From Pseudomonadota bacterium (lineage in GTDB: Bacteria > Myxococcota_A > UBA9160 > PR03), in NCBI GenBank assembly GCA_003576805.1, contig QEVM01000004.1:1-61635 (forward strand): 61,635 nt of DNA, written 5' to 3'. Both the position numbers and the translations under genes were made by a program. The notes beneath the pieces were generated by a model. That model was not told the origin of the DNA. It did no database searches and saw only the letters and a list, made by a program, of their open reading frames with translations. How positions within the stretch are numbered: the stretch's first letter is position 1; every line of letters begins with the position of its first letter. This document shows, piece by piece, positions 1 to 61,635 of this stretch.

Positions 1-94
1 GGCGCGCTGACGCCCGGCGCGCTCGAAGCGGCCGCCTCCGCGCGAGCGGGGGCGGCCGCGGCTAGGCTCGCCGCCGGAACGAGAGGACGAGTCG

Positions 95-1171
95 ATGCCC
101 GAGCGCTCCTTCGAGACGACCGCCGCCTTCCGCGAGCTGATGGATCTCGTGCGCAATGCCGACGCGGCGTTCCTCGACGGGCCGCGCGCGGTGGACGACG
201 TCTCGGTGCTCGAGGGCTACCGCATGCTCACCGAGATCCTGCACGTCGCGCTCGACTGCTACCTGTGGGCCGACGCCGCGCGCCCGACGCTCGTGCCGAT
301 CGTCGGGCCCACCAAGAAGTTCGGCGGCGACAACGCCGACGCCTACTACCACTTCGCGCCGATGGATCCGCGCCGCTCGTACCGCATCCGCGCGCGGCGC
401 GGCGACGCCGCGTACCTCTCGCTGACGGTCTACGGCGGGCCCGACGACGGGCGCTGGTCGAACCGCATCGTGTGCACGCTGAGCGACCGCGACCTGGCGA
501 TCGCGCCCGACGGCAGCTTCGAGGTGCTCGTCTCCGCGCAGCCGCAGCCGGGCCACTGGATGCGGCTCGAGGACGACGCGGTGGCGCTCGTGACGCGCGA
601 CTACCTCGTCGATCCGAAGAACGGCCGGCAGGCGACGTGGTCGATCGAGTGCCTCGACTCCGCGCCGCCGCCGCGCCTCTCCGACGCCGACCTCGCGCGC
701 CGCTTCCGCAACGCGGCCACTTTTCTGCGCGACCTGCTCGCGATCACGCCGCTGCCCTTCGATCCGGCCAAGTGGAACACGATCGACGAGCCGTATCCCG
801 TGCCGCAGCGCACATACGGCTGGGCGGCGGGCGACGCCGCCTACGCGATGGGCGCCTTCCAGCTCGCCGACGACGAGGTGCTCGTGCTCGAAGGCGCGTC
901 GCCGCCGTGCGCGTTCTGGAATCTGTGTCTGTGGAACCCGTTCCTGCAGACCTACGACTACCGCTACGAGCAGGTCACGATCAACGGCGGGCAGGTGCGC
1001 TACGAGCCCGACGGCTCGTGGCGCATCGCGATCGCAGCGCGCGATCCGGGCCTGCCGAACTGGGTGTCGACCGCGGGCCACGCGCGCGGGCGGATCTGGT
1101 TCCGCTGGTTCCTGCCCGAGTCGCTGCCGGCGCGGCCGCGCGCGCGCGTCGAGAAGATCGCGCGCGGCTGA
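95..1171 (+). CDS. DUF1214-family protein
   Basis: 358-aa ORF of normal composition with a GAGAGGA RBS before the ATG. Motifs (YYHF, LTVYGG, FWNLCLWN, NWVST) are typical of DUF1214-containing proteins. No signal peptide is seen. Confidence 0.8.
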   Translation: MPERSFETTAAFRELMDLVRNADAAFLDGPRAVDDVSVLEGYRMLTEILHVALDCYLWADAARPTLVPIVGPTKKFGGDNADAYYHFAPMDPRRSYRIRARRGDAAYLSLTVYGGPDDGRWSNRIVCTLSDRDLAIAPDGSFEVLVSAQPQPGHWMRLEDDAVALVTRDYLVDPKNGRQATWSIECLDSAPPPRLSDADLARRFRNAATFLRDLLAITPLPFDPAKWNTIDEPYPVPQRTYGWAAGDAAYAMGAFQLADDEVLVLEGASPPCAFWNLCLWNPFLQTYDYRYEQVTINGGQVRYEPDGSWRIAIAARDPGLPNWVSTAGHARGRIWFRWFLPESLPARPRARVEKIARG

Positions 1172-1464
1172 GCGTGCGTCGGCCGCCCCGGCCGCGCGGC
1201 GATCCGACTCAGCGTGTCTCACCGCCGTTGCGCACGGACGCCACACGCACGCGCGCGTGACGGCTCGCCGACGCGCGCTGCTCCGCGGTCCGGTCGAGCG
1301 CAACGCAACGCGTGCGTCGAGTGACGATTCGTCGAACGCTCGTCTCGTCCGATTTCGATGTGACGTCAGCTCGGCGTTGTGTACGTCGGTCACGCTGACT
1401 CGGAGTCGCCGTGCACGCACGTCACACGTGCGCCGCGCGACGTGCGTCCGCTCCAACAAATGGC

Positions 1465-1848
1465 ATGGCGACTGCAGATACCCGCCGCCGTACTCGGCGC
1501 GCAGCGGTGGTGAGCCAGGGGGCCGCAGGCCGCGACGCGCTGACCGGCACGACGGAGAGACGAGCGTTGGACAACAACAGGGGATTCGCTGCGTACGTGG
1601 TTCTCGTGGTCGGTGGAGCGAGCGTGCTGCTCGCGACGTTGGTGCTCGCGGGCATCGCGACGTTGCCGCCGCTCGCCACGTTCCTGACGGACGTCGCGCT
1701 CGGTCTCGGCATCCGCGCCGCCTACAAGCAGGTCGGCGGCTGGGACTGGAACGAGTGGACGTGGAGCTTCGCGGGCGACGCGCCGCAGGCGGCTGCCGCG
1801 GCGGTCGAGCTGCCCGAGCCCGCCGAGGACTTCGCGCGCGCGGCCTAG
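1465..1848 (+). CDS. hypothetical small membrane protein
   Basis: Internal ATG of ORF 1411..1848. Hydrophobic stretch FAAYVVLVVGGASVLLATLVLAGIATLPPLATFLTDVALGLGI followed by a Trp-rich tail. No family recognised and the start is uncertain. Confidence 0.4.
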   Translation: MATADTRRRTRRAAVVSQGAAGRDALTGTTERRALDNNRGFAAYVVLVVGGASVLLATLVLAGIATLPPLATFLTDVALGLGIRAAYKQVGGWDWNEWTWSFAGDAPQAAAAAVELPEPAEDFARAA

Positions 1849-1941
1849 TCGCGACGCTTCGCCAGGCACGCTGGAGCCGCGCGCCGTCTCGCTGGCGGCG
1901 CGCGGCGTGCTTTCGGGCGCCGTCTCAGTGTGGCTGGCGTC

Positions 1942-3255
1942 TCACTCGAGCCGCACGAGCGGCGGAGGAGACGCGCGGCCGGCGCGCGCGTCCGGCGAGG
2001 CGCCGTAGAAGCGCAGTCGGAGCTCGAAGGGCTGGCCGGGCAGCGTCGGCAGCCAGTTCCCCGGCGGCGCATCCGGCGGCGCCGTGGCGGCGACCCAGAG
2101 CGTGAGCGAGCCGTCGTCGCCCGGTGTCGGCGCCGACGCGTCGCCGATCGCGTAACGGCCGAGCGCGTTCGGGATCACGCGGCGCGTGGCGGCGTCGAGC
2201 GCGACCAGCGACCAGAGATCGCTCGCGTGCGCGGCGGGCAGGGCGTCCTTCCGAAACGTCAGCGTGTAGCGGTGCGCGCCGTCGAGCGGCGCGCCGCCGG
2301 CGTCGCGCGTCGCGCGGTAGAGCGCGATCTCGTCCGGGCTCGGCCGGATGCCGGCCAGCGCGCGCGCGCTGCGCGCGCCGAAGTCGGCGCCGTCGGACCC
2401 GCTCGCGCCGGCGCGGCTCCAGCCGTTCGCGACGGGGCCGATCGCGCGCGCGGCCTCGAGGAGCTGCGGGATCGCCTGCGTGCGGATCACGTGCTCGAGC
2501 CGCTCGCGCGGCTTCGGATAGCGCGCCGCGACGCCGACCGCGCGCACCTTCTGCTGCAGCGCCTCCATCCCCGGCGCGACGTCCGGGTCCGACGCGAGCA
2601 GCGGGTCGAAGTCGTCGAAGGCCTCGACGCCCGGCAGCGCGTCGCTCGTGAAGGGCACCGCGCGCGGCGCGGGCGCGATGCGCGGCGCGCCGGTCGCCGC
2701 CAGGCGGAACGCCTGCTGCAAGCGCACCGCCTCGGCCGCATCCGCGCCGCGCTCGATGCGCACGCGCACGCGCGTCTTCGCGCCCGGCACGTCGAGCCGC
2801 CGCACGCCGGCGGGCAGCGCGGCGCTCGCGCCCTTTGCGCAGAGCGCGAAGCGGCCGTGCGGCTCCTTCGGAAACGCGCGCCGGCTCACCAGCGCCACCG
2901 TGTCGCCCCAGCCGTTCACCGCCTGCACGGACCACCAGCGCCCGTCGATGCGCGGCACCTCGAGCGTCGTGCAGCTCTTCGCGTCGACCGCGATCCACGC
3001 GTCGCTCACGACGAGCTCGGGCTCGGGATCGAGCGCCGCGACGTCGTCGGCGGGACGGTGCGCGAGCTCGTTCCAGCGCATGCCCGCGGCCTGCACGTCC
3101 TGTTGCTCCTGCTGCAGCGAGACGAGGCGCGCGACGAGGTACTGGTACGCCTGCACGACGTCGCCATCCGGCGGGACGGCGGGCGCTGCGAACGCGCGCG
3201 GCGCCAGCAGCAGCGCGAGCGCGGCGCACGGGGCCGCGAGAAGCCGGCGAGTCAT
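1942..3255 (-). CDS. secreted DUF1254/DUF1214-family protein
   Basis: The start is moved to the ATG at 3255 (MTRRLLAAPCAALALLLAPRAFA signal peptide), preceded on the minus strand by AAGGAGGGG. The C-terminal GNWLPT..FxLxLRxY motif is typical of DUF1214. Confidence 0.8.
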   Translation of the reverse strand: MTRRLLAAPCAALALLLAPRAFAAPAVPPDGDVVQAYQYLVARLVSLQQEQQDVQAAGMRWNELAHRPADDVAALDPEPELVVSDAWIAVDAKSCTTLEVPRIDGRWWSVQAVNGWGDTVALVSRRAFPKEPHGRFALCAKGASAALPAGVRRLDVPGAKTRVRVRIERGADAAEAVRLQQAFRLAATGAPRIAPAPRAVPFTSDALPGVEAFDDFDPLLASDPDVAPGMEALQQKVRAVGVAARYPKPRERLEHVIRTQAIPQLLEAARAIGPVANGWSRAGASGSDGADFGARSARALAGIRPSPDEIALYRATRDAGGAPLDGAHRYTLTFRKDALPAAHASDLWSLVALDAATRRVIPNALGRYAIGDASAPTPGDDGSLTLWVAATAPPDAPPGNWLPTLPGQPFELRLRFYGASPDARAGRASPPPLVRLE

Positions 3256-3343
3256 GGCATCCCCTCCTTCGGCGATCGGCCTACTATCCGCCGGACGCGC
3301 GCGAATTGCGACGCCGGGGACGAGGCCGACACGAGGAGGAGCG

Positions 3344-4081
3344 ATGGAGATCACGACCGAACGCGTCCAGGTGCCCGTCGGCGACGCCCGCATGCCGGGC
3401 TACGTCGCGCGTCCCGCCGAGGGCGGGCCGCACCCCGCCGTGATCGTCTGGATGGAGATCTTCGGCGTGAACTCCCACATCCGCGACGTCACCGAGCGCA
3501 TCGCGCGCGAAGGCTACGTCGCGCTCGCGCCCAACTTCTTCCACCGCACCGCGCCCGACATCGAGGTCGGCTACGACGAGGCGGGCCGCGCCGCGGGCAT
3601 CGAGCAGATGCAGAAGCTCGACGCCGACCAGATGATCGCCGACGCGCGCGCCGCCGTGGCGTACCTGCGCAGCCGCGCCGACACCACCAAGCAGATCGGC
3701 GTCACCGGCTTCTGCATCGGCGGGCACATGGCCTACCTCACCGCGGCCGAGACCGACGTCGCCGCGGCGGCGCCGTTCTACGGCGGCGGCATCGCCGGCC
3801 CGCAGGGCCCCGGCGGCAAGCCCGCGCCGATCCACCGCACCAACAAGATCCGCGGCCGCGTCGTCGCCTTCTTCGGCGGCAAGGACTCGATGATCCCCGC
3901 GTCGCAGGTGGACGCGATCCGGGGCGCGCTGCGCGAGCACGGCGTGCGCCACGAGGTGGTCGTCTACCCCGACGCCGACCACGGCTTCTTCTGCGACCAG
4001 CGCCCGACCTACCACGCCGCGTCGGCGAAGGACGCGTGGGAGCGCGTCACGAAGCTGTTCGCGGAGGAGCTGCGGAGCTAG
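3344..4081 (+). CDS. dienelactone hydrolase family protein
   Basis: MEITTERVQVP..MPGYVARP..HPAVIVWMEIFGVN, a nucleophile-elbow-like GFCIGG, and a C-terminal DHGF motif. The ATG is at 3344. Confidence 0.9.
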   Translation: MEITTERVQVPVGDARMPGYVARPAEGGPHPAVIVWMEIFGVNSHIRDVTERIAREGYVALAPNFFHRTAPDIEVGYDEAGRAAGIEQMQKLDADQMIADARAAVAYLRSRADTTKQIGVTGFCIGGHMAYLTAAETDVAAAAPFYGGGIAGPQGPGGKPAPIHRTNKIRGRVVAFFGGKDSMIPASQVDAIRGALREHGVRHEVVVYPDADHGFFCDQRPTYHAASAKDAWERVTKLFAEELRS

Positions 4082-5343
4082 TCCTCTGAATCGACGCCGA
4101 ACTGCATCGCGTAGGCGCGCAGCCGCGCGCGGATCGCGCCGGCGTCGAGGCCGAAGTCGGCGAGCCGGTAGTCGACGCGGCCGTGGCGGCCGCGCGGGTG
4201 GGCGGCCTGGTAGCGCTCGAAGCGGCGGCGCACGCCGTCGTGCGCGGGCAGCCCGGCGAACTCGCACACGCGCAGCGCGGCGCCGATCTCGTCGGCCATG
4301 AAGTCGCCGAAGCGCAGGTCGAGGACCTGCGCGGCGGGCACGAGCGCGCGGTCGCGCAGTGAGGCGTCGAGCATCGCCGCGATGCGCTCGCCCCAGAGCC
4401 GGCCGACCGCGAGCGGATCCACGCGCCGGCTCTGCATGCGCAGGCCGTAAGCGAGCATCGTACACATCGACGCGACGACGCGCGCCGGGTCGCGGTGCGT
4501 GTGCACGATGCGCGCGTCGGGGAACACCGCGAGCAGCGGCCCGAGCTGGCCCAGGTGCTGCGGCGACTTCAGCACCCATCGCTTCGGGCCGCGCAGCCAC
4601 TGGAGCGCCTGGAGCACGCGCTGCAGGAAGCGGTACGCGCTGGTTTGGTCTTGCGATCGATACCAGGCGCCGTAGCTCGGCACGTGCGCCGACGCGTCGA
4701 AGAGCATCGTGCGGAAGTCGGCCGCGAGGAGCTGGATCTCCTCGTGTGGCGCGTCGGCGCGCATCTCGTGCAGCGCGGGAAAGAGCGGCATCACCCAGTG
4801 CTGGAGCCGCAGCGCCTGCTCGCAGCGGCGGCGGCGCCGATCGGGCTGCGCGCCGAGCCGCACCGCGCGCGCCGGGATCGGCTCGAGGCTCTCCCAGTAC
4901 GGAAGCGATCGCAGCGACGGGTGCTGCGCGAGCAGCTCGTGGAGGTGCGTCGTGCCGGTGCGCGGCAATCCGAGCACGACGAGCGGCGCCTCGACGCGCT
5001 CGCGCTCGATCTCCGGGTGCTCGCGCAGCAGCGCGGCGAGCCGCAGCCGCGTCGCGAGCAGCCCGAGCAGCAGCTCGCGCGCGAGCAGCCGTCCGACCGG
5101 CGAGAGGTCCGCCTCGCGCGCGAGCGCGTCGCACAGGACGCGCAGCGGCTCCTCGAACGAGGCGTCGCCGAAGTCGCCGGCGCGCTCGCGGCGGCGGGCG
5201 GCCGCGGTCAGCGAGCCCGGATCGAGCGGAAACAGGCGGCGCGCGACCGGGGCGAGCAGCGCGTTCGCGGCGCGCAGCGCGCGCGGCAGGCGCGGCGCGG
5301 CGAGGTCGTCGATGCGGATCGAACGCCCCGCGGTGTCGCGCAT
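4078..5343 (-). CDS. sulfotransferase family protein
   Basis: PAPS-binding 5'-PSB-like motif VVLGLPRTGTTHLHELL and the RDP motif (THRDPARVVAS). The ATG at 5343 is preceded by GGAGAAGGAA. Its stop overlaps the dienelactone hydrolase stop within CTAG. Confidence 0.85.
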   Translation of the reverse strand: MRDTAGRSIRIDDLAAPRLPRALRAANALLAPVARRLFPLDPGSLTAAARRRERAGDFGDASFEEPLRVLCDALAREADLSPVGRLLARELLLGLLATRLRLAALLREHPEIERERVEAPLVVLGLPRTGTTHLHELLAQHPSLRSLPYWESLEPIPARAVRLGAQPDRRRRRCEQALRLQHWVMPLFPALHEMRADAPHEEIQLLAADFRTMLFDASAHVPSYGAWYRSQDQTSAYRFLQRVLQALQWLRGPKRWVLKSPQHLGQLGPLLAVFPDARIVHTHRDPARVVASMCTMLAYGLRMQSRRVDPLAVGRLWGERIAAMLDASLRDRALVPAAQVLDLRFGDFMADEIGAALRVCEFAGLPAHDGVRRRFERYQAAHPRGRHGRVDYRLADFGLDAGAIRARLRAYAMQFGVDSED

Positions 5344-5378
5344 GCTTTCCTTCTCCGCCGCTGCCACCGGGACGTAGG

Positions 5379-6167
5379 ATGGACCCACTCCTCACCGAGG
5401 TGGACGCCGTGCGCACGCTACTCCAGGCATTCCCGCTCGTCGGCGCCGCTTGCGCGGCGTTCGCGCTCGCGCTGCCGGCCGCGCCGATCGCGCAGGCGGC
5501 GGCGCTGCCGTTCACGGGCACGCTCGCCGTCGAGTTCGGCGCGCCCCAGCCGCTCGTCGTGGCGGGCGCCGGCGCCGCGATCGTGAACGGATCGGGAGCG
5601 CCGGGCCCGATCACGAGCCTCGCGATCGGCACCTCGGTGTTCGCTGCGAACGCGCTCACCACGCCCGTCACCGATCCGGCCGCGTTCCCCGTCCAGGGCG
5701 TGCAGCTCACCGTGCACGTCCAGGGCGGAAGCTTCGCGGGCGCCGCTGGAAGCGGCGGCTTCGGTGGCGCGATGCCGCTCTACGGCAACGTGCGGACGTG
5801 CTTGTTCGGCGCGTGCCCGGTCGCGATCTCGAATCTCGTCGTGCCGCTCACGGTGGTGGGCCAGGGAGGCTGGGTCACGCTCATGGGCGCGGTGGGATAC
5901 ACCGTCGCCGGTGCGCCGTGGACGACGGGCACCGCCCTGGCGGGGACGCAGACGCGGATGGGCGGCGTCGCGACGACCGCGAGCGGCATGCAGACGCTGA
6001 CGCTCGTCACGCCGATCGTCGTGCGCACGCCGTTGACCGGTCTGGATCCGACGCTCGGCTTCGGCGTGCTGACGCTGCACCTCGTTCCCGAGCCCGGCAC
6101 GCTGGCGCTGCTCGGCGCGGGCGTCGCGCTGCTCGTCGCGCTCGGCCGCGGCGGCGCACGCGGCTGA
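5379..6167 (+). CDS. exported PEP-CTERM sorting-domain protein, unknown N-terminal domain
   Basis: Signal peptide ...AFALALPAAPIAQA. The alternative GTG start at 5409 with GAGG 9 nt upstream gives a cleaner signal peptide. C-terminus is VPEPGTLALLGAGVALLVALGRGGARG. The mature domain is paralogous to 52889..54067. Confidence 0.8.
   Translation: MDPLLTEVDAVRTLLQAFPLVGAACAAFALALPAAPIAQAAALPFTGTLAVEFGAPQPLVVAGAGAAIVNGSGAPGPITSLAIGTSVFAANALTTPVTDPAAFPVQGVQLTVHVQGGSFAGAAGSGGFGGAMPLYGNVRTCLFGACPVAISNLVVPLTVVGQGGWVTLMGAVGYTVAGAPWTTGTALAGTQTRMGGVATTASGMQTLTLVTPIVVRTPLTGLDPTLGFGVLTLHLVPEPGTLALLGAGVALLVALGRGGARG
6084..6164 (+). other. canonical PEP-CTERM sorting signal (VPEP, then TM helix, then basic tail)
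   Basis: Read directly from the translation of the last 27 codons. Confidence 0.8.
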
Positions 6168-7001
6168 TCACAGCAGCTTCGCGAACTCGTCGAGCACCGG
6201 CAGCACTTCGTCGCGCGGCGCGGACGGCAGCCGCAGCACCGCCTCGGTGACGCCGACCGACGCGTAGTAGTCGAGCTTCTCGCGCGAGGGCAGGATGCCC
6301 ATCGGCACGACGTGCAGCGCGGACGGATCGCGGCCGCGCCGCTCGTACGCCGCGCGCAGATCGACGAGCGCCTCGCGCACGCCGGCGCCGCCGATCGGGA
6401 TCCAGCCGTCGCCGTACTCGGCGATGTGCTCGAACAGCTTCGGGCCCGCGGCGCCGCCGATCAGCACGGGCGGGCGCGGCCGCTGCACGGGCTTCGGCCA
6501 CTGCCAGCTCGGCGCGAAGCGCACGATCTCGCCCTCGAACGACGCGACGTCGTCGGCCCAGAGCGCCTCCATCGCGAGCATCGCCTCGCGCACGTGCGCG
6601 CGGCGGCGGCGCGGATCCACGCCGTGGTGCTCCATCTCGTCCTCGTTCCAGCCGTAGCCGATGCCGACGACGGCGCGGCCGCCCGAGATCCAGTCGAGCG
6701 TCGCGATCTGCTTGGCGAGCGCGATCGGGTCGTGCTGCGCGACGAGCGCGATGCCGGTGCCGAGGCGGATCGCGTTCGTCACCGCCGCAGCGGCGCCGAG
6801 CGCGACCCACGGATCGAGCGTGCGCTTGTACTCCTCGGCGAGCACCGCGTCGCCGGTGGGCGGCGGCGTGCGACGGCTCGTCGGGATGTGCGTGTGCTCG
6901 GGCACGTAGAGCGAGGCGAAGCCGCGCGCTTCCGCCTCGCGTGCGACGTCGGCGGGCGCCATCGCGCGGTCGGTCGCGAAGATCGTGACGCCGATGCGCA
7001 T
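6168..7001 (-). CDS. LLM-class F420-dependent oxidoreductase
   Basis: MRIGVTIFATD...LYVPEHTHIP...GRAVVGIGYGWNEDE is typical of the luciferase-like monooxygenase F420 subgroup. The ATG at 7001 is preceded by GAGGAGG. Confidence 0.9.
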   Translation of the reverse strand: MRIGVTIFATDRAMAPADVAREAEARGFASLYVPEHTHIPTSRRTPPPTGDAVLAEEYKRTLDPWVALGAAAAVTNAIRLGTGIALVAQHDPIALAKQIATLDWISGGRAVVGIGYGWNEDEMEHHGVDPRRRRAHVREAMLAMEALWADDVASFEGEIVRFAPSWQWPKPVQRPRPPVLIGGAAGPKLFEHIAEYGDGWIPIGGAGVREALVDLRAAYERRGRDPSALHVVPMGILPSREKLDYYASVGVTEAVLRLPSAPRDEVLPVLDEFAKLL

Positions 7002-7070
7002 GGGCCTCCTCGGTTCGGCGCGGGACTGAAACACGTTACATTTCCGTTCCCACCTGCGCCGGGAGCGATC

Positions 7071-10000
7071 TTGCCCGTCGACCGCGGCTATCAGCTCGAG
7101 CACCGCTACACGCGCGAGTCCGGCCGCGTGTATCTGACGGGCGTGCAGGCGCTCGTGCGGCTGCCGATGGAGCAGCGCCGCCGCGATCGCGCGGCCGGGC
7201 TGACGACGGCCGGCTTCGTCTCCGGCTACCGCGGCTCGCCGCTTGGCACCTACGACATGGCGCTCTGGAGCGCGCGCGAGCTGCTCGAGCGCCACGACGT
7301 CCGCTTCGAGCCGGGCGTCAACGAGGATCTCGCCGCGACGGCGGTGTGGGGCACGCAGCAGGCGACGCTGCACGCCGGCGCGAAGGTCGATGGCGTGTTC
7401 GGCATCTGGTACGGCAAGGGGCCCGGCGTCGACCGCTCGTGCGACGCGCTCAAGCACGCCAACTACGCCGGCACCGCGCCGCGCGGCGGCGTGCTCGCGC
7501 TGTGCGGCGACGATCCCGCGGCGCGCTCGTCGTCGATCGCGCACCAGAGCGAGCAGGCCTTCGTGCACTGCGCGATCCCGGTGCTGAACCCGTCGAGCGT
7601 GCAGGAGTACCTCGACTTCGGGCTCTACGGCTTCGCGCTCTCGCGCTTCGCGGGCTCGTGGGTCGCGATGAAGTGCCTGACCGACACGGTGGACAGCGCG
7701 CGCTCGGTGGACGTCGGCGCGGATCGCGTGCGCATCGCGACGCCCACGGACTTCGCGCTGCCGCCCGGAGGGCTCTCGATCCGCTGGGCGAACCTGCCCC
7801 TCGAGGTCGAGCGCCGCGTGCACCAGCAGCGGCTGCCGGCCGCGCAAGCGTTCGTGCGCGCGAACGGGCTCGATCGCACGGCGGTGTCAGGAGGAGCGCG
7901 CCCGCGGCTCGGCATCGTCACCGCCGGCAAGGCCTACCTCGACGTGCGTCAGGCGCTCGAGGACCTCGGCCTCGACGAGCGCCGCTGCGCCGAGATCGGG
8001 CTCGCGGTGTACAAGGTCGCGATGGTGTGGCCGCTCGAGCCGGAGGGCGCGCGCCGCTTCTGCGCCGGGCTCGAAGACGTGCTCGTCGTCGAGGAGAAGC
8101 GCTCGCTGCTCGAGGACCAGCTCGCGCGCATCCTCTACGACCTCTCCGACCGGCCGCGCCTGCTCGGCAAACGCGACGAGCGCGGCGCGCCGCTCGTGCC
8201 CGCCGAGGGCGAGCTCGCGCCCGGCGCGGTCGCCGAGATCCTGCGCGCCTGGATCGCGTGCCGCGTGCCGGAGCTGGCGCGCGTGCTGCCGCCGCGGCCG
8301 GAGTCGCTGGCGGGCGCGCCCGCCGCCGGCGGACCGATGCGCCTGCCGAGCTTCTGCTCGGGCTGCCCGCACAACACCTCGACGGTGGTGCCCGACGGCT
8401 CGATCGCGCTCGGCGGCATCGGCTGTCACGGCATGGCGGTGTGGATGCCCGAGCGGCGCACGCTCGCCGTCACGCAGATGGGCGGCGAGGGCGCCAACTG
8501 GATCGGCCAGGCGCCCTACGTCGACACGCCGCACGTCTTCCAGAACGTCGGCGACGGCACGTACTTCCACTCCGCGCTGCTCGCGATCCGCGCCGCCTGC
8601 GCCGCGAACGTGAACATCACGTACAAGGTGCTCGTGAACGGCGCGGTCGCGATGACCGGCGGCCAGCCGATCGAGGGCGAGCCGATCCTCGACGGCGCCG
8701 TCACCGTGCCCGAGGTCGCGCGCCAGCTCGAAGCGGAAGGCGTGCGCGCGATCGCCGTCGTCTCGGACGCGCCGGACAAGTACGGCGCGGGCGCGCGCTT
8801 TCCGGCCGGCGTCACGTTCCACCACCGCGACGAGCTCGACCGCGTCCAGAAGCGCCTGCGCGAGACGCCGGGCGTGACGGCGATCGTCTACGACCAGAGC
8901 TGCGCCGCCGAGGCGCGCCGCCTGCGCAAGCAGGGAACGCTCGCCGACCCCGACGCGCGCGTCGTCATCAACGAGCTGGTCTGCGAGGGCTGCGGCGACT
9001 GCTCGGTGCAGAGCAACTGCATCTCGATCGCGCCGGTCGAGACGGAGTTCGGGCGCAAGCGCCGCATCGACCAGTCCTCGTGCAACAAGGACTACTCGTG
9101 CCTCAAGGGCTACTGCCCGAGCTTCGTCACCGTGCACGGCGGCCAGCTCCGCACCGCAGGGCGCGGAGCGCCTGGCCCTCCGGATCGACGGACGGGCGGC
9201 GACGCGGTGCAGCTCGACGATTCGCTGTTCGCGTCGCTGCCGGAGCCCGCGGTCGCCGACCTCGCGCAGCCGTGGAACGTGCTCGTCACCGGCATCGGCG
9301 GAAGCGGCGTCGTCACGGTCGGCGCGCTCGTCGGGATGGCGGCGCACCTCGAAGGCAAGGGCGTCTCGACGCTCGACGTGACCGGCCTCGCGCAGAAGAA
9401 CGGCCCGGTGACGAGCCACGTGCGCGTCGCGGCGCGGCCCGACGACCTCTTCGCGACGCGCATCGCGGCGGGCGGCGCCGACCTCGTGATCGGCGCCGAC
9501 GTCGTCGTGACGGCCGGCGCGGAGTCGCTGCTGCGGATCGGCAAAGGCCGCACGCACGCCGTCGTGAACCGCCACGTCGCGCCGACCGCCGACTTCGCGA
9601 CGAACCCCGACCTCGACCTCTCGTCCGCGCGCATGGAGCAAGCGATCCGCGCCGCCGCCGGCGACGAGGGCTGCCACTTCTTCGACGCCACCGCGCTCGC
9701 GACGGCGCTGCTCGGCGACGCGCTCGGGACCAATCTCTTCCTGCTCGGGTACGCGGCGCAGAGGGGACTCCTGCCGGTGTCGCTCGCCGCGCTCGAGCGC
9801 GCGATCGAGCTGAACGGGCGCGCGGTCGCCATGAACCGGCGGGCGCTCGCGTGGGGGCGCCTCGCCGCGCACGACCTCGCCGCGGTGGAGCGCGCCGCGC
9901 AGCCGGCGCTGCGCGGCGCCGCGCGAGCGGAGGCGCCCACGCTGGACGAGCTCGTCGCGCGCCGCGCCGAGTTCCTCACCGCCTACCAGAACGCGGCGTG

Positions 10001-10583
10001 GGCGCGCCGCTATCGCGCGCTGGTCGAGCGCGTCGCGGCGCGCGAGCGCGAGCGCTGCGGTCCGGGCGCGACGCCGCTCGCCGAAGCGGTCGCGCGCTAC
10101 GCCTTCAAGCTGATGTCGTACAAGGACGAGTACGAGGTCGCGCGGCTCTACACCGACGGCAGCTTCCGCGCGCAGCTCGAGCGCGAGTTCGAGTCGTGGG
10201 AGCGCCTCGAGATCCAGCTCGCGCCGCAGATCGCGAACTCGCGCGATCCCGACACCGGCCGCGCGCGCAAGCGCTCGCTCGGGGCGTGGATGTTCGCCGC
10301 GCTCGCCGTGCTGGCGCGGCTCAAGTTCCTGCGCGGCACGCCCTTCGACCCGTTCGGCTGGACCGCGCATCGCAAGCTCGAGCGCCGCCTCGTCGCGGAA
10401 TACGAGGCGACCGTCGCCGAGCTGTGCGACGGCCTCACGCCGGCGAACCGCGACGTCGCCGTCGAGATCGCGCGCATCCCCGAGCACATCCGCGGCTTCG
10501 ATCTGGTGAAGGAGCGGCACCTCGAGGAGGCGTCGGCCCGCCAGCGCGAGCTGCTCGCGCAGCTCCGCGCGATGCGCCGCTAG
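7071..10583 (+). CDS. indolepyruvate ferredoxin oxidoreductase family protein (fused alpha/beta)
   Basis: The N-terminus YLTGVQALVRLPMEQ...GYRGSPLG, the TPP-binding GDGTYFHS, a ferredoxin-like CEGCGDCSVQSNC and the C-terminal KDEYEVARL are all family hallmarks. There is no in-frame ATG, so I infer a TTG start at 7071 after GGGAG. Confidence 0.9.
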   Translation: MPVDRGYQLEHRYTRESGRVYLTGVQALVRLPMEQRRRDRAAGLTTAGFVSGYRGSPLGTYDMALWSARELLERHDVRFEPGVNEDLAATAVWGTQQATLHAGAKVDGVFGIWYGKGPGVDRSCDALKHANYAGTAPRGGVLALCGDDPAARSSSIAHQSEQAFVHCAIPVLNPSSVQEYLDFGLYGFALSRFAGSWVAMKCLTDTVDSARSVDVGADRVRIATPTDFALPPGGLSIRWANLPLEVERRVHQQRLPAAQAFVRANGLDRTAVSGGARPRLGIVTAGKAYLDVRQALEDLGLDERRCAEIGLAVYKVAMVWPLEPEGARRFCAGLEDVLVVEEKRSLLEDQLARILYDLSDRPRLLGKRDERGAPLVPAEGELAPGAVAEILRAWIACRVPELARVLPPRPESLAGAPAAGGPMRLPSFCSGCPHNTSTVVPDGSIALGGIGCHGMAVWMPERRTLAVTQMGGEGANWIGQAPYVDTPHVFQNVGDGTYFHSALLAIRAACAANVNITYKVLVNGAVAMTGGQPIEGEPILDGAVTVPEVARQLEAEGVRAIAVVSDAPDKYGAGARFPAGVTFHHRDELDRVQKRLRETPGVTAIVYDQSCAAEARRLRKQGTLADPDARVVINELVCEGCGDCSVQSNCISIAPVETEFGRKRRIDQSSCNKDYSCLKGYCPSFVTVHGGQLRTAGRGAPGPPDRRTGGDAVQLDDSLFASLPEPAVADLAQPWNVLVTGIGGSGVVTVGALVGMAAHLEGKGVSTLDVTGLAQKNGPVTSHVRVAARPDDLFATRIAAGGADLVIGADVVVTAGAESLLRIGKGRTHAVVNRHVAPTADFATNPDLDLSSARMEQAIRAAAGDEGCHFFDATALATALLGDALGTNLFLLGYAAQRGLLPVSLAALERAIELNGRAVAMNRRALAWGRLAAHDLAAVERAAQPALRGAARAEAPTLDELVARRAEFLTAYQNAAWARRYRALVERVAARERERCGPGATPLAEAVARYAFKLMSYKDEYEVARLYTDGSFRAQLEREFESWERLEIQLAPQIANSRDPDTGRARKRSLGAWMFAALAVLARLKFLRGTPFDPFGWTAHRKLERRLVAEYEATVAELCDGLTPANRDVAVEIARIPEHIRGFDLVKERHLEEASARQRELLAQLRAMRR

Positions 10584-10645
10584 CGGAACGCGCGCGCCGG
10601 CGATCTCGCCGACGCGCGCGGCGGCCGACGCTCACGAGACTGGGA

Positions 10646-11293
10646 TCACCGGCACGCGCCCTCGGTGTCCCCGTGCGCCTGGTGCGCCGGCCACGCCGCG
10701 GTGCCGACGGTGATCGTGTGCGCGTTGCCGGCGTTGCCGGGCGGCTCGTGGCAGATCGTGACCTTCGCCTCGGGCGACGGCCCCCAGTACACGACCGGCG
10801 TCGATCCGATCGGTTCGGTCTGCATCGAGAGCCCGCCGTCGACACCCTGCACGGTGCGCGTCGCGAACACGTGCACGGGGGTCAGGCTCGTCAGCAGGAA
10901 GAGACCCTGCACGAACGTCGTGGCCGGCGGCGGATCCTGGTAGAGGAACGCCGATCCGCGCAGATCGTCGCAGCTGACCTGGATCCCCGAACCGACCGGC
11001 ACCGTCTGCGAGATGACGTCCGATGCGTATCCCGGCAGCTGCCCGCCCGGCGGGAACGTGAGGAGGACCCGCTGATCGACGTGGGCCTCCCCGCGCGGGC
11101 TGTAGATGTCGATCGCGACTGCGTAGTCGCCCGGAAGGGCGCGACTGCGGTCGGTGGCGTCGTTCCCGCACGTGAAGGGGATCGCGTACTCGTAGGAGTA
11201 CACGATCGGCGGAGCCTTCTTCTTCTTGGCCTGCGCTGCAGGCCCGCTCACCACGAGCGCGGCCGTGATCGCGAACGCGAATGCGATGCGCAT
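10646..11293 (-). CDS. secreted hypothetical protein with C-terminal ICHxPPGNxxNxHTI motif
   Basis: The ATG at 11293 is preceded by a GGAGG-type RBS. Signal peptide MRIAFAFAITAALVVSGPAAQA followed by KKKK. C-terminal TICHEPPGNAGNAHTITVGTAAWPAHQAHGDTEGAC. Confidence 0.7.
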   Translation of the reverse strand: MRIAFAFAITAALVVSGPAAQAKKKKAPPIVYSYEYAIPFTCGNDATDRSRALPGDYAVAIDIYSPRGEAHVDQRVLLTFPPGGQLPGYASDVISQTVPVGSGIQVSCDDLRGSAFLYQDPPPATTFVQGLFLLTSLTPVHVFATRTVQGVDGGLSMQTEPIGSTPVVYWGPSPEAKVTICHEPPGNAGNAHTITVGTAAWPAHQAHGDTEGACR

Positions 11294-11480
11294 GACGAGA
11301 GCCTCCGTTGGGGATGGCCGAACATCGGACGGACCTCGTTCGGAGGTCGTGACCCGGCGCACGGCAAGTCGCGACGGGGAAACCGAAGCTGCTCGGCGGC
11401 GCGCCGTTCCTGGCGGGTTCGCGGCGTGGCGCTAGAGATGCGTCGCGCCGCGCGGTTGCGGCGCGCATCCCACGAGCACG

Positions 11481-12461
11481 ATGCGCACGATCGCTCGCAG
11501 CCTCGTCGTCACGGTGGCGCTCCTCGCGCTCGGCTGGTGCGCGCTCGCGCTCGGCTACACGCTGCCGGGGCCGCCGCTCGTCGGCAGGATGGTCGCGGGC
11601 CTCGCGGTCGCCGGCGGACTTCTCGGCTTTGGCGTGCTCGGTCTCGCGCGCGGCTGTGTGCTCGTCGCGGGGATCTTCGCGGTCGTCGTCGTCTGGTACG
11701 GCTCGCTCGCGCCGCCGCAGGACGCCGACTGGCAGCCGGACGTCGCGCGACTGCCGCGCGCGACGCTCGACGGCGACCGGCTCACCATCGAGAACGTCCG
11801 CAACTTCGACTACCGCTCCGAGACCGACTTCACGCCGCGCTGGGAGACGCGCAGCTACGACCTCTCGAAGATCGACGGCGTCGACATGTTCTTCTCGCAC
11901 TGGAGCGGGCCCGCGGTCGCGCACACGATCCTGTCGTGGTCGTTCGCGGACGGGCAGCACCTCGCGATCTCGATCGAGACGCGCAAGCGCGTCGGGCAGG
12001 AATACTCCGCCGTCGCGGGCTTCTTCCGCCAGTACCCGATCTACTACGTCGTCGCCGACGAACGCGACGTGGTGCGGCTGCGCACCAACCAGCGCGGCGA
12101 GAACGTCTGGATGTATCGCGTGAAGCCGGCCCGCCCCGGCGGCGAGCGGGCTCTGTTGCTCGACTACGTCGCGAGCATCGACGCGCTCGCCGAGCGGCCT
12201 GCGTGGTACGACGCGCTCACCGACAACTGCACGACCACGATCCACCGGCACGCGCAGCACCTGAACCCGGACGCCAATCCGCTCGACTGGCGGCTCTTCG
12301 CGAACGGGTACCTGCCGGAGCTCCTGTACGAGCAGGGGCGCATCGACACCAGTCTGCCGTTCGACGCGCTCGCGCGTCGCAGCCAGATCGACGAGCGCGC
12401 CAGAGCCGCCGATCGAGATCCCGCGTTTTCGGCGCGCATCCGCGCGCCGGCGGAACGCTGA
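11481..12461 (+). CDS. DUF4105 domain-containing membrane protein
   Basis: N-terminal TM helices, then RNFDY...WSGPAVAHTILSW...YPIYYVVADERD...DNCTT, which is typical of the DUF4105 (Lnb-like) family. Confidence 0.8.
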   Translation: MRTIARSLVVTVALLALGWCALALGYTLPGPPLVGRMVAGLAVAGGLLGFGVLGLARGCVLVAGIFAVVVVWYGSLAPPQDADWQPDVARLPRATLDGDRLTIENVRNFDYRSETDFTPRWETRSYDLSKIDGVDMFFSHWSGPAVAHTILSWSFADGQHLAISIETRKRVGQEYSAVAGFFRQYPIYYVVADERDVVRLRTNQRGENVWMYRVKPARPGGERALLLDYVASIDALAERPAWYDALTDNCTTTIHRHAQHLNPDANPLDWRLFANGYLPELLYEQGRIDTSLPFDALARRSQIDERARAADRDPAFSARIRAPAER

Positions 12462-12462
12462 G

Positions 12463-12897
12463 CTAGAGCTCGTCGCCGCCGAGCGCCTCCTCGAACGCGT
12501 CGGCGGCGTTCGCGGCGCGCACCAGCGCGAGCAGCGCGGCGGCGGGGTCGATCTCGGCGAGGCGCAGCGGCACGACGAGCGCGACGTAGTCGCGGCCGTC
12601 GATCGACACGATCGCGAGCGCGCCGGCGTTGAGCGTCGCGTTGCGCTGGAGCAGCGCGTGCGAGGCTTCGGCCGCGAGCGGGCGGTCCTTCGGCAGCGGC
12701 GCCGCCGGCGCGACGACGCGGGCGAGCTCGCCGTCGCCGTCGCCCTCCCACGCGATCCACACGCCGTGCAGGCGGCCCGGCACCGTCTCGACGGTGACGC
12801 GGAGCAACGTGGTGCCGAGGCCTTCGAGGATGCGGATGCCGGTCGCGCCGCGCCTCGCTTCGTCTTCGAGGAGGTTTTGCAGTTCGCCGAACGTCAT
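12463..12897 (-). CDS. YbjN-like / T3SS-chaperone-like hypothetical protein
   Basis: 144 aa, acidic, with LLQRNATLNAGALAI...AADAFEE resembling the YbjN fold family. The assignment is weak. Confidence 0.6.
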   Translation of the reverse strand: MTFGELQNLLEDEARRGATGIRILEGLGTTLLRVTVETVPGRLHGVWIAWEGDGDGELARVVAPAAPLPKDRPLAAEASHALLQRNATLNAGALAIVSIDGRDYVALVVPLRLAEIDPAAALLALVRAANAADAFEEALGGDEL

Positions 12898-13028
12898 GGG
12901 GGCCGCTCGCTGGTGGGATTCGGAGCCGCATCGGCAGCGGAGCTGCGCGACTTGACCCGAGCGCCCGCGCCGTCCTGGCGGACCCGCCCGCCGACCGCGA
13001 CCCTGCGCCCTCCAATCGGGGGACGGCG

Positions 13029-14885
13029 ATGCGAGTGCGACGCGGACTCGGGTGGGCCTCGCTCGCGACGGCGGCGTCGCTCGCGACGGCTTGCGCGACG
13101 CCGGTGGGCGTCGATCGCGCCAGCCCGCGTGACGTGCATCGCGAGCTCACCGAGAACGCGTTGTCGAGCGACCGGGCGAGCGCGGCGACGCGCGAGTTCC
13201 TGACGCGCGCGAGCCTCGTCCAGCGTTGGAAGGACGAGCCCGACGAGACGCTGCTCGCGCTGCACCGGGAGCTCGCGCCGGCCGGCGACCTCGACCGGCT
13301 GTTCGCGCTCGCCGAGCTCTCGTTCGTGCGCGCCGAGCGCACGAACGATCCGTCGCACGCGCTCGCGGCGGCGCTCTACGCCTACGCCTTCCTGTTCGGC
13401 GACGACGGCGATCCTGCGTGGCGCGCGCTCGATCCCTTCGACCCGCGCATCCAGGTGGCGCGCCACCTCTACAACCGCGGCCTCACGCTCGGGCTGGCGG
13501 ACTCGCGCGAGGGAGTGGTCGACCTGTCGAGCAAGCGCCGCGCGCTTCCGTTCGGCGCGCTCGACGTCGCGTCGTCGCCGGCGGACTTCGTGTGGGCGGG
13601 TTGGTCGCTCGTGCGCTTCGCGCCGGCCGCCGACTACCGCGTTCGCGGGCTCGACAATCGCTATCGGAAGGCGGGCATCGGCGCTCCGCTCGCTGCGCAC
13701 CTCGGCGAGGAGATGACGCCCAGCCCGGCGGGCGCGCTGGTCGCGCCGCGGCTGCGCGTGCCGGTGACCGCGTTCCTGCGCGTCGACGACGTGCGCGCGC
13801 AGCTCGCGTCGGGGCGCGTCCGCGGACGCCTCGAAGTGTATTCGGAGGACGAGCGCTCGGAGCTCGTGGTCCACGGCGAGGCGGTTCCCGTCGAGCTCGA
13901 GAAGAGCTCGTCGCTCGCGTACATGCTCGAGGGCGCGCCGATCTGGGACTTCGGCTTGCTGGGCTTCCGGCTCGGCGACTACCTGCCCGGCCGGAGCGAG
14001 CGACTGGTCCTCCTGCACCCGTACATCCCCGGGCGGATTCCGCTCGTGCTCGTGCACGGCACCTTCTCGAGTCCCGCCACGTGGGCGCAGATGGTGAACG
14101 AGCTGGAGAACGACCCCGGGATCTCGAAGCGCTACCAGCCCTGGCTCTTCATCTACAACTCGGGAAACCCCGTCGTCTACTCCGCGGGCCTGCTCTCGGA
14201 GGCGCTCCAGAAGGTGGTCGCCTCGCTCGATCCGCAGGGCGCCGATGCGGCGCTGCGGCGCATGGTGATCGTCGGCCACAGCCAGGGCGGCCTGCTCACC
14301 AAGCTCATGACGGTGCACAGCGGCGACGTCTTCTGGAACAACATCGCGCGCAAGCCGATCGACGAGGTCGACCTCGATCCCGACTCGCGCGCGCTCCTGC
14401 AGCGCTCGATGTTCTACGAGCCGCTGCCGTTCGTGAAGCGGGTCGTCTTCATGGCGACGCCGCACCACGGCAGCTACCTGTCCGACTTCCGTGTCACCAG
14501 CTGGATCTCGCGGCTCGTGAAGCTGCCCGCTCGCATCACGAAGCTGACGCTGGACGTGGCGATGAAGGGCGGCGACGAGTTCTACCTCTCGGCGCTGGAC
14601 CGCAAGCCGACGAGCCTCGACAACATGGCTTCGAACAACAAGGCGCTGCGAGCGCTCGCCGCGCTCCCGGTCGCGCCCGGCATCGCGTATCACTCGATCA
14701 TCGCCGTGCGCGGCGACGGGCCCTGGGAGGACGGCGGCGACGGCGTCGTGAAGTACCGGAGCGCGCGCCTCGAGGGCGCCGCGTCGGAGAAGGTCGTGAA
14801 GTCGGGCCACTCGGTGCAGATGACGCAGGAGGGCATCCAGGAGGTGCGGCGCATCCTGGTCGAGCACGCCGCCGCGGCGGACTGA
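13029..14885 (+). CDS. lipoprotein alpha/beta-hydrolase (esterase/lipase-like)
   Basis: Lipobox LATAC after the signal peptide. LVLVHGTFSSPATW and the nucleophile elbow GHSQGG. A C-terminal His region is present. Confidence 0.8.
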   Translation: MRVRRGLGWASLATAASLATACATPVGVDRASPRDVHRELTENALSSDRASAATREFLTRASLVQRWKDEPDETLLALHRELAPAGDLDRLFALAELSFVRAERTNDPSHALAAALYAYAFLFGDDGDPAWRALDPFDPRIQVARHLYNRGLTLGLADSREGVVDLSSKRRALPFGALDVASSPADFVWAGWSLVRFAPAADYRVRGLDNRYRKAGIGAPLAAHLGEEMTPSPAGALVAPRLRVPVTAFLRVDDVRAQLASGRVRGRLEVYSEDERSELVVHGEAVPVELEKSSSLAYMLEGAPIWDFGLLGFRLGDYLPGRSERLVLLHPYIPGRIPLVLVHGTFSSPATWAQMVNELENDPGISKRYQPWLFIYNSGNPVVYSAGLLSEALQKVVASLDPQGADAALRRMVIVGHSQGGLLTKLMTVHSGDVFWNNIARKPIDEVDLDPDSRALLQRSMFYEPLPFVKRVVFMATPHHGSYLSDFRVTSWISRLVKLPARITKLTLDVAMKGGDEFYLSALDRKPTSLDNMASNNKALRALAALPVAPGIAYHSIIAVRGDGPWEDGGDGVVKYRSARLEGAASEKVVKSGHSVQMTQEGIQEVRRILVEHAAAAD

Positions 14886-14897
14886 CGCGCCGCTGCG

Positions 14898-15257
14898 TCA
14901 GCGCAGCCAGCCGGGCGGAATGCCGCGCCGGCGCGCCTGCTCCTCGAACTGGTCGAGCTCGGTGCGCGCGGCTTCGAGATCGGCGCGCTGCTGGTCGCAG
15001 CGCTTGATCTCGACCTCGCGCCAGCGGCCGTCGCGACCGCGCGTCACGTAGCCGGCGACGCCGTCGTAGGCGGGCGGCGCCTCGCGCTCCTCGCACGCCG
15101 CGACCTCACGCTCGAGGCTCGCGACTGCCGCAGCGCGCGCGGCGTGCTGCGCGCGCCACCACGCCTCGCCCTCGTCGCCGCGCGCCGGATCGGCGTGCAG
15201 CGCTGCAGCGCGGAGCGCGAGCGAGGCGAGCGCGGCGTAGCGGAGGAGATGGCGCAT
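14898..15257 (-). CDS. small secreted hypothetical protein
   Basis: The internal ATG at 15257 gives MRHLLRYAALASLALRAAALHA (signal peptide) followed by a charged coiled-coil-like segment. No family recognised. Confidence 0.5.
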   Translation of the reverse strand: MRHLLRYAALASLALRAAALHADPARGDEGEAWWRAQHAARAAAVASLEREVAACEEREAPPAYDGVAGYVTRGRDGRWREVEIKRCDQQRADLEAARTELDQFEEQARRRGIPPGWLR

Positions 15258-15307
15258 GGCGCTCGGATCGGAGCGCCATGCGCCAGCCTTGAGACGCGGG
15301 CTCGGGA

Positions 15308-15826
15308 TCAGGGCACGTCGGGCGTCGGCTGCTCGTGCACGGGAATCTCGTCCGGCAGCCCGCCGAGCGCGACGGCGATCTTCGAGAAGCCCATGAAGAG
15401 CGCGATGCCCGCGCCGAGCTCCGCGCGCTCCGCCGGCGTGAACGCCGCGAGCAGCGCGCGGCGCGCGGCGTCCGGGAGCGCGCCCGCGTCGTCGTGGAAG
15501 GCGTCCACCGCCGCGAGCGCCGCCTCGTGGCGCGGCGCGAGATCGCGCGCGGCCCAGTCGTCGCGGATGCGGTCCACGACGTCCTCGGTGAGCCCTTCGC
15601 GGCGCGCGCCGGCGAAGCGGATCGCCTTGCAGATCGGGCAGTCGACGCGGCGCGCGTTGCGGATGCGCGCGACCTCCTTCGTCGCGTGGTCGACGACGCC
15701 GCGGCTCCACAGCACGCCGTAGAGCCGGAGGAACGCGCGCAGCGACTCCGGCTGGATCGCGAGCGGGCTCGCCTGGATCGGATCGCTGGACGCCGTCTTC
15801 GGCGGAGCGACGCGCGCGGGCTTCAT
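15308..15826 (-). CDS. carboxymuconolactone decarboxylase (AhpD-like) family protein
   Basis: The ATG at 15826 is preceded by GGGAGGA. It has a CPIC (CxxC) motif and helical AhpD-like composition. It overlaps the upstream gene by ATGA. Confidence 0.8.
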   Translation of the reverse strand: MKPARVAPPKTASSDPIQASPLAIQPESLRAFLRLYGVLWSRGVVDHATKEVARIRNARRVDCPICKAIRFAGARREGLTEDVVDRIRDDWAARDLAPRHEAALAAVDAFHDDAGALPDAARRALLAAFTPAERAELGAGIALFMGFSKIAVALGGLPDEIPVHEQPTPDVP

Positions 15827-16290
15827 GCGTCCTCCCGTTCGAGCGACGCCGCGAAACGCGCGAAGCGCGCGAAGCCGTCGAGGATCGCGAGCGCCTCGAC
15901 GAACGCGACGGTGCCGGCGTCGCCGAGCGCTTGCGTGACCGCGCGCGCCTCCTCGTCGGAGATCTGCTGCGCGTCGAGCACGAACTGCTCGGCGAAGCGC
16001 AGGCAGGCGCGCTCGGTGTCGTCGAAGAGCTCGCTCGACCACCAGCGTTCGAGCGCCGCGCGCTTGCGGGGGTCGAGCGCCGCGCGCGCCGCGCGCATCG
16101 CGTCGCAGGCGTCGGGCACCGCGGCGCCGAGCATCTGGCCGACTCGCGCGCGCGCGAGCTCGAGCAGGGCGGGGTCGAGCAGCGCGCGTTCCCAGAAGAC
16201 CGACGCGAAGGCGCGCCAGGCGTCGTACAGCTCGGGGCGCAGCGAGAACACGCGTTCGAAGGATCCGGGGCCGTCGGCTTGGAGCGTCAC
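15823..16290 (-). CDS. AhpD-like / carboxymuconolactone decarboxylase family protein
   Basis: 155-aa helical protein with a GTG start, translationally coupled to 15308..15826. It lacks a CxxC motif. Confidence 0.7.
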   Translation of the reverse strand: MTLQADGPGSFERVFSLRPELYDAWRAFASVFWERALLDPALLELARARVGQMLGAAVPDACDAMRAARAALDPRKRAALERWWSSELFDDTERACLRFAEQFVLDAQQISDEEARAVTQALGDAGTVAFVEALAILDGFARFARFAASLEREDA

Positions 16291-16355
16291 GCGGGCAGGT
16301 TACTCTGCCCGCACGGCGCGCGGACGGGCTCGTGCGACCGGGCGAGGAGATCCGC

Positions 16356-17237
16356 ATGCGCTGGCGAGGAGGGCGCCGCAGCCAGAACGTCGAGGACCGC
16401 CGCGGCGCGCGCATGCCGATGGGCGGAGGGCTCCGCCTCGGCGGCAGCGGGATCCTGCTCGTGCTGCTCGCCGCGTGGCTGTTCGGAGCCAACCCGCTCA
16501 CGCTGCTCCAGATCTTGGCGGGCGGCGGCAGCGCGATCGAGACGTCGCCGGACGACGGCTACGAGCAGCCGGCCCCGGCGCCGGGCGGCGCGACCGACGA
16601 GGGCGCCGAGTTCGTGTCGGTCGTGCTCGCCGACACCGAGGACACCTGGAACGAGATCTTCGCGTCGGGCGGCGAGCGCTACGCCGCGCCCAAGCTCGTG
16701 CTCTTCAGCGACGTCGTGCGCTCCGCGTGCGGGACGGCGCAGTCGGCGATGGGCCCGTTCTACTGCCCGCTCGACCAGAAGGTCTACATCGACCTCGTCT
16801 TCTATCGCGATCTGCGCGAACGCTTCCGCGCGCCCGGCGATTTCGCGCAGGCCTACGTGATCGCGCACGAGGTGGGCCATCACGTGCAGACGCTGCTCGG
16901 CACCTCGCAGAAGGTGCGCGACGCGCAGCAGCGCATGGGCCAGGAGCAGGCCAATGCCCTGTCGGTGCGGCTCGAGCTGCAGGCCGACTGCTACGCCGGC
17001 GTGTGGGCGCACCACGCGCACCGCGCGCGCCAGATCCTCGAGCAGGGCGACGTCGAGGAGGGCCTCGGCGCGGCCGCCGCGATCGGCGACGACCGCATCC
17101 AACGCCAGACCCAGGGCACCGTCGTCCCCGAGTCGTTCACGCACGGCAGCTCGGCGCAGCGCGTCACCTGGTTCCGCCGCGGCCTCGAGTCGGGGTCCAT
17201 GCAGAGCTGCGACACCTTCGCGGCGGGGTCGCCGTAG
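16356..17237 (+). CDS. ypfJ: YpfJ-family neutral zinc metallopeptidase
   Basis: MRWRGGRRSQNVEDRRG is a hallmark N-terminus. It has one TM helix, the HEVGHH zinc motif and LQADCYAGVW. GAGGAG lies before the ATG at 16356. Confidence 0.9.
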   Translation: MRWRGGRRSQNVEDRRGARMPMGGGLRLGGSGILLVLLAAWLFGANPLTLLQILAGGGSAIETSPDDGYEQPAPAPGGATDEGAEFVSVVLADTEDTWNEIFASGGERYAAPKLVLFSDVVRSACGTAQSAMGPFYCPLDQKVYIDLVFYRDLRERFRAPGDFAQAYVIAHEVGHHVQTLLGTSQKVRDAQQRMGQEQANALSVRLELQADCYAGVWAHHAHRARQILEQGDVEEGLGAAAAIGDDRIQRQTQGTVVPESFTHGSSAQRVTWFRRGLESGSMQSCDTFAAGSP

Positions 17238-17303
17238 CGATCGCTCGCGCCGATCGCGGCTCCGCGCGATTTCTCTCTTGATCTCTGCCCGGGATCCGAA
17301 TAG

Positions 17304-17321
17304 AACTAACGCTCGTTAGTT
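17304..17321. promoter_or_regulatory. candidate TetR operator (8-bp inverted repeat AACTAACG-CT-CGTTAGTT)
   Basis: Perfect 8+8 palindrome in an unusually AT-rich patch, 16 nt upstream of the TetR start codon. Confidence 0.5.
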
Positions 17322-17336
17322 TTTTCGGAGCCCGCC

Positions 17337-17993
17337 ATGCCCGCTTCGCCGCTCCTCCCGTCCCTGGACTCGCCGCACCGGCGCAAAGGCGAGCAGACCG
17401 CGGAGCGGATCCTCGACGCGGCCGAGGCGCTCTTCGCGGAGCGCGGCTACGCGGGCACCTCGCTGCGCGACGTGGCGGCGCGGGTCGAGCTGCGGATCCC
17501 GTCGCTCTACAACCACTTCCCGAGCAAGGACGCGCTCTACGCCGCCGTGCTCGCGCGCGGCATCGGGCCCGTGCTCGAGCTGCTCGCCGGGTTCGCGGCG
17601 GCGCCCAGCGAGTCGCGCGACGCCGGGGCGGTGATCGAGCGCGTGATGGCGATCCTGCGCCGGCACCGCAACCTGCCCAAGCTGATCCAGCACGAGACGC
17701 TGGCCGGCGGGCCGCGCCTCACGCCGATGCTGCGCGAGTGGATCGCGCCGGTCTTCGGGCGCGCCGGCGAGATGGCCGAGACGGCGCCGGGCGCCGGGCG
17801 CTGGGCGCCCGAGCAGCTCCCGCTCGTCGTGATCGCCGTCTACAACGTGCTGGTCGGCTTCTTCACGTTCGCGCCGCTCTACCAGGCGCTCAACGGCGAC
17901 GACCTGCTCACCGACGCCAGGCTCGACCACCAGACCCGCATCCTGCGCGAGGTCGTCGCCGCGCTGTTCCCCGAAGTCCCGATCGAACGCTGA
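17337..17993 (+). CDS. TetR/AcrR family transcriptional regulator
   Basis: N-terminal HTH: ILDAAEALFAERGYAGTSLRDVAARVELRIPSLYNHFPSKDALY. Confidence 0.9.
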   Translation: MPASPLLPSLDSPHRRKGEQTAERILDAAEALFAERGYAGTSLRDVAARVELRIPSLYNHFPSKDALYAAVLARGIGPVLELLAGFAAAPSESRDAGAVIERVMAILRRHRNLPKLIQHETLAGGPRLTPMLREWIAPVFGRAGEMAETAPGAGRWAPEQLPLVVIAVYNVLVGFFTFAPLYQALNGDDLLTDARLDHQTRILREVVAALFPEVPIER

Positions 17994-18002
17994 GGAGCTG
18001 CC

Positions 18003-19247
18003 ATGGACGCCACCGACGACGTGAACGTGAACGTCGCCTTCCTCGATCCCGCGAGCTGGGACGGCTCGATGCACGAGCGCATGCGCTGGCTGCGCCGCCA
18101 CGATCCCGTGCACTGGTCGGAGCCGGACGGGTGCTGGCTGGTGTCGCGCTACGAGGACGTCGCGCACGCGTCGAAGCGCCAGGACCTGTTCACCTCGGAG
18201 CAGGGCGTGCGCGTCGGCAACGCGCCGAAGATCGGGCTCATCGACGAGGGCGAGCCGCGCCACGGCCAGCTGCGCTCGATGATCAACAAGGGCTTCACGC
18301 CGCGCATGGTGAAGAAGCTCGAGATCGCGTTCCGCGAGATCGTGCGCGAGGCGCTCGACGCGATCGCGAAGCGCGGCCACTGCGACTTCGTCGAGGAGGT
18401 CGCGGTCCCGCTGCCGCTGCTCGTGATCGCGGAGATGATCGGCATCCGCAAGGAGGACCGGCAGCGCTTCCACGAATGGTCGGACGCGATGATTCGCGGC
18501 GACGGCGCGAAGGACCTCGCGATCATCGCCGCCGCGGGCAAGGCGTTCGTCGAGTACAGCGCCTACGTCACCGAGATCATCGAGGACCGGCGCAGGAGCC
18601 CGAAGGACGACCTCGTCAGCATCCTGGTCGGCGCCCACGACGCCGGCTTCCTGCGCAACTTCGGGCAGGAGCTGTCGGGACACCACGGCAGCGAGCAGCA
18701 GCTCGACCTCGCCAACAACGAGCTGATCATGCTGCTCGTGATCCTGCTGGTCGCGGGCAACGAGACCACGCGCAACGCGCTCTCGGGCGGCATGCAGCTC
18801 TTGATCGAGAACCCGGGCGAGCGCCGGAAGCTGCTGGAGCGGCCCGAGCTGCTCCCCTCCGCGATCGAGGAGATGGTGCGCGTGGTCTCGCCGGTGCAGT
18901 CGTTCGCGCGCACCGCCACCTGCGACACGGAGCTCGGCGGGCGCACGATCGCCAAAGGCGAGCGCATCCTGCTGCTCTATCCGTCGGCCAACCGCGACGA
19001 GGCGGTCTTCGAGAGCCCCGACGAGTTCCGCGTCGAGCGCAACCCGCTGCACCTCGGCTTCGGCCTCGGCCCGCACTTCTGCCTGGGCGCGAACCTCGCG
19101 CGCATGGAGATGCGCGTCGCGTTCGAGGCGCTGCTGCGGCGCTTCCCCGACATGCGCTACGCCGACGCCGAAGGCGCGGTGGTCGCGCCGTCGTCGCTGG
19201 TGCGTTCGTGCGTCCGCATGAACGTCGCGTTCACGCCCGAGCGCTAG
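18003..19247 (+). CDS. cytochrome P450
   Basis: Heme-binding FGLGPHFCLGANLAR, an ExxR motif and the I-helix AGNETT. GAGGAG lies before the ATG. Confidence 0.95.
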   Translation: MDATDDVNVNVAFLDPASWDGSMHERMRWLRRHDPVHWSEPDGCWLVSRYEDVAHASKRQDLFTSEQGVRVGNAPKIGLIDEGEPRHGQLRSMINKGFTPRMVKKLEIAFREIVREALDAIAKRGHCDFVEEVAVPLPLLVIAEMIGIRKEDRQRFHEWSDAMIRGDGAKDLAIIAAAGKAFVEYSAYVTEIIEDRRRSPKDDLVSILVGAHDAGFLRNFGQELSGHHGSEQQLDLANNELIMLLVILLVAGNETTRNALSGGMQLLIENPGERRKLLERPELLPSAIEEMVRVVSPVQSFARTATCDTELGGRTIAKGERILLLYPSANRDEAVFESPDEFRVERNPLHLGFGLGPHFCLGANLARMEMRVAFEALLRRFPDMRYADAEGAVVAPSSLVRSCVRMNVAFTPER

Positions 19248-19261
19248 GAGTCCGCCTCGCC

Positions 19262-20446
19262 ATGGTGCACTACGACCCGTTCTCCGCCGAGGTGATGGAA
19301 GATCCGTATCCCGTCTACGCGCGCCTGCGCGCGGAGGCTCCGGTCCACTTCCTGGAGAAGTACGGCGCCTGGGCGCTCGCGCGCTTCGAGGACGTGTGGA
19401 CGTTGTCGTCGGACCCGCGCCTGTCGGTCGCGCAGGGCACGACGCCGTCGCAGGTGCTGACCAAGGTGCAGCCGGTGACTCCGATGCTGAACCTGATGGA
19501 TCCGCCCGACCACACCCGGCTGCGCGTCAAGCTGCGCGGCTTCCTGCTGCCGCGCGCGATCGGCGCGCTCGAGCCGATGGCGCGCGAGATCGTGACGCAG
19601 TGCCTCGACGAGGTGCTGCCGAAGGGACGCGTCGACGTGCTCGGCGAGTTCGGCATGCGGCTCTCGGTCCGCATCGCCTGCCGCGCCGTCGGCATCCCGC
19701 TCGAGGACGCCGCGCTGCTCGCCTCGCTCGTGAACCGCTTCTTCGGGCGCGAGCCCGGCGTCGACGGCATGACCGCCGACGGCCTCGCCGCCGCGCAGGA
19801 GCTGATCGTCTACTTCATGGAGCTCGTCGCCGCGCGCGAGAAGCAGGGCAGCACCGTCGAGGATCCCGTCAACCTGTTCCGCCACGCGGAGGTGGGCGGG
19901 CGCAAGCTCGCGCCGGAGGAGATCGCCTCGCATCTCTCGATGCTGATCATCGGCGGCTCGGAGACCTTCCCGAAGACGCTCGCCAACGCGATGTGGCGGC
20001 TCTCCGAGCACCCCGACCAGCGCGCCTGGCTGCGCGCGAACCCGGCCGCGATCCCCGACGCCTACCGCGAGACGCTCCGCTACGACATGCCGACGCAGTT
20101 CCTGTGTCGCACCGTGACCGAGCCGATCGAGCTGCACGGCCACCGGCTCGAGCCGGGGCAGGGCGTGTGCTTCCTGTACGCGTCCGCCAACCGCGACGAG
20201 CGCGAGTTCGAGAATCCCGACGTGCTCGACCTGCAGCGCAAGCCCGCGCGCATCCTCTCGTTCGGCGCCGGCATCCACTCGTGCATCGGCCTCCACGTCG
20301 CGCAGATGGAAGCGCGCGTCTGCCTCGAGGAGGCGCTGCGCCGCATGCCCGACTGGGAGGTCGACTGGGCCGACAGCGAACGCCTGCGCACGGAGTTCGT
20401 GCAGGGCTTCGCGAAGCTCACGGTGGCGTTCGCGCCGAGGTCGTAG
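19262..20446 (+). CDS. cytochrome P450
   Basis: Heme-binding FGAGIHSCIGLHVA, I-helix GGSETF and ETLRYD (ExxR). The ATG at 19262 is 14 nt after the first P450 stop. Confidence 0.9.
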   Translation: MVHYDPFSAEVMEDPYPVYARLRAEAPVHFLEKYGAWALARFEDVWTLSSDPRLSVAQGTTPSQVLTKVQPVTPMLNLMDPPDHTRLRVKLRGFLLPRAIGALEPMAREIVTQCLDEVLPKGRVDVLGEFGMRLSVRIACRAVGIPLEDAALLASLVNRFFGREPGVDGMTADGLAAAQELIVYFMELVAAREKQGSTVEDPVNLFRHAEVGGRKLAPEEIASHLSMLIIGGSETFPKTLANAMWRLSEHPDQRAWLRANPAAIPDAYRETLRYDMPTQFLCRTVTEPIELHGHRLEPGQGVCFLYASANRDEREFENPDVLDLQRKPARILSFGAGIHSCIGLHVAQMEARVCLEEALRRMPDWEVDWADSERLRTEFVQGFAKLTVAFAPRS

Positions 20447-20457
20447 TCGCGGGCCTC

Positions 20458-20501
20458 ATGGGGCTCGCCGCTCGCCTCCGGCTCGCTACGCGGGAAACGG
20501 G
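20458..20501. repeat. REP-like dispersed repeat, single copy
   Basis: ATGGGGCTCGCCGCTCGCCTCCGGCTCGCTACGCGGGAAACGGG matches the units at 32534..32663 and, in reverse complement, those at 56043..56397. It lies between convergent genes. Confidence 0.75.
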
Positions 20502-20549
20502 CAGGGTGCCGCCGCGTTGCGTCGGCGATTCATTTGCGGGCGAGCTCGG

Positions 20550-21329
20550 CTACAGGACGCCCGGGTAGGAGCCGCCGTCGAGCTGGAGGTTCTGGCCGGA
20601 GACGTAGCCGGCGTGCGCGCTGCACAGCCATGCGCACGCCGCGCCGAGCTCGGCGGGCGCGCCGAGCCGCCCCGCCGCGATGCTGGACGCCATCTCCGCG
20701 TAGGCCTGTTCGAGCGACACGCCGCCGCTGCGGGCGCGCAGCTCGGCCATCATGCGCTGGCGGTCCGTGTCGAAGCGCTCGGGCAGCAGGTTGTTGATCG
20801 TCACGTTGTCGCGCGCGACCTCCTTCGAGAGGCCCTTGCACACCGCGGTGAGCGCGCTGCGCGCGGCAGTCGAGAGCCCCATCGCGGGATGCGGCGCCTT
20901 CACCATCGCGGACGTGACGTTCACGATGCGCCCGAAGCGGCGCGCGCGCATGCCGCCGACCACGCCGCGGATCAACAGCACGGGCGCCAGCAGGTTGGCC
21001 TCCAGCGCGGAGAGCCAGCGCGCGTGGTCCCAGTCCTCGAAGCGGCCCGGCGGCGGGCCGCCGTTGTTGTTGACGAGGATGTCGGGCTCGGGGCACGCCG
21101 CGAGCAGGCGCTCGCGCCCCTCCTCCGTGCACAGGTCGGCGGCCACCGCCGTGACGCGCGCCCCGGTCTTCGCGCGGATCGCCGACGCCGTCGCTTCGAG
21201 GCGCGCGGCGTCGCGGCCGTTCAGCACGACGTCCACGCCCTCGGCGGCGAGCGCCTCGGCGCAGGCGCGGCCGAGGCCGCGGCTCGAGGCGCACACGATC
21301 GCGCGGCGCCCGGCGATGCCCAGATCCAT
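20550..21329 (-). CDS. SDR family oxidoreductase
   Basis: The ATG at 21329 is preceded by GAGGAGA. It has a cofactor motif ASSRGLG and NNNGG. I infer an active-site S...Y/K region, but did not align it. Confidence 0.9.
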   Translation of the reverse strand: MDLGIAGRRAIVCASSRGLGRACAEALAAEGVDVVLNGRDAARLEATASAIRAKTGARVTAVAADLCTEEGRERLLAACPEPDILVNNNGGPPPGRFEDWDHARWLSALEANLLAPVLLIRGVVGGMRARRFGRIVNVTSAMVKAPHPAMGLSTAARSALTAVCKGLSKEVARDNVTINNLLPERFDTDRQRMMAELRARSGGVSLEQAYAEMASSIAAGRLGAPAELGAACAWLCSAHAGYVSGQNLQLDGGSYPGVL

Positions 21330-21339
21330 GTCGTCTCCT

Positions 21340-22989
21340 CTATCGGGCGAGAACCGCGCGCAGCGCGCCGGGCAACGCGGCCGCGGCGTCGTGGGCCGCG
21401 TGCAGCGCGCGCCACGCGACGTGCTGGTCGGGTCGCACGAGCAGCGCGCCGTCGTCGTCGATGCCCAGCAGCGCCGTCCACGCTCCGTCGGAATCCGGCA
21501 CGTCGGTCCCGATCGCGACGACGCGGAGCGGCGCATCGGCGACGGTGCGGGCGGCGTCGCGCCAGCCGTCCGCGGCGCGGCCCGTCACCAGCGTGAAGCC
21601 ATCGTGCGCGACGAGATCGAGCGTCGACACGCGCGCCGGATCGCGCCCCACCCAGGCGTGCGGGAGGCGCGCGCCGGGACGCCCGCTCGGCGCGTACACG
21701 CGCACCGGGTCCGCGACGCAGGGATGCGGCCCGCCGTCGTCGACGAGCGCGCCCGCCTCGTAGCGGAAGCCGAGCTGCAGGCCGAGCATGTCGAAGTGCT
21801 CGGCCTGCGCGGCGATCGCCGCCGCGACGCGCGCCTCGCGGCCGCCGTCGTCGGGGCTCGCGAGCGCCTGGTGCACCTCCAGCATGCGCACCGCGTTGCG
21901 CAGGCTCACGTCGGCGTTCGTGTGCGCGACCGGCTTGCGCTCGCGCTCGTAGCTGTCGAGCAGCGAGACGTCCGCCCAGCCGGCCTCCGCGGCGGCGATC
22001 TTCCAGACGAGGTTGTGCGCGTCCTGCACGCCGGTGTTGAGCCCGAGCCCGCCGCTCGGCGGAAAGCGGTGCGCCGCGTCGCCGAGCAGGAAGATGCGCC
22101 CCGCGCGGTAGCGCTCCGCGACCTGGGCGGTCATCTGCCAGGTCGAGATCGTGCGGATCGGCACGGCGGCGTCGGGATCGCCCATCGCGCGCCGCACGAT
22201 CGCGGCGCAGCGCGCGGCGTCGTAGTCGGCGGGCGACTCGGCGTCGGCGTCGTAGGCGTGCATGAACACCCAGGTCGAGTCGAGGTCGTGCGCGACGAAG
22301 GTGCCGGCCGCGCCGGGAGCGGTCGTCCAGTAGAGCACGGCCGGGCGCTGCGCGAGGCGCGCGCGCAGGTTCGCCTCGAAGTGGATCATCACGAACGACG
22401 CGATGCGCGCCGGCCCGATCGGCTCGATGCCGAGCGCGCGCCGCACGCCGCTGCCGGCGCCGTCCGCCGCGAGCAGCCAGCGGCTGCGCACGCTGCGCGT
22501 GCGTCCCGTCGCGACCTCGCGCAGCCGCGACGTGACGCCCGCCGCGTCCTGCTCCGACGACTCCCACTCCCAGCCGCTCGCGAGCTCCGCGCCCGGCGCG
22601 CTGCGCACGTGCTCGACGAGGATCGGCTCCAGGCGGTGCTGCGAGAGATTGCGCAGCGGCGTCGGCGTCAGCGCGAGCACGTCGTCGCCCTGGCGCTCGA
22701 ACGGGAGCTGGCCGAGCTCGTCACCGAAGAGCGTCGTGACCCAGCGCACCGCGCCGGCGTCGTCGGGGCTCTTGCACGCCGCCGCGATCGCGCCCATGTC
22801 GGCGCCGGCGCTGCGCAGGATCTCGAAGCTGCGCGCGTTCACGACGTGCGCCGCCGGCGCGGGCGCCGGCGCGCGCCGCCGCTCGGCGACGACGCACCCG
22901 AGCCCGTGCTGCGCGAGCAGGATCGCGGCGACCAGCCCGACCGGTCCGCCGCCCACCACGAGCACGGGCGCCTCCGTCACGGCCTCCAT
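21340..22989 (-). CDS. FAD-dependent aromatic-ring monooxygenase (PheA/TfdB-like)
   Basis: GxGxxG (VVGGGPVGL), DG motif (LLAADGAGSGVR) and GD motif (FLLGDAAHRFPPSGGLGLNTG), plus a long thioredoxin-like C-terminal domain typical of phenol hydroxylase-type enzymes. Confidence 0.9.
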   Translation of the reverse strand: MEAVTEAPVLVVGGGPVGLVAAILLAQHGLGCVVAERRRAPAPAPAAHVVNARSFEILRSAGADMGAIAAACKSPDDAGAVRWVTTLFGDELGQLPFERQGDDVLALTPTPLRNLSQHRLEPILVEHVRSAPGAELASGWEWESSEQDAAGVTSRLREVATGRTRSVRSRWLLAADGAGSGVRRALGIEPIGPARIASFVMIHFEANLRARLAQRPAVLYWTTAPGAAGTFVAHDLDSTWVFMHAYDADAESPADYDAARCAAIVRRAMGDPDAAVPIRTISTWQMTAQVAERYRAGRIFLLGDAAHRFPPSGGLGLNTGVQDAHNLVWKIAAAEAGWADVSLLDSYERERKPVAHTNADVSLRNAVRMLEVHQALASPDDGGREARVAAAIAAQAEHFDMLGLQLGFRYEAGALVDDGGPHPCVADPVRVYAPSGRPGARLPHAWVGRDPARVSTLDLVAHDGFTLVTGRAADGWRDAARTVADAPLRVVAIGTDVPDSDGAWTALLGIDDDGALLVRPDQHVAWRALHAAHDAAAALPGALRAVLAR

Positions 22990-23002
22990 CGCGCGCCGCC
23001 GC

Positions 23003-23932
23003 CTACGCGCCGAACGGACTGGGCGCGGCGGGGCCCCAGTGCGACTCGGGTCCGGGGCCGGCGATCGGCAGGGCGCCCGTCGCGCTGCGCGCGTTGAAGA
23101 GGTCGCCGTCCGTCCAGTGCTCGTACACGTGGCCGAAGGGATCGCGCCAGTAGTCGTAGATCTGGCTGCCGACGACGTGGCGCCCGACGCCCCAGTGATG
23201 CGCGCGGCCCTGGCTGCGCAGGTGCTCGTGGCCGGCCATGAGGTCGTCGAGGTCCTGCACCTCGAACGACACGTGGTTGAGCTCGACGCGCCCGACGCCG
23301 AGCGCGAGGAACGCGTGGTGGTCCACGTACTCGTCGCCGCGGTCGAGACGCATGAACGCGGCCAGCACCTTCTCGCGGTCGCCGAGGTAGATCTCGTCCG
23401 AGTTCCGCAGGCCGAGCGTCGCGTGGTAGAAGGCCTCGGTCTCGCGGAAGTCGTTCACCAGCAGGACGAAGTGGCCGAGCCGCTTCACGCGCGCGGGGCC
23501 CTTCTCGACGGCGATCGGCGCGCCGAGGCGGCTGCGCTGCGCGGCGTTGTTCGTCGCGCGCGGCGCGGGCAGCGGCAGCGGCGGGCGCTTCTCGATGCCG
23601 TGCACGACCTCGATCGCGATGCCGTTCGGGTCGACGAGGCGCACGCGGCGACCGCCGCCCGGCTCGTCGATCGCCTCGACGCCGCTCGCGCCGGGCGCGC
23701 GCGCGACCGCGGCGAGGTCGTCCTCGCTCGCCGCCTCGAAGGCGACGCCGACGAAGCCGGGCTCGCCGCGCTCGGTCACGTGGACGTGGTGGGGCGCGTC
23801 CGTGCCGCGCATGTAGAGCGCGTCCGGCGTGCGCGCCGAGCGCACCAGTCCGAAGTCGGTGAGGAACGCCTCCATCGCGTCCAGGTCGGGCGCGCGGAAG
23901 CGGACGTGGGCCAGGTCGGCGACGCGGATCAT
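23003..23932 (-). CDS. two-domain VOC-superfamily extradiol ring-cleavage dioxygenase
   Basis: Two glyoxalase-like modules (LAHVRF..., LGHFVLLV...) with His/Glu metal ligands (NHVSFEV, HWGVGRH, YxxDPxGHxxE). Confidence 0.85.
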   Translation of the reverse strand: MIRVADLAHVRFRAPDLDAMEAFLTDFGLVRSARTPDALYMRGTDAPHHVHVTERGEPGFVGVAFEAASEDDLAAVARAPGASGVEAIDEPGGGRRVRLVDPNGIAIEVVHGIEKRPPLPLPAPRATNNAAQRSRLGAPIAVEKGPARVKRLGHFVLLVNDFRETEAFYHATLGLRNSDEIYLGDREKVLAAFMRLDRGDEYVDHHAFLALGVGRVELNHVSFEVQDLDDLMAGHEHLRSQGRAHHWGVGRHVVGSQIYDYWRDPFGHVYEHWTDGDLFNARSATGALPIAGPGPESHWGPAAPSPFGA

Positions 23933-24028
23933 CGGATCCTCCTGCGGGCACGGCGCGTGTTAGTCAGACGTATAAGCCGGCCGGGGCGCCTTGGTCAAGT
24001 GACTAATCGCGGCTATCGTGGGCGCCGC

Positions 24029-24703
24029 ATGGCCGCCCGACGCACGAGACGCCCGAGCCCGGCGCGCACGCGGCGCACGGCGGCGAAAGCCGCCGCGGCG
24101 GCGCCGCGCGACGACGTCTCGACGCGCGAGCGGATCCTCGCCGCCGCGCTCGAGGTGTTCGCCGAGTCCGGCTTCGACGGCGCCCGCACCCGCGACATCG
24201 CGGACCGCGCCGGCGCCAACCTCGGCCTCCTCACCTATTACTTCGACACGAAGCAGGGGCTCTGGCAGGCGGCGGTCGAGCGCGCCTTCGGCGAGCTCTC
24301 CGAAGAACTGGCCCAGGTCACGGCGCCGCAGCCAGGCGACGACGAGCGGGCGCAGCTCGAGCGCGTGCTGCGCCGCTTCGTCGCGTTCGTCGCGCGGCAG
24401 CCCGCGTTCATGCGCTTGATGAACGACGAGGGCAAGCGCGACGGCCCGCGCATGCGTTGGCTCGCCGACCACTACGTCGCTTCGATGAGCGCGGCGATTC
24501 GCGCGCTGATCGAGCGCGCGCAGGCGCGCAGTCTGGTTCCCGCCGTGCCGGTCGTGAGCGCCTACTACATCGCGCTCGGCGCCGCGGGCCTGGTCTTCAG
24601 CCAGTCGCCCGAGTGCGCCTACGTGACCGGCGTCGACCCGACGCGCGCGTCCTTCGCCGAGTCGCACGCCGACGCGCTCGTGCGCCTGCTGCTCGGGCCG
24701 TAG
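24029..24703 (+). CDS. TetR family transcriptional regulator
   Basis: HTH ILAAALEVFAESGFDGARTRDIADRAGANLGLLTYYFDTKQGLW. It is divergent from the dioxygenase operon. Confidence 0.85.
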   Translation: MAARRTRRPSPARTRRTAAKAAAAAPRDDVSTRERILAAALEVFAESGFDGARTRDIADRAGANLGLLTYYFDTKQGLWQAAVERAFGELSEELAQVTAPQPGDDERAQLERVLRRFVAFVARQPAFMRLMNDEGKRDGPRMRWLADHYVASMSAAIRALIERAQARSLVPAVPVVSAYYIALGAAGLVFSQSPECAYVTGVDPTRASFAESHADALVRLLLGP

Positions 24704-24704
24704 C

Positions 24705-26567
24705 TCAGGACGGAGCGACGGCCTCGCAGCCCGGCCACTCCGCGCCGGCTTCGGACTCGAACGGGGCAGGCACCGCGCCGTGCAACGCGCCCTCGGCCTG
24801 GAGCCTCCACAAGCGTGCGAAAACGCCGTCGCGCGCGCGCAGCTCGGCAGCGCTCCCGTCCTCGACGAGGCGGCCTCCGTGCAGCACCAGGATCCGGTCG
24901 AACGCCGCGAGCGTCGAGAGCCGGTGCGCGACCGCGATCACGGTGCGCTCGCCCAGCGACGTCACGATGCTGCGCTGGATGCGCAGCTCGGATTCCGTGT
25001 CGAGCGCGGAGGTCGCCTCGTCGAGCACGAGGATCGGGGCGTCCTTGAGGAAAGCGCGGGCGATGCCGACGCGCTGGCGCTGGCCGCCCGAGAGCTTCAC
25101 GCCGCGCTCGCCGACGATCGTGTCGTAGCCGTGCGGGAGCCGCCGCACGAAGCCGTCGCAGGCGGCCGCGCGCGCCGCCGCGAACACCTCGTCGTCGCTC
25201 GCGTCGGGCCGCCCGAAGCGGATGTTGTCGAGCACGCTGCGGTGGAAGAGCGTGACCTCCTGAGGCACCACGGCGAGCGCCTCGCGCAGGCTGTCCTGCT
25301 GGAGGCGGTGGATGGGCTGGCCGTCGAGCAGGATCTCGCCGCTCTGCACGTCGTACAGGCGCTGCAGCAGGTGGACCAGCGTCGACTTGCCCGCGCCCGA
25401 CGGCCCGACGATCCCGACCTTCTGGCCCGCCGGAATGAAGACGTCGACTTCGTGCAGCGCCTCGCGGCCGCGCTCGTAGCGAAAGCACACCTTGCGCAGC
25501 TCGAGCGTGCCGGCGCGGCGCCGCAGCGCGGGCGCGCCGCGCTCGTCCACGACGGTCCGCTTCCGGTCGATCACGCGCAACGTCTCGTCGACGAAGGCGA
25601 GCTGCTGGAGCGAGTCCACGAGCGCGATCGCGACGTCGCGCGAGCCGTGGAGGATGCGGAAGGTGAGCGCGCTCACCACCACGACGTCGCCCAGCGTGAC
25701 GGCGTGCTGCGTCCAGCGGTGCACCGCCCACGACAGCATGCTCGCCGCCATCACCCACAGCACGACGTCGTATACGACGCGCTGCCGTTCCGTGTACATC
25801 CAGCTGGCGCGCTGCGCGGCCGCCTCGTCCTCGAAGCGGCTGCGCAGCCGCGTCCACTCGCGTTCGCGCGCCGAGAACGCCTTGACCGACCACATGTTGG
25901 CGATCACGTCCACGAGGTCGCCGCCCACAGCGCTGCTGCGCTCGGCGTAGCGCCGGTGCAAGGGCCGCCCGCGCTCGCCCGTCACGCCGAGCCAGGCGGT
26001 CACGGCGACGACGTAGCCCGCCATGGCGAGCGCCATGCGCCAGTCGACGAGCCAGAAGATCACGAGCGCACCGGCGAAGTCCACGCAGGGCGGCACGATC
26101 CGCCAGATCACGGTGTTGGCGAGGGCGCCGAAGGTGCCCGCCGTCGCCGTCACGCGGTGCCCGAGCGAGCCCGCGAGATGGTCGGCGAAGTAGCGCATCG
26201 GCTGGCCGCTGAGGCGGCGGAACAGATCGAGCCGCATCGCGACGCCGACGCCCACGGTGGTGCGGCACGCCAGCCATCCGCTGAGCCGCCACAGCACGCT
26301 CTCCGCCGCCACGAGCGCGACGAAGCCGGCGAGCGCGAGCTGTGCCGCCTCGACCTGCCGCGGCTCGTGCGCCATCGCATCCACCAGCCGCTTCATCTGG
26401 TACTGGATCGCGACCGCGCACGTCGCCGCGCCGACCACCATGGCGAGCAGCCCCGCGAAGTGCCCGCGCCACGTGCGCAGGTAGTGCGCGAGGAAGGCGC
26501 CCGTGCTCGCGAGGCGGCGCGGCTCGGCGGGATCGCCGGCCGCGTCGTGGACGCCGGCGTCATCCAT
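24705..26567 (-). CDS. ABC transporter, fused permease/ATP-binding (MsbA-like exporter)
   Basis: Six-TM region, Walker A GPSGAGKST, signature LSGGQRQR and Walker B ILVLDEATSALD. The start at 26567 overlaps the upstream gene's stop by 8 nt. Confidence 0.9.
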   Translation of the reverse strand: MDDAGVHDAAGDPAEPRRLASTGAFLAHYLRTWRGHFAGLLAMVVGAATCAVAIQYQMKRLVDAMAHEPRQVEAAQLALAGFVALVAAESVLWRLSGWLACRTTVGVGVAMRLDLFRRLSGQPMRYFADHLAGSLGHRVTATAGTFGALANTVIWRIVPPCVDFAGALVIFWLVDWRMALAMAGYVVAVTAWLGVTGERGRPLHRRYAERSSAVGGDLVDVIANMWSVKAFSAREREWTRLRSRFEDEAAAQRASWMYTERQRVVYDVVLWVMAASMLSWAVHRWTQHAVTLGDVVVVSALTFRILHGSRDVAIALVDSLQQLAFVDETLRVIDRKRTVVDERGAPALRRRAGTLELRKVCFRYERGREALHEVDVFIPAGQKVGIVGPSGAGKSTLVHLLQRLYDVQSGEILLDGQPIHRLQQDSLREALAVVPQEVTLFHRSVLDNIRFGRPDASDDEVFAAARAAACDGFVRRLPHGYDTIVGERGVKLSGGQRQRVGIARAFLKDAPILVLDEATSALDTESELRIQRSIVTSLGERTVIAVAHRLSTLAAFDRILVLHGGRLVEDGSAAELRARDGVFARLWRLQAEGALHGAVPAPFESEAGAEWPGCEAVAPS

Positions 26568-27702
26568 ACGCGACCACGCGATCGCGGACGCGCGGCGCCG
26601 GCTGGAGGAGCGGGTGCTGGCGTGCGAGCTCTTCCGCGAGCGCGGGGCAGTCGCTGCGGCGGCCCGCCGCGTCCGGCATCGAGAGCAGGCCGACACGACA
26701 CGTGCGCCCGTTCTCCCAGCCGGGATAGTCGAGCACCGGATACAAGCAGATGCCTTCGATCGGCACGCCGCGCGCGGCCGCCGCGCGCACCTCCGCGCAG
26801 ACGTGGTGCAGCCAGTACGGCCGCGCCGAGCCCTCCGCGCCGGTCTCCGCGATCAGCAGCGGACGCCCGTATCGCAGGTACACCTCCTCCAGCAGCTCCG
26901 CGAGCGGCCGGTAGGCGTGATGCCCGAGCGGGATCGTGCTGCCGTGCAGGTACCACTGGTTGTCGGGGTAGAAGTTCACGCCGACGAGGTCCAGGCAATC
27001 GGAGGCCCCGCCGAGCGCGGGCTCGAGCCGGCCGCTCAGCAGGTCCATCGCCTCGAACTGCGCGAGCCGCAGCCGCTCCGCGGCCTCGCGCTCCGCGGGA
27101 TCGTCCGCGTGCGACACCAGGTGGATCAGCGGCTCCGCCGTGATGAAGCGGGCGCGCGGATCGACCTGGCGGATCGCGTCCAGCGCCGCGACGAACGCGC
27201 GCACGAGCTGCCGCTTCAGCTCGGCGCCGCGGCCGACGTCGAGCGGGTTGATGCGTCCCACCTCGCCGCCGGCCCACGCCCAGTACGAGACCTCGTTGAC
27301 GGGGCAGTACCAGGGCACCTCCTCGGTCTCGCCGCGCACGATGCGCGCCGCCTCGGCCGCGAAGCGCGCGAAGCGCTCCGGGAATGCGGCGGACGCGATG
27401 TCGAGATGGTCCGGCCATCCGTAGTGACAGAGATCCCAGACGACCTGCGTGCCGGTCGCAGCGGCGGCGCGCAGCATCGGAAGGAAGCTCGACCAGTCGC
27501 AGCGGCCAGGGGATGCTTCGATGCGATGCCAGCGCAGTCCGTCGCGCACGCTGCGCACGCCGTGGCGGGCGAGCTCCTCGTAGTCGCGCCGTGCGAACGC
27601 GTCGTGGCGCGTCGCGGCCAGCAGGTCGAGCCGAACGCCGTCCGCACGCCGGTGCGACGAGCACTCGAAGCCGCCGAGAAACGTCGAGCGAAAGGCGCCC
27701 AT
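26560..27702 (-). CDS. glycoside hydrolase family 1-like protein (short form)
   Basis: The ATG at 27702 gives MGAFRSTFLGGFECSSH. It has NEVSYWAW (acid/base NE) and IAETG (nucleophile E), typical of clan GH-A / GH1-like enzymes. Confidence 0.75.
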   Translation of the reverse strand: MGAFRSTFLGGFECSSHRRADGVRLDLLAATRHDAFARRDYEELARHGVRSVRDGLRWHRIEASPGRCDWSSFLPMLRAAAATGTQVVWDLCHYGWPDHLDIASAAFPERFARFAAEAARIVRGETEEVPWYCPVNEVSYWAWAGGEVGRINPLDVGRGAELKRQLVRAFVAALDAIRQVDPRARFITAEPLIHLVSHADDPAEREAAERLRLAQFEAMDLLSGRLEPALGGASDCLDLVGVNFYPDNQWYLHGSTIPLGHHAYRPLAELLEEVYLRYGRPLLIAETGAEGSARPYWLHHVCAEVRAAAARGVPIEGICLYPVLDYPGWENGRTCRVGLLSMPDAAGRRSDCPALAEELARQHPLLQPAPRVRDRVVAYG

Positions 27703-27996
27703 CACGCGCGGTCCTCGTTCGCGCGCCGCGCAAAGCGATCGCGCGCGGTGCGCGAGAGAGCTGCGAAGGAAGCTGCAGGTGGGATCGCGCGGTCGGGTCG
27801 CGCCCGCTCCGCATCGCGCGTCGGGCATGCTGCGCGATTGAACATCTCGCCGGCGAAGATCGGCACGGTCTTGCTCGCTGCTCCGTCCGGGCGGCGGCCC
27901 GCACGCGGCCCGTCGGACGACGGGCGGGAGCAACTCGTGTGCCAGCGAGAGACGGAGAAGTGCGGACGGACGCGATCGGTGCGGCGCGGGCGCGCG

Positions 27997-28278
27997 CTAC
28001 TCGAGGATCCGGCCCGCCAGCGCGCACATGCCGAAGACGATGCCGAGCGCGACGCCGCCGAACACGATCAGCGCGAGCGACGCCTCGGGGAAGATCATGC
28101 GCGTGAGGAAGGGGCCGATCAGCGCGAAGCCGGCGATCGTGATCCAGACCGAGCGCGAGTCGCGCAGCTCCTTGCGCACGGCGTCCCGCCAGCCGCGGCG
28201 GATCGGCGTCACGTTCGACGGCTTCGAACGTTTCGAATCGGGACTCATGCGCGGACTCTCCGGAGCGGGCGCGGACAC
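27997..28278 (-). CDS. small two-TM membrane protein, hypothetical
   Basis: Two hydrophobic helices (WITIAGFALIGPFL, LALIVFGGVALGIVFGMCALAG). The start is ambiguous (28278 or 28248). Confidence 0.45.
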   Translation of the reverse strand: MSAPAPESPRMSPDSKRSKPSNVTPIRRGWRDAVRKELRDSRSVWITIAGFALIGPFLTRMIFPEASLALIVFGGVALGIVFGMCALAGRILE

Positions 28279-28287
28279 GGTTGCAGC

Positions 28288-28911
28288 TTAGGCCCCGGCG
28301 CCCCAGGTGGCGAGCAGGTCGTCGCTCTCGACGAGCGTCGCGACGGCGCCCAGCGTGTGCGCGAAGACCGCGTCGACGTACGCGCGCGGGAAGCCGGCGA
28401 CCGCGTCGCGCGGGATCACGACCTGGTAGCCCGCGTTCACCGCGTCGAAGGCGAGGTTCGTGATCGCGACGTTCACCGAGACGCCGACGCCGACGACCGT
28501 GCGCACGCCGAGGTTGCGCAGCACGAAGTCGAGCTCGGTGCCCTGGAACGGCGAGAGACCGTGCAGGCGCGGCAGCACGAGGTCGGCGTCGTGCACGGGC
28601 ACCTCGGGCACGATCTGCGCGGCGTCGCTGCCGGGCAGCAGCTTCACGGGCGCCTTCGCCATGTACTGGAAGATGCGCGCGTTGGCGTTCGCGCCCTTGC
28701 CGTCGGCGCGGCGCTCGGCGGTGCAGTGGATCACCGGCACGCCGGCGGCGCGCGCCGCCGCGGCGAGCGCCGCGATCCGCGGCAGCGCGTCGCGCGCGTT
28801 CTCCGCCAGCTCCGGGAGCTGCGAGAGGTCGCCGACGACGCCGCGCTGGATCTCCTGCGTGACGAGCGCGCTGTGGCGCGGGTCGGCGAGCCGGAGCAGG
28901 TCGATCGGCAT
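28288..28911 (-). CDS. isochorismatase-family hydrolase
   Basis: ALVTQEIQ..., VPVIHC, K...F... and the GVSVNVAITNLAFDA block match the isochorismatase fold. The position that usually holds the catalytic Cys appears to be Ala. Confidence 0.8.
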   Translation of the reverse strand: MPIDLLRLADPRHSALVTQEIQRGVVGDLSQLPELAENARDALPRIAALAAAARAAGVPVIHCTAERRADGKGANANARIFQYMAKAPVKLLPGSDAAQIVPEVPVHDADLVLPRLHGLSPFQGTELDFVLRNLGVRTVVGVGVSVNVAITNLAFDAVNAGYQVVIPRDAVAGFPRAYVDAVFAHTLGAVATLVESDDLLATWGAGA

Positions 28912-29149
28912 GGATGCGTCACTCGCGCGGAGTTTCGGCGAGTTGAGATAGCACGGCGCGCGCAAGCAATCGCACCCCCGATGGGCTATCCAGGCTGGCG
29001 CCACACTCTCTGGTCGATCTCGGCGACCGTCCCTGTCTTCCCCATCGAGCGTGCTCGCATTCCCGCGCGCCGGCGCTTCAGCGGCGCGCAAGCTCTGCCA
29101 TTGCTCACGGTGCGCGCGGCGCGCCCCGCCACGGCTTCCAGGAGATCCG

Positions 29150-29347
29150 ATGCTTCAGCAAAGACGCTGCCACAACGACAACCACGGACGCGCGATCATC
29201 AAAGTCCGGTTCTGCTCGACCTGCGGCGCGGTGCTGAACTCGAACGTGAAGCAGAGCCAGTGCCCGGACGAGCGGCACGCCAAGATGCGGCGCCTGCAGA
29301 GCACCTACTGCATGGACTGCGGCGAGCGGCTGGTCAGGGAGCGCTGA
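29150..29347 (+). CDS. small zinc-ribbon protein (two CxxC pairs)
   Basis: GGAG RBS before the ATG at 29150. 65 aa with FCSTCG and YCMDCG. GC3 is high despite locally lower overall GC, which supports real coding. Confidence 0.55.
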   Translation: MLQQRRCHNDNHGRAIIKVRFCSTCGAVLNSNVKQSQCPDERHAKMRRLQSTYCMDCGERLVRER

Positions 29348-29352
29348 GCGGC

Positions 29353-29541
29353 ATGGCGCGGCGCTGGATCGTCGACTCCGCGGCCGGCGAAGAGAGCATC
29401 GAAGCCGACGAGGTGGACATCACCGCTGCGGGCGTGCTCGTGTTCTATCGCGTCGCGACCCGCCGCGAGTCGGAGCGGACCCTGATCGCCAGCTTCGCGC
29501 CGGCGCACTGGCGGCGCTGCCGGCTCGCCTCGGAGAGCTGA
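29353..29541 (+). CDS. small hypothetical protein (62 aa)
   Basis: Its ATG lies 5 nt after the zinc-ribbon stop. It has a high-GC3 codon pattern. No family recognised. Confidence 0.4.
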   Translation: MARRWIVDSAAGEESIEADEVDITAAGVLVFYRVATRRESERTLIASFAPAHWRRCRLASES

Positions 29542-29547
29542 GCGCTC

Positions 29548-30798
29548 TCAGCCGATCACGCCCTCGGCGCGCAGCCGCGCCAGCTCGCCGTCGCCGAGCG
29601 CGAGCGTCTCGCGCAGCACGGCGTCGGTGTGCTCGCCGAGGCCCGGGAACGACCCGACGGGTCCTTCCGCCACGCGCGAGAGCTTCACGGGATTGCCGAC
29701 CACCAGCAGGTCGCGGCCGCCGTCCGGGCGCGGCACCTCGAGCAGCATGTCGCGCTCGCGCACGTGCGGGTCGTCCGCGAGGTCGGCGGCGGCGTTGCTC
29801 GGTCCCGCGACGACTCCGAGCGCGCACAGCTCGCGCGCCGCCTCGAGCTTGGTCTTGTCGCGCGCCCACGCCTCGAGCGCCGGCCGCACGACCGGCTCGG
29901 TGCTCGCCGCCCAGCCCTCGCGCGTCGCGAAGCGCGCGTCCTCGAGCCACTCGGGATGGCCGACCGCGCGCGCGAGCCGCTCGAGCTGGTGCTCGCGGAA
30001 GACGGCGACCACGAAGAAGCCGTCCGTGGCGCGGAACGCCGCGCAGATCCCGATCGAGCCGGCCGCGGCCCAGCGTTCGGGCGCGCCCATCGACCACAGG
30101 AACGGCGGCATGTCCGACACCGCGATCATCGCGTCGAGCATCGCGACGTCGACGAGCTGGCCGAGGCCCGTGCGCTCGCGGTGGCGCAGCGCCGCCTGCA
30201 CGCCGATCACGCCGAAGAGCGCCGTCGCGATGTCGCCGAGCGCGCCCGCGACCACGACCGGCGGCGGCGCGTCGCCCCGGCGGTTCGGCTCGTAGAGCCC
30301 GCCCATCGCCTCCGCGACGGGCGCGTAGGCGGGCCAGTCGCGGTAGGGGCTCTCGCCGCGCGCGCCGAAGCCCGAGATCGCGAGGTAGATGGCGCGCGGC
30401 GCGAGCTTCGCGACCGCGTCGGGGCCGAGTCCGAGCGCGTCCATCGCGCCCGGCCGCATGTTGTCGGCGACGACGTCGAAGTGCGGCACCAGGCGCTCGA
30501 AGAGCGCGCGGCCTTCGGCGCGCTTCATGTCGATCGCGATGCTGCGCTTGCCGAGGTTGTTGCGCAGGTAGGTCGCGCCGACGCGGCGCCCGTCGCGGTC
30601 GGTGAGCGCGGGCTGCGCGAGCCGGCCCGAGTCGCCGCGTCCCGGCGGCTCCACCTTCACGACGTCGGCGCCGAGGTGCGCGAGCAGCTGCGTCGCGTAC
30701 GGCAGCGCCTGCATCTGCTCGACCGCGAGCACGCGCACGCCGTCGAGCGGCTTGCCGGCGCCCGCGCGCTCGGGATGGCGGATCTCGTCGACGCGCAT
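29548..30798 (-). CDS. CaiB/BaiF family (class III) CoA-transferase
   Basis: PLDGVRVLAVEQMQALPYATQLLAHLGADVVKVEPPGRGD is the family N-terminal signature. Length is 416 aa. Confidence 0.9.
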   Translation of the reverse strand: MRVDEIRHPERAGAGKPLDGVRVLAVEQMQALPYATQLLAHLGADVVKVEPPGRGDSGRLAQPALTDRDGRRVGATYLRNNLGKRSIAIDMKRAEGRALFERLVPHFDVVADNMRPGAMDALGLGPDAVAKLAPRAIYLAISGFGARGESPYRDWPAYAPVAEAMGGLYEPNRRGDAPPPVVVAGALGDIATALFGVIGVQAALRHRERTGLGQLVDVAMLDAMIAVSDMPPFLWSMGAPERWAAAGSIGICAAFRATDGFFVVAVFREHQLERLARAVGHPEWLEDARFATREGWAASTEPVVRPALEAWARDKTKLEAARELCALGVVAGPSNAAADLADDPHVRERDMLLEVPRPDGGRDLLVVGNPVKLSRVAEGPVGSFPGLGEHTDAVLRETLALGDGELARLRAEGVIG

Positions 30799-30844
30799 GG
30801 CGCGCGATTCTCGCCGATCGGCCGCCGATCGTCCGCCCGCTGGC

Positions 30845-31852
30845 TCAGAGCTTCAGGAACAGCGCGCTGCCCCACGCGAGACCGCCGCCGAACGCCGACG
30901 CGAGGATGCGTTCGCCGCGGCAGAAGCGGTCGCCGGCGAGCTCCTCGGAGAGCACCGTCATCCAGCCCGCCGAGCTGGTGTTGCCGTAGCGATCGACGTT
31001 GTAGAGGTGCTTGTGCGCCGGCAGGCCGAGCTTCTGGCAGAGCGCCTCCAGCATCACGAGGTTCGCCTGGTGCCCGATGAACCAGTCGACGTCGCCGATC
31101 TGGTGGCCGGCGTCGGCGAGGAAGTCCTCGATCGCGACCGGCATCGCGGTGGTGACGAAGTCGAAGACCTCGCGGCCGGACTGATCGAAGCGGCCCCACG
31201 CGGCGTCGCGCGCGCCCGCGTCGCTCGCGACGAGCGCGTCGATGCTGCGCGCGGGCCGCGCGCCCGGCGCGGTCGAGTGGATCAGCCTCGAGCCCATCCC
31301 GCCGACGCCGACGTGCTCGACCGCGAAGAGGCCCGGCTCGCGCGACACCACGAAGGCGGCGCCGGCGTCGCCGAACAGCACGGCGGAGCGGCGGTCGTCG
31401 TAGTCGGCTTGCAGCGTGAAGGGCTCGCCGGTGACGACGAGGATGTCGCGGTACGCCGGCGTCTGGAGCAGTCCGCGGCAGACCTCGAGCGCGTACATCA
31501 GCGTCGAGCACGCGTTCTTCATCGAGAACGCCGGCACGCGCAGGCCGTAGTGCTCGGAGATCAGGTTGGCGGGCCCGGGATAGTGGAGGTCGTCGGTGCA
31601 GCTCGCGAACAGCACCAGGTCGGCCTGGTCGAGCGTGAAGGGCGTCGTCGCGAGCAGCCGGTCCAGCGCGCGGCGACCGAGCTCGAAGACGGGATGCGGG
31701 CCGCGGTAGTCGGCCATGTGACGCCGCTCGGCGATGCCGATCTTCGCGCGGATCCAGGCGTCGCTGGTGTCGAAGATCGATTCGAAGAACGCGTTGTCGA
31801 GCACGTGGTCCGGGTGATGGTGCGCGACGTGCTTCAGGAAGATCGGCTGCAT
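30845..31852 (-). CDS. 3-oxoacyl-ACP synthase III-like (KAS III / FabH-like) condensing enzyme
   Basis: A Cys-His-Asn triad can be read from NACSTLMYAL, IGHQAN and YGNTSSAG. Confidence 0.85.
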   Translation of the reverse strand: MQPIFLKHVAHHHPDHVLDNAFFESIFDTSDAWIRAKIGIAERRHMADYRGPHPVFELGRRALDRLLATTPFTLDQADLVLFASCTDDLHYPGPANLISEHYGLRVPAFSMKNACSTLMYALEVCRGLLQTPAYRDILVVTGEPFTLQADYDDRRSAVLFGDAGAAFVVSREPGLFAVEHVGVGGMGSRLIHSTAPGARPARSIDALVASDAGARDAAWGRFDQSGREVFDFVTTAMPVAIEDFLADAGHQIGDVDWFIGHQANLVMLEALCQKLGLPAHKHLYNVDRYGNTSSAGWMTVLSEELAGDRFCRGERILASAFGGGLAWGSALFLKL

Positions 31853-32035
31853 CGAGGTCTCCCGCCGGCGGCGGAGCCTCTCACGGTCCCAGGAAGGGAG
31901 TGGCCTGGGGGCCGGCGCAGGTTGCGGAAAATCTGCGCGGCCGGCGGGTCGCCGCGGGATTCGGAGCGGGCACGGAGTCGCCGCTGCGCACGACCTGCTG
32001 CTCGCTGCGCGCGCCGCTCCCGTCGCCGCGCCGGG

Positions 32036-32503
32036 TCAGCGCGGGATCTGGAGCGCGGTCGGCAGCGATCCCTGCATGAAGCCGGCTTCCTCGCTGCGCT
32101 TCGCGATGCGCCAGCCCTCGTCGGTCCACACCAGCTCGTCGACGTAGGTGGCGCCGACGGTGAAGTCGTGGAGCGAGCCGTCCGGGTTGGCGAAGAACAT
32201 CGGGTTGAAGACGAGCGTGCGGGCGCGGGCGCGGTCGCCGTCGAGCTCGACGATCGAGTTGGTGACGTAGTGCACCGTGATCGGGAAGGGCGCGAGCGCC
32301 TTCGCCAGCCAGCCGCGCACCTCGGGATACTTGCCCGCGATGCCGCCCGTCGCGGTGTAGTCGACGTCGGCGTCGGGCAGAAAGCAGCTGTCGAGCAGCT
32401 TCCAGTCCTTGGTGTCGATCGCGCGCGTGTAGCGGATCAAGAGGTCGTTGATCTGCAGGCGATCGGAGAGCTCGCGGTGGGAGAGCTCGCGGGGGGTGGG
32501 CAT
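32036..32503 (-). CDS. SnoaL-like / NTF2-fold protein
   Basis: INDLLIRYTRAIDTKDW..L..CF..DA..DY is typical of SnoaL_4/NTF2-like proteins. Confidence 0.8.
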   Translation of the reverse strand: MPTPRELSHRELSDRLQINDLLIRYTRAIDTKDWKLLDSCFLPDADVDYTATGGIAGKYPEVRGWLAKALAPFPITVHYVTNSIVELDGDRARARTLVFNPMFFANPDGSLHDFTVGATYVDELVWTDEGWRIAKRSEEAGFMQGSLPTALQIPR

Positions 32504-32533
32504 CGTTGCTCCTTGATTCGCGTTTCCGGCCTT

Positions 32534-32663
32534 ATGGGGCCTGCCCGCTCGCCTGCGGCTCGCTACGGCGGACCTGATGGGCCTGCCCGCTCGCCTGCGG
32601 CTCGCTACGGCGGACCTGATGGGGTCTGCCCGCTCGCCTGCGGCTCGCTACGGCGGAAACGGG
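32534..32663. repeat. three tandem copies (about 43 bp) of the REP-like repeat
   Basis: The unit ATGGGGCCTGCCCGCTCGCCTGCGGCTCGCTACGGCGGACCTG occurs three times head to tail. The last copy ends ...GGAAACGGGG, as at the other loci. It lies inside a minus-strand operon, between the thiolase and SnoaL genes. Confidence 0.85.
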
Positions 32664-32701
32664 GCTGCGTTCTTCGTTCGTTGCTCGGCGCTTCGTGCGC
32701 G

Positions 32702-33901
32702 TCAGATGGTTGCCAGGATGGCGGAGCCGTGGCCGAAGAGGCCCTGGTTCACGGCGACGCCGACCTTCGCGCCGGCGATTTGGCGCGCGCCGGCCTGGCC
32801 GCGGAGCTGCCAGGTGAGCTCGCAGAGCTGCGAGATCGCCTGCGCCGGGATGGCCTCGCCGAAGCAGCCGAGGCCGCCGCTCGGGTTCACCGGCTGCTTG
32901 CCGCCCAGCGCCGTCGTGCCGTCGCGCAGGATCTTCTCGGCGTCGCCCGGCTTCGCGAAGCCGATGTTCTCGTACCAGTCGAGCTCGAGCGCCGTCGAGA
33001 GGTCGTACACCTCGGCGAACGAGACGTCCTCGGGCCCGATCCCGGCCTGCTCGTAGGCGCGCCGCGCGATCGAGTCGCGGAACGGCACGTCGGGCACGGC
33101 GACGCCGACGGCGGAGTCGGTCGCGAAGTTCGGCATCTCGATCACCGTGTTCGGGTAGACGGGCGTCACCGTCGACACCGCGGCGACGCGCACCGGCTGC
33201 GCCGCGCGCTTGCGCGCGAACTCCATGCTCGTCAGCACGACGGCGGCGCCGCCGTCGCTGGTCGCGCAGATGTCGAGCAGGCGCAGCGGATCGGACACGA
33301 CCTGCGAGGCCATCACCTCTTCGAGCGTGTAGAGCTTGCGGTAGCGCGCGTTCGGGTTGGCGAGCCCGTGCCGGCTGTTCTTGACCTTGACGCGGGCGAA
33401 GTCCTCGAGCGTCGCGCCGAACATCTCCATGCGGCGGCGCGCATAGAGGCCGAAGTAGATCGGGTTGGTGGCGCCGAGCAGGTGGAAGCGCAGCCAGTCG
33501 GGATCGGTCTTGCGCTCGCCGCCGGCGGGCGCGAAGAAGCCCTTCGGCGTGGTGTCGGCGCCGACCACGAGCGCGACGTCGCACAGGCCGGCGAGGATGC
33601 GCGCGCGCGCGACGTCGATCGCCTGCGCGCCGGTGGCGCAGGCGCCGTAGGTGCTCGCGACCTGCGCGCCGTTCCAGCCGAGCGCCTGCGCGATGCTCGC
33701 TCCCGCGACGTAGCCGGGATAGCCGTTGCGCATGGTGTCGCCGCCGGCGACGAACTGGACGTCGGTCCACGCGAGGCCCGCGTCGGCGAGCGCCGCGCGC
33801 GCGGCGTGCACGCCGTACTCGACGAAGTTGCGGCCCCACTTGCCCCACGGATGCATGCCGACGCCGAGGACGGCGATCTCCTGGTCAGACCCGTGCCTCA
33901 T
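32702..33901 (-). CDS. SCP-x-type thiolase / lipid-transfer protein
   Basis: IAVLGVGMHPWGK..., active-site region GACATGAQAI, and a C-terminal NPSGGL...G...G typical of non-specific lipid-transfer thiolases. Confidence 0.9.
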   Translation of the reverse strand: MRHGSDQEIAVLGVGMHPWGKWGRNFVEYGVHAARAALADAGLAWTDVQFVAGGDTMRNGYPGYVAGASIAQALGWNGAQVASTYGACATGAQAIDVARARILAGLCDVALVVGADTTPKGFFAPAGGERKTDPDWLRFHLLGATNPIYFGLYARRRMEMFGATLEDFARVKVKNSRHGLANPNARYRKLYTLEEVMASQVVSDPLRLLDICATSDGGAAVVLTSMEFARKRAAQPVRVAAVSTVTPVYPNTVIEMPNFATDSAVGVAVPDVPFRDSIARRAYEQAGIGPEDVSFAEVYDLSTALELDWYENIGFAKPGDAEKILRDGTTALGGKQPVNPSGGLGCFGEAIPAQAISQLCELTWQLRGQAGARQIAGAKVGVAVNQGLFGHGSAILATI

Positions 33902-33920
33902 GACTTCGTTCGCCTCCGGC

Positions 33921-34370
33921 TCACTGCGCGCGGCCTTCGGCCGCTTGCGCAGGCCTCCACTTCCAGGTGACGACGTCGTTCTCGCCGTCCCGGTAGAGCG
34001 TGTCGAGCACGAGCTCCATCTCCATGCCCGCGTGGAGGTCGGCGCAGCCCACGCCCCTCACCACCTGCCCGAGCACGACCATCTTCTCGCGCTCGAGCTC
34101 CACCGCGGCGACGGCGTAGGGCTCGAAGGGATCGGGCGCGACGTACGGCTTCGGCGGCGGATAGCGGTTGTCGGTGAACGACCAGAGCTTCCCGCGGCGC
34201 GAGAGCGGCGTCTCTTCGAGCTCGCTCGCGCCGCAGCGCGGGTTGCGGCAGGCGAAGGTCTCTTTCGGAAAGAAGTACGCGCCGCAGGACTTGCAGCGCG
34301 TGCCGAGCAGCGACGGCGCGTCGTCGAGGGTGAACCAGCCCTCGACGGCGGGAATCCGGGTCGTGGCCAC
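33921..34370 (-). CDS. Zn-ribbon/OB-fold DUF35 protein (thiolase partner)
   Basis: LLGTRCKSCGAYFFP...CRNPRCG rubredoxin-like knuckle followed by an OB-fold segment. It sits immediately upstream of the thiolase, as in known DUF35-thiolase pairs. Confidence 0.85.
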   Translation of the reverse strand: MATTRIPAVEGWFTLDDAPSLLGTRCKSCGAYFFPKETFACRNPRCGASELEETPLSRRGKLWSFTDNRYPPPKPYVAPDPFEPYAVAAVELEREKMVVLGQVVRGVGCADLHAGMEMELVLDTLYRDGENDVVTWKWRPAQAAEGRAQ

Positions 34371-34554
34371 GCGGGTTCTCCTTGCGCGCGGCGCAGCGCG
34401 CAGATTTCGAGACGCATCGTATCTTTATCGCCCCGGACCCGCCATCGCGCGGACGCCGCGACGCGTCCAAACCTACAAAGCGCGCCGCGCCGAGCGCCGG
34501 GCGCGACGCGACGTCGCGCGACGCGCGGAACGGCGCTTGCTTCTCGTCGGACCG

Positions 34555-36399
34555 ATGCGACGCAGCCGCTACCCGCCGATCGAGAGCCACGGCGTGGTCG
34601 GGAACCTCCGCACCGCCGCGCTCGTCACGCTCGACGGCGACGTCGACTGGCTGTGCCTGCCGCGCTTCGACTCGCCGAGCGTGTTCGGCTCGATCCTCGA
34701 CGCCGACCGCGGCGGCCACTTCCGGATCGCGCCCGCCACCGACGAGATCCGCCACGAGCAGCGCTACTGGCCCGACACGAACGTCCTCGTGACGCGCTTC
34801 CTGCATCCGGAAGGGATCGGCGAGCTCGAGGACTCGATGCCGGTCGGAGCGGAGGCGTCGCGCGACGACCACCTGGTGCGCCGCGTGCGGGTGGTGCGCG
34901 GCCGGCTGCCGTTCCGGCTCGAGTGTCGGCCCGCGTTCGACTACGCGCGCGCGCCGCACGCCGTGCACGTCGGCGCGCGCGGCGCGCGCTTCCACTCGCG
35001 CCAGCTCTCGCTCGGGCTCGCCGCCTCGATCCCGCTCGCGCGCGACGGCGACGCGGCCGTCGCGGACTTCGCGCTCGGCCAGGGCGAGAGCGCGGTGTTC
35101 GTGCTGCGCACGCTGCACGGCGACGGCGAGGACCCGCCGTGCCTCGGCGTCGGCGAAGCCGAGGCGCACTTCCGCGCGACCGTGGACTACTGGCAGCGCT
35201 GGATCGCGCGCTGCACGTATCGCGGCCGCTGGCGCGAGACGGTGCGGCGCTCCGCGCTGCTGCTGAAGCTGCTCACCTACGAGCCGACGGGCGCGATCAT
35301 CGCCGCGCCCACGACGAGCCTGCCCGAAGGCATCGGCGGCGTGCGCAACTGGGACTACCGCTTCACCTGGATCCGCGACGCCTCGTTCACCGTGTACGCA
35401 CTGCTCCGCGTCGGCTTCACCGACGAGGCGATCCACTTCATGGAGTTCCTCCAGGACCGTTGGCGCCGGCGCGACGCCGCGTGCGCGGGCCCGCTGCACG
35501 TGATGTACGGCGTGGACGGCCGCACCGATCTCGAGGAGGAGGAGCTCTCGCACCTCGAGGGCTACTGCGCTTCGCGGCCGGTGCGGATCGGCAACGCCGC
35601 GCACGACCAGCTCCAGATCGACATCTACGGCGAGCTGATGGACGCGGTGTACCTGCACAACAAGCACGCCGCGCCGATCGGCTACGACGCGTGGACGCAC
35701 CTGCGCGGTCTCGTGGACTGGGTCGCCGAGAACTGGGAGCGGTCCGATCAAGGCGTGTGGGAGGCGCGCAGCGAGCCGCGCGACTACGTGTACTCGAAGT
35801 TCATGAGCTGGGTCGCGCTCGACCGCGGCCTGCGGCTGGCGGCCAAGCGCGCGCTTCCCGCCGACCACGCGCGCTGGCTCGCGACGCGCGACGCGATCTA
35901 CGAGCAGGTGATGCGCTGCGGCTGGAACGCGGAGCGCAACTCGTTCGTGCAGAGCTACGGCGAGACCGCGCTCGACGCGTCCGCGCTGCTGATGCCGCTC
36001 ACCTTCTTCATGGCGCCCAACGATCCGCGCATGCTCGCCACGATCGACGCGATCCGGGCTCCGTTGCACCGCGGCGGGCTCGCCGCCGACGGGCTCGTCT
36101 ACCGCTACGACCCCGCGCACGCGCCCGACGGCCTGCCCGGCACGGAGGGCACCTTCAACATGTGCAGCTTCTGGCTGGTGGAGGCGCTGACGCGCGCCGG
36201 CCGCACCGATCCCGCGCGGCTCGTGGAGGCGCGCCTCCTGTTCGAGCAGATGCTCGGCTATGGCAATCACCTGGGCCTGTACGCCGAGCAGACGGGCACG
36301 ACCGGCGAAGCGCTCGGCAACTTCCCGCAGGCCTTCACGCACCTCTCGCTGATCTCGGCGGCGTTCAACCTCGACCGCGAGCTCGACCGCGGGCGTTAG
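34555..36399 (+). CDS. glycoside hydrolase family 15 (glucoamylase/trehalase-like)
   Basis: YPPIESHGVVGNLRTAALV..DGDVDWLCLPRFDSPSVF and NWDYRFTWIRDASFT are GH15 hallmarks. Confidence 0.9.
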   Translation: MRRSRYPPIESHGVVGNLRTAALVTLDGDVDWLCLPRFDSPSVFGSILDADRGGHFRIAPATDEIRHEQRYWPDTNVLVTRFLHPEGIGELEDSMPVGAEASRDDHLVRRVRVVRGRLPFRLECRPAFDYARAPHAVHVGARGARFHSRQLSLGLAASIPLARDGDAAVADFALGQGESAVFVLRTLHGDGEDPPCLGVGEAEAHFRATVDYWQRWIARCTYRGRWRETVRRSALLLKLLTYEPTGAIIAAPTTSLPEGIGGVRNWDYRFTWIRDASFTVYALLRVGFTDEAIHFMEFLQDRWRRRDAACAGPLHVMYGVDGRTDLEEEELSHLEGYCASRPVRIGNAAHDQLQIDIYGELMDAVYLHNKHAAPIGYDAWTHLRGLVDWVAENWERSDQGVWEARSEPRDYVYSKFMSWVALDRGLRLAAKRALPADHARWLATRDAIYEQVMRCGWNAERNSFVQSYGETALDASALLMPLTFFMAPNDPRMLATIDAIRAPLHRGGLAADGLVYRYDPAHAPDGLPGTEGTFNMCSFWLVEALTRAGRTDPARLVEARLLFEQMLGYGNHLGLYAEQTGTTGEALGNFPQAFTHLSLISAAFNLDRELDRGR

Positions 36400-37904
36400 A
36401 TGCGGCGCTCGCGGCCCTGCCAGTAGCGTTCGCGCAGCTGGCGCACGAGCAGCTTGCCGGTCGGATGGCGCGGCAGCTCGCGCTCCCAGTCGATGCTGCG
36501 CGGGACCTTGTAGCCGGCGAGGTGCGCGCGCGCGAAGTCGAGGATCGCGGCCTCGAGCGCGGCCGACGGCTCGTAGCCCGCCGCGAGCTGCACGGCGGCC
36601 TTCACCGTCTCGCCCCACTCGTCGTCGGGGATGCCGAAGACGCCGACGTCGGCGACGGCGGGGTGCGCGATCAGCGCCTGCTCGACTTCGGCCGGATACA
36701 CGTTGACGCCGCCCGAGATGATCACGTTGCTCTTGCGGTCGCACAGGTAGACGCAGCCGTCCGCGTCCACCCAGCCGACGTCGCCGAGCGTCAGCACGCC
36801 CGGCTCGAGGTAGGCGCGCGCGGTCTTCTCCGCGTCGGCGTGGTAGACGAAGGGCTCCGCGAGATCGCGATGGCGCGAGTAGAGCGCGCCGGTCTCGCCG
36901 GTCGGCAGCCGCCGGCCCGCCTCGTCGACCGCGAACACCTCCCAGTGCGGCAGCGCGCGTCCCACCGTCCCCGGGTGCGCGAGCCAGTCCTTCGAGTCGA
37001 CCAGCGTGACGACGCCGCTCTCGGTGCCGCCCCAGTACTCGACGAGCGCCGGGCCCCACCACGCGATCATGCGCTGCTTCACGCTCGGCGCGATCGGCGC
37101 CGCGCCGTGCAGCACGAGGTGCAGCTCGGGCGCCGCGAACGCCGCGCGCTCGTCGTCGGGCAGGCGCAGCAGGCGCACGAACATGGTCGGGACGAGGTGC
37201 GTGTGGTGCACGCCGCGCTCGCGCAAGAGCGCCAGCGCGCGGCGCTCGTCCCAGCGCGGCATCACGATCATGGGCGCGCCGTTGAGGAGGTCGTACACCG
37301 CGAAGAGCAGCGGCGCAGCGTGGTAGATCGGGCCGGTGACGAGATGCGGCCCGGAGCCGTCGAGGCCGATCGCGCTGCCGGCGCGCCGCCACGCGACGAG
37401 TCCGTCGGCGAGCGTCGCGGGCTTGGCGCGCCGCACGCCCTTCGGCTTTCCCGTGGTGCCGCTCGTGTAGATCATCGTGCCGCCCGCGGGTCCCGCCGGA
37501 TCGAGCGGCGCGTCGGACGCCGCCGAGATCGCGCGCTCGAGCTCGTCGCCGGCGCGCACGATCTCGCTCGCGCCCGCTGCGCGCGCGGCGTCCACGTGCG
37601 CTTCGTCGGCGATCACCACGCGTGCGCCGGAGTCGGCGAGCACGTGCGCGATCTCCTCCGGCCGCAGGTGGCGGTTCACCGGCGAGATCCACAGCCCGGC
37701 GCAGAGCGCCGCGAGCACGCACTCGACACCCTCGGCGCGATTGCCGATCAGCGTCGCGACGTGGCTGCCGGGCGCGAGGCGCAGGTCGTCGCGCAGCCAG
37801 TGCGCAAGTCGGCGCACGCGTTCGTCGAGCTCACGCCAGCTTCGGCGTCGCTCGCCGTCGTCGAGCGCGCTCGCGTCGGGATGCGCGGGAGTCGGGAAGA
37901 GCAT
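36396..37904 (-). CDS. AMP-dependent acyl-CoA synthetase/ligase
   Basis: MIYTSGTTGKPKGV (A3), YWGGTE (A5), GDVGWVDADGCVYLCDRKSNVIISGGVNVYP (A8) and PRHPTGKL (A10). The ATG is at 37904. Confidence 0.9.
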   Translation of the reverse strand: MLFPTPAHPDASALDDGERRRSWRELDERVRRLAHWLRDDLRLAPGSHVATLIGNRAEGVECVLAALCAGLWISPVNRHLRPEEIAHVLADSGARVVIADEAHVDAARAAGASEIVRAGDELERAISAASDAPLDPAGPAGGTMIYTSGTTGKPKGVRRAKPATLADGLVAWRRAGSAIGLDGSGPHLVTGPIYHAAPLLFAVYDLLNGAPMIVMPRWDERRALALLRERGVHHTHLVPTMFVRLLRLPDDERAAFAAPELHLVLHGAAPIAPSVKQRMIAWWGPALVEYWGGTESGVVTLVDSKDWLAHPGTVGRALPHWEVFAVDEAGRRLPTGETGALYSRHRDLAEPFVYHADAEKTARAYLEPGVLTLGDVGWVDADGCVYLCDRKSNVIISGGVNVYPAEVEQALIAHPAVADVGVFGIPDDEWGETVKAAVQLAAGYEPSAALEAAILDFARAHLAGYKVPRSIDWERELPRHPTGKLLVRQLRERYWQGRERRI

Positions 37905-38000
37905 CGTCGCTCCGTGTTGCGAGGGACGGAACGAGTAGGGCAGCTCGCGGCGCCGAGCGACACGACTTGCCGCGGCGCCCGGTTCGCGCAGAATGGCGCC

Positions 38001-38684
38001 GTGGAACGACCTCCCCGCGTGCGGCGAGCGGCCTCGGGCAGAACGCGCGCGAAGCGCGCCGTCGCGCGGCGTCGGGCCGCCGTGGAGGAGCCCGCCGTCC
38101 CGCGACGCGGACGTCCCACGATTCCGGCCGAGGTGCAGCGCGAACGCCTGCTCGACGCGGCGCGGCGCGCGTTGCAGGAGAGCGACTTCGGCAGCGTGCG
38201 CGTGTCCGACGTCGTGCGCGCGGCCGGCATGTCGTCGCGCTCGTTCTACGATCACTTCGCCACCAAGGAGGATCTGCTGCTCGCGCTGATCCATCAGGCG
38301 GGCGGCAACTTGACGGCAGAGCTCGACGCCATCTTCGCGGACGCTCTCTCGTTCGAGGAGCAGACGAGCCGCGCGCTGGCGGCGTACCTCGCCGCCTTCG
38401 CCGGCACTCCGCTCGACCTCGAGAAGCTGGGCGAGAGCGCCAGCGCGCCGGTGCAGAAGCTGCTGCGCCACTACGTGCGCGAGGTCGGCGTGCGCGTCGC
38501 CGCGCAGCTCGAGCGAGCGCACCGCGCGGGCGCGTCGCGCCGTCCGCCCGACCCGATCGTGCTCGACGTGCTGCTGCTCGGGCTGCTCGGGATCGCGTCG
38601 AGCTACGTCGCCGACGGACGCCGCGATCAGCTGGCGTCGCTGCAGCCGACGCTGCGGCAGTTCCTGCTGCGCGTGTGGTCTTGA
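38001..38684 (+). CDS. TetR family transcriptional regulator (start uncertain)
   Basis: HTH LLDAARRALQESDFGSVRVSDVVRAAGMSSRSFYDHFATKEDLL. There is no in-frame ATG. GTG at 38001 is the most upstream plausible start, and later GTGs are also possible. Confidence 0.7.
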   Translation: MERPPRVRRAASGRTRAKRAVARRRAAVEEPAVPRRGRPTIPAEVQRERLLDAARRALQESDFGSVRVSDVVRAAGMSSRSFYDHFATKEDLLLALIHQAGGNLTAELDAIFADALSFEEQTSRALAAYLAAFAGTPLDLEKLGESASAPVQKLLRHYVREVGVRVAAQLERAHRAGASRRPPDPIVLDVLLLGLLGIASSYVADGRRDQLASLQPTLRQFLLRVWS

Positions 38685-38755
38685 CGCACGCGCGCGGTTT
38701 CCCGTGAAAATTGCCGGTGGGTGGAGGCGCGGCCGCGCTCGTGACTGCGCCGCAA

Positions 38756-38779
38756 GTGACGGACGCGTCGTCACTTTTC
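38756..38779 (+). terminator. possible intrinsic terminator after the TetR gene
   Basis: GTGACGGACGCGTCGTCAC hairpin followed by TTTTCT. Confidence 0.35.
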
Positions 38780-38861
38780 TCGGCGCGCGCGCGGCGAAAA
38801 AGAAAAAGCTTCCGGTCTTTGTGTCGCGTCGCGTACAAGGCGGGAACGGAGGATTTTCTCA

Positions 38862-39560
38862 ATGCAAGGCTCCGCGCGCCCGCTCGCTTGGCTCGTCTCG
38901 GCTCTCTTCACGGTGAACGTCGGCTGCGGTCAGATCCAGTTGCCGGTCACCTTCGCACTCCAGGGCGAGAACACGATCACGCTCGAGGTCCCGTTCTTCC
39001 CGCCCGGTAACAACGTCTTCTCGTCGTCGCTCCTCGGCGGCGCGGACGCCACCGTGTCGATCGATCTCAATCCCTTCGAGCTCTTCTCGCCGCAGGGCCT
39101 CGTCGCGCTGATCGCGATCGACCAGATCCGCATGGCCGGCACTCCGATCGATCTGTTCGGACTCAACACCGGCACGATCTGCATCTACGACGACGTCGAG
39201 AACCCCGGCGGCGGCATCGCCTACCTGCGCCCGCTGCGCCGCGAGGGCGACTTCACGCTCGCGTTCAACACGCTGATCTCGGTGACGGATCCGGTGTTGC
39301 TCGGCCTCTTCCCCGACCCGCTCCCGTTCGCCGCCGAGGTGGACACGACCGTGCCGATCACGCTGTCGGACCTCTTCGGCCTGATCGCCGGCAGCGGCTC
39401 GGGCGGCATCGAGCTGTCGCAGGAGCTGACCTCGACGCTGCCCGACATGCCGATCCTGGGCGGCTCGATCGTGACGGCCGACCTCACGCTGGCGACGGTC
39501 GAGGAGTTCCCGTCCGATCCGCTGCTCGACGAGTGCGAGGCGTTCATCGCAGGTCTCTGA
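38862..39560 (+). CDS. hypothetical lipoprotein
   Basis: GGAGG RBS. Signal peptide MQGSARPLAWLVSALFTVNVGC has a lipobox-like VGC. It has normal, locally lower-GC composition and sits 21 nt upstream of the large HAF-repeat gene. Confidence 0.7.
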   Translation: MQGSARPLAWLVSALFTVNVGCGQIQLPVTFALQGENTITLEVPFFPPGNNVFSSSLLGGADATVSIDLNPFELFSPQGLVALIAIDQIRMAGTPIDLFGLNTGTICIYDDVENPGGGIAYLRPLRREGDFTLAFNTLISVTDPVLLGLFPDPLPFAAEVDTTVPITLSDLFGLIAGSGSGGIELSQELTSTLPDMPILGGSIVTADLTLATVEEFPSDPLLDECEAFIAGL

Positions 39561-39581
39561 GCCGCGGGGTCCGAGTCGGTC

Positions 39582-42500
39582 ATGACGTGCCACGTCCTCG
39601 AGCGCATGGGTGCCTTCGCGCTCGCTTGGCTCGTCACGCTCGGAGTCGCCGGCGCCGCGTGGGCGCAGAATCGCCCCGCGTTCACCGGTGTCGGCGACCT
39701 CGCGGGCGGCCCGATCTACAGCGCCGCCGAGAAGGTGTCGGACGACGGCGCGGTCGTCGTCGGCGGAAGCGAGAGCAGCTCCGGCCCGCAGGCGTACCGC
39801 TGGACCGAAGCGGGCGGCATCGTCGGACTCGGAGACCTGTCCGGCGGCGCGTTCGCGAGCCAGGCGACCGGCGTCTCCGCGAACGGCTCGGTGATCGTCG
39901 GCACCGGCGTCAACTCCAGCGACGAGAGCCGCGCGTTCCGCTGGACCTCCGGCTCCGGCCTCGTCGCCCTCAATGCGTTCTTCTGCTTCCTGTGCCCGGA
40001 CTATGGGTTCGGCACGACGGTGTCGGCGAACGGCCTGGTCGCCGTCGGCGGCAGCAACGACTCGAGCGACACGCTGGAGGCGGCGCGCTGGACCGGCGGC
40101 GGCACCTCGATCTCCGGTCTGGGCCGGCTCTCGGGCGGCTCGATCAGCGAGGCGCGGGGCGCCTCCTCCACCGGCTCGGTGATCGTCGGCGTGAGCGAGA
40201 GCAGCACGGGCTTCCGCGCCTTCCGCTGGTCGTCGGGCGGCGGCATCGTCGCGCTGCCCGAGGTGCCCGGCGCACAGGTCGAATCGGGCGCCAACGACGT
40301 CTCGGACGACGGCTCCGTGATCGTCGGCTACGCGAACACGAGCGCGACCAACACCGCGATGCCGCAGGCCGCGCGCTGGCTGGGCCCGAGCTACGGCGCG
40401 GCGAACCTGCTCGGCAGCCTGCCCGGTGCGCCGCTGCCCACGAGCCGGGCGCTCGCCGTCTCGGCCAACGGCGCGCTCATCGTGGGCAGCGCCAACGACG
40501 CGAACGGCGACGACGCCGCGTTCCTGTGGAGCGCGGCGCAGGGCATGCGCGAGCTGCGCAGCGTGCTCGCGGAGGACTACGGCGTCGACGTCGGCGCGTG
40601 GCAGCTCACCGCGGCGCGCGGCATCTCGAACGTGAACGCGGCGGGCGAGTTCTGGGTCGTCGGCGCCGGCGTGAACCCGAGCGGCAACCAGGAGGGCTGG
40701 GTCGCGCTGCTCTCGCCGACCGCCTGCAACGACGGCGTCGACAACGACGGCGACGGCGACGTCGACTTCGGCGACGACGCGCAGTGCATCGCCAAGGGCG
40801 ACCGCTCCGAGACGGCCGATTGCGGCGACGGCATCGACAACGACGGCGACGGGCAGACCGACTACCCGGCGGACGCCGGCTGCACCGCGGCGAGCGATCG
40901 GACCGAGCTGCCCGATTGCAGCGACGGCATCGACGACGACGGCGACGGGCTCACCGACTTCCCCGCCGATCCGGGCTGCCGCTCGGCGTCGTCCGCGGTC
41001 GAGAACCCCGCCTGCCAGAACGGCATCGACGACGACGGCGACGGCTCGATCGACTTCCCGGAGGCGGGCTGCGTCGCGAGCGACGACCGCTCGGAGATCG
41101 CCGACTGCGGCGACGGCCTCGACAACGACGGCGACGGCCTGGTCGACTCGCCCTCCGATCCCGACTGCGCCAACACCAGCGATCCCGCCGAGGACGCGCA
41201 GTGCGACGACCGCATCGACAACGACAACGACGGTGCGCGCGACTACCCGGATGCGTATCCCGCCTGCCAGAGCGCCGCGGACACCAAGGAACGTGCGGCC
41301 TGCTCGGATGGGATCGACGACGACGGCGACGGGCAGACCGACTTCCCGGCCGACGCCGGCTGCGCGAACGAGAAGTTCGGCAGCGAGGCGCCCGTCGCGA
41401 CGGCGATCGGCGATCTGCTCGTGCTCGACCGGCGCAGTCGCACGCTGTTCCGGCTCGACGTCGCGAGCGGCGCGCAAACGCCGATCTCGACGGCCGCGCA
41501 GCTCGCATCGCCGCAGGGCGTCGCGGTGCGCGGCAGCGGTGCGGTCGTGGTCGCGGACCCGTCGGGCCTCTACGAGGTGGCGCCGTCCACCGGCGCGCAG
41601 CGGCGCTTCTCGGACGCGCTCGCCGCCAACGAGTCGCTGCAGACCGTCTTCGAGGCGAGCGGCGACGCGATCGTGCTCGAGGCCGCCGGCCTCGCGCGCG
41701 TGCCGTTCCCCTATGGCGGCATCGCGTCGAAGACGCCGCTGCTGACGCTGCCGGTGTCCGGCGTGCTCTCGGTGTGGATCGGCGACGCGCTCGCGCGCGA
41801 GGCCTCGGGCAGTCTGCTGGCGACGGGCTTCGGACCGCTCGGCGACGGCATCTTCCGCATCGGCGCGAGCGGCTCGCCGGTCACCAAGGTGACGCCGAGC
41901 TTCTCGGCCGACACCTGGTCGGATCTCGCCGTCGAGGCGAGCGGCCAGATCCTCGCGGTCGGGACGCGGTTCGGTGTCGGAGCGGGCGTGTTCCGCGTGC
42001 ACCCGACGACCGGCGCCCGCACCGCGCTCTCGAGCGGCGCGCCGTGGGTGACGCCGATGGCGGTCGCCGTCGGGACGGGCGGCCAGATCTACGTCGCCGA
42101 CGCGGGCACGTGCGGCGCGGTCTCGTGCAGCGGCTCGGAGGTCGTGCAGGTCGATCCCGTGAGCGGCGCGCGGCTCGCCGTCCGCAGCGGCGGCTTCATC
42201 ACCGGCGAGATGGACCTCGCCGTCGTGACGGCGCTGCCGACGTGCGCCAACGGCGTCGACGACGACGGCGACGGCGCCACCGACTTCCCGGCCGACGCGC
42301 ACTGCCGCGCCTTCGAGGACCCGTCGGAGCACCCGGATTGCAGCAACGGCCTCGACGACGACGGCGACGGCGCGATCGACCACCCCGCCGACGCGGGCTG
42401 CGCGCAGGCGACCTCGGCGCGCGAGAACCCGCCGTGCAGCGACGGCATCGACAACGACGGCGACGGCCGCGTCGACTGGAACGGCGGCCCGGGCGGCGGC

Positions 42501-42623
42501 ACGCCCGACCCGCAGTGCGCTTCGCCGACCGGCGGCGCGGAGAAGGCCGCCTCGAGCTGCGGCTTCGGCGCCGAGATCGCGCTCGCGCTCGCGTTCTGGC
42601 GCTGGCGCCGCCGCCGAGCCTAG
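39582..42623 (+). CDS. large exported protein: six HAF repeats, seven DNDGDG repeats, a propeller-like region, three more DNDGDG repeats, then a Cys-type C-terminal sorting signal
   Basis: The signal peptide ends AAWA. Repeated (S/A)xGVSANGSVIVG...AFRW units are HAF-type. It has Cys-bracketed acidic repeats and a C-terminal SSCGFGAEIALALAFWRWRRRRA. Confidence 0.85.
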   Translation: MTCHVLERMGAFALAWLVTLGVAGAAWAQNRPAFTGVGDLAGGPIYSAAEKVSDDGAVVVGGSESSSGPQAYRWTEAGGIVGLGDLSGGAFASQATGVSANGSVIVGTGVNSSDESRAFRWTSGSGLVALNAFFCFLCPDYGFGTTVSANGLVAVGGSNDSSDTLEAARWTGGGTSISGLGRLSGGSISEARGASSTGSVIVGVSESSTGFRAFRWSSGGGIVALPEVPGAQVESGANDVSDDGSVIVGYANTSATNTAMPQAARWLGPSYGAANLLGSLPGAPLPTSRALAVSANGALIVGSANDANGDDAAFLWSAAQGMRELRSVLAEDYGVDVGAWQLTAARGISNVNAAGEFWVVGAGVNPSGNQEGWVALLSPTACNDGVDNDGDGDVDFGDDAQCIAKGDRSETADCGDGIDNDGDGQTDYPADAGCTAASDRTELPDCSDGIDDDGDGLTDFPADPGCRSASSAVENPACQNGIDDDGDGSIDFPEAGCVASDDRSEIADCGDGLDNDGDGLVDSPSDPDCANTSDPAEDAQCDDRIDNDNDGARDYPDAYPACQSAADTKERAACSDGIDDDGDGQTDFPADAGCANEKFGSEAPVATAIGDLLVLDRRSRTLFRLDVASGAQTPISTAAQLASPQGVAVRGSGAVVVADPSGLYEVAPSTGAQRRFSDALAANESLQTVFEASGDAIVLEAAGLARVPFPYGGIASKTPLLTLPVSGVLSVWIGDALAREASGSLLATGFGPLGDGIFRIGASGSPVTKVTPSFSADTWSDLAVEASGQILAVGTRFGVGAGVFRVHPTTGARTALSSGAPWVTPMAVAVGTGGQIYVADAGTCGAVSCSGSEVVQVDPVSGARLAVRSGGFITGEMDLAVVTALPTCANGVDDDGDGATDFPADAHCRAFEDPSEHPDCSNGLDDDGDGAIDHPADAGCAQATSARENPPCSDGIDNDGDGRVDWNGGPGGGTPDPQCASPTGGAEKAASSCGFGAEIALALAFWRWRRRRA
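39693..40568 (+). repeat. six HAF-family extracellular repeats (protein level)
   Basis: About 45-aa units ending in (Y/F)RW or FLW with a (S/D)(A/D)(N/D)G(S/A)V(I/V)VG core. The HAF repeat family is known to co-occur with PEP-CTERM systems. Confidence 0.7.
40725..41363 (+). repeat. seven tandem Cys-bracketed acidic repeats, CxDG(I/V/L)D(N/D)DGDGxxDxPxDxxC
   Basis: Read directly from the translation. Period is about 30 aa. The DxDxDG pattern looks calcium-binding. Confidence 0.85.
42243..42518 (+). repeat. three further DNDGDG repeats preceding the sorting signal
   Basis: CANGVDDDGDGATDFPADAHC, CSNGLDDDGDGAIDHPADAGC, CSDGIDNDGDGRVDWNGG...PDPQC. Confidence 0.85.
42552..42620 (+). other. Cys-containing tripartite C-terminal sorting signal (SSCGFGAE, hydrophobic helix, RRRR)
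   Basis: Last 23 codons. The same pattern occurs at 53960..54028, with a variant at 56465..56548. Confidence 0.6.
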
Positions 42624-44074
42624 GTCTTCGGCAGGCGCGCCTCGCGCAGCGCGGCGCGGCGCAGCTTGCCCGCGTCGTCGCGCAGCGGCTCGCTCACGAA
42701 CTCGAAGCTGCGCGGGATCTTGTAGTGCGCGAGGTGCGCGGCGAGGTGCGCGCGCAGCTCGTCCTCGCCGACGGGTGCGGTCGCGTCCACGAGCGCGTGG
42801 ACGCGATTGCCGAGGTCGTCGTCGGGCAGGCCGATCACCGCGCTCGTGCGCACGGCGGGGTGCGCATCGAGCGCCGCCTCGACCTCGGCGGGATACACGT
42901 TGGCGCCGCCGACCAGGATCATGTCCACCTTGCGCTCGACGAGATAGAGCCAGCCCTCCTCGTCGACGTACCCCATGTCGCCGAGCGTCTCCCAGCCGTC
43001 CGGCGAGGCGACCGGCTGCGCGCCGATGTAGCGGTACGTCGAGCCCTGGCCTCCGGGCGGCATCATGAAGACTTCGCCGACCTCGCGCGGAGCGCACTCG
43101 CTGCCGTCGGGGCGCTGGATGCGGATCTTGCGGCCGAGCGTCGGCTTGCCCACCGAGCCCGGGTGCGCGAGCCACTCGCTGCCCGAGATCAACGTGCCGC
43201 CGCTGCGCTCGGTGCCGCCGTACGCCTCGTACACCTTCTCGGGCCCGAGCCACTCGATCCACGCGCGCTTCATCCACACGGGGCTCGGCGCGCCGGTGGA
43301 CATCACGCGCGCCAGCGACGACACGTCGTAGCGCCGGCGCACGGCCTCCGGCAGTCGCCAGATGCGCTGCATCATGGTCGGCACGAACAGCACCCAGTCG
43401 ACGCGGTGCCGCTCGATCGCAGCGAGCGCCTCCTCGGGATCGAAGCGCGTCATCACCACGACGCTGCCGCCGCAGAGGAGCTGCTGCCACGCCGTGATGA
43501 AGGGGCCCGCGTGATAGAGCGGGCCGGGCACCAGCGTGGTGCCGCCGGGGCGCATCATGTTCTCGGCGACCTCGGGGTCCTTCTCGCCGGGAACGAGGTC
43601 CACGATCAGCTTGGGTCGGCCCGTGCTCCCGCCCGACGTCATGCAGCGAACGTGGCGCGGCACGACGTCGGGGAGCGGCGCGTCCGAGCACGACGCGTCC
43701 GGTGCGTAGCCGGCCGGCAGCGTCGCGAACGGATACGACTCGCCCTCCGGCGCGCCGACGACGAGCGCCGGCTCGGCGAGCGCCACGATCGCGCGCCGCT
43801 CGCGCTCGGGCAGCCGCGCCGACACCGGGCTCGGCGTCGCGCCGAGGCGCCAGACCGCGAGCGTCGCGGTGAAGTGCTCGAAGCCGTTCGGGAGCGCGAT
43901 CGTGACCAGATCGCCCGGAGCGACCCCGAGCGACGCGTAGGCGCGCGCGAGCCGGTTCGCGCTCCGGTCGAGCGCGGCGAACGACATGGATGCGCCGTCG
44001 TGGATCACGGCGGGGCGTTCCGGGTCGCGCGCGGCGTGGAAGGCGAACGCGCGGCCATAGGACAGGACGGGCAT
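42620..44074 (-). CDS. AMP-dependent acyl-CoA ligase
   Basis: MTSGGSTGRPKL (A3-like), YGGTE, GDMGYVDEEGWLYLVERKVDMILVGGANVYP and a C-terminal DAGKLRR. Its stop shares CTAG with the convergent 39582..42623 gene. Confidence 0.9.
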   Translation of the reverse strand: MPVLSYGRAFAFHAARDPERPAVIHDGASMSFAALDRSANRLARAYASLGVAPGDLVTIALPNGFEHFTATLAVWRLGATPSPVSARLPERERRAIVALAEPALVVGAPEGESYPFATLPAGYAPDASCSDAPLPDVVPRHVRCMTSGGSTGRPKLIVDLVPGEKDPEVAENMMRPGGTTLVPGPLYHAGPFITAWQQLLCGGSVVVMTRFDPEEALAAIERHRVDWVLFVPTMMQRIWRLPEAVRRRYDVSSLARVMSTGAPSPVWMKRAWIEWLGPEKVYEAYGGTERSGGTLISGSEWLAHPGSVGKPTLGRKIRIQRPDGSECAPREVGEVFMMPPGGQGSTYRYIGAQPVASPDGWETLGDMGYVDEEGWLYLVERKVDMILVGGANVYPAEVEAALDAHPAVRTSAVIGLPDDDLGNRVHALVDATAPVGEDELRAHLAAHLAHYKIPRSFEFVSEPLRDDAGKLRRAALREARLPKT

Positions 44075-44233
44075 GGGTCGCGGAGCCTATGAGAGCCGCC
44101 GCCGGGGCGTCAACGGCGCACGCGACAGATGTACAAGCCGCCCGCTGCGGCGGAAGGATGTGCACGCCTCGCGCGGCGGGGCGCTCGTTCGGCTGAGCGA
44201 CGAACTGGCACGCAGGATGCTGGCATCCTCGTC

Positions 44234-46108
44234 ATGCTCGGCACGAATACGCGTCGCGTTCTCGAGAGCGGGCGTCGCGCCGCGGCGTGCGCGGTCGTGT
44301 GCGTCGCGCTCGGCTGCGACGGCGCGCCGAGCGGCGACGCCGCCGCGCAGCCGGAGGCGCCGGCCGCCGTGCAGTCGGTGGCGGGCAGCAAGCCGGGCAT
44401 CCAGCTCGTGTCGCCGCTCCCCACGGGCGAGTGGCACCTGCCGAGCGGCGACTACGCGGCCACCCGCTTCAGCCCGCTCGATCAGCTCGACACGAGCAAC
44501 GTCGGCGGACTGAAAGTCGTCCACACCTTCTCGACCGGCACGCTGCGCGGCCACGAGGGCGGGCCGCTCATCGTCGGCGGCACGATGTACGTGACGACGC
44601 CGTACCCGAACAACCTGATCGCGATCGACCTGACGCAGCCCGGTGGCGCGATCCGCTGGATCTACGAGCCGAATCCCGATCCGCGCGCGGTCGGGATCGC
44701 GTGCTGCGACGTCGTGAACCGCGGCGCGTCCTACGCGAACGGCAAGATCATCTACAACCTGCTCGACGCGCACACGGTCGCGGTGGACGCCGAGACGGGC
44801 AAGGAGGTCTGGCGCACCAAGACGGGCAGCATCGACATCGGCGAGACGACGACGATGGCCCCGCTCGTCGTCAAGGACAAGGTGATCGTCGGCAACAGCG
44901 GGGGCGAGCTCGGCGTGCGCGGCTGGGTGCTCGCGCTCGACGTCGAGACCGGCAAGGAGCTGTGGCGCGCGTTCGCGGCGGGGCCGGACTCCGAGGTCTT
45001 GATCGGCGAGAACTTCCGGCCGTTCTACGAGAAGGACCGCGGCAAGGACCTCGGCGTGTCCTCCTGGCCGCCGGACCAGTGGAAGCTCGGCGGCGGCACG
45101 GCGTGGGGCTGGATCTCCTACGACCCGGCGCTCGACCTCATCTACTACGGCACCGGCAACCCGGGCGTGTGGAACCCGGATCTGCGCCCGGGCGACAACA
45201 AGTGGTCGTGCACGATCTTCGCGCGCGATCCCGACGACGGCTCCGCGCGCTGGGCGTACCAGATCAGCGCGCACGACGCGTGGGACTACGACGAGATCAT
45301 GGAGAACGTGCTCGTCGACATGGAATGGGGCGGGCGCATGCGCAAGCTCCTGATCCATCCCGGGCGCACCGGCTTCGTGTTCGTGCTCGACCGCGAGAGC
45401 GGCGAGCTGCTCTCCGCCGAGAAGTTCCAGCCCGTGAACTGGGCCGAGCGCTACGAGATCACGACCGGCAAGCCGGTCGAGGTCCCCGAGAAGCGCACGC
45501 GCGGCGGCGCGGTGACGCACAACATCTGCCCGTCCTCGACCGGCGCGAAGGAGTGGAACCCGTCGGCGTTCTCGCCGCGCACCGGACTGCTCTACATCGC
45601 CGCGCACAACACCTGCATGGACTACGAGGGCATCGAAGCCAACTACATCGCCGGCACGCCCTATCTCGGCGCGAGCGTGAAGATGTATCGCGGTCCCGGC
45701 GGCTACCACGGCGAGCTGGTCGCGTGGGATCCCGTGCAGGCGAAGCCGGTGTGGACGATCCGCGACGAGAAGCTCCCGCTCTACAGCGGCGTGCTCGCGA
45801 CGGCGGGCGACCTGGTCTTCTACGGCCGCATGGACGGCTGGTTCCACGCCGTCGACGCGCGCGACGGACGCGAGCTGTGGAAGTTCAAGACGGGCTCGGG
45901 AGTCATCGGCAACCCGGTCACGTACATCGGCCCCGACGGCAAGCAGTACGTCGCGGTGTACTCGGGCGTCGGCGGCTGGATGGGCGCCGTCGCCTTCCCC
46001 GGCGTGTCCGCCGACGACCCGTACGCCGCGCTCGGCGTGGTCGGCGCGATGGCGGACATCAAGAAGCACACCGTGCAGGGCGGCATGGTGTACGTGTTCG
46101 GGCTGTGA
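44234..46108 (+). CDS. xoxF: PQQ-dependent methanol/ethanol-family dehydrogenase, XoxF-type (lanthanide signature)
   Basis: Eight-bladed propeller W-motifs, vicinal Cys-Cys (ACCDVVNRG, 44702..44707), and HDAWDYDE with the extra Asp (D-Y-D at 44284+1000, i.e. 45284..45292). The N-terminus has a lipobox-like VALGC. Confidence 0.88.
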   Translation: MLGTNTRRVLESGRRAAACAVVCVALGCDGAPSGDAAAQPEAPAAVQSVAGSKPGIQLVSPLPTGEWHLPSGDYAATRFSPLDQLDTSNVGGLKVVHTFSTGTLRGHEGGPLIVGGTMYVTTPYPNNLIAIDLTQPGGAIRWIYEPNPDPRAVGIACCDVVNRGASYANGKIIYNLLDAHTVAVDAETGKEVWRTKTGSIDIGETTTMAPLVVKDKVIVGNSGGELGVRGWVLALDVETGKELWRAFAAGPDSEVLIGENFRPFYEKDRGKDLGVSSWPPDQWKLGGGTAWGWISYDPALDLIYYGTGNPGVWNPDLRPGDNKWSCTIFARDPDDGSARWAYQISAHDAWDYDEIMENVLVDMEWGGRMRKLLIHPGRTGFVFVLDRESGELLSAEKFQPVNWAERYEITTGKPVEVPEKRTRGGAVTHNICPSSTGAKEWNPSAFSPRTGLLYIAAHNTCMDYEGIEANYIAGTPYLGASVKMYRGPGGYHGELVAWDPVQAKPVWTIRDEKLPLYSGVLATAGDLVFYGRMDGWFHAVDARDGRELWKFKTGSGVIGNPVTYIGPDGKQYVAVYSGVGGWMGAVAFPGVSADDPYAALGVVGAMADIKKHTVQGGMVYVFGL

Positions 46109-46569
46109 GGCGGGCGCGCGCCGTGCGGCCGTCTCTCGTGCTCGGCGCGCTGGCGCTCGCCGCCGCCGCGTGCGAGCGCAGCACGCAGACGCAGCCCCCG
46201 GCGGCGGCGGCCGGCGCGCCCGCGGCGCACTACGCGGTCGGACCGATTCCCGGCGGCGGCGAACGCTCCGAGCGCACCAATCCGTTCGCCGACGACCGGG
46301 GCGCGGCCACGTCCGGGCGCCGGCTCTTCGTCGCGTACAACTGCGCCGGCTGTCACGGCGGCCACGCCGGCGGCGGCATGGGACCGAGCCTGCGCGACGA
46401 CGTCTGGCTCTACGGCGGGGCCGACGGCGACGTGTTCGCGTCGATCGCCGAGGGCCGCGCCAACGGGATGCCCGCGTGGGGCACGCTGCTGCCCGAGTCG
46501 CAGATCTGGCTGCTCACGACGTACGTGAAGTCGCTGCGCACGCCCCACGAAGCGCAGCCGCCGCGGTGA
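46105..46569 (+). CDS. xoxG: c-type cytochrome (XoxG-like electron acceptor)
   Basis: The GTG start overlaps the xoxF stop (GTGA). The signal peptide ends AAAAC. It has a single CAGCH heme motif (46342..46356) and a distal Met region (NGMPAWG). Confidence 0.8.
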   Translation: MRRARAVRPSLVLGALALAAAACERSTQTQPPAAAAGAPAAHYAVGPIPGGGERSERTNPFADDRGAATSGRRLFVAYNCAGCHGGHAGGGMGPSLRDDVWLYGGADGDVFASIAEGRANGMPAWGTLLPESQIWLLTTYVKSLRTPHEAQPPR

Positions 46570-46605
46570 CGACGCGATTCCGCGTCGGTGAAGGAGGCGA
46601 AGCTC

Positions 46606-47421
46606 ATGCACGCTCGCAACGCACTGCTCTCGTTCGCGCTCGCGGGGCTCCTCGTCGCGGGCGGCTGCGGCGACGACGCGCGGCGCGCCGCGCAGGACGA
46701 CGCGACGCCGCCCGTCGCGGCGGGCGAGCCGCAGCCGGCCGCCCAGCGCGAGGCCCGCGCGGCAGAGACGGGCTGCGACGCGCTGCCGTCCGCCGACGAG
46801 CTGCGCCGCCTGCTGGGCGAGGCGCCCGACGCGGGCGACGCGGGCGGGCTCTTCGGCGGCCGCAAGGAGTGGGTCGCGACGGTGAACCGCTCGGGCGAGC
46901 TGTGCGCGGTCGTCGTCTCGACCGACGATCCCGCCGCGGCGTGGCCCGGCAGCCAGGCGATCGCGAAGGCGAAGGCGTACACCGCCAACGCCTTCAGCAC
47001 GGACGACACGCCGCTCTCGACGGCGCGCCTCTACACGATGACGCAGCCGGGGCACTCGCTGTACGGCCTGCACGCGGCGAACCCGATGCATCCCGACTGC
47101 CTCGCCGCGCCGGACGAGCACCGGGACGCCGAACGCCGCATCTGCGGCGGCATCATCACCTTCGGCGGCGGCGTCCCGCTCTACCGGGACGGCAAGCGCG
47201 TCGGCGGTCTGGGCGCGAGCGGCGACACCGCGTGCGCCGATCACGAGATCGCCAAGCGCATCCGCGACAAGGCGGGCCTGAACCCGCCGGGCGGTCCGGG
47301 CGCCGACGACATCACGTACGCGTCCAGCGACGGCGCCACGCCTTTCACGCACCCGCTCTGCGCGAACACCTGGCGCGACGGCCAGCAGATCGGCGACGAA
47401 TCGCCCGCGAGCGGGTACTGA
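46606..47421 (+). CDS. GlcG/HbpS-like (DUF336) heme-binding-type lipoprotein
   Basis: AAGGAGG lies 8 nt before the ATG at 46606. The signal peptide has LLVAGGC. The C-terminal half (AIAKAKAYTANAFS...GGIITFGGGVPLY..GKRVGGLGASGDT) matches the GlcG/DUF336 fold. Confidence 0.75.
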   Translation: MHARNALLSFALAGLLVAGGCGDDARRAAQDDATPPVAAGEPQPAAQREARAAETGCDALPSADELRRLLGEAPDAGDAGGLFGGRKEWVATVNRSGELCAVVVSTDDPAAAWPGSQAIAKAKAYTANAFSTDDTPLSTARLYTMTQPGHSLYGLHAANPMHPDCLAAPDEHRDAERRICGGIITFGGGVPLYRDGKRVGGLGASGDTACADHEIAKRIRDKAGLNPPGGPGADDITYASSDGATPFTHPLCANTWRDGQQIGDESPASGY

Positions 47422-47422
47422 G

Positions 47423-48253
47423 GTGAAGCGGCGTCCGCTCGCCGGCGCGGCGCTCGCGGCCTTCGCGACGCTCGCGGCGCTCGGGCCGGCGCGCGCGGTC
47501 GCGGCCGAGGCGGCGAAGCCGGCGCGCACGCTGCGCGTGTGCGCCGACCCGAACAACATGCCGTTCTCGAACGAGCGCCGCGAAGGCATGGAGAACGCGC
47601 TCGCCGAGCTGGTCGCGCGCGAGCTCGGCGCGACCGTCGAGTACACCTGGCTGCCGCAGCGACGCGGCTTCGTGCGCAACACGCTCGGCGCGCAGCTGTG
47701 CGACGTGATGATGTCCGCGCCGACGAGCTTCGAGCGGGTCCTCACGACCGCGCCGTACTACCGCTCGACCTACGTCTTCGTGCAGCGCGCCGGCGCCGAG
47801 CCGATCCGCTCCTTCGACGATCCCGCGCTGCGCACTTTGCGCGTCGCGGTGCAGCTCGTCGGCGACGACGGCTGGAACACGCCGCCGGCGCACGCGCTGG
47901 CCAAGCGCGGCATCGTGGCCAACGTGCGCGGCTACACGCTCTACGGCGACTACGCGCAGCCGGACCCGCCGGCGCGCATCGTGGACGCGGTCGCGCGCGG
48001 CGACGTCGACGTCGCGGTCGCGTGGGGTCCGCTGGCGGGCTGGTTCGCGACGCGCGAGCCGGTGCCGCTCGCGCTCACGCCGGTGTCGCCGCAGATCGAC
48101 CTGCCGTTCCTGCCGTTCGTGTTCGACATCGCGATGGGCGTGCGGCGCGGCGACGAGCGGCTGCGCGACGAGCTCGACGGCGTGATCGAGCGGCGGCGCG
48201 CCGAGATCGACGCGCTGCTCGCGCGCTACGGCGTGCCGCGGGTGGACCGGTGA
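47423..48253 (+). CDS. xoxJ: quinoprotein dehydrogenase-associated periplasmic binding protein (MoxJ/XoxJ family)
   Basis: Signal peptide, then LRVCADPNNMPFSN, which is the hallmark of the MoxJ/XoxJ SBP-like family. The start is GTG. Confidence 0.85.
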   Translation: MKRRPLAGAALAAFATLAALGPARAVAAEAAKPARTLRVCADPNNMPFSNERREGMENALAELVARELGATVEYTWLPQRRGFVRNTLGAQLCDVMMSAPTSFERVLTTAPYYRSTYVFVQRAGAEPIRSFDDPALRTLRVAVQLVGDDGWNTPPAHALAKRGIVANVRGYTLYGDYAQPDPPARIVDAVARGDVDVAVAWGPLAGWFATREPVPLALTPVSPQIDLPFLPFVFDIAMGVRRGDERLRDELDGVIERRRAEIDALLARYGVPRVDR

Positions 48254-49269
48254 GCCGGCGCGCCGCGGCGCTGCTCGCGGCGCTGCTCGCGTGCGCCGCG
48301 CCGGCGCGCGCGGCCGAGCAGGTGTGGGTCAGCAACGAGCGCGACGGCACGGTGTCGGTGATCGACGCGGAGACCGATCGCGTGGTCGCGACGGTCGCGA
48401 CCGGCGGCCGGCCGCGCGGCATCCAGGCGGCGCGCGACGGCTCGCGCGTGTACGTCGCCGTGAGCCGGCCGAAGACCTCGACGGATCCCGCCTTTCCGGA
48501 GGGCGTCGCGGTGATCGAGGCGGCGGCGCGCCGCGTGTCGGGGCTCGCGGCGGTCGGCACGGATCCCGAGCAGTTTGCGATCGGCGAGAGCCCGCCGGCG
48601 CTCTACACGTCGAACGAGGACGCGGGCACGGCGTCGGTGACGGAGCTGCCGACGGGGCGAGTCGTCGCGACGCTCGTCGTCGGCATCGAGCCCGAAGGCG
48701 TCGCGATCAGCCCCGACGGCCGCTGGGTCTACGTGACCGCCGAGACCAGCAACACGATCTCGGTGATCGACACGCGCGAGCCCGCGGTCGTCGCGAACTT
48801 CCTGGTCGAGGCGCGCCCGCGCCACGCGACCTTCACGCCCGACGGGCGCTTCGCGTTCGTGACCGCCGAAGTGGGGCGCGCGGTGTCGGTGGTGGACGTC
48901 GCGAAGCACGCGGTGATCGGGACCTTCCGCTTCGAGCGGCCCGAGCAGCGGCCGGTCGGCGCGGTCGTCTCGCCCGACGGCGCGCGCCTCTACGTCGCGA
49001 CGGGTCGCGCGCACAGCGTCGCGGTCTTCGACGTCGCCGAGCCGGCGAAGCCCAAGCTCGTCGCCGAGGTGCCGGTCGGCACGCGGCCGTGGGGCGTCGG
49101 GCTGACCGGCGACGGCCGCAAGCTCTACGTCGCCAACGGCGTGTCGAACGACGTGTCGGTGCTCGACACGCGCGCGCAGCGTGTGATCGCGACGATTCCG
49201 GCCGGCGACGGCCCGTGGGGCGTCGCGATCGCGCCCGCTTCGCCGAGCCGGAAGGCGGAAGCGCGCTGA
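48250..49269 (+). CDS. YVTN-family beta-propeller protein (PQQ-catabolism-associated type)
   Basis: The GTG start overlaps the xoxJ stop (GTGA). It has a signal peptide and repeated SPDG(R/A)..YV(T/A) units. Confidence 0.85.
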   Translation: MSRRAAALLAALLACAAPARAAEQVWVSNERDGTVSVIDAETDRVVATVATGGRPRGIQAARDGSRVYVAVSRPKTSTDPAFPEGVAVIEAAARRVSGLAAVGTDPEQFAIGESPPALYTSNEDAGTASVTELPTGRVVATLVVGIEPEGVAISPDGRWVYVTAETSNTISVIDTREPAVVANFLVEARPRHATFTPDGRFAFVTAEVGRAVSVVDVAKHAVIGTFRFERPEQRPVGAVVSPDGARLYVATGRAHSVAVFDVAEPAKPKLVAEVPVGTRPWGVGLTGDGRKLYVANGVSNDVSVLDTRAQRVIATIPAGDGPWGVAIAPASPSRKAEAR

Positions 49270-49372
49270 ACCGCCGCACGCTCGCCCCATTTCGGGCGTT
49301 TACGGAACGCGCCGTCTCGTTTATTGTGGGTCCCCCGCGCGGCCCGCACGTCCGCGCGCCCGGGAGGCGACG

Positions 49373-50233
49373 TTGGACAAGCGCACGACCGCGGCCGCCG
49401 TCGTCTCGGAGCTGCGCGACGGCATGACGCTCGGCATCGGCGGCTGGGGGTCGCGGCGCAAGCCGATGGCGCTGGTGCGCGAGATCCTGCGCTCGCCGGT
49501 GAGGGACCTGACGGTCGTCTCGTACGGCGGCCCCGACGTCGGCCTGCTCTGCGCCGCGGGCAAGGTGAGGAAGCTCGTCTACGGCTTCGTGTCGCTCGAC
49601 TCGATCCCGCTCGAGCCGCACTTCCGCAAGGCGCGCGAGGCCGGCGCCTTCGAGGCCGCCGAGCTCGACGAGGGCATGCTCCAGTGGGGACTGTACGCGG
49701 CCGCGCTGCGGCTGCCGTTCCTGCCGACGCGCGCGGGGCTCGGCTCGAGCGTGATGGACGTCAATCCGGCGCTGCGCACCGTGCGCTCGCCGTACGCCGA
49801 CGGCGAAGAGCTGGTCGCGATGCCGGCGCTCCCGCTCGACGTCGCGATCGTGCACATGAACCGCGCCGACGCGCGCGGCAACGGCCAGTTCCTCGGCCCC
49901 GATCCGTACTTCGACGACCTCTACTGCATGGCCGCGAAGCGCCGCTTCCTCTCCTGCGAGCAGATCGTCGACACGCGCGAGTTCGCGAAGTTCGGCTCGG
50001 TGCACACGCTCAAGATCAACCGCACCATGGTCGACGGCGTCGTCGAGACGCCGAACGGCGCGCACTTCACCGAGTGCCCGCCCGACTACGGCCGCGACGA
50101 AGCGTTCCAGCGCGAGTACGCGGCGACCGCGAAGAGCGCCGACGCGTGGGCCGAGTTCCGGGCGCGCTTCCTCGACGTCGAGAGCGAGGCTGCGTACCAG
50201 GAAGCCGTGCGCGCCTGGCGGGGGACGAAGTGA
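49373..50233 (+). CDS. CoA-transferase family I subunit A-like (IpdA-like)
   Basis: TTG start after GGGAGG. DGMTLGIGGWGSRRKPMALVREI is typical of the glutaconate-CoA-transferase-like alpha subunit. Confidence 0.85.
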   Translation: MDKRTTAAAVVSELRDGMTLGIGGWGSRRKPMALVREILRSPVRDLTVVSYGGPDVGLLCAAGKVRKLVYGFVSLDSIPLEPHFRKAREAGAFEAAELDEGMLQWGLYAAALRLPFLPTRAGLGSSVMDVNPALRTVRSPYADGEELVAMPALPLDVAIVHMNRADARGNGQFLGPDPYFDDLYCMAAKRRFLSCEQIVDTREFAKFGSVHTLKINRTMVDGVVETPNGAHFTECPPDYGRDEAFQREYAATAKSADAWAEFRARFLDVESEAAYQEAVRAWRGTK

Positions 50234-50991
50234 GCGCTGCAACGCGCGCCGAGATCTGCGCCGTCGCGATGGCCGACGCGTTCCGCGGCGACGGCGAGAT
50301 CCTGGTGTCGTGCTTCGGCACGGTTCCGGCGATCGGCGCGCGGCTCGCGCGCCTCACCTTCGCGCCCGACCTGCTGCTGACCGACGGCATCGCGCACCTC
50401 TTGGCCGACGTGCAGCCCGTCAGCGGCAAGCCGTCGGGCGATCCGGTGATCGAGGGCTGGCTGCCGTTCCGCGCCGTCTTCGACCTGCTCTGGTCGGGGC
50501 GGCGCCACGTCGTGATGATGGCGAGCCAGATCGACCGCTTCGGCAACCACAACTTCGCCTGCATCGGCCCGCACGCGAGGCCGAAGGCGCAGCTGCTCGG
50601 CATGCGCGGCGCGCCCGGCAACACGGTGAGCCACCCCACGAGCTACTGGGTGCCGGCGCACACCGCGAAGGTGTTCGTCGAGCAGGTGGACGTCGTGTCG
50701 GGCGTCGGATACGACCGCGCCGCGAAGCTGGGAGCGGGGGCGCGCTTCCACGAGATCCGGCGCGTCGTGTCGAACCTCGGCGTCTTCGACTTCGCGACGG
50801 ACGATCGCACGATGCGGCTCGCGTCGTTGCACCCGGGCGTCACGCTCGACGACGTGCGCGCCGCGACGTCGTTCCCGCTCGCGACCGACGCGGACGTCGC
50901 GACGACGCGCGAGCCGACCGCCGAGGAGCTGCGGCTGATCCGCGACGTGCTCGACCCGGAGCGGCTGCGCGACCGCGAAGTGCCGAGCTAG
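50230..50991 (+). CDS. CoA-transferase subunit B-like (IpdB-like)
   Basis: The GTG start overlaps the upstream stop (GTGA). ASQIDRFGNHNF...G.RG.PGN matches the beta-subunit family. Confidence 0.8.
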   Translation: MSAATRAEICAVAMADAFRGDGEILVSCFGTVPAIGARLARLTFAPDLLLTDGIAHLLADVQPVSGKPSGDPVIEGWLPFRAVFDLLWSGRRHVVMMASQIDRFGNHNFACIGPHARPKAQLLGMRGAPGNTVSHPTSYWVPAHTAKVFVEQVDVVSGVGYDRAAKLGAGARFHEIRRVVSNLGVFDFATDDRTMRLASLHPGVTLDDVRAATSFPLATDADVATTREPTAEELRLIRDVLDPERLRDREVPS

Positions 50992-50996
50992 CGGGC

Positions 50997-52052
50997 ATGC
51001 CGTCGCCGCTCCACACGCCGCTCTGCGATCTGCTCGGCATCCGCGTCCCGATCATCCAGACGGGCATGGGCTGGGTCGCGACGCCGGAGCTGGTCGCGGC
51101 GGTGTGCAACGCGGGCGCGTTCGGCTTCCTCGCCGCGGCGACGCTGCGACCCGAGGAAGTGTCGGGCGAGATCGAACGCGTGAAGGCGCTGACCGACGGG
51201 CCGTTCGGCGTGAACTTCCTGATGGACGCGCCCGGCGCCGACGTCGTCACCGAAGCGATCATCCGCCACGGCGTGCGCGCCGCCGGCTACAACCGCGCGC
51301 CGAGCGCGGCGCTGATCGGCCGGCTGAAGGACGCCGGCGTCCTCTGCATCCCGACCTGCGGCCATCCCAAGCACGCGCAGAAGGCCGAGAAGCTGGGCGC
51401 CGACGTGATCGTCGTGCAGGGCGGCGAGGGCGGCGGGCACACCGGCACGGTGCCCACCACGCTGCTCGTCTCGCGCTCCGCCGACCTCGTGCGCGTGCCG
51501 GTCGTCGCGGCGGGCGGCTTCCACGACGGGCGCGGGCTCGTCGCGGCGCTCGCGTTCGGCGCGGTCGGCATCGCGATGGGCACGCGCTTCCTGCTGACCG
51601 CCGAGAGTCCGGTCCCGCCCGTGACGACGGACCGCTATCTCGCCGCGACCGTCGACGACGTGCTCGTCACGCGGCAGATCGACGGCCTGCCGCAGCGCGT
51701 GGTGCGCAACGAGCTGGTCGAGCGGCTCGAAGGCGCGCACGGCGCGCGCTCGCTGCTGCTCGCGTTCCGCAACGCGCTCGCGTTTCGCAAGGTCTCGGGC
51801 GCGTCGCTCGGCGATCTGCTGCGCTCGGGCCTCGCGATGCGCCAGCACGAGCGCCTCTCGCGCGCGCAGATGCTGATGGCGGCGAACGCGCCGATCCTCG
51901 CGAAGACCGCGATGACCGACGGCGATCCCGTGCGCGGCTATCTTCCGAGCGGCACCGTCGCGGGCGTCATCGCCGACCGTCCCTCCTGCGCCGAGCTGAT
52001 CGAGCGCATCATCGCCGAAGCGGAAGCCACGCTGCAGCGGCTCGCCGGCTAG
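50997..52052 (+). CDS. nitronate monooxygenase / enoyl-reductase family FMN protein (IpdC-like)
   Basis: LLGIRVPIIQTGMGWVATPELVAAVCNAGAFGFL and VIVVQGGEGGGHTG are NMO/FabK-family hallmarks. Confidence 0.85.
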   Translation: MPSPLHTPLCDLLGIRVPIIQTGMGWVATPELVAAVCNAGAFGFLAAATLRPEEVSGEIERVKALTDGPFGVNFLMDAPGADVVTEAIIRHGVRAAGYNRAPSAALIGRLKDAGVLCIPTCGHPKHAQKAEKLGADVIVVQGGEGGGHTGTVPTTLLVSRSADLVRVPVVAAGGFHDGRGLVAALAFGAVGIAMGTRFLLTAESPVPPVTTDRYLAATVDDVLVTRQIDGLPQRVVRNELVERLEGAHGARSLLLAFRNALAFRKVSGASLGDLLRSGLAMRQHERLSRAQMLMAANAPILAKTAMTDGDPVRGYLPSGTVAGVIADRPSCAELIERIIAEAEATLQRLAG

Positions 52053-52060
52053 GAGCCCCC

Positions 52061-52825
52061 ATGTCGATCGAAGTCCGCTGGCACGAAGGCATCACCGAGG
52101 TGGTGCTGAACCACCCGCCCGTGAACGCGCTCGACTCGCGCGGCTGGTTCGAGCTGGCCGACACGATGCGCCGTCTCGGGCGCGACGAGTCGGTGCGCGT
52201 CGTGGTGCTGCGCGCGGAGGGCCGCGGCTTCTGCGCCGGCGTGGACATCAAGGAGCTCGCCCAGGACGGGCGCCTCATCACGCAGGTGAACCGCGGCTGC
52301 TACGAGGCGTTCGGCGCGATCTACGACTGCGAAGTGCCCGTGATCAGCGCCGTGCACGGCTTCTGCCTCGGCGGCGGGATCGGCATGGCGGGCTCGTCCG
52401 ACGTCGTGATCGCGAGCGAGGACGCGAGCTTCGGCCTGCCCGAGATCGACCGCGGCGCGCTCGGCGCGGCCACGCACCTGATGCGCATGTTCGGCATGCA
52501 CAAGACGCGCCGCATGCTCTACACGGGCGAGACGATCACCGCGCAGGAGGCGCTGCGGCTCGGCGGCATCGAGAGCGTCGTGCCGCGCGACGGGCTGCTC
52601 GCCGCCGCGCGCGAGCTCGCGGGCAAGATCGCGAGCAAGAGCCCGAAGGCGGTGCGGCTCGCCAAGTGGTCGCTGAACGGCATCGAGCTGCTCGACGTCA
52701 AGAAGAGCTACCGCTTCGAGCAGGGCTTCACGCTCGAGCTCTACACCTCACCCGACTCGCAGGAAGCGCGCGACGCCTTCGTCGAGAAACGCCAAGCGCG
52801 ATTCGACGAAGAACGCGGTCGCTGA
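52061..52825 (+). CDS. enoyl-CoA hydratase/isomerase (crotonase) family protein (EchA20-like by context)
   Basis: VVVLRAEGRGFCAGVDIKE and the oxyanion-hole GFCLGGG. AGGAG lies before the ATG. Confidence 0.9.
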   Translation: MSIEVRWHEGITEVVLNHPPVNALDSRGWFELADTMRRLGRDESVRVVVLRAEGRGFCAGVDIKELAQDGRLITQVNRGCYEAFGAIYDCEVPVISAVHGFCLGGGIGMAGSSDVVIASEDASFGLPEIDRGALGAATHLMRMFGMHKTRRMLYTGETITAQEALRLGGIESVVPRDGLLAAARELAGKIASKSPKAVRLAKWSLNGIELLDVKKSYRFEQGFTLELYTSPDSQEARDAFVEKRQARFDEERGR

Positions 52826-53626
52826 CGCGCCGCATTGACTTCCGTGTGTCGCGCATGGGACGATGACCCGACGGAGGAGATCGTCCACATGCCGCGTTCG
52901 ACACGCCTCCTGCATGGCATCGCGCTCGCCGGGTTGCTCGCACTTCCCGCGTCCACGTCGGCCTTTCCGCTTTAGTACACGGGTACGCTCTCGATCCGCT
53001 ACCTCGGGCATCCTCCGCTCGTGTCGTCCGCCGGCTCGGGCACCGCCGAGGTGCAGGCCACCGCCGGGCTCTTGCAGAGCGCGCAGCTCGAGGCCGGCCT
53101 GGACTTCTTCGGCTTCGCGAGCGTCGTGCCGAGCGCCACCTCCGTCTATCCCGTCATCGGCATCAGCGGGCAGTTCGCCTTGTGGCCGGTGTCCAGCCCG
53201 ACGGCGCAGACGATCGCGCGGCAGACCAGCGGCCGGCTCGGGGCCGCGATCCCGCTGTTCGGTTACAGCCGCGTGTGCCTGTTCGGCACGAGCTGCGCGA
53301 ACGCGACCGCCGACCTCTCGATCTTCTTGAACTCGGGGAACGAGGCGGTCGGCTTCGGAGGCGCGTGGACCGTCGCGATCCCCGGCGACCCGAACGTGTA
53401 CGTCACGGGCGCGCCGTGGACGACGGGCACCGCGGACGCCGGAATGGGCGTCACTGCGATGGGATTCGCGCGCGGTCCGGATTCGAACCCGGGCAGCACG
53501 GCCCGCAGCGGCGGCCAGATGAATCTCGTGACGCCGATCTTCGTGCGCTCCGTCATCGGCGGGAACACGTATCGCCTGCCCGGGGTCGCCACACTGGCCC
53601 TCGAGTTCACGAGCGACGCGCCGGCG

Positions 53627-53929
53627 TGCAACAACGGCGACGATGACGATGGCGACGGGCTGGGCGACTACCCTGCCGATCCCGGCTGCGTGAGCGGCGA
53701 CGATCCGTCCGAGAAGGATGCGTCGCTCGCCTGCGACGACGGAATCGACAACGACGGCGACGGCTTCATCGACGATCCCGCCGATCCCGGCTGCTTCGAT
53801 CCGGCCTGGGCGCAGGAGGACTCCAAGTGCCAGAACGGCCTGGACGACGACGGCGATGGCGCGATCGACTTCGACGGCGGCGCGTCCGTGCATGGGGGCA
53901 CGCCGATCGCCGCCCCGGATCCGCAATGC
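53627..53929 (+). repeat. three DNDGDG Cys-bracketed acidic repeats
   Basis: CNNGDDDDGDGLGDYPADPGC, CDDGIDNDGDGFIDDPADPGC, CQNGLDDDGDGAIDFDGG...PDPQC. Confidence 0.85.
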
Positions 53930-53959
53930 GGGCAGGCTCACAGGAACCGCGAGGCCCCG

Positions 53960-54028
53960 TCGTCGTGCGGGCTCGGCGCCGAAGTGGCGCTCGCGCTGGC
54001 TGGCCTCGTCGCGTGGCGCCGCCGCCGC
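53960..54028 (+). other. Cys-containing C-terminal sorting signal (SSCGLGAEVALALAGLVAWRRRR)
   Basis: Read from the translation. It is followed by a 13-aa basic tail. Confidence 0.6.
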
Positions 54029-54121
54029 GGTGACCGCTCCGGCCGTGGGAGCGCGATCGACCGCTGATCCGGTGTGGTCCCGCCCCGCGACCGGCGGATC
54101 CCGCGAATCCTGCGAGCTGGC

Positions 54122-55252
<1,131 letters not shown>

Positions 55253-55577
55253 GTCTCTCTTCGGGCGCTCGTCGGCGCCGGGTCCGCGCGCGCGGCCGGA
55301 GCGTCCGGCGCGCACGGGGATCGTGGAGGGCCGGCGCCGTGCGCTGGCCCGCTGTGTGTTGGCGTTCTCTCGCTGGATCGACGTGCGCGGCTCGGTTCGG
55401 GGAGAGAGCCGGAGCGCTTTGGCGGCACGTCCGAAAGTCGGTGGGATCGGCCCGTGAATCTCGGAGAAGATCGAAGCGCAGAATGCCCTGCGGACTGGTT
55501 GCCTATCGGCCGCAGCGACTCGCACCTTAGCAGCCGAGCCGCAGCTACGCTCGGAGCCGCGGAAACACGAGGTTTTC

Positions 55578-56042
55578 TTGATCGCGATCCTGGTCGACGC
55601 CGACGCGTGCCCCGTGAAGGACGAGGTGTACGCAGTGGCGACCCGCTACGACGTGCCCGTCGCGGTCGTCGCCAACGCGCCGATGTCGGTGCCGCGCGGC
55701 TCGGGCGCGCAGCTCGTCGTCGTCGGCCGCGACCTCGACGCCGCCGACGACTGGATCGCGGCGCACGCGCAACCCGGCGACGTCGTCGTGACGGCCGACG
55801 TCCCGCTCGCCGCGCGCTGCCTCGCCGCGGGCGCGCGCGTGCTGCGCCCCGACGGCCGCATCTTCGACGACGCCATGATCGGCGACGCGCTCGCGACGCG
55901 TCAGCTCATGTCCGACCTGCGCGAACAGGGCAGCGTGTCGGGCGGCCCCAAACCCCTCGCCGACAAGGACCGCGCCCGCTTCGCCTCCCGCCTCGACCAG
56001 ATGGTCCAACTCTCCCTCCGCGAAACCACCCCGCAACCGTAA
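55578..56042 (+). CDS. yaiI: YaiI/YqxD family protein (UPF0178/DUF188)
   Basis: [15 protein letters not shown] is the family N-terminal signature. The start is TTG at 55578. Confidence 0.8.
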
Positions 56043-56397
56043 ACGCGAGCTCGCTGCATCGATCGCAGCACGAGAGCCCCGTTTCCCGCGTAGCGAGCCG
56101 CAGGCGAGCGGCGAGATCCCAAAGCTCGCGGTCGTACACGCAAGCTCGCCGTTCCGACCGAAGCGAACACGCCCGTTTCCCGCGTAGCGAGCCGCAGGCG
56201 AGCGGCGAGCCCACAAGGCTCGCGGTCGCACACGCAAGCTCGCTGTAACGCCCGCAGCACCGAGCCCGTTTCCCGCGTAGCGAGCCGCAGGCGAGCGGCG
56301 AGCCCACAAGGCTCGCGGTCGCACACGCAAGCTCGCTGTAACGCCCGCAGCTCGCGAGCCCCGTTTCCCGCGTAGCGAGCCAACGGCGAGTGGCGAG
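56043..56397. repeat. about 94-bp tandem repeat array (about 3.75 copies) containing the REP-like core in reverse orientation
   Basis: The core CCCGTTTCCCGCGTAGCGAGCCGCAGGCGAGCGGCGAG begins at 56078, 56172, 56265 and 56360. The segments between cores are also near-identical to each other. Confidence 0.9.
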
Positions 56398-56398
56398 A

Positions 56399-56439
56399 TC
56401 AAAAAACCCGGCCCGCGGTGCGCGTGGCACCGCGGGCCG
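56399..56439 (-). terminator. rho-independent terminator of the 56462..59857 gene
   Basis: 12-bp GC stem (GGCCCGCGGTGC / GCACCGCGGGCC) with a 5-nt loop, followed on the minus strand by TTTTTT. It lies about 25 nt downstream of the stop. Confidence 0.65.
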
Positions 56440-56461
56440 ATCGTTGCTCCGGTCTCCGCTG

Positions 56462-59400
56462 CTAGGCGATCAGCAGCCGCAGCCTCCGCACGCCGAGGAG
56501 GCCGAGGAGCAGGAAGGGCTCGACGCCGGTCAGACCGCACGAGCTGGACTGCGCGACGATCTGCACCGATACGTTCTCCTGCGACTCGCAGCCTTCCGGG
56601 TTGACCACGCGCACCGGGTGCGAGCCGACCGAGAGGGACGGCCCGGTCGGGAGCTGCGCGATCCAGTAGCCCTCCACGAGCTGCGGCGTGATCTGGACGT
56701 TGGACACCCAGAGCTCGACGTTCGGCCCGAAGCCGGTGCCGTTGAGCTGGATGTTCTGGCCCTTCTTGGCCGACGCCGGCGCGATGCTGGTCAGCGTGGT
56801 GGTGACGCCGACGCACAGGTCGTCGCAGACGTTGCCGACGCCGTCGGCGTCGGTGTCGGTCTGGTCGGCGTTCGCCTTCGCGGCGCAGCTGTCGCACGCG
56901 TCGCCGACGCCGTCGACGTCCACGTCGGCCTGGCCGACGTTCGGGACGTCGACGCAGTTGTCGACGCCGTCGAGCACGCCGTCGCGGTCGCGCTCGATGC
57001 CGGCGCGCTGGCCGGCGCCGGGCGTCGCGCAGGTGTAGGTCAGCTCCTGGCCGGGCGTCGCCGCCAGCGAGCGCAGCGCGGCGTCGCTCACGTTGGCGCC
57101 GCCGTCGTCGGGCCGGAAGCTGCCGAGGCCGGGCTCGTAGACCCAGCCCTTGTCGGCGCCGCCGATCGCGCCCTTCACGACGAGGTCGCACTCGTTCTGG
57201 CCGGCGCCGAGCACCTGCGACGTGAACGGCGTGCCGGCGCGGGCGATCATCGTGTTGATGCGGGCGCCGACGACTCCCGCGTTGGTGCTCGTCAGCGTCA
57301 CCTGCTGGCCGACGATCGGCGCGAGGTCGCTGTCGAAGGCGAGCATGAACTGCTCGACGTCGCGGCGCACGCCGTTGCCGTTGGTGCTCGACGGGAAGCC
57401 CACCGTGCCGAGCCCGAGCGGGTTCGCCTGGTTGAACACCGTCGCCTGGAAGAAGTGGAAGACGGTGTCGGTGCTGCCGTCGTGCAGGAAGCCGAAGCCG
57501 CGCACCTGGTCGCCCTGGTGCGGCATGTTGATCGCGTTGTTGAACGCGACGTCCGGCATGCCGAACATGCCGACCTTCTGATAGAGATTGCGCAGGTGCG
57601 CGATCTTCATGATCTGCGACTCGTTCTCGAAGCTCGCCTGGCCGTCGGTTCCGAAGAAGCCCTGCGACGCGTTGAGACCGTGGCAGCCCTGGCAGGTGAA
57701 GCCGAAGTTGTTGACGTTGACGCCGTCGGAGCGCCGGCCGTTGACGTTGCCGCCGCCGACGCCCGTGTTGGCCGGGTTCGGACCGCCCGCCGTGAAGTTG
57801 TTGCCCAGGAAGAAGTTGCGGCCGTTGGCCTGCGCCGGCGTCAGCGTGTTGTCGATGTTGCGCACCGGGTTCGGCGGCAGGATCACGTCGAGCGTGAAGT
57901 CGCTGAACGACTGCATGTCGGTGTTCGCGAGCAGCGACGAGCGGCCGACGAGGCCCGGGAACGCGACGATGAAGTTGCGGAACGAGAGGTCCTCGTTCGT
58001 CGCCGACTGCCCGAAGAAGCCGTTCGAGCGGTCTCCGCGCCAGTGCATCGGGCCCGAGTTCTTCATGCCGCGCAGCGTCTGCGTCGTCATCGGGCCCTTG
58101 AGGGCGCTGAACTCGGCCACGTTGCCGGTGCCGTTGATGTCGCCGCCCGCGCCGATCGAGAGCCGGATCGGCATCGGGTTGCTGGTGGCCTCGTCGTCGG
58201 GATTGCCGAGGTCCCAGGCGATCTGGTCCATGTCGCCGAAGATGTGGCAGGACGAGCACGAGGCCTCGCCGTTGCTCGACGTCTCGACGGCGTCGTAGAG
58301 GAAGCGGCGGCCGGTCACGACGTGCGCCGGCTCCGGGTTGAAGAGCGCGACGTGCGCGATCTCGCTGCTGGTGCCCAGGTCGATCACCGACACCGCGTTG
58401 TCGAAGCGCGTCAGCACGTAGAGGCGGTCGCGCGCCTCGTCGAGGACGAGGCCGCCGGGACCGCCGCCCGTCACGTCGAGGTACTGCGCGCTCTGCAGCG
58501 TCGGGTCGAAGCTGTCGTTCTCGAGCGTGGCCGTGTCGAACACGCCCACCCGCGAGGAGCCGAACGCCGCCACGTAGAGCTTGGTGCCGTCCGAGGACAC
58601 GACCATCTCGACCGGCGTCGCGAGGCTGTGGTCCGCGGTGCCCGCGGGCGCCGGCAGCACCGAGTAGTCGATGTGCTTGTTGAGGTGGCGCGGCAGCACG
58701 TTGGCGCCGTCGAGCACCGTGATGCGCGACTGCGCGAGGTTGCCCTGCACGGTCGCCGGCTCGCCCACCGGCTTGAAGCCGTTGTTGGTCACGTAGGTGC
58801 CGGGACCCTCGAAGCGCACCTCGTTCTTCGCCTCGGTGTTCGAGACGTAGACCTTCCCGGTCACCGGGTTGGTCGCGACGTTGAAGAGCGTCGTGCCGAC
58901 GCCGCTCCAGGCGCCCGTCTCGATCAGCGTGCTGGCGTCGATCGAGAAGACGTCGTAGTCGGGCAGGTTGAAGCGAACGGCCTGGCTCCAGTCGCGGCCG
59001 CGCTCGTCCTCCCACTTCGAATTCGAGTCGTTGAACTTGACGATGATGCCGACCTCGGGCGCCTGGTTGCCCACGTGGTCGGTGGACGGCGGCAGCACGC
59101 CGCCCGGCGTCTGCAGGCCCTGCGAGTTGGTGCAGGGCGCGTTGATGTTGAAGCCGTTGCAGACCATGCCTTCGCTGACGGTCGTGGTCTTGTTGCCCGA
59201 CGCGAAGATGGCGGCGTAGACGGTGTTGCCGTCGGGGCTGACGGCGAGGCCGCGCGGGGTGTCGCCGAAGAGCGTCACGATGCGCAGCGGGACGCCGCCG
59301 ATCGCGGCGCCGAGGTTGGTCGCGTCGAACACCCAGACGTCGGCGCGGCCGACGCCCGAGGTCGTGAGCTGCGGGTCGCCGGCGCCCGGCACGCCGGCGA

Positions 59401-59857
59401 GCGACGCGTCGTTGCGGTGCTGGCCGCGGTGCGCGGTCGTGACGAAGGCGCGCGTGCCGCCCGGCCCGGCGAACACCAGGTCGCGCGGCTCGTCGCCGAC
59501 CAGGAGCGTGCGGACGACGCGGGGCGGATTGGCCGCGACGTCGACGATGCTGACGCTGTCGGAGAGGTGGTTCACCACCCACACTTCCGAGTTGGTTCGC
59601 GCGACGGCGGTCACCGGCTCGAGGCCGACCGCCACCGATCCCACCTTCGCGATGCCGCCGGCGCCGATCTGGAAGATCTCCAGTCGCGCATCGGGCGTGT
59701 TCACCGCGAAGAGTCGCGTCCCGTCGGGGGACATCGACAACGGTCGGACCGGCCCCGACTCGAACTCGATGAAGTCCGCGGCTCGCGCCGGCATCGCGAG
59801 CGTGGCGATGGTCAGACCGACCGCCAGACAGACGGGAAGCAACCGCACCCTCGGCAT
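56462..59857 (-). CDS. 1131-aa exported fusion: YVTN-type beta-propeller, CCP/MauG-like di-heme domain, TSP3-like Asp repeats, IPT/TIG-like domain, Cys-type C-terminal signal
   Basis: Signal peptide ...ATLAMPARA. SPDG..(L/V)(F/Y)(A/V) propeller units. FLYDAVETSSNGEASCSSCH (58244..58258) and FGFTCQGCH (57680..57694), with HLRNLYQ and GFLHDGSTDT resembling bacterial cytochrome c peroxidases. DGVDNC...DVDGVGDACD...DTDADGVGNVCD. C-terminus SSSCGLTGVEPFLLLGLLGVRRLRLLIA. Confidence 0.85.
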   Translation of the reverse strand: MPRVRLLPVCLAVGLTIATLAMPARAADFIEFESGPVRPLSMSPDGTRLFAVNTPDARLEIFQIGAGGIAKVGSVAVGLEPVTAVARTNSEVWVVNHLSDSVSIVDVAANPPRVVRTLLVGDEPRDLVFAGPGGTRAFVTTAHRGQHRNDASLAGVPGAGDPQLTTSGVGRADVWVFDATNLGAAIGGVPLRIVTLFGDTPRGLAVSPDGNTVYAAIFASGNKTTTVSEGMVCNGFNINAPCTNSQGLQTPGGVLPPSTDHVGNQAPEVGIIVKFNDSNSKWEDERGRDWSQAVRFNLPDYDVFSIDASTLIETGAWSGVGTTLFNVATNPVTGKVYVSNTEAKNEVRFEGPGTYVTNNGFKPVGEPATVQGNLAQSRITVLDGANVLPRHLNKHIDYSVLPAPAGTADHSLATPVEMVVSSDGTKLYVAAFGSSRVGVFDTATLENDSFDPTLQSAQYLDVTGGGPGGLVLDEARDRLYVLTRFDNAVSVIDLGTSSEIAHVALFNPEPAHVVTGRRFLYDAVETSSNGEASCSSCHIFGDMDQIAWDLGNPDDEATSNPMPIRLSIGAGGDINGTGNVAEFSALKGPMTTQTLRGMKNSGPMHWRGDRSNGFFGQSATNEDLSFRNFIVAFPGLVGRSSLLANTDMQSFSDFTLDVILPPNPVRNIDNTLTPAQANGRNFFLGNNFTAGGPNPANTGVGGGNVNGRRSDGVNVNNFGFTCQGCHGLNASQGFFGTDGQASFENESQIMKIAHLRNLYQKVGMFGMPDVAFNNAINMPHQGDQVRGFGFLHDGSTDTVFHFFQATVFNQANPLGLGTVGFPSSTNGNGVRRDVEQFMLAFDSDLAPIVGQQVTLTSTNAGVVGARINTMIARAGTPFTSQVLGAGQNECDLVVKGAIGGADKGWVYEPGLGSFRPDDGGANVSDAALRSLAATPGQELTYTCATPGAGQRAGIERDRDGVLDGVDNCVDVPNVGQADVDVDGVGDACDSCAAKANADQTDTDADGVGNVCDDLCVGVTTTLTSIAPASAKKGQNIQLNGTGFGPNVELWVSNVQITPQLVEGYWIAQLPTGPSLSVGSHPVRVVNPEGCESQENVSVQIVAQSSSCGLTGVEPFLLLGLLGVRRLRLLIA
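56465..56548 (-). other. variant Cys-containing / PEP-like C-terminal sorting signal
   Basis: SSSCGLTGVEPFLLLGLLGVRRLR combines the SSCGL of the other two proteins with a VEP-hydrophobic-basic layout like PEP-CTERM. Confidence 0.5.
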
Positions 59858-60145
59858 CCAAGTCTCCTACGCATCGAAGCGACAGCGTGATGAGCACACG
59901 AAAGCCGCCGTGGCGGCACCCGGCCCCGGCGGCTTTTACCCAGCGGTCGGCATCATGGCAGCGATGCGCTCGCAGGTGCAAACAAAAAAGTCCCCGCGCG
60001 GGACGGGCGCCCGAGGCATTTTCCGAAATCCCCGTGGGGCGTGCGATGTCCCGGGTTTACGATACGCCCCGTCTCGTTTAACGTCGGCCGTCGCCGGCCG
60101 GGGTCGGTCGGCGACGGCACCAACCTCCGATCGAGCCCGCCCGCC

Positions 60146-61309
60146 ATGGACCTCGTCTACACCTCCGAGCAGGACGCCTTCCGCGCCGAGGCGCGCGCAT
60201 GGCTCGAGGCGAACGTGCCCCACGGGCCGCTGCGCTCGTTCGACACGGCGGACGGCGCCCGCGACCACCGCGCCTGGGAGCGGCGCCTCCACGCCGGCGG
60301 CTGGGCGATGGTGCCCTGGCCCGTCGAGTACGGCGGCCGCGGCGCCAACCTCCTCGAGTGGCTGATCTTCGAGGAGGAGTACTACCGCGCCGGCGCGCCC
60401 AAGCGGATCAACCAGAACGGCATCTTCCTGCTCGGGCCGACCATCATGGAGTTCGGCACGCCCGAGCAGAAGGCGCGCTTCCTGCCCAAGATCGCGTCGA
60501 GCGAGGAGGTCTGGGCGCAGGGCTGGTCGGAGCCGAACGCGGGCTCCGACATGGCGGCGATCACGTCGAGCGCGCGCCTCGACGGCGATTCCTACGTGCT
60601 GCGCGGGCAGAAGACCTGGGCGTCGCGCGGCGCGTTCGCCGACTGGCTCTTCGGCCTGTTCCGCACCGACCCGGCCAGCGAGCGTCACAAAGGCCTCACC
60701 TTCCTGCTCGTGCCGCTCGCGACGCCGGGCGTCACCGTGCGCCCGATCGCGCAGCTCGACGGCGAGACCGGCTTCGCGGAGGTCTTCTTCGACGACGCGC
60801 GCGTGCCGGTCGCGAATCGCCTCGGCGGCGAGAACAAGGGCTGGAACGTCGCGATGGCGACCGCCGGCTTCGAGCGCGGCCTGATGCTGCGCAGCCCGGC
60901 GCGCTTCCAGTCCACCGCCCGCAAGCTCGTCGAGCTCTACCGCGCCAACGCGGCGACGGCGCCGCGCGGCGCCCGCGAGGAGGTCGTGCGCTGCTGGATG
61001 GACGCCGAGGCCTACACGCTCGACACGTACCGCACGGTGTCGCGGCTGCTGGCGGGCGGAAAGATCGGCTTCGAGGCGAGCCTCAACAAGATCTTCTGGT
61101 CGGAGCTCGACGTGCGCATGCACGAGACGGCGCTCCGCATCCTCGGCCACCGCGGCGACCTCCAGCCGGAGGCGCCGGCTGCGCAAGGCGTCGGCGACTG
61201 GCTCGACGGCTGGCTGTTCTCGCTCTCGGGTCCGATCTACGCGGGCACCAACGAGATCCAACGCAACGTGATCGCCGAGCGCATCCTCGGCCTGCCGCGG
61301 AGCTTCTGA
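60146..61309 (+). CDS. acyl-CoA dehydrogenase family protein
   Basis: GWSEPNAGSD, GQKTW(A)S and the C-terminal YAGTNEIQRNVIAERILGLP are ACAD hallmarks. The ATG is at 60146. Confidence 0.9.
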   Translation: MDLVYTSEQDAFRAEARAWLEANVPHGPLRSFDTADGARDHRAWERRLHAGGWAMVPWPVEYGGRGANLLEWLIFEEEYYRAGAPKRINQNGIFLLGPTIMEFGTPEQKARFLPKIASSEEVWAQGWSEPNAGSDMAAITSSARLDGDSYVLRGQKTWASRGAFADWLFGLFRTDPASERHKGLTFLLVPLATPGVTVRPIAQLDGETGFAEVFFDDARVPVANRLGGENKGWNVAMATAGFERGLMLRSPARFQSTARKLVELYRANAATAPRGAREEVVRCWMDAEAYTLDTYRTVSRLLAGGKIGFEASLNKIFWSELDVRMHETALRILGHRGDLQPEAPAAQGVGDWLDGWLFSLSGPIYAGTNEIQRNVIAERILGLPRSF

Positions 61310-61635
61310 TGCGCTTCGCCTTCGGCGACGACCCGCTGCTGCTCGCGAGCACGCTGCGCGACTTCCTGGCGAAGGAGTGCGCACCCGCGGCCGTCCGCGA
61401 GATCTGGGACAGCGAGAGCGGTCACGAGGCCGCGCTGTGGCGCAAGCTCGCCGAGCTCGGCGTGCCGGGCGCGCTCGTGCCCGACGCGCACGGCGGGCTC
61501 GCGCTCGACGAGCGCGATCTCGTGCTGCTGCTCGAGGAGACGGGCCGCGCGGCGCTGCCCGCGCCGGTCGTGCAGACCGCCGCGGTCGGCGCGCCGCTGC
61601 TGCGCGACTGCGGCCACGCCGCGCTCGCCGCCGAG
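61309..61635 (+). CDS. acyl-CoA dehydrogenase family protein, N-terminal part (runs off the window)
   Basis: Its ATG overlaps the upstream TGA (TGATG). LRDFLAKECAPAAVRE...LWRKLAELGVPGALVPDAHGG is a typical ACAD N-terminal domain. Confidence 0.75.
   Translation, partial: MRFAFGDDPLLLASTLRDFLAKECAPAAVREIWDSESGHEAALWRKLAELGVPGALVPDAHGGLALDERDLVLLLEETGRAALPAPVVQTAAVGAPLLRDCGHAALAAE

Follow-up and report, generated by a model that had tools for sequence, protein, structure and literature searches.

A Cys-containing C-terminal tail in uncultured Myxococcota, a putative sorting signal of MYXO-CTERM-like design

C-terminal sorting signals determine which proteins bacteria show on their surface, and until now every newly described class of such signals has been followed by the discovery of a new processing enzyme. 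The signals that are processed by CPBP-type proteases have as their hallmarks conserved residues inside the transmembrane (TM) segment and an invariant Cys (10.1101/2023.06.07.544157; PMC11980579); in MYXO-CTERM the TM region is without charged residues or Pro, and a double Cys, GCGC, is frequent (10.1101/2023.06.07.544157). Tripartite C-terminal sorting domains of the generic kind (Haft's class) are defined by a short signature followed by a TM helix and a basic cluster, located at the very end of proteins that have a signal peptide and are otherwise non-homologous, with many copies per genome. All of these features are found in a Cys-containing tail carried by three proteins (P1, P2 and P3) of the window, by which we mean the whole stretch of 61,635 nucleotides that was analysed. 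The family to which this Cys tail belongs is large, unnamed, found in uncultured Myxococcota (as judged by MAG labels), related to MYXO-CTERM in design and missed by current models.

Three Cys tails in one window

The features of the window that are relevant here are as follows.

5379..6167, + strand: PEP-CTERM protein, with VPEPG at about 6084..6098 and a passenger homologous to that of P2
38862..39560, + strand: lipoprotein gene, lipobox ...NVGC, immediately 5' of P1
39582..42623, + strand: P1, exported, 1013 aa, type-A Cys tail; the signal peptide is followed by HAF repeats and 10 acidic double-disulfide repeats
42504..42620, + strand: P1 sorting module, PDPQC-x13-C(42558..42560)-GFGAE-IALALAFWRW-RRRRA; the Cys and Glu of the core are C993 and E998 in P1 numbering; tail HMM E 2e-8
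52889..54067, + strand: P2, type-A Cys tail; behind the signal peptide and a TAG come a domain also present in the PEP-CTERM protein and 3 acidic repeats
53915..54064, + strand: P2 sorting module, PDPQC-x12-C(53966..53968)-GLGAE-VALALAGLVAW-RRRR plus 12 extra residues; tail HMM E 5e-12
56462..59857, - strand: P3, an exported protein of 1131 aa with a signal peptide, YVTN beta-propellers, thrombospondin-3/MtsC-like repeats, an Ig-like repeat and a type-B Cys tail
56465..56602, - strand: P3 sorting module, NPEGC-x16-C(56539..56537)-GLTGVE-PFLLLGLLGV-RRLRLLIA; tail HMM E 2e-3

The common Cys-containing tripartite tail of the original prediction is present in the sequence at the end of all three proteins. 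As read from the window, P1 ends in ...KAASSCGFGAEIALALAFWRWRRRRA (its final 23 codons being 42552..42620), P2 in ...EAPSSCGLGAEVALALAGLVAWRRRRGDRSGRGSAIDR and P3 in ...QSSSCGLTGVEPFLLLGLLGVRRLRLLIA. Two of the gene models needed correction. The P3 gene had been given without a strand; it lies on the minus strand, and the + strand translation of the same segment is unrelated. P2 had been taken as an intact gene, although an in-frame TAG is present at 52973..52975, between the signal peptide and the mature domain, and the uninterrupted ORF is 53021..54067. The same TAG is found in contigs of two other public runs, and P2 is probably a nonsense-disrupted gene. An N-terminal signal peptide is present in P1 and in P3, and that of P2 is encoded upstream of the TAG.

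When a tail HMM was compared with the six-frame ORFs of the window and 36 loci (0.61 Mb), its matches in the window were confined to the C-termini of P1, P2 and P3; since the P1 and P2 tails are within the HMM training set, independent support comes only from the P3 match and the clean background, with the best unrelated ORF at 0.6. Tail genes may lie close together, the 61-kb window having three of them and locus L026 up to three copies within 5 kb.

The assignment of 5379..6167 to PEP-CTERM is borne out by TIGR02595 (16.9 bits, cut-off 16). The lipoprotein gene upstream of P1 is kept at the same position beside P1 orthologues (gene tables L037, L121, L122 and L123), and it is the sole conserved neighbour when the surroundings of P1 and P3 orthologues on Mb-size contigs are annotated with Pfam.

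The tail motif, its family and its passengers

The core of the tail is C-G-[LFIV]-(x)-G-x-E, after which come a short membrane segment rich in Leu/Pro and a cluster of Arg. Within a set of 61 tails the C, G(+1), G(+3) and E(+5) positions are invariant, and position-specific conservation was determined for 206 type-A tails (C-G-x-G-x-E) and 59 type-B tails (C-G-x-x-G-x-E), the latter having one residue more between Cys and Glu. Type B, the form present in P3, is kept in these 59 tails, nearly all of them from P3 orthologues. The Cys, predicted to be invariant from the window tails, is conserved in all of these sets, whereas the preceding Ser-Ser pair, for which the same had been claimed, is not, position -1 being S in 34 % and G in 30 % of the wider family. 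About 11 hydrophobic residues follow the core, often with Pro (at +11 in 71 % of tails) and with L, V or A at +9, before the Arg cluster is reached; the median distance from the Cys is 17-18 residues to the basic cluster and 25-26 residues to the protein end. A second Cys in the eight residues preceding the invariant one is seen in none of the 206 tails. Upstream of the core there is always [DE]-P-x-C, and usually acidic double-disulfide repeats.

A tail profile search of 1.84 billion representatives recovered 1,892 protein clusters at E<=1e-3. Among the best 149 hits, 141 have the Cys within 45 residues of the C-terminus, and the tail-bearing proteins span 48 to 3425 aa. The passenger domains are extracellular and diverse (FG-GAP, CAP, trypsin, subtilase, matrixin, metallophosphatase, beta-helix and choice-of-anchor Q). 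With this number of clusters, its C-terminal position and its many unrelated passengers, the tail has the wider family that the original prediction had named as decisive; it has the marks of a modular sorting signal, as had been proposed, and is not the product of mere paralogy. We note that in two of the best 149 hits the Cys is more than 90 residues from the end, and that both proteins resemble read-through into the next gene.

A genome scan with 12 canonical tails as the query gave 35 genome hits, all of them MAGs. By their labels, which are record titles only, 32 of these are Myxococcota, Deltaproteobacteria or Myxococcales/Myxococcaceae and three are Spirochaetales; the tail-bearing Myxococcota MAGs come from soil, sediment and sludge metagenomes. 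Closed or nearly closed MAGs with the tail include GCA_900696485.1, GCA_028285625.1 (JANQOX01), CAWAPH01, CAWGJT01, a 4.45-Mb record containing MCL4686534.1, and the ENA assemblies ERZ25039603, ERZ25074506 and ERZ25039539. Homologues of the tail proteins are named 'hypothetical protein' by NCBI. A word-index search with the three tails (46-57 residues), using an index that needs several shared 5-mers, returned one protein only, a fragment of a P3 orthologue; exact look-up gave no match for P1 and, for P3, a single 4-kb Logan contig. A literature search for the motif, GVDTG and the acidic repeat found no paper describing the tail.

The original view that the tail is not a named class, and neither ordinary PEP-CTERM nor ordinary MYXO-CTERM, agrees with its scores against the curated models of NCBIfam (June 2026) and Pfam, since no window tail attains a curated cut-off. 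The nearest models are those of MYXO-CTERM, TIGR03901 and TIGR03382, with sub-threshold hits. Only P2 among the window tails is matched by them (17.2 bits, against 20 for TIGR03901.2), with no match to P1 or P3; at E<=1 the two models match nine and seven of the 61 tails respectively, and a MYXO-CTERM model matches at most one of 58 full-length family members at E<=0.015. The PEP-CTERM models TIGR02595 and PF07589 match none of the three window tails and none of the 61. The GVDTG sorting domain NF058571, for which the cut-off is 29 bits over the full 44-position profile, gives P2 21.7 bits over profile positions 16-44 only and matches two of the 61 tails, and matches to Synerg-CTERM (TIGR04564; four of 61 tails at E<=1, best E 0.011) and GlyGly-CTERM (TIGR03501; two of 61 at E<=1, best E 0.1) are likewise too weak for assignment.

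Closely related passengers may carry different anchors. Of 119 listed P1 homologues, 58 have the CG.G.E Cys tail and 52 have PEP-CTERM, and the P2 domain is 41 % identical over 105 aa (E 8e-12) to the passenger of the PEP-CTERM protein in the window. P3 homologues end in type B, with the exceptions of P0353 (type A) and P0378, which has a canonical GCGC MYXO-CTERM. In this uncultured Myxococcota lineage the Cys tail coexists with PEP-CTERM, and it seems to stand in for canonical MYXO-CTERM. The number of Cys residues in the mature part, that of the tail included, is odd in most Cys-tail proteins (96 of 115 with type A and 46 of 51 with type B, 83-90 %), as it is in P1 (25), P2 (9) and P3 (15), and even in 32 of 37 PEP-CTERM orthologues; because of this difference in parity, the tail Cys is probably unpaired.

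Processing enzymes and alternative readings

As had been predicted, the window contains no exosortase, CPBP or rhombosortase gene, nor any other rhomboid gene, and just two of its ORFs, for an ABC transporter and an Lnb_N protein, are predicted to have at least three TM segments. Neither in the window nor in about 1.1 Mb of tail-gene flanks (multi-TM ORFs screened, part of them against Pfam) was a CPBP/myxosortase gene (NF040914 core; MrtX, MrtC or MrtP) seen, and a search with the CPBP motif as a regular expression (EExxxR...FxxxH...HxxxN) gave only noise. All-against-all BLAST of multi-TM ORFs from 35 loci and of coding-like ORFs from 115 loci revealed no family recurring beside tail genes, the largest neighbour clusters covering eight of the 115 loci. 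The 23 multi-TM neighbours identified with Pfam or NCBIfam are transporters, two exosortases, one rhomboid, one S2P-like protease, ICMT/PEMT-like proteins and one TadB-like T2SSF protein, with no CPBP among them.

The reading that we favour, and hold to be reasonably probable, is that the Cys tail is a lineage-specific Cys-type sorting signal resembling MYXO-CTERM, with putative modification of the Cys, intramembrane cleavage and surface anchoring. MYXO-CTERM-like processing by a CPBP enzyme is suggested because the tail has both an invariant Cys and conserved residues inside the TM segment, although two of the published MYXO-CTERM traits are broken, in that the TM region contains a charged residue and Pro and a second adjacent Cys never occurs. 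A protein of this type would leave the cytoplasm by the Sec route, directed by an N-terminal signal peptide of the kind described above, and, judging by the architecture, the segment of about 17 residues from Cys to Arg would serve as stop-transfer anchor and keep the Arg cluster on the cytoplasmic side. By analogy, the unpaired Cys, located at the outer face, would be modified, probably with lipid; an intramembrane endopeptidase could read the G-L-G-x-E...P face within the membrane and remove the helix and Arg cluster, and the mature protein would be left on the cell surface atop a stalk of acidic repeats. Lipid attachment and cleavage at the Cys are consistent with the Cys parity, which fits a free Cys but is no proof of its modification.

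A more tentative possibility is that C-G-L-G-x-E represents a separate system with its own enzyme, from a new Mrt/CPBP subfamily or elsewhere, that has replaced canonical MYXO-CTERM lineage-wide and is perhaps CAAX-like. Since three loci have ICMT/PEMT-superfamily genes as direct neighbours of tail genes, there may, by analogy, be a bacterial counterpart of the CAAX pathway, with lipidation of the Cys, cleavage after it and carboxyl methylation of the new C-terminus.

It is unlikely that an exosortase processes the tail as a divergent form of PEP-CTERM, with G-x-E for P-E-P and a dedicated exosortase paralogue as the enzyme, although the same passenger families switch between the two tails, the conserved Glu is a PEP hallmark, and PEP-CTERM tails (about 20) and exosortases occur on the same contigs. 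Exosortase genes are present in these genomes and twice lie less than 10 kb from a tail gene; they include XrtA in L013 (217.9 bits, cut-off 208) and a divergent exosortase in L016/L037 (101.8 bits as against 105.55 for EpsH), which has a P1 orthologue 4 kb downstream. However, the flanks of about 1.1 Mb hold just two exosortases, neither of them adjacent to a tail gene, and the tails lack Pro-Glu-Pro, are matched by none of the PEP-CTERM models and have 11-13 residues between Glu and the basic cluster, compared with about 20 in PEP-CTERM orthologues. No exosortase signal, moreover, is known to feature an invariant unpaired Cys.

Tripartite tails could in principle be plain stop-transfer anchors, and the failure to find a processing enzyme in the window or the flanks would suit a permanent C-terminal membrane anchor in which the motif serves helix packing or oligomerization, with no proteolytic sorting. 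We regard this too as decidedly unlikely. A span of 17 residues that buries an invariant Glu and also contains two Gly and a Pro would make a poor stable anchor; the strictness of C-G-x-G-x-E across unrelated passengers points to one shared recognizing machine; the tail can be exchanged for PEP-CTERM or MYXO-CTERM, both of which are processed; and the Cys parity indicates a reactive free Cys.

Helix-destabilizing G, G and P residues in a TM segment are typical of rhomboid substrates, and the tail carries them, so that a rhombosortase-like rhomboid protease might cleave it, with the Gly-rich C-G-L-G in the role of GlyGly-CTERM. Rhomboid genes do lie less than 10 kb from tail genes in L017 and L123, but rhomboids are common housekeeping genes, the L017 protein scores far under the rhombosortase cut-off (TIGR03902, 31.8 bits against 84), the GlyGly-CTERM matches are as poor as noted above and the invariance of the Cys would be left unexplained, all of which makes this reading very improbable.

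That there is nothing special here, the tails being ordinary MYXO-CTERM or PEP-CTERM known to existing models or else three paralogues outside any wider family, is scarcely credible even though one of the 61 tails reaches the TIGR03382 cut-off (16.8 against 15.85 bits), given that homologues are 'hypothetical protein' in NCBI and that ordinary MYXO-CTERM, ordinary PEP-CTERM and simple paralogy are ruled out by the window-tail scores, the 1,892 clusters and the single MYXO-CTERM match, at most, among 58 members.

On the favoured reading, a Cys-type sorting signal of MYXO-CTERM-like design, the tail marks at least 1,892 protein clusters, among them adhesin-like repeat proteins, proteases and phosphatases, that are now annotated as hypothetical. 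A dedicated tail HMM would improve their annotation, define the surface proteome of the organisms and provide a clean query for enzyme-finding phylogenetic profiling, and the buried Glu together with a probably unpaired Cys at the membrane boundary offers a compact test case for substrate reading by CPBP-type or other intramembrane proteases.

Comparison with known systems

A putative likeness to the eukaryotic CAAX system (prenylation, Rce1, ICMT) lies in the Cys-centred C-terminal processing by a CPBP-type protease that is modelled for such signals, and in the ICMT/PEMT-superfamily genes that adjoin some tail genes; the Cys tail, however, has about 25 residues with a TM helix and not four residues. 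The archaeal CGP-CTERM (MrtA) is also a short signal with Gly straight after the Cys, and Synerg-CTERM (MrtS) a short signal with a conserved Pro in a Leu-rich helix, but these belong to other lineages (Thermococcales and Synergistetes respectively) and are without G-x-E. JDVT-CTERM (MrtJ) shares the single invariant Cys, a conserved acidic residue in a Leu-rich TM segment and the Arg cluster. It is found in Pseudomonadota, though, has D-P nine residues after the Cys, where the Cys tail has L, V or A, and has about one client per genome, beside the protease, whereas the 61 kb of the window contain three tail genes and no adjacent protease.

PEP-CTERM with its exosortase is likewise tripartite, has its conserved Glu ahead of or inside the helix and is found on the same passenger families in the same genomes, although the Cys tail differs from it in lacking P-E-P, in its shorter hydrophobic span, in its invariant Cys and in matching no PEP-CTERM model. 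From MYXO-CTERM (myxosortase MrtX, MrtC, MrtP) the Cys tail is set apart by the invariant Glu at +5 and the frequent Pro at +11 in the membrane segment, by the lack of a second adjacent Cys in all 206 tails where GCGC is frequent in MYXO-CTERM, by a Cys that directly abuts the helix with no spacer, by its scores under the cut-offs and by its coexistence with PEP-CTERM. It nevertheless resembles MYXO-CTERM in having many clients per genome, these being signal-peptide proteins with diverse adhesin and hydrolase passengers, in its apparent phylum, Myxococcota (by MAG labels for the Cys tail), in that its best, though weak, curated-model hits are to MYXO-CTERM, and in that a P3 homologue carries a canonical MYXO-CTERM at the same position.

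The tails and their passengers

The Cys-containing tails predicted for three exported proteins (P1, P2 and P3) of the window, whose G+C content is 70–75 %, are all present in the translated sequence, with the strand of the third gene corrected to minus. Type A tails (C-G-x-G-x-E) are found in P1 and P2, and the type B tail (C-G-x-x-G-x-E) in P3.

P1: 39582..42623, + strand, C-terminus SSCGFGAEIALALAFWRWRRRRA
P2: 52889..54067, + strand, tail SSCGLGAEVALALAGLVAWRRRR, then 12 more residues
P3: 56462..59857, − strand, C-terminus SSSCGLTGVEPFLLLGLLGVRRLRLLIA

Signal peptides are clear in P1 and P3. P2, originally described as an intact gene, is interrupted by an in-frame TAG (52973..52975) directly 3′ of a good signal peptide (MPRSTRLLHGIALAGLLALPASTSA) and before the mature domain, and its homology continues in frame on either side. 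The identical TAG recurs in Logan contigs of two further public runs; the population therefore does carry this stop, and P2 has probably been disrupted by a fixed nonsense mutation.

Acidic double-disulfide repeats (NF033662) number ten in P1, which also has HAF repeats, and three in P2, where they follow another domain. P3 has YVTN beta-propellers, an Ig-like repeat and thrombospondin-3 repeats that resemble those in MtsC, a MYXO-CTERM protein. With such different domain contents the three passengers are mutually unrelated. The P2 domain is 41 % identical over 105 residues (E-value, 8e-12) to the passenger domain of a PEP-CTERM protein at 5379..6167, whose prediction is borne out by sequence and model matches; the two diverge exactly at VPEPG in one and the start of the acidic repeats in the other.

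Each P1 orthologue that was checked is immediately preceded by a gene for a lipoprotein of about 235 residues without a Pfam match, and the pair is a conserved two-gene unit (L numbers denote loci fetched around tail genes elsewhere, with local coordinates).

38862..39560, + strand, window: lipoprotein gene upstream of P1
L037 9275..9994; L121 9267..9980; L122 9296..9994; L123 9188..9895: lipoprotein genes at other loci

We note that the 5′ end of the PEP-CTERM gene is overlapped by a Sulfotransfer_3 gene of opposite orientation (4078..5388, − strand). In another genome a P3 orthologue has, at a distance of 4 kb, a Sulfotransfer_3-family gene (L118 17165..18553) that is followed by an LPG_synthase_TM gene. 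The segment 44129..48253 (+ strand) encodes a PQQ-dependent alcohol dehydrogenase-type beta-propeller, then HbpS-like and family-3 solute-binding proteins, and acyl-CoA metabolism genes (AMP-binding ligases, thiolase, CoA transferase and acyl-CoA dehydrogenase) are abundant elsewhere in the window.

A family of C-terminal tails

The 119 listed P1 homologues (34–75 % identity) are mostly full-length orthologues, named, where a name is given at NCBI, 'hypothetical protein [Myxococcota bacterium]'. A C-G-[LIVF]-G-x-E tail follows the acidic repeats in 58 of them, and 52, which are shorter, end in PEP-CTERM. Only C, G, G and E are invariant in an alignment of 61 tails, and the Ser-Ser pair thought to be invariant is not conserved in the wider family. 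The extended consensus is P-D-P-Q-C-x2-K-P-W-[RK]-N-[KR]-E-x3-6-C-G-L-G-[FA]-E-L-A-L-L-L-P-L-L-x2-L-R-R-R-R.

When 1.84 billion cluster representatives were searched with a HMMER profile of this alignment, 1,892 proteins matched at E≤1e-3, of which 67 reached E≤1e-10; the profile favours proteins with a terminal acidic repeat, since it also covers the 14 residues preceding the Cys. Of the 149 top matches, all but one contain the motif, and in 141 the Cys lies within 45 residues of the C-terminus; protein length ranges from 48 to 3425 residues. Just two have the Cys over 90 residues away from that end, and in both the Arg cluster continues in frame into an apparent signal peptide of the next gene. 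In tandem arrays of P2-family genes (L026 5434..10147; proteins P0221 and P0234) the Arg cluster of a tail leads in frame and stop-free into the signal peptide of the following gene (e.g. ...LHRRRRRAGAGMLAALLALLAIGVPGGARAAELPFSG); such products may be genuine polyproteins, or they may stem from read-through fusion or from assembly indels (Nanopore MAG). A shorter local HMM, beginning four residues before the Cys, still recovers all tails of the fetched loci without a single other match. Among the passenger domains of 58 full-length members of the family are FG-GAP, CAP, trypsin, subtilase, matrixin, metallophosphatase, beta-helix, RCC1, LVIVD and choice-of-anchor Q.

Residues after the invariant Cys in 206 type A tails
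+1: G 100 %
+2: L 89 %
+3: G 100 %
+4: F or A, together 78 %
+5: E 100 %
+6: L 76 %
+7: A 74 %
+10: L 80 %
+11: P 71 %
+13: L 83 %
+17 to +21: R 64–89 %

In these 206 tails the Cys is a median of 17 residues from the basic cluster and 25 from the protein end, so that the membrane segment must start at the Cys and include the Glu. None has a second Cys in the preceding eight residues. All 260 tails with enough upstream sequence also have a Cys further upstream, set in [DE]-P-x-C or P-[DE]-x-C; its distance to the invariant Cys is mostly 12–16 residues in type A and 16–19 in type B. The mature part, tail Cys included, has an odd number of cysteines in 96/115 type A and 46/51 type B proteins (25 in P1, 9 in P2, 15 in P3), and an even number in 32 of 37 PEP-CTERM orthologues. 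Provided that the remaining cysteines form disulfides with one another, the tail Cys is left unpaired, as expected of a modified residue.

The P3 tail scores weakly (16 bits) with the type A HMM but is accepted because its orthologues keep the signature: about 60, 55–81 % identical, retain N-P-E-G-C-x16-C-G-[LF]-[TLI]-G-I-E-[PA]-F-x-L-L-G...R-R. It is the type A signature with one extra residue, and the P1 orthologues P0031 (CGLTGAE) and P0040 (CGLLGIE) link the two forms. Among P3 homologues, P0353 has a type A tail, P0378 a canonical GGGCGCQ... MYXO-CTERM, and those from Binatia lack any such tail.

Genomes and metagenomes were scanned with one exact word, CGLG[FA]ELAL, to which the locus counts refer: 35 confirmed loci in 185,579 species-representative genomes, all MAGs (32 titled Myxococcota, Deltaproteobacteria or Myxococcales/Myxococcaceae and three 'Spirochaetales'), and 109 in JGI metagenomes, of which 80 were kept.

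Candidate processing enzymes

As predicted, the window encodes no sorting enzyme: of its ORFs, only those for an Lnb_N protein and an ABC transporter have at least three predicted transmembrane segments. The flanks of the tail genes share no recurring membrane protein family, which is expected of a housekeeping enzyme serving many clients, as has been argued for myxosortase (10.1101/2023.06.07.544157). No CPBP gene was seen among the screened multi-transmembrane ORFs of the window and about 1.1 Mb of flanks.

11481..12461, + strand, window: membrane protein with Lnb_N (former DUF4105) periplasmic domain (E-value, 6e-39)
L013 17325..18230, − strand: XrtA, within 10 kb of a tail gene
L016 2388..3287 (= L037 5247..6149): divergent exosortase, 4 kb upstream of a P1 orthologue
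L010 about 10721..11380: ICMT/PEMT/DUF1295-superfamily gene, tail gene on each side
L027 7602..8090, − strand: the same superfamily, 72 bp from a tail gene
L056 9625..10410, − strand: the same, directly adjoining a tail gene
L036 3110..3772, − strand: the same, near a tail gene
L004 14841..15434: the same, near a tail gene

It is possible that an exosortase reads the tail. The divergent enzyme, beside an EpsI-like gene, falls under the EpsH cut-off and passes the exosortase/archaeosortase signature TIGR04178, and roughly 20 PEP-CTERM tails occur in the approximately 1.1 Mb around tail genes. A rhomboid is another possible reader, with rhomboid genes in L017 and L123, and possibly the tail serves without processing.

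The five ICMT/PEMT/DUF1295-superfamily membrane methyltransferase-like genes recall the last step of CAAX processing. Three of the five adjoin tail genes (chance probability about 0.01, a rough estimate from small numbers against an unknown background), and three further P1 orthologues on large contigs have no such neighbour; we treat the adjacency as a lead only. In a single case, a metagenome contig of 1.2 kb, a tail gene is followed after 9 bp by a gene for a TadB/T2SS-F-like membrane protein (L042 252..1133).

Relation to known sorting signals

The prediction that the tails fall outside curated models held: none of the three reaches a cut-off in NCBIfam release 20, and P2 alone matches anything (GVDTG_CTERM, 21.7 bits, cut-off 29; MYXO-CTERM TIGR03901.2, 17.2 bits, cut-off 20). 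Nine of the 61 family tails match TIGR03382 and seven TIGR03901 (E≤1), with a single tail at cut-off (16.8 versus 15.85 bits). The acidic repeat model matches 51 of the 58 full-length members, and a MYXO-CTERM model at most one (E≤0.015). Pfam has no match on the tails, and our literature search found no mention of the C-G-x-G-x-E motif.

There is good support for the tail as a modular signal for sorting or anchoring. We infer a myxosortase-like reading, since four features agree with published descriptions of signals that CPBP/Rce1-type myxosortases process once the Cys has been modified (Haft, 10.1101/2023.06.07.544157; Guo et al., PMC11980579): the invariant unpaired Cys, the conserved residues within the membrane span, the weak similarity to MYXO-CTERM models and the Myxococcota labels. 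The approximately 1.1 Mb around tail genes showed no canonical MYXO-CTERM tail. As several traits that define MYXO-CTERM are missing, the tail is not counted as a member, and we file it as a variant among CPBP/Rce1-myxosortase-type signals, apart from MYXO-CTERM proper.
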